Shown: piece after piece, positions 1 to 30,358 of the stretch
How the letters are laid out: every line of letters begins with the position of its first letter
Position numbering within the stretch: the first letter of the stretch is position 1
Assembly (NCBI GenBank): GCA_963807635.1
Contig: CAWEDJ010000018.1
Coordinates: 1 to 30,358 of the forward strand
Source of the DNA: an uncultured cyanobacterium
Lineage (GTDB): Bacteria; Cyanobacteriota; Cyanobacteriia; Cyanobacteriales; Microcystaceae
Length of the DNA stretch: 30,358 nucleotides
Direction: 5' to 3'
Made by a program: the position numbers and the translations under genes
The notes under the pieces: model-generated
Told to the model about the DNA's origin: nothing
Seen by the model: only the letters and a program-made list of their open reading frames with translations
The model's database searches: none

Positions 1-2
1 AA

Positions 3-252
3 ACAATATATTTTGATTTATGGCTGAAACAGCGATCGCATCCCAGCACAATAAAAACGCGGTCATTTGTAAACTATTGAACAATCGAACTGACTATCAA
101 AAATTGTTCAGTACAAAAAACTGTAGGGACATAATATATTATGTCCTTAACTTCGTTTATAAACAAAGGATTTAACAGTCTTAAATCCCTACAATATATC
201 TTAATTTATGGCTGAAACTGCGATCGCATCCCAATAAAATAAAAACGCGATC
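3..252. repeat. Imperfect 62-bp direct repeat (3-64 and 191-252), each copy containing a HIP1 site
   Basis: acaatatattttgatttatggctgaaacagcgatcgcatcccagcacaataaaaacgcggtc vs acaatatatcttaatttatggctgaaactgcgatcgcatcccaataaaataaaaacgcgatc; 55/62 identical by manual alignment, offset 188 bp. Confidence 0.9.
123..149. repeat. GTAG-type REP-like palindrome
   Basis: GTAG (123-126) followed by the perfect 20-bp palindrome GGACATAATATATTATGTCC (127-146). Confidence 0.7.
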
Positions 253-276
253 GCCTAATCAACACCTTAAACTCAC

Positions 277-1991
277 CTAATAATAACGACCCGACTTGCG
301 ATGATGAACCGCCGTAACCCCTTCCCGTAAAACCTTTCCCTGCTCCGTTGTGGCATAAAAAACCCAATGATCACCACATTCCAGACGATTGATCACCCGA
401 CATTCCAAATAAGCCAGGGCATCCTCCAAAATCGGTGCGCCATTAGTTGCCGTACTAGTTTTAACCCCATCAAAACGGTCTTCCCCAGGAGAAAAAGGCT
501 TCAGAAAATGCTTCATCAAACCCAAATAATTTCCTTCAGGCAAAATATTTAAAACAAAAGCCGCATCCGTAAAAAGTAAAGATTCGATCGCCCGTTCCTT
601 CGCCACAGAAATCGTTAACCCTGGTGGAGAAAAAGTCGCTTGGGCGACCCAGGAAGCCAACATTGCCCCTTTTAATTCCCCCTGTTGGGTGGTAACAATA
701 CAATTTGAACCCACAATGCGCCCTAGAGCCTGTTCCGTCCGTGCCGATTGGGACTCATTGACAGAAGCCTTCGGTTGTCGAGCTTTTTTAGCTTTCTTCA
801 ACGTTTGGGCAAAATCCGTTCCTGCCTCCTCACAGGTTTTCAGCACTTGATCCGTCGCTTAAACTTCACCCGAATCGCGTCAAACCCAAAACGGAAGCCT
901 GCATCCCGAAATTTGGTTTCCAATAAATCGATCGCCTCTCCACTCCAACCAAAGGAACCGAAAACCCCTACTAACTGACTTTTATCCGCATTGGCAAGGG
1001 TAATCCCCAGGGCCGTTTGAATCGGAGTCGGAGCATGGCCGCCGAGAGTGGGCGATCCAAAAATAAATCCCGCCGATTGGGTAATAGCCGCCTTAATTTC
1101 GTCAGGTTCAGCAACTTCTGCATTGATCGATTCAACCCCGACCCCTGCTTTCGTAATGCCCCTCGCGATCGCCTGGGCAAGAGTCGCCGTATTTCCGTAG
1201 GCAGACGCATAAATCAAAGCCACCTTAAGGTCTTGGGTTTGTTGCGTACTCAACCATTGTTGATATTTGCTCGTTAATTCCGTTAGACCGTAACGCACCA
1301 GCGGCCCATTACAAGGAGCATAGAGAACCGCAGGTTTACTGCTTAATTTTTCTAAAGCCGTTGTGATTTGTTTGGCAGAAGGCGCGAGTAAACAATCAAA
1401 GTAATAGCGTCGATCCTCTTCATACACCGTCCAACCTTCATCTAATACTTGATCGGAACAGACATGGGCTCCAAATAATTTATCAGTAAAAAGAATCTGG
1501 GTAACAGGGTCGTAGGTACACATTTGATCGGGAAAACGAGGATTGGGGGTCGGGATAAATTCCAGTTGATGCCCTTGACCTAAATCCAGACTATCGCCAC
1601 TTTTAATCACCTTGAGGGTAAAGGTTTGATCATCTAAAATTTGCTCCAGGGATTGGGCGGCGGGATTAGAACAAACCAGGGTAATCTGGGGCGCGATCGC
1701 GAGCAAAGCTTTTAAAGTAGTCCCTCTATTGGGATTCACATGGCCCAAAATCAAATAATCCAGGGTTTTGGGGTCAAGGCGTTGGGTCAGGGTTTGCAGA
1801 AAAATATCGGTGAAAGATTCCCCTGGTGGATCAAAAAGGGCGATTTTTTCTGATTGAATGAGGTAACTATTAGCCGTTGTTCCCCGTTGCAATCCGTACT
1901 CAATTTCAAACTTGAGTCTATCCCAGGTGCGCGATCGCAAAACGAGGGTATCTAGGGCGATGGGAAATACTTGTACATCTTTAGCTTTCAT
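277..1991 (-). CDS. flv1: Class C flavodiiron protein Flv1 (beta-lactamase-like + flavodoxin + flavin reductase domains); one frameshift near 846-860
   Basis: RSRTWDRLKFEIEYGLQRGTTANSYLI, non-canonical HVNPNR metal site, flavodoxin YASAYGNT and GSPTLGG motifs, C-terminal GDH...VHHRKSG. ORFs 840..1991 and 277..846 join at RVKFK/..MLKTCEEAG. Confidence 0.92.
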
Positions 1992-2380
1992 AAATTTAGG
2001 TTTGTTTTAGGTTAAAATTAACGATTAATCACAATTGTTCTGATTCAAAAATACTCAAAAAAATAGACAAATTTTGTAGATTATTCAAAGATTGATTACA
2101 AATAAATTGCACTAAAAATCACAATAAAGAGCTTAATCCATCCTGTCAATATCGAAAAATGAAAGCTTATCATCTAGAAAAACAATAGATTTTTATCAGG
2201 ATAGCGTCTCAAAAAATATGATCAATTTCAAGCCCATCAAAATTTTTGTTTTTTAAACATCATAGATCCGAAAGCGACTCTGAATCCTTTATGTTGGCGA
2301 TCGCGGTCGAATCGAGAGCAGAACCCTAACGGTTATTGTAGGTTATTTGATTCGATGATCTATCCCAAGGGAACTCAAGC

Positions 2381-2386
2381 TAGTAT
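2381..2386 (+). promoter_or_regulatory. Candidate -10 element TAGTAT for the structured RNA/toxin-like transcript
   Basis: TAGTAT lies 13 nt upstream of the predicted RNA stem; no clear -35. Confidence 0.35.
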
Positions 2387-2399
2387 TGTGGAAGACAGA

Positions 2400-2485
2400 G
2401 GGGTAATGGGAGCAAGGTTCGACTAACTTCACTCACCGAGCAGAAGTCCCTGATGGGAAGCCGACATCATTGCTCATCCAACCCC
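2400..2485 (+). ncRNA. Candidate structured RNA (multi-way junction; 5' leader or processed sRNA)
   Basis: Closing helix GGGGT/ACCCC + TGG/CCA + GAGCAA/TTGCTC; internal hairpins ACTTC/GAAGT (extended by CTC/GAG) and TGATG/CATCA; GC-rich island in an AT-rich intergenic region. Confidence 0.5.
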
Positions 2486-2518
2486 AGTCACACCGACCTA
2501 AAACTAATTGCTAGTGTT

Positions 2519-2898
2519 ATGTCTAGACGAAAAAAAACCTTCCCCTGCGGCCACAAAGGATACGGACAGATTTGCCACCGTTGTATTCAGGAACAAAGCA
2601 CCTGGGAAGCCAAAAAACAAGAAAAAAATGAATGGCAATCCACTTTTGCTAACGATCCCATCGATTTACGCAATTTACCCAAAAATGTAGTGGTTAAGGC
2701 CCGCTCTATTTGGATGGATTGGCCGATCATCGGGATTATCGCGAATTTCATGGTAAAAGACTTAGGCACGATCGCTTTGTCATCAGTATTCCTGTGACTC
2801 GCCATTATCGGCTAATTTGTCGTGATCAAGGCAGTTTTGTTGCACCAGAAATGGTTATTTCTCACGAAGATTATAATGTCTGTAAACCTGGGGGTTAG
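2519..2898 (+). CDS. Small protein (~126 aa): N-terminal Cys/His Zn-knuckle and C-terminal RelE/ParE/HigB-like domain; one frameshift at 2708-2711
   Basis: MSRRKKTFPCGHKGYGQICHRC...KARSI joins LDGLADHRDYREFHGKRL...ISIPVTRHYRLIC...VISHEDYN if one T is added to the run in tctatttgg; the SIxV..YRLI...HEDY pattern resembles RelE-superfamily toxins. Confidence 0.7.
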
Positions 2899-3044
2899 AG
2901 TTAAATCACTAATTTTCTTAAAACGCGATCACCAAAGATATTTTCCGACTAAATAATCTTTTATAAAAAGCTTAAAATAAAATAATCGAGGATCATAATT
3001 ATATGGATATTTGGGAATTTAGATTAAGAAATTAATTTGATTGA

Positions 3045-3142
3045 TAAGAGGACGAACGCAGTTCAATAAACTCACTGAACACAATTCGCCCCCTACGGAC
3101 ACCCATTCTAATATTTGTGCAGGGGCGTAAGGCTTGCGCCCA
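3045..3142. repeat. Two degenerate GTAGGGGCG...CGCCCCTAC-type REP-like elements
   Basis: gaggacgaacgca...acaattcgccccctac (3048-3096) and gcaggggcgtaaggcttgcgccc (3119-3141; stem GGGCGTAA/TTGCGCCC). Confidence 0.6.
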
Positions 3143-3170
3143 ATAACTTCAATTAGGGATTAGCGCAATA

Positions 3171-3899
3171 ATGATCCAACAACTTTCTCCACCTCTCCAA
3201 ATTGATTACCCCGACAGCGATGGACAACCCATGGCCGATAATACTTTGCAATTTCAATGGATTGTTACCCTCAAAGAAAATCTTGAACTTGAATTTCGCG
3301 ATCGCGCTGATGTTTTTGTAGCAGGTGATTTATTATGGTATCCCGTCGAAGGAAGCAATCAAATTCGTCGCGCTCCTGATGTTTTAGTTGTCCTCGGTCG
3401 TCCAAAAGGTAAACGCGGTTCCTATCGACAATGGCAAGAAGATAATATTACCCCCCAGGTCGTCTTTGAAGTGTTATCTCCTGGCAATACCCTGGCAGAA
3501 ATGGCTCTCAAATGGGAATTTTATGATTATTACGGCGTGGAAGAATATTATCTCTATGACCCTGACAAAAACGATTTGACAGGATGGCAACGTCAAGAAA
3601 ACAAATTAACCGTTATTCTTGATATTGACCAATGGCAGAGTCCCCTTTTAGGCATTCGTTGGCAATTAACTCCTGAAATCTGGCAGATTTTTCGCACGAC
3701 AGGAGAACCTTTTTTTACTTTTTTGGAATTAGACCAACGCTATCAACTCGAAAAACGACGAGCCGAACAAGAAAGCCTTCGAGCCGAACAGGAAAAATCA
3801 CGGGCTGATAATGAAAAAGAGCGAGCGGATAACGCAGAAGCAGAATTGAGTCGTTTACGGGAGCTTTTAGCCGAAAAAAGAATTGATTTAAATGAATAG
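3171..3899 (+). CDS. Uma2 (DUF820) family PD-(D/E)XK putative endonuclease with a C-terminal coiled coil
   Basis: YPDSDGQPMADNTLQF, APDVLV, FEVLSPGN, YGVEEYYLYDP motifs; RAEQE/RADNE repeats in the tail. Confidence 0.93.
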   Translation: MIQQLSPPLQIDYPDSDGQPMADNTLQFQWIVTLKENLELEFRDRADVFVAGDLLWYPVEGSNQIRRAPDVLVVLGRPKGKRGSYRQWQEDNITPQVVFEVLSPGNTLAEMALKWEFYDYYGVEEYYLYDPDKNDLTGWQRQENKLTVILDIDQWQSPLLGIRWQLTPEIWQIFRTTGEPFFTFLELDQRYQLEKRRAEQESLRAEQEKSRADNEKERADNAEAELSRLRELLAEKRIDLNE

Positions 3900-3960
3900 C
3901 GATCGCCTTTAATCGTAAGATAGGATTGAGCTGCGATCGCCTTTAAAAAACGTAAAAACC

Positions 3961-5139
3961 ATGCAAATTTATCTAGACTACAGTGCGACAACGCCCCCCC
4001 GCCCAGAAGTGATCGAAACGGTTCAGAAAACCCTGGTCGATGGTTGGGGCAATCCTTCGAGCCTTCATGGATGGGGTCAACGGTCAGCTTTAGCCCTAGA
4101 AACTGCACGTTTACAGGTTGCTAGTTCATTAAACGCGCCCAATCCCGACTCGATTGTTTTTACCTCTGGGGGAACGGAAGCCGATAATTTAGCCATCATG
4201 GGTATTGCGAGACAATATACCCAACCCCAACACATCATCATTTCGAGCGTCGAACATTCCGCCGTTGCCGAACCTGTCCGTTGGCTAGAGAGCAGAGGCT
4301 GGCAAATCACCCGTTTACCCGTGAATCGTCAAGGTCGGGTGAATCCCTTAGATTTAATAGCCGCTATTCAGGTCAATACGGTCTTAATTTCTATTATTTA
4401 CGGTCAAAGTGAAGTGGGAACCCTCCAACCCATTGAAGCCCTGGGAAATATTGCGCGATCGCGGGGCATTTTGTTTCATACCGATGCGGTGCAGGTGATG
4501 GGAAGGGTTCCTTTGGATGTGCAGCGTTTACCTGTAGATTTGGTTTCCCTATCGAGTCATAAAATCTATGGTATTCAGGGAGCAGGAGCCTTATATGTGC
4601 GAGAAGGGGTGGAATTAGTTGCCTTACTCGGTGGTGGTGGTCAGGGACAACGGTTACGCTCAGGCACTCAAGCCATGCCCGCGATCGCAGGTTTTGGAGT
4701 CGCCGCCGAATTAGCCGCTTCTGAAATGGCAGTAGAAATTCCCCGTTTAATCGCCCTACGCGATCGCTTATTTGAAAAATTTGTCGATTCTCCCTTTTTA
4801 AAACCCACAGGCGATCGCCTCTACCGTTTACCCCATCACACCAGTTTTGTCATTACCGATCCCTGTGCCTGTGGTCGTAATGAACCTATTACGGGCAAAA
4901 ACCTCGTTCGTCAATTAAATTTAGCTGGTATTGGCATCAGTGCAGGAGCCGCTTGCAATAGTGGGAAATTAAACCCCAGTCCTGTGTTGTTAGCGATGGG
5001 CTATAGCGAATCAGAAGCATTAGGGGGAATTCGTTTAACGGTTGGTCGAGAAACCACGATCGCAGATATTGATTGGACGGCGATCGCCCTACAGCAAATC
5101 CTAGAACGATCAATGCCCCGATTAGTCGGAGTTTGTTAA
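3961..5139 (+). CDS. iscS: Cysteine desulfurase, NifS/IscS family (PLP-dependent)
   Basis: IYLDYSATTP, GNPSSLH, FTSGGTEA, HTDAVQ, SSHK (PLP lysine), RSGT, SAGAAC (catalytic Cys). Confidence 0.92.
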   Translation: MQIYLDYSATTPPRPEVIETVQKTLVDGWGNPSSLHGWGQRSALALETARLQVASSLNAPNPDSIVFTSGGTEADNLAIMGIARQYTQPQHIIISSVEHSAVAEPVRWLESRGWQITRLPVNRQGRVNPLDLIAAIQVNTVLISIIYGQSEVGTLQPIEALGNIARSRGILFHTDAVQVMGRVPLDVQRLPVDLVSLSSHKIYGIQGAGALYVREGVELVALLGGGGQGQRLRSGTQAMPAIAGFGVAAELAASEMAVEIPRLIALRDRLFEKFVDSPFLKPTGDRLYRLPHHTSFVITDPCACGRNEPITGKNLVRQLNLAGIGISAGAACNSGKLNPSPVLLAMGYSESEALGGIRLTVGRETTIADIDWTAIALQQILERSMPRLVGVC

Positions 5140-5147
5140 TTTCTCAC

Positions 5148-5178
5148 AAAAAAATAAAAAAGGCGGGATAACCCCACC
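5148..5178 (-). terminator. Intrinsic terminator for a minus-strand transcript
   Basis: Minus strand reads GGTGGG-GTTAT-CCCGCC-TTTTTATTTTTTT; the G-U pair forms only on the minus strand. Confidence 0.6.
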
Positions 5179-5381
5179 AAATGTTTCAGAATTACTGCTT
5201 TATTATAAGTTAAGGTCTTTAAATCGGCTGACCTCATTTGAATCACAGTCAAGATTATTTACGAAATGTTGTAATTATTGAGAATTCTTAATATTTTCTT
5301 TAGGATTCAAGATTAAACCCAATCAAATGTGCAAGTCTCTAAACGTTTTACGGTTAATATCATTAGAGCAATCAACACAAT

Positions 5382-5408
5382 AAAAAAAGACCCGCCGAAG
5401 CGAGCCTT
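5382..5408 (-). terminator. Intrinsic terminator of apcE
   Basis: Minus strand reads AAGGCTCGC-TTCG-GCGGGTC-TTTTTTT (UUCG tetraloop), 30 nt after the apcE stop. Confidence 0.85.
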
Positions 5409-5438
5409 AATTGAATGACACTTATCCAAAACGAAAAC

Positions 5439-8162
<2,724 letters not shown>

Positions 8163-8397
8163 TTAAGTATCTCCCATTAACAAATTGCGAATGCCTCAAA
8201 ACTAGGGCTTAAGATAGACCCAAGCTCAGGCTGATTAAAATTAGATGGTTAATTATGATTCAGCCTCTAGATTAGAATGATTCGGGTAGCATGGGGGGAA
8301 TTATTAAGAATTGTATAGATTTTGGGGATCACCCTTAAGTAACAACTTCTCACAAGTCCAAGGGGGTTCCCTCGCGATCGCAAACAGAGACAATATT

Positions 8398-9111
8398 TTA
8401 AGAGTTATTGCTGTTTGTTTTCGAGTATTTCCGTTTGAGGGTGATGCCAAATCCCAAGGCGATCGCCGATCCCAGAATCGTTACAGGCTCAGGGACAGAA
8501 GAGACCGCAATGACCGATTGTCGGAGACCCCCACAATAAATTCCACATCCTGTATTGTAGGCAACTCGAAATTCCTCTAGAGAGTTACCAGGCAATATGC
8601 CTGCATTGGGATCAATTGCTTGAAAGGTTAAGGTTGGGATGGAAATCGTCACACAGTAAGGCTGACCAAAAGGAGGGCCACCACCACAAAAATAATTCGG
8701 GACTTGTCCTGTTGCGCCTAACTTCCAACCCAAGGGGGTTGCCGAACTCAAAATTCTCGGATTGGGTGGAGCAGGTGGAGAGCCGACAGGAGTGAATGAT
8801 ACGGTAAATCCTATTAGCTTAGTCATTGAGTCTAACCCTGGAGATTTACTAACATTAACTTGAAAAGTATCAAGATAGTCTCCCAGTCCACCATATTGAC
8901 TGTTAGTCACAGAGGTAGAAACGGCTTCTAACGGAATAATATCAAAAGCTAAAACTTTAGAAGAATCGAGCTCTTGGATACCAGCAAGCATGAAAATACT
9001 GGTGGCGATCGCGTTAATTTGTCCAAATCGGGGTTTATTCGCTCTGATATTTTTGGAAAAATCTCTTTGCTTGACTGAATTTATACTGTTATTTAACATA
9101 ATTTTAACCAA
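8398..9111 (-). CDS. PEP-CTERM sorting-domain (exosortase-targeted) surface protein; ATG at 9099 is an alternative start
   Basis: C-terminal VPEP + hydrophobic helix (VTILGSAIALGFGITL) + basic KRK; hydrophobic signal-like segment near the N-terminus. Confidence 0.88.
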   Translation of the reverse strand: MVKIMLNNSINSVKQRDFSKNIRANKPRFGQINAIATSIFMLAGIQELDSSKVLAFDIIPLEAVSTSVTNSQYGGLGDYLDTFQVNVSKSPGLDSMTKLIGFTVSFTPVGSPPAPPNPRILSSATPLGWKLGATGQVPNYFCGGGPPFGQPYCVTISIPTLTFQAIDPNAGILPGNSLEEFRVAYNTGCGIYCGGLRQSVIAVSSVPEPVTILGSAIALGFGITLKRKYSKTNSNNS

Positions 9112-9728
9112 TCTAGATAATGATTTTTAAGTTAATTTATGAAAAGTAGAAATATTTTATTTACCTCTAAAATCTTTTTGAATTATATTTATTTTTTTAA
9201 AGAAAATGCTTATAAATATTGTTTAGAATAATTAAAATTGACCGATAATACTTGATCAAAAAAAGCCGAAGAAATCGGACTCTAATTCTTAACTATCTAA
9301 CCCATAGCTAACATCATTAACACAATAATTACCAAAAATGAAATAAGCTCTTCATAAAAATTAACAAATAAACCAAGAGTTGATAATATTATTTGGGTAG
9401 ATTTTTAATTATGCTCTTGTTTTTTGAGACAATCAACCCATGAAATATTTTATGAATAAATTGGCTAACTTTATTATGATTTGTTTTAAAAAATGCGATC
9501 GCAAAATTTCATTGATTTTAGCGATCTTGTCCATCTAATTTTCCCAATCTCTTGATCTCTAGTCATTTTACCGCTACTATCTCCAAGGCTAGACTCTATA
9601 TTTTAGCTTTTCTATAGAATCGAATTTTTAACTCATTAGCATCGCCTAGTATTGCCTTCCTTTGTAGACTGTCGTTAAGATGCAACAAGGTTTATACCAC
9701 AAATGCTTATCCTCACTCAGGAGCGATT

Positions 9729-11634
9729 ATGCCCAAACTTTATGGATTAATCTTCACTTTCCTTGCACTACTGCTCTATGCGTCTCCTGCTCAAGCAGGA
9801 AAATTATTATTTTGGCGTTTTGAATCCACTAATAATCGTCTTGTCTTTAACACAGATAGTCGAGTACAACCCACTGCCCAATTAGTCCCCGATCCAACCC
9901 GTGTTGTGATTGATCTCCCTGGGATCACCCTGGGAAGACCGACGGTTAATCAGTCTATTGGCGGAAAAGTTACAGGAATTCGGGTTGCCCAATTTGACAG
10001 CTATACGACCCGATTGGTCATTGAACTCGCTCCTGGTTATACCGTTGATCCCCAACAAGTCAAGGTTCGAGGAATTTCTCCTACCCAGTGGACGGTCGAT
10101 CTCCCGACTCCCCAGCTCGTTTCCCAACCAACGAATCCCAGCCTGCCCCCCTCTACTGGCTCTCCCCAATCCCGATTTCCTGCCCCCCGATCCAGTCAGG
10201 GAAATAATAATTTTCAAATTACTCAAAACGGGTTCTTTATTCGCACCGAAAGAAACGGTAGCAATGGGTCAATCTTCCCAAAGCGTTCTGAAGACGGCAA
10301 AACCATGATTCTCAGTTTGCCTGGAGCCGTCTTCCCCAATGATTTAAATGGGCAAACGTTAGCCGTGAATCAGTACGGCGTGGGGGATATTACCTTTTCT
10401 CAAGCTTCGGGAAATCCTCAAGTTACTTTGGCGATCGCCCCTGACAGTCCCGATTGGCAAGCCAGTTATAGCCGTCTGGGAGGATTAGTGCTGTTTCCCA
10501 GGGGAGGCACCAGGGCAACAGGGAATTTAACGGCTCCTCCTTCTACGGGAACCCCCTTTTCTACCCTTTCCCCTAAAAATTCGAGTAGTTCCATCAGTCG
10601 TTTTTCTGGTGCAACGATTAATTCCCTGGATCTCGTTAACAACAGTCGTCAATTGATTATTCAAGCCGATCGCCCTGTTCGAGCTAGGGGCAATTGGAAT
10701 CGTCTTTCGGGAACCTACGAAATTCGCATTGAAAATGCTCAATTATCTGAAGGTCTCAAGGGGCCCCAGTTGGGTCGGAGTAGTCCTATTTATCAATTGC
10801 GAATTCGCCAAGAACAGGGAAATATCGTTATTATTGAAGCGACACCCGCAGTCGGAACCCGATTTGGGCAATTCAGTCAGCCTAGATCAGATTTACTATC
10901 TCTAGAAGTTAATTCTTCTTTTGGCTCTCGGAATCCTATTTCTTCCTACCCTGGTTCCACTTATCCCAGAACTTCCTATCCCAGCACCCCAAACCGTGGT
11001 TCTTCCTCTGGTGTTCCCATCAATATTCCGCCACCTGCGAATAGCAATCCCTATCCCACTGAGTCCTATCCGAACAATCCTCCTCCCATCAAAGGAAAAC
11101 GTCTGGTATTCATTGATCCTGGTCATGGCGGAAAAGACCCAGGGGCGATCGGGCTGGGCGGCATTCAAGAAAAAGATATTATTTTGCCCATTTCCCAGTA
11201 TGTTGCCCAATATCTGCAACAACAGGGAATTCAGACCATGATCGCCCGTACCAGCGACTATTTTGTGAGTTTGCAAGGTCGTACCGATATGGCTAACCGA
11301 GCAGGAGCAGATTTATTTGTCAGTATTCATGCCAATTCGATGGGGGCGGGACGGCCAGATATTAGTGGTTTAGAAGTCTATTATTTCGGCAATCGCGAAT
11401 TGGCTGATACCATTCACCGTAGTATCCTGAGAACGGTCAACATAGAAGATAGAAGAGTCCGAAAGGCAAGATTTTATGTTCTGCGGAATAGTCGAATGCC
11501 CTCAACCTTAGTAGAAGTGGGGTTTGTCACTGGCTACGACGACGCGGCCAAGCTCACCAATCCGACCTATCAACGGCAAATGGCAGGCGATCGCCAGGGG
11601 AATTATAGAATATATGCAACAAAATCGATTGTAA
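9729..11634 (+). CDS. amiC: N-acetylmuramoyl-L-alanine amidase with AMIN domains; frameshift near 11585, true stop probably 11632-11634
   Basis: Signal peptide, PTRVVIDLPG AMIN motif, Amidase_3 motifs IDPGHGG..EK, SIHAN and LVEVGF; the alternative frame gives AIARGIIEYMQQNRL*. Confidence 0.9.
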
Positions 11635-11766
11635 TTACGTTAATTATTTTTAACAGGGAGCAAAGTCACTTAAATTCTCGAATTTATCTTAGATATTTTC
11701 CTTAAGTATATTTACTTCCTTGGGTATTCATGTTTAAATTATCAACAACTTATTCTTATTGCCTCT

Positions 11767-12605
11767 ATGAGAGAATCTCAGCATAGTCGGATCGGTGTTT
11801 TTGACAGTGGTGTGGGTGGATTAACCGTTTTAAGAGAACTCTATCGGCAACTTCCTAAGGAATCCATTCTTTACTTTGGTGACACCGCCCGACTTCCCTA
11901 CGGCGATCGCTCCCCCTCAGAAATCATCCAATTTGTCCGAGAAATCCTGACATGGATGAGCCCAAGAAAACGTAAAAATGGTCATCATCGCCTGCAACAC
12001 CAGTTCGGCTTTGGCCTGCAAAGCCATTCGAGACGAATTTAACTTTCCCGTACTAGGGGTCATTCTCCCAGGAGCCAGAGCCGCCGTCCGTTATGGCAAA
12101 AGAATTGGTGTCATTTCAACCCCCGCCACCGCCGCCAGTAACGCCTACCGTAACGCCATCCAGGAAATCAGTCCCAACGCCGAAGTCTGGCAGGTCGGTT
12201 GCCCCAAATTTGTACCCCTCATCGAACAAAACCGCATTTATGACCCCCACACCAAAGAAGTTGCTAGACAATACCTAAATCCCTTGTTGGAAAAAAATAT
12301 TGATACCCTCGTCTATGGCTGTACCCACTATCGACACCTCAAGCCCGTTTTCCAAGAAATTCTCCCTGCAACGGTTCAACTGATCGAATCCCGCCAGTTA
12401 TGTGGTGAAAGCGGACCAAAAAGAACTCGAAATTTTAGGATTAACCAATTCAACCATGACCCTACCGACTCGGTTTGGGGTGAGTGGCTGTCCCGAAATT
12501 TTCACCCAACTGTCTCAACAATGGCTAGGATTTTTGCCGAATGTTGAAAAAATCTCTCTACCCTCCGTCTTTCCCGCCCAGGTGTCCCTAGAGGTCATAG
12601 ACTAA
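11767..12605 (+). CDS. murI: Glutamate racemase; two frameshifts (~11962 and ~12390)
   Basis: [28 protein letters not shown] and YGCTHY motifs; the amiC-murI order is typical of cyanobacteria. Confidence 0.95.
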
Positions 12606-12669
12606 GTTATTGAGTAGGACAGAAACTTCCGTGAAGAGGATAGACACCATAAAAATCGGCTTATTTTTA

Positions 12670-12699
12670 TTGTCAACTGTCCTTCATCTCTGCTATGAT
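12670..12699 (+). promoter_or_regulatory. Candidate sigma70-type promoter of rpsT
   Basis: TTGTCA (12670-12675), 18-nt spacer, TATGAT (12694-12699) preceded by an extended -10 TG. Confidence 0.55.
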
Positions 12700-12753
12700 A
12701 ACAATTCGGATTCTACATAATCACTATTTTATTCACCTGTCCTGAGAGCAATC

Positions 12754-13035
12754 GTGGCAAATAATAAGTCCGCGCAGAAGCGCATCGAAATTTCTGAACG
12801 TAACCGACTCCGTAACAAGTCCTATAAGTCGGCAGTCAAAACCCTAATGAAAAAAACCATCCAGTCTGTGGATGCTTACACCACTAGTCCCAGCGAAGAA
12901 CAGCTAGAAACGGTGAAAGCCAATCTATCCGCCGCCTACAGCAAAATTGATAAGGCGGTTAAACGGAATGTTTTACATCGCAATACGGGAGCGAGAAGAA
13001 AGGCTTCCTTAGCAAAAGCCGTTAAAAAATTGTAA
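12754..13035 (+). CDS. rpsT: 30S ribosomal protein S20
   Basis: [26 protein letters not shown]...[23 protein letters not shown]. Confidence 0.97.
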
Positions 13036-13176
13036 GCCGCGTCCTAAAGGTTACTATCGGGGATTTTGAGTATAAAGCCTTAGATTTCAGCCAATTTGCA
13101 TTATTAGTGTTCTTAGACATTTTTCGGTTAAAAAAAGCCGAATCCTTAGTTGGATTGACTTCAATCGTCCTGGGAG

Positions 13177-13971
13177 ATGCCGATGCAACTAATTGATACA
13201 CACGTTCACATCAACTTCGATGTTTTTCAGCCCGATCTTAGCTCTTTGCAAGACCGTTGGCGAGAAGCAGGGGTTGTTCATTTAGTTCATTCCTGCGTTG
13301 AACCTGGGGAATTTGCCCAAATTCAGTCTATTGCTGATCGGTTTCCCGAAATGTCTTTTGCCATTGGACTCCATCCCCTAGATGCTCAGAAATGGAAAGA
13401 TGATACAGCCCAAAAGATCCTAACTGCCGCTCAGTCGGATCGGCGGGTTGTTGCCATTGGAGAAATGGGGTTAGATTTCTATAAGGCTGATAATCGCGAT
13501 CGCCAAATTGAGGTTTTTCGCGCCCAACTGGAGATCGCCTATCAACTCAATAAGCCTGTGATCATTCACTGTCGGGATGCGGCTCCTGAACTGCGAGAAG
13601 TCCTTCAAACTTACCAGCAGGAAGATAAAGTCATTCGCGGGGTGATGCACTGTTGGAGTGGAAATCCAGAGGAAACCCAATGGTTTTTGGACTTGGGTTT
13701 TTATATCAGTTTCAGTGGTATCGTCACCTTCAAAAAAGCCGAAACAGTCCACAACAGCGCGAAAATAGTTCCCTTAGACCGTCTTTTGGTAGAAACAGAT
13801 TGTCCCTTTCTGGCTCCTGCTCCCTACCGAGGAAAACGCAATGAACCTGCCTATGTCCGCTATGTTGCTGAAAAATTGGCTCAGTTACGGAAAATTTCCC
13901 TCGAAGATTTGGCCGAAGCAACTACCCACAATGCTTGCCAACTTTTTGATTTACCGATTCTATCCCAATAA
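13177..13971 (+). CDS. tatD: TatD family DNase/hydrolase
   Basis: [29 protein letters not shown] and LLVETDCP motifs. Confidence 0.95.
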
Positions 13972-14067
13972 CAAATTATCTATGATTTAAACTTTTTTCC
14001 TTGATTTTGCCCCCAAAATCCTTCTATTATTAATCCCCCGATTCTTGTAACTCTTACTGACGAAATT

Positions 14068-17368
<3,301 letters not shown>

Positions 17369-17499
17369 AACGTGAAGGGTTGATGGTCAAGGAGCTATAA
17401 AGGCTAGAGACGATATTTTATCGATCCTCTTTCTAATAATTAGCCATTGACTATCGACTTATTTTTCCAGTTACTCACTATTAACTTATTAACGATTAA

Positions 17500-21470
<3,971 letters not shown>

Positions 21471-21768
21471 AGTCCTATCTCGTTTCAACTAGACTCCGTT
21501 CTCAAATAGTTACTTCAGGAGATAGGGATTGCAAAATTCTTATCTCTTTTTCTCTGATGTGCTTTCAGACAAACCCCTCGTTTTTGTGATCGGACAGTTT
21601 GGTTATGAGACTTACACTTGGGGGGGGAAGGGGCTTAATTCCCAAATGATTGAATCAGTTGACCAATCACAAATTGCCTAATCTTCGCAAGAGAGTCAAG
21701 TCTCTACTTCCAAAATGCTGTAAAATTCAAACAAGCGAGTACTAGATAAGGATAATAGTGAGTAGACA

Positions 21769-22320
21769 ATGACCAAAGCCAGCCAAATTCTCCGCCAAGA
21801 GGTGGTAGGGGCGCGTAGATTAAGTAATTATTTTTGGGCAACTGTTTCTTCCATTGGGGGAATAGGTTTTCTATTGGCTGGGCTTTCTAGTTACCTGAAG
21901 GTCAATCTGCTCTTGGTGAGCGATCCCAGTGACTTACAATTTATTCCCCAGGGCGTTGCCCTCCTTTTCTATGGATTTGCGGGGTCTTCCCTCGCGTTTT
22001 ATGTATGGCTGACCATGATTTGGAATGTCGGGGGCGGCTATAACGAATTCAATCAAGAAACAGGCAAGATCACGATTTTTCGCTGGGGATTTCCAGGAAA
22101 AAATCGTCGCATTGAATTAATTTGTCCGATCGCAGATGTCCAGTCAATCCGAGCAGACATTAAAGAAGGCATCAACCCTAGACGTTCCCTTTACTTACGG
22201 GCAAAACAAAGACGAGATATTCCCCTAACTCGTGTGGGTCAGCCCATTTCTTTGGCGAGTTTAGAAAATCAGGGAGCGGAGTTAGCCCGCTTTTTAGGCG
22301 TTCCCCTAGAGGGCCTTTAA
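21769..22320 (+). CDS. ycf4: Photosystem I assembly protein Ycf4
   Basis: [39 protein letters not shown] and [12 protein letters not shown] motifs. Confidence 0.97.
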
Positions 22321-22352
22321 TCCCAATTAATTTTAATCACACAAAACAACGA

Positions 22353-23117
22353 ATGCTGAATATGACTCAATCTTGGTGGCAAGCCCTAGCTTCTGGTTTC
22401 TTGTTGGCCAGTATTCTACTGACAGGCTGTTCTAATTCGGATGCTGTTCCCCCGCAGGCAAGTGCGTCCCCCGCGACCACCGCCCAAGCCCAAACCGCCC
22501 AAGCCCAAAATGTGACCATGACTAATTACAAACCTCGACTAGAAGGCAAAGCCACCGTTGAGATGATTGTCAATGGTTCTCCTATTACCATTGAGGTAGA
22601 TGGAGAAAATGCCCCGATCACGGCGGGCAATTTTGTAGATTTAGTAGAAAGAGGCGTTTATAACGGACTAACCTTTCATCGAGTGGTGAAAGATCCCCAA
22701 CCCTTTGTGGTGCAAGGGGGAGATCCCAAGGGTAACGGTACGGGAGGATTTATTGATCCCACAACCCAAAAAACCCGCGATGTTCCTCTAGAAATTAGAG
22801 TGAAAGATAAAAATAACCCCGATCAACCTGGAGAATTGGTCTATGGTCAGGGATTAGGTCAACAATCGGGTATTCCCAACCCTTCAGTGGTTTTACCCCA
22901 CAAACGGGGAGCTTTAGCGATGGCGCGTTCCCAAATGCCCAATTCTGCTTCATCTCAGTTTTATTTCGCCCTGTCTGATGATCTGGGTTTTCTAGACGGA
23001 GATTACGCGGTTTTTGGTTATGTCACCAGTGGCATGAATGTGGTTGACAAAATCAAACAAGGTGACAAAATCCAATCTGCTAAGGTTGTTTCGGGGAGCG
23101 AAAACCTGAAAAAATAA
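22353..23117 (+). CDS. Cyclophilin-type peptidyl-prolyl cis-trans isomerase, probable lipoprotein
   Basis: Lipobox [35 protein letters not shown] and YAVFG motifs. Confidence 0.93.
22479..22508 (+). repeat. Perfect 15-bp tandem duplication (TAQAQ x2) in the cyclophilin linker
   Basis: ACCGCCCAAGCCCAA occurs twice in tandem. Confidence 0.9.
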
Positions 23118-23200
23118 TCCTCTTGGTAAGCTGTCACAAATAATGAGTTGAAGACTAGTAAATCAAGTGAAAACAAGACGAGAAAATGAGGTTAAATTAA

Positions 23201-23692
23201 CTAAACTTCGGGACTAAAATGCTCCTTGAGTTTAGCTTCTTCCTCATGGGTTAAATTCGATTGAATGAGTTCGGCAGTAACTCCGCCCAGGGCATCTTCT
23301 ACCTTATCGATGGTCACATCTCCTGTGAATAAAAAGAGAGCCGATGTTCCTTCCGTGACTTTGCTTTTGACATCATTAATAAAATTATCATTAATGCCAT
23401 AATCCCCCAGGGAACCGCTCAACGCGCCCATTGATGCCCCGACAGCGATGCCAAAAATAGGACAGAAAAAGATTAATCCAAAGAGTAATCCCCAGAACGC
23501 GCCATCTAATGCACCTAATCCTGCTAAATTGACGGCTTGTTTTGTTTTAGGTTTCTTTTTTCCCATCGGCCAGGAAACTGTCGCCGCATCTTTAATTTCG
23601 ATGAGACGTTCCTTTTGCAACGGGCTTAATTTCTTTAACACCTCTTCTGCGCCTTCGGGGGTGGTAAATTTCCAGACAGTCAAAGTTGCCAT
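23201..23692 (-). CDS. DUF1269-like membrane protein (glycine-rich hydrophobic hairpin)
   Basis: GALDGAFWGLLFGLIFFCPIFGIAVGASMGALSGSLGDYGINDNFI...GTSALFL pattern. Confidence 0.8.
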   Translation of the reverse strand: MATLTVWKFTTPEGAEEVLKKLSPLQKERLIEIKDAATVSWPMGKKKPKTKQAVNLAGLGALDGAFWGLLFGLIFFCPIFGIAVGASMGALSGSLGDYGINDNFINDVKSKVTEGTSALFLFTGDVTIDKVEDALGGVTAELIQSNLTHEEEAKLKEHFSPEV

Positions 23693-23770
23693 AATTTGAT
23701 TTTAGGTTAGTTTTCAAAGATCTTTTTCAGTTTACAATGGATTTTAAAATCAAAACTATAATCATCAAAA

Positions 23771-24394
23771 ATGCGAGAAAACCTATCGAGTCAACAAAAA
23801 AAGTGGTTTTCAATTCCCATTACTGATGCCTTTCATTATTTGGGTTGGGTTGGCTTTTGGCTACAGATTGTGTTGGCCTTCATTCCTATTTCGGTTTTGC
23901 TCTTTGCGTTATTGGTTCTCAAAACTTCGGCACAAGGTATAGGAACTGTTATTGAGCTTATTTTAGCCTATGGATGCCTGTTATCTTTAGGATTCTCTAT
24001 TTTCTGGAGTTTTCGCTATAGCCAATTAGGACGGCCTTTGGCTACTACGACGAGATCGTTTTCCCTAAAAAAAATCACGAAGACTTTATGGCTAGGGGTT
24101 ACAGTCAATCTCAGTTGCATGGTTGTTACGGTGTTAGTGGCAATCGGGGCGATCGGAACCATGTTATTTAGGGTGTTGACTCTGCCACCAGGCGCGATTC
24201 CGATTTTCGATCAGCGTCAAGGATTAAACTTGAATTCTAGTCAATGGATTGTTCCCTTGGATGTGGTCTGGTTACAAACTTTGATTAATACTATTGCCGC
24301 TCAACTGGTCGGAGTTGTGATCAGTTTGTTGTTAGTTTATCGAGTTAATCAGGTAAGAAATAATAAGAAAAAGGAGAAAGAGTTAGAAACTTAG
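23771..24394 (+). CDS. DUF3611-like (Tic21/PIC1-related) membrane protein
   Basis: LGWVGFWLQIVL start, four hydrophobic helices, PLDV..LQ...NTIAAQLVG C-terminal motif. Confidence 0.75.
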   Translation: MRENLSSQQKKWFSIPITDAFHYLGWVGFWLQIVLAFIPISVLLFALLVLKTSAQGIGTVIELILAYGCLLSLGFSIFWSFRYSQLGRPLATTTRSFSLKKITKTLWLGVTVNLSCMVVTVLVAIGAIGTMLFRVLTLPPGAIPIFDQRQGLNLNSSQWIVPLDVVWLQTLINTIAAQLVGVVISLLLVYRVNQVRNNKKKEKELET

Positions 24395-24458
24395 AAATTA
24401 GTTCAATTTAAGAAAGTTTGTTAAATTACCCAAACTCCATGCTTTGCTGACTAAATAT

Positions 24459-24914
24459 ATGAATCCATCCTTGTCTTTACTAGATGCCAATCTATCTGAT
24501 ATTGATCAACTTTTAGGCTTAATTCAGGATTTTTACCAACATTTTGACTACCCCTACACAGAATCAGAAAAACGCCTCACCCTGGAAGATTTATTGGCAA
24601 GACCGACGGCGGCGCGTATTTATTTAATCCAGAAAGATCACAAGATCGTTGGTTATGTTTTTCTTTCCTTTTATTTCAGTATTGAATTCGGAGGAGTTAC
24701 TGCTTTTATTGATGAGCTTTTTGTTGTGCCTCGCGATCGCGGTCAAGGGATTGGTTCTAGGGTAATTCATTTGGTCGAGAAAAAATGTCTTGAATTAAAT
24801 CTGAAAGCAATCCATCTAGAATCGGAAAGAACTAACGAAAGAGCAACGGCACTCTATTCACAATTGGGTTTTGTCGATCATAATCGGCGATTAATGACCA
24901 AAAAATTGTTTTAG
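24459..24914 (+). CDS. GNAT family N-acetyltransferase
   Basis: FIDELFV..RDRGQGIG acetyl-CoA motif, NERATALYSQLGF; ATG at 24459 preferred over TTG at 24444. Confidence 0.88.
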   Translation: MNPSLSLLDANLSDIDQLLGLIQDFYQHFDYPYTESEKRLTLEDLLARPTAARIYLIQKDHKIVGYVFLSFYFSIEFGGVTAFIDELFVVPRDRGQGIGSRVIHLVEKKCLELNLKAIHLESERTNERATALYSQLGFVDHNRRLMTKKLF

Positions 24915-24986
24915 GAGCGAAATTTTGATACTGATTGATACGAATTGAGAGGTTAATTTTAACTTAAGAATTGAGTGAAATTGCCA

Positions 24987-26003
24987 TCAAAAATAGGGAT
25001 CTATTTTGGGAGAAGAGCGAACTTCTTCCACACGGCTTATATTAAAAATAAGGGTGAATTTTTGCCCAATTTCTCTCTCTAAAAACGATTCTAATAGTTC
25101 TACTTGTTTCTTGGTGACAGGTTCCTTGGCATTAACCGATAAAAAAACCTGGGCAGGTCTTTCTAGCCAGTTAACTTTAAAATTAGTCAGTTCTAATTGC
25201 TGAAAAGTGACAGTTCTATTCGTCAAAGCTTTCTTGACGCTACTTTGCAGACGGGCTTGTTGTACTAATCGAGAAAAACTTAATCCCAAAGGAACTAATA
25301 AAATTGAGGTTAAAACAACTGCCACTAACAAAGGTTTCCCCGCCTGACGTAAAGGAGCATAACCTGCCACCAAAAAAACAAGCATACAAGCTAAGGCAAT
25401 TCCTAACAAATTCGTTAAAAATAGCAGACTTGCGCCCTGACTTAAAATCCAATTTCCTTGAGACAATCCTAAACCCACCACGCAAACGGGTGGCATCAAG
25501 GCAACAGCGATCGCGGTTCCAGCGAAGGTGTCGGATACTTTGGATTGAATTTTACTATAGCCTCCAATGGCTCCTGCGGCAACGGCAATGCCCAAATCCA
25601 AGAGATTCGGCTGGGTTCGGGCTAGGATTTCACTACCGTAATTTGTAATGCCCGTGAGCCATCCGATTAAACAGGAGAGAACTATCGCTAGGACAGTTCC
25701 CATTGTAACGGAAACGACTCCGCTTTTAAATAGAAAACCATCTCCCACTAAGGCTCCAAAGGCCAAGCCCCGAATCGGCAACATCAAGGGCGCGACTAAC
25801 ATTGCTCCAATAATCACCGCCGTACTATTCGATAACAGTCCAAAGGTGGCGATCATACAGGAACTAATAATCAAAATCAGATAGGGCATATCCCATTTCG
25901 ATTCATTTACTAACTCTGATCGCACTTTATTGAGGTGGGGCGCATCCCTCTGTTTCCACTTTAGCCATCGTAAATATTTCAGGATGATTTTTGGGGGGGA
26001 CAT
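24987..26003 (-). CDS. DUF389-like hydrophobic-domain membrane protein
   Basis: IATFGLLSNSTAVIIGAMLVAPLM, EILARTQPNLLDL and GTAIAVALMPP motifs. Confidence 0.88.
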   Translation of the reverse strand: MSPPKIILKYLRWLKWKQRDAPHLNKVRSELVNESKWDMPYLILIISSCMIATFGLLSNSTAVIIGAMLVAPLMLPIRGLAFGALVGDGFLFKSGVVSVTMGTVLAIVLSCLIGWLTGITNYGSEILARTQPNLLDLGIAVAAGAIGGYSKIQSKVSDTFAGTAIAVALMPPVCVVGLGLSQGNWILSQGASLLFLTNLLGIALACMLVFLVAGYAPLRQAGKPLLVAVVLTSILLVPLGLSFSRLVQQARLQSSVKKALTNRTVTFQQLELTNFKVNWLERPAQVFLSVNAKEPVTKKQVELLESFLEREIGQKFTLIFNISRVEEVRSSPKIDPYF

Positions 26004-26348
26004 TCTAGGGCCTCCAGTGTCAAAAACAAATCAATTCTACTCGTTTTATTGGCCGTTAAGAATAGGGAAAGTCGAATCTCCATCATTAATTTTGATAATA
26101 TTTTCTGAAAAATTGGCAACTGTGATGGAAATGGTAACGCGATCGCGGATTTTAATGAATAGGCCACCGCCGTGCTTTAGTCGACAAAAAACACCTCGTT
26201 ATCGCTAGAATAATTTGCCTTCACTACAGCGCAGTGTATTATGAGATAAAATATACGTCTGCAATGACTCAGTATTTTTTGAGTAGATTCTTCGGTATTT
26301 GTAACCACAAAATAGCTATTTAAACCTAATCTTCATTAATTATTTGCG

Positions 26349-26979
26349 ATGGAATGGCACATCACCGATGCCCAGAGTTTGGCAATTATTGACCACGAAA
26401 TAGGAGAATCGGACTATTCGCCCGCAGAATACGAAATTATCCGTCGTGTAATTTTGGCGACGGCAGATTTTGACTATCACAAAATGCTACGTTTCTCGGA
26501 ACGAGTCCTCACGGCAGGAGCGGCATCCCTCGCGGCCAGAACAACCATTATTGTGGATGTGCCAATGGTACAGGTCGGAATTGTCCCCAATCTCCAGCAA
26601 ACCTTTGCCAATCCTGTTTATTGCAGTACCCAGACCATTACCCGTCCCCAAAAAGCGAAAACTCAAGCCGCTTGGGGATTACAGACTTTGGCGAGACGCT
26701 ATCCCGAAGGTATTTTTGTGATCGGGGATTCCCAGACTGCCTTGACCGCTTTAGTCGAATTAATTGAAGAAGAAAATATTCTGGCCAACCCTAGTGATCG
26801 CTACTCCCTCTGGTTTTGTGGATGCGGATGTGGAGAAACAACGGCTTCAGGATTCTTTGGTTCCTAATATTATTGTGGATGGCCGCAAGGGGAATTCCAA
26901 CGTGGCAGTGGCGATTGTAAATGGCTTGGTGGATCTAGCCTGGCAGGCCTACGAACAAAGCGCGCATTCCTTGGGTTGA
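26349..26979 (+). CDS. Precorrin-8X methylmutase (CobH/CbiC)-like paralog; frameshift near 26785
   Basis: SLAIIDHE, RRVILATADF, IIVDVPMVQVG, IFVIGDSQTAL, PSGFV and GRKGNSNVAVAIVNGL motifs. Confidence 0.85.
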
Positions 26980-27004
26980 TCGGATTTAGTCTAATTCCCC
27001 CTAC

Positions 27005-27413
27005 CTAATGCCCTTGGCGAGCCTGGACGATCGCGTTTTGAACCTGTAAAACAAATTGCTCATGATCCACAACGGGTTTAGAAATATAGCCATCGGCCCC
27101 ACTTTGACGTAAAAAGAATTCGCGATCGCCCTCCATTGCATGGGCTGTCACCAAGAGAATGGGTAAAGAAGCCGTTTCGGGGTCTGGCCTTCAAAATTTG
27201 GGTAATTTGAATACCATCAACGGATTTTCCCTGATAACTGCTGCGAGCTAAGGAGACATCCATTAAGATAACCTCAATCTCGCCTGCCTTGGCCAGACGA
27301 ATAATTTCTTCCACATCTTCCGACCCTTGAACCGTGAGTCCTCCCCGTTTGATCAGGATTTTGGAAAAAACCCTAAAATTCATGGGATCATCTTCTACAA
27401 TCAAAACGGTCAT
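27005..27413 (-). CDS. Single-domain CheY/DivK-like response regulator; frameshift near 27185
   Basis: VLIVEDD, ILMD (phospho-Asp), DG; the other frame continues PETASLPILLVTAHAMEGDRE...YISKP...ARQGH*. Confidence 0.88.
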
Positions 27414-27501
27414 TCCCCATCTCCCCATAAACGGTTAAAGTCAATAAAACAAGGCTAACATTTCCTATTCTTCTGATATTTAAAGAGGAAAATCCAAATT
27501 C

Positions 27502-30198
27502 ATGACCAGACAACTCAAACTCTTAACAACGGGTGAAATCATCCCCACTCCCCTGCATTTAGAAATGGAACGCTCCTATTTAGAGTATGCCATGAGCGTG
27601 ATTGTGGGCCGCGCTCTCCCCGATGTAAGAGATGGCCTCAAGCCCGTTCATCGGCGGGTTTTGTATGCCATGTATGAATTAGGATTAACGCCCGATCGCC
27701 CTTTTCGCAAATGCGCCCGTGTCGTGGGAGATGTGCTGGGAAAATATCATCCCCACGGCGATCAGTCGGTGTATGATGCCCTTGTTCGTATGGTACAGGA
27801 TTTCTCCAGTCGTTACCCCCTTTTGGCGGGTCATGGCAATTTTGGGTCGGTGGATAATGATCCGCCCGCCGCCATGCGTTATACCGAAACTCGTTTAGCT
27901 CCCATTGCTTTCCAAGCAACCCTGGATGATATTAGCGACGCGATCGTTGATTTTACAGGAAACTTCGATAATTCCCAACAGGAACCCGTTGTTCTGCCCG
28001 CCCAATTACCGATCCTGGTTCTCAATGGTTGCTCTGGGATTGCTGTTGGAATGGCCACCAATATTCCACCCCATCATTTAGGGGAAGTAGTAGATGGACT
28101 GGTTGCCTTGATTGACAATCCCGAACTCAGCGATGAAAAACTCTGGGAAATTATTCCTGGCCCTGATTTTCCCACAGGGGGGAGAATTCTCGATCAAACG
28201 GGTATTTATGAAGCCTATCGGACAGGCAAGGGTCTGATTCCTGTGCAGGGCATTAATCATTTAGAAACCATTCATTTAGAAAGAAAACGTAATCGAACCA
28301 GAACAGCGATTATTGTCACGGAATTGCCATTTCAGGTCAATAAAGCCGCCTGGATTGAAAAAATGGCGGAGTTAGTTAATCAAGGAAAAATCGAAGGCAT
28401 TGCTGATTTGCGGGATGAAAGCGATCGCACAGGAATGCGAGTTGTTATTGAACTTAAAAAAGATGTAAAGCCTGAAAATATTTTAGAGAAACTTTATAAA
28501 CAGACAGATTTACAAAAAAACTTTGGCGTAACGTTATTAGCTTTAGTGGATAACAAACCCGTCCAATTATCCCTGCGTCAATTATTAGAAGAATTTTTAA
28601 AATTTCGAGAAGAAACCGTCACCCGTCAATACTCCAACGAATTAGGAGAATGTCAAAAACGGTTACATTTACTCGAAGGTTTATTAATTGCCTTAAATAA
28701 TTTAGATCAACTAATTGATATTCTGCGCCATGCCGCCGATGGAGCCACTGCCAAAGTCCAACTAGAAAGCCGTTTAGAAATTACCCCTGAACAGGCTGAT
28801 TCCATTTTAGCAATGCCCATGCGTCGCATCACGGGCTTGGAACGGCAAAAAATAACAGCAGAAAGTGAGGAATTACAAACTCGTATCACAGAACTGGAAA
28901 CCCTGCTGAATAATCGTCATGAACGCCTGAAAGCCCTCAAAAAAGAGTTACGAAAACTGAAAAAAAACTTTGGAGATGAACGGCGTACCCGCATTACTAA
29001 AACGCCCTACGTTCCCCCCAAACAAGTTGCTGCGCCCCCTTCACCGAGTCCTGTTGCTGACATTATTAATTCTGAAGACGCGATCGCCGATCGTGAAACC
29101 ATTATTATCGAAGATGCGATCGTTGATCCGATTAATCTTGAAGTAACTTTGTCTGAGTTGAGTACTGATCAAGTTAATACTCCAACTCCAGAAGTAGAGT
29201 TACTAGAATCGAACTTAGTTAACTCAGAAAATCAAGATTTAATCTTAACGGAACCCGAACCGAATTTAGCTGAAAAGCCGAAAAAAAATCCTGCTTTTTC
29301 TCTATTTACACCACAAATTCCCCCAGCAGATGCCGAATTAGCGGTGACATTATCAGGAGAAGTTTATTGGATATCTTCTACCCAGGAATCAACCGAAACC
29401 GAAAATGATCCCGTTATTTATCAAACCCCGATCCATCAACAAGAAGAAATCATTGTCGTCAGCGATCGCGGAAAAGCTTACCCAATTTTGATCAAAGAAA
29501 TTCCGCCCGTAACCATTGCCCGTCTTCCTTTATTAGAATTATTATCAAAAACCGCCCAACGGGATGCAGAAAAAATTGTCGGACAGTTCTTTTTACCCGA
29601 ATCAAATACCAATCAAGATTTACTATTAATGAGTCAAAATGGCCGTTTGAAACGCTTAAATCTAAATGAATTTAGTGAATTAACTAATCGGGGTTTAGGT
29701 TTAATTAAACTCAAAGAAGAAGATCGAATTCAATCCGTTCATCTCATCCAATCCGAAGAAGATCTGATATTAGCAACCAGTAGCGGTCGCTTATTGCGTT
29801 TTTCTCTAGAAAATATTCCCCCGATGGGACGCAATGCCCAAGGAAATCCCGCCTTGAGATTGCGATTTGGGGAATCTTTAGTCGGTTGTTTGTCAGTTAA
29901 CTCTCGCGATCGCGTTTTACTCATGACCCAATTGGGCTACGGAAAAGCGTTTCCCATTGAATCTTTGCGTTTGGGTAGTCTGGGAGATATTGGCACAACG
30001 GCGATGCAATTTAGCCACAAAACCGATCAATTAATTGGGATGATGCCAGACTCTCAAAATTTGTTACTGTTAACTAATCAAAATCGTCAAATTTCTTTAT
30101 TTAGTCAAGCCTTTAATGTCTGGACGAAAGATGGAGTCGGTGATCGTCTGGTAAATTTAGAAAACGATGAATTGATCAATCGGGTGATTTTTCATTAA
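27502..30198 (+). CDS. Type IIA topoisomerase A subunit, second GyrA paralog (ParC-like)
   Basis: [29 protein letters not shown] (catalytic Tyr), [19 protein letters not shown]-terminal pinwheel-type repeats; no QRRGGKG GyrA-box seen. Confidence 0.93.
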
Positions 30199-30358
30199 CA
30201 TTATGTCGCGATCGCAACTTGAAAACTTACAACGCGATCATCATTTATCTGCATCACACAATGTAAGAATTCAACCCGCATTCAGGAGTTTGACTCAAGA
30301 AACGAGATAATACATTTGTACTACTTGTTCGCCCCGTAGATTAATTCCACCTGTAAAT

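Follow-up and report, generated by a model that had tools for sequence, protein, structure and literature searches.

What is the 86-nt element at positions 2400-2485 (+ strand) of the window, the 30,358-nt stretch of DNA from an uncultured Microcystaceae cyanobacterium analysed here, that lies just upstream of a gene for a toxin-like protein? The initial annotation had described a cloverleaf-like structured RNA, and had proposed that it serves as an undescribed cis-regulatory leader, an RNA antitoxin or a tRNA-mimic partner of an orphan RelE/ParE-like protein. In the minimum free energy (MFE) structure, the element adopts a Y-shaped fold with a long irregular stem and two hairpins. The three segments of stem P1 recognized by the initial annotation (2400-04/2481-85, 2407-09/2478-80 and 2410-15/2470-75) are complementary in sequence, and the MFE structure extends P1 inward to 22 pairs through 2416-18/2466-68, 2419-21/2462-64 and 2423-24/2459-60, followed by a three-way junction with hairpins A and B. 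Hairpin A (2426-2447, + strand, ACTTC-A-CTC-ACC-GAG-CA-GAAGT), which had also been recognized, is present in the sequence and in the MFE structures of both the window and its relatives. The second hairpin that had been proposed, TGATG/CATCA (2451-55/2465-69), is indeed complementary and has 57% of its cells paired in the relatives, but it is not part of the MFE structure, which contains hairpin B (2448-2457, + strand, CCC-TGAT-GGG).

The fold beats chance, modestly. The MFE of the element is -29.6 kcal/mol, compared to -22.1 +/- 3.3 kcal/mol in 200 dinucleotide shuffles (z of -2.27), with 6 of the 200 shuffles matching its stability, so that the comparison of folding energies called for at the outset comes out in favor of the structure. 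The reverse complement is as stable as the + strand, with a z of -2.28. Within the segment 2396-2540, the element is an independent folding domain. Both the upstream region 2229-2399 (z of +0.99) and the 33 nt between position 2485 and the ATG at 2519, a spacing that had been given correctly, are unstructured. The description as a GC island in AT-rich DNA holds only for the element itself (about 54% GC), since its flank at 2260-2400 already has 44-48% GC and only 1980-2260 drops to 22-28%.

The cloverleaf with a T-arm does not survive this comparison, as the MFE structure is a three-way Y. The 9-mer GGTTCGACT, correctly placed at 2416-24, resembles the T-loop consensus, and the 5' and 3' ends of the element pair like an acceptor stem, two traits in common with tRNAs and with the tRNA-like domain of tmRNA. 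Unlike these RNAs, the element has no T-stem, a three-way instead of a four-way junction and no CCA end: on direct reading, the flanks of TTCGACT (CAAGG and AACTT) are non-complementary and cannot form a 5-bp T-stem. ARAGORN found no tRNA or tmRNA gene in the whole window, and no tRNA or tmRNA row appeared when the region 2150-2750 was compared with Rfam at E values up to 10. A tRNA or tmRNA identity was dropped on these grounds, and tRNA mimicry by the element is unlikely. The search of Rfam 15 with the window gave no match at the gathering threshold. The relaxed search of 2150-2750 returned four weak rows, three of them for snoRNA models and the fourth for a frameshift element; only sR19 touches the element, in a 9-nt overlap at its edge, with a score of 14.2 bits, the gathering score being 45. 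No match was obtained for the loci of four relatives at E values up to 1. As far as Rfam is concerned, no described family fits either the window's element or those of these four relatives.

A probable -10 box, TATTGT (2384-2389, + strand), lies within a GTATnnT motif whose conservation upstream of orthologues extends over many genera. The initial annotation had also placed a -10 box before the element, although it had chosen TAGTAT, to which we prefer the conserved TATTGT. Because the sigma-70 consensus scan of the window does not list TATTGT at 2384-89 as a full site, its role as a -10 box is one that we infer. Transcription would start near 2396, 7 nt after this box, giving a predicted 5' leader at 2396-2518 (+ strand). 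Small parts of the region are contained in 16 metatranscriptome runs, and the contigs of four runs were examined. One contig spans 2396-2861, its start being 7 nt past the TATTGT box, which is a weak hint in favor of the predicted transcription start, and three other contigs, from three studies, link positions 2415, 2417 and 2442 to the coding sequence. Leader and coding sequence are found on the same molecules in RNA libraries, with the reservation that such libraries may contain DNA, whose carry-over is not excluded by contigs. In one run a second contig reaches from 2249 to 2412, so that transcription may also start further upstream. A polymorphic 4-nt indel lies where contigs end (2412, 2415 and 2417), and these ends were for this reason taken as assembly breaks, not as RNA ends. 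The segments 2100-2235 and 2916-3048 are uncovered by the contigs of the four runs, and this absence was not counted as evidence.

Lying downstream of a conserved -10 box and ahead of the ATG at 2519, and joined to the coding sequence in RNA contigs, the element is most likely a 5' leader. Since it also lacks an Rfam match, the proposal of an undescribed leader is supported. The assignment of the start codon rests on the first residues of the protein, MSRRKK, which are nearly invariant among homologues and fix the ATG at 2519. An in-frame upstream ATG at 2453, which would open a 114-aa ORF, was considered and rejected in view of this conserved start and of its loss in the sister genome G231 (locus L023) and in all four RNA runs. 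These sequences carry G2452T and T2454C, and their hairpin-B loop reads TTAC where the window has TGAT, the loop that creates the ATG. The TGAT allele of the window is thus the rare one, and the extended ORF 2453-2797 is not conserved. Around the promoter, we also observed a longer pattern, AGGGA...(C/T)(C/T)(T/A)-GTATnnT-GGA(T/A)ATA (2360-2395 in the window), which is conserved upstream of orthologues of several genera (L027-L146). It is shared although the downstream leaders are unrelated, and may be the site of a common regulator.

The equal folding of both strands and the start of the element about 10 nt after the -10 box would also suit a function at the level of DNA, as an operator or another protein-binding inverted repeat acting on the promoter. 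This seems very unlikely to us: the two arms are imperfect and lie 55-80 nt apart, unlike those of operators, and the element is located downstream of the likely transcription start and is present in RNA contigs.

The gene downstream of the element (2519-2898, + strand) encodes a DUF7682 zinc-binding domain followed by a ParE-like domain. Contrary to the initial reading of 2519-2898 as an open frame, the frame is interrupted in the window, where the T-run at 2709-2711 has lost 1 nt. Reading in frame 1 ends with a stop at 2797, and the remaining C-terminal portion is found in another frame from 2710. The run comprises three T in the window and four T in G231, which has an intact 126-aa frame, and in three out of three RNA runs covering the site. 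We discarded a programmed frameshift at 2709-2711, because relatives and RNA contigs display a plain intact frame; the missing T reflects either an error of the assembly or a pseudogene private to the strain. A flavodiiron-type gene on the minus strand (277-1991) is likewise split, into pieces of 383 aa (ODP and flavodoxin) and 189 aa (flavin reductase) that overlap at 840-846, whereas the sister genome has a single 571-aa ORF (L023, 249-1964). With this second gene also split and whole in the sister genome, indel errors in the assembly are the simplest reading. The occurrence of two likely indels within 3 kb suggests the same.

The N-terminal piece matches Pfam family PF24730 (DUF7682; E 8.1e-15, 54.4 bits for a cut-off of 27) and the piece in the other frame matches PF24732 (ParE_like; E 4.1e-23, 81.6 bits for a cut-off of 24.4), while NCBIfam gave no match for either piece of the gene. 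The AF2 model of the protein has a pLDDT of 83.6. All top Foldseek matches of this model are RelE, YoeB, HigB, YafQ or ParE structures, the best being 3bpq with a weak E value of 0.016 and a probability of 1.00. The search of PDB chains by sequence found nothing (best E value 0.38). The RelE/ParE-like character attributed to the protein is consistent with the ParE_like match and with a predicted fold of the RelE/ParE superfamily, for which the Foldseek E values are weak. Our literature search found no paper naming DUF7682 and, among the papers listed for related terms, none mentioning "ParE-like".

The label of orphan toxin, in contrast, has to be given up for a conserved chromosomal gene. The protein has 508 homologues of similar length; 120 of these, among the matches listed, are 67-98% identical, and all 120 possess both domains. 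Relatives are encoded in 410 stretches of the species-representative genome collection, among them stretches from Microcystis, Crocosphaera, Prochloron, Spirulina and diatom endosymbionts whose genomes measure 3 Mb. A homologue of a class-V aminotransferase is found downstream on the same strand in 49 of 80 loci; its cysteine-desulfurase-like representative in the window occupies 3961-5139 (+ strand; Pfam PF00266, E 7.7e-63). The DUF7682 and desulfurase-like genes are adjacent in many other genomes, and in the window the pair is separated by a gene of the Uma2 family (putative restriction endonuclease) at 3171-3899. There is no ORF of at least 40 aa between 1991 and 2453 on either strand and no conserved cluster of upstream ORFs across the 80 loci, which argues that an antitoxin gene is absent. 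The protein resembles RelE/ParE type II toxins in its C-terminal region of about 85 residues, which matches ParE_like, and in its modelled RelE/YoeB/HigB/YafQ/ParE-like fold. It differs from them by the fusion to an N-terminal CxH...CxxC zinc-binding domain (DUF7682), by the lack of an adjacent antitoxin gene, by its linkage to a cysteine-desulfurase-like gene, and by its conservation across the 120 listed homologues, diatom endosymbionts included. It is a core-like cyanobacterial protein and looks like a domesticated toxin-fold protein.

These properties bear on the proposal that the element is an independent small RNA, either a type III-like RNA antitoxin or a tRNA mimic, that neutralises a RelE/ParE-like toxin. 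The idea draws on the element adjoining the gene of a ParE-like domain and on the likeness of the 9-mer to a T-loop. In type III toxin-antitoxin systems, the RNA antitoxin is made of tandem direct repeats that are processed to units, and a terminator separates the repeats from the toxin gene. Like ToxI, the element belongs to non-coding RNA that immediately precedes the gene of a toxin-fold protein, but TRF detected no tandem array in 2400-2485. A consensus scan of 1900-3300 on the + strand found no terminator, in agreement with the initial annotation, and RNA contigs continue from the element into the coding sequence. The protein, composed of DUF7682 and ParE_like, is not a ToxN/AbiE-type endoribonuclease, and its gene is chromosomal and conserved in a fixed synteny rather than mobile, with orthologues in hundreds of genomes that lack the element. 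Adding the absent T-stem, the three-way junction and the negative ARAGORN result, we regard a neutralising small RNA as extremely improbable.

In its own genome the element is single-copy, the 13 other matches covering 14-19 nt with E values above 3, and a dispersed repeat or MITE was rejected on that basis. Among 401 genomes of the order, a DNA search gave a full-length match only in G231, with 94% identity. At E values up to 0.01, 14 of the 401 genomes had a match, which in 12 of them was 22-38 nt long; these short matches, none of which lies beside a homologue of the protein, were treated as chance. Comparison with blastn of 161 upstream regions (the window and 160 ortholog loci) found the element in seven, namely the window, L023, L024, L103, L104, L025 and L026, whereas L030 and L105 have only part of its 3' half in common. 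A covariance model built from the seven sequences with the MFE structure recovered nothing but these seven training sequences when applied to 100 sources (the window and 99 of the 160 ortholog loci). It matches five of the six genomes of the genus and none of the 83 others in the family. The conservation upstream of homologs that a widespread RNA would have displayed is not found, and from these searches the element appears to be restricted to one genus, which is Snowella-like.

A one-genus distribution, next to a protein that is so well conserved, fits a neutral leader, in which the fold would have come about by chance from an imperfect inverted repeat, within non-coding DNA that evolves fast, and would play no part as RNA. 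The leaders of other genera point the same way, as they share GTATnnT and are otherwise wholly different, from about 33 nt (Crocosphaera) to more than 150 nt. Covariation does not speak against it either. In the alignment, which has low power with no more than seven sequences, four of them 88% or more alike, 85.6% of the cells are paired under the MFE structure compared to 84.6% in column shuffles, 65 of 500 of which reach the same level, and two pairs show double changes, a number equalled in 60 of 500 shuffles. For the structure of the initial annotation, the corresponding values are 78.7% and 78.9%. Covariation in the helices is therefore not above shuffles; in hairpin A, 89% of the cells are paired over the seven sequences, with no double changes in the aligned columns. 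Of the 33 pairs that make up the window's fold, 32 are Watson-Crick in the window itself, 25 in L104, 21 in L025 and 15 in L026, so that the fold decays with divergence. The z values of the six relatives (-1.47, -1.21, -0.49, -0.84, -1.45 and -0.75) are near those of shuffles, and their architecture resembles that of the window, as is expected from sequence similarity. The choice of strand by G-U against A-C cells is uninformative, with 13 versus 9 cells and no strand bias, and the two strands of the window are equally stable.

Several observations nevertheless weigh against a leader free of constraint. In five of seven comparisons, conservation of the element exceeds that of third positions of the coding sequence by about 10 points, for instance 73% versus 63% to L025 and 62% versus 52% to L026. 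The z is negative in all seven homologues. Most relatives preserve the CCC/GGG stem of hairpin B, with variation in its loop (TTAC, TCAC, CTAT). L026, which lacks hairpin B, retains a hairpin A made of other letters. A set of 21 long leaders of orthologues with the same promoter, hand-picked by eye and not mutually independent, has a mean z of -1.38, with 7 of the 21 below -2.

A further trace of the stem is given by deletions of 4 nt in both of its arms. The segment 2412-2415 of the 5' arm (+ strand; GCAA, or AGCA/CAAG owing to alignment ambiguity) is deleted in L024, in L103 and in one RNA contig. Its partner in the 3' arm, 2470-2473 (+ strand; TTGC or TGCT), is deleted in L023/G231, in L103 and in contigs of two RNA runs. 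The deletions (around 2411-15 and 2470-74) remove exact pairing partners, and L103 has both of them while L023 and L024 have one each. Haplotypes with neither, either or both deletions exist, several of them coexisting in environmental samples, and those with a single deletion, which leaves 4 nt bulged out, have persisted in genomes as well as in environmental RNA. The match between the two deletions is the most notable, though no more than suggestive, sign of selection on the fold, and shows that the two arms "see" each other. It could reflect selection on an RNA helix through compensatory loss or, equally, template switching in a quasipalindrome. The latter is an established mutational route, and it is the one by which the deletions would have arisen in a neutral leader. 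On balance, we hold a purely neutral leader to be somewhat unlikely, though it is the most probable of the alternatives.

The remaining reading is a specific cis-regulatory RNA, in which the Y domain is bound by a factor, most attractively by the encoded protein itself in an autoregulation, or by a metabolite. The RelE/YoeB/HigB superfamily acts on RNA, and the modelled fold of the protein belongs with these structures (best match 3bpq, as above). RNAalifold favors an alternative pairing of 2416-24 with 2486-94 (GGT..GACT / AGTC..ACC), and a variant of the cis-regulatory reading may involve a switch between P1 and this pairing. The alternative is accompanied by a single double change, A2422G with T2488C, found in L104 only; one event in one sequence is too thin a basis to build on. 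An expression platform is also lacking: besides the missing terminator, the fold of 2396-2540 has only a weak A/U-rich hairpin at the AUG, with 4-5 bp (CTAG/CTAG). Conservation that stops at one genus, the absence of an Rfam match, covariation at the level of shuffles and a fold that decays with divergence leave the specific cis-regulatory leader of the initial annotation unsupported. We consider such a regulator unlikely, and ligand sensing by the element is unlikely as well.

A further observation in favor of cis-regulation concerns the same place of the leader in other genera. Sequence-unrelated and often stable hairpin inserts occur at this position in L034, L107, L064 and L065, as well as in L028, L032, L049, L110 and L043. 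In the first four, the insert lies about 110 nt before a ATAGGCTG motif. The basal pairings of the inserts are conserved and short, for example GTGGGT / ACCCAT, in which C-to-T changes keep G-U pairs, and GGTAAAG / CTTTACC. The subgroups of related leaders are tiny, comprising an AAAGACT type and the ATAGGCTG type with n=5. Over a broader sample, the 120 nt before the ATG of 93 non-redundant orthologues have a mean z of -0.68 compared to -0.36 for a control stretch, a difference that is not significant (Wilcoxon p 0.13), and a structured leader common to the whole family was rejected. It would be a more specific, and to our mind improbable, form of cis-regulation if the Y domain were the site through which the zinc-ribbon/RelE-fold protein controls its own mRNA. 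If this were the case, the hairpin inserts of the Microcystis-, Pannus-, Cyanothece- and endosymbiont-type leaders (Chroococcales) would be functional equivalents of the element.

Taken together, the data seem to support most favorably, if tentatively and with somewhat less than an even chance, a folded 5' leader of the mRNA of a conserved gene with a putative generic stabilising role. As the element is genus-specific and its sequence weakly constrained, a generic effect is the most likely one. In this scheme, the element would make up roughly the first 90 nt of the untranslated 5' region in the DUF7682/ParE-like mRNA. With a transcription start near 2396, 7 nt past the TATTGT box, the leader would fold at once into the Y domain, closed 4 nt from the 5' end and topped by two hairpins, and 33 unstructured nt would follow before the ATG. 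Such a structure at the 5' terminus may limit decay that depends on the 5' end, and would in this way set the half-life of the mRNA and its level of translation. Leaders with a 5'-terminal stem-loop are known to stabilise bacterial mRNAs, as does the 5' UTR of E. coli ompA. The predicted leader shares with the ompA type a structured domain a few nucleotides from the predicted 5' end and, after it, a stretch without structure leading to the start codon, and neither a terminator nor a ligand-like conserved core is present. It differs in consisting of an irregular stem of 22 pairs with two hairpins, in its limitation to one genus, and in having a 5' end that is predicted.

On the reading as a folded, generically stabilising leader, the element is one more lineage-specific structured 5' leader, and a new class of RNA is not indicated. 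The value of the result is mostly corrective, in that the supposed orphan toxin is a widely conserved cyanobacterial protein. This antitoxin-less DUF7682/ParE-like protein, in which zinc-binding is combined with a RelE/ParE fold and whose gene is linked to a desulfurase-like one, is more interesting than the leader. If the protein did control its own mRNA, the element would represent a leader that evolves fast and serves the autoregulation of a domesticated toxin-fold protein lacking an antitoxin, and if the leader is the RNA target of the protein, it would offer a first handle on the function of this domesticated toxin-fold protein.
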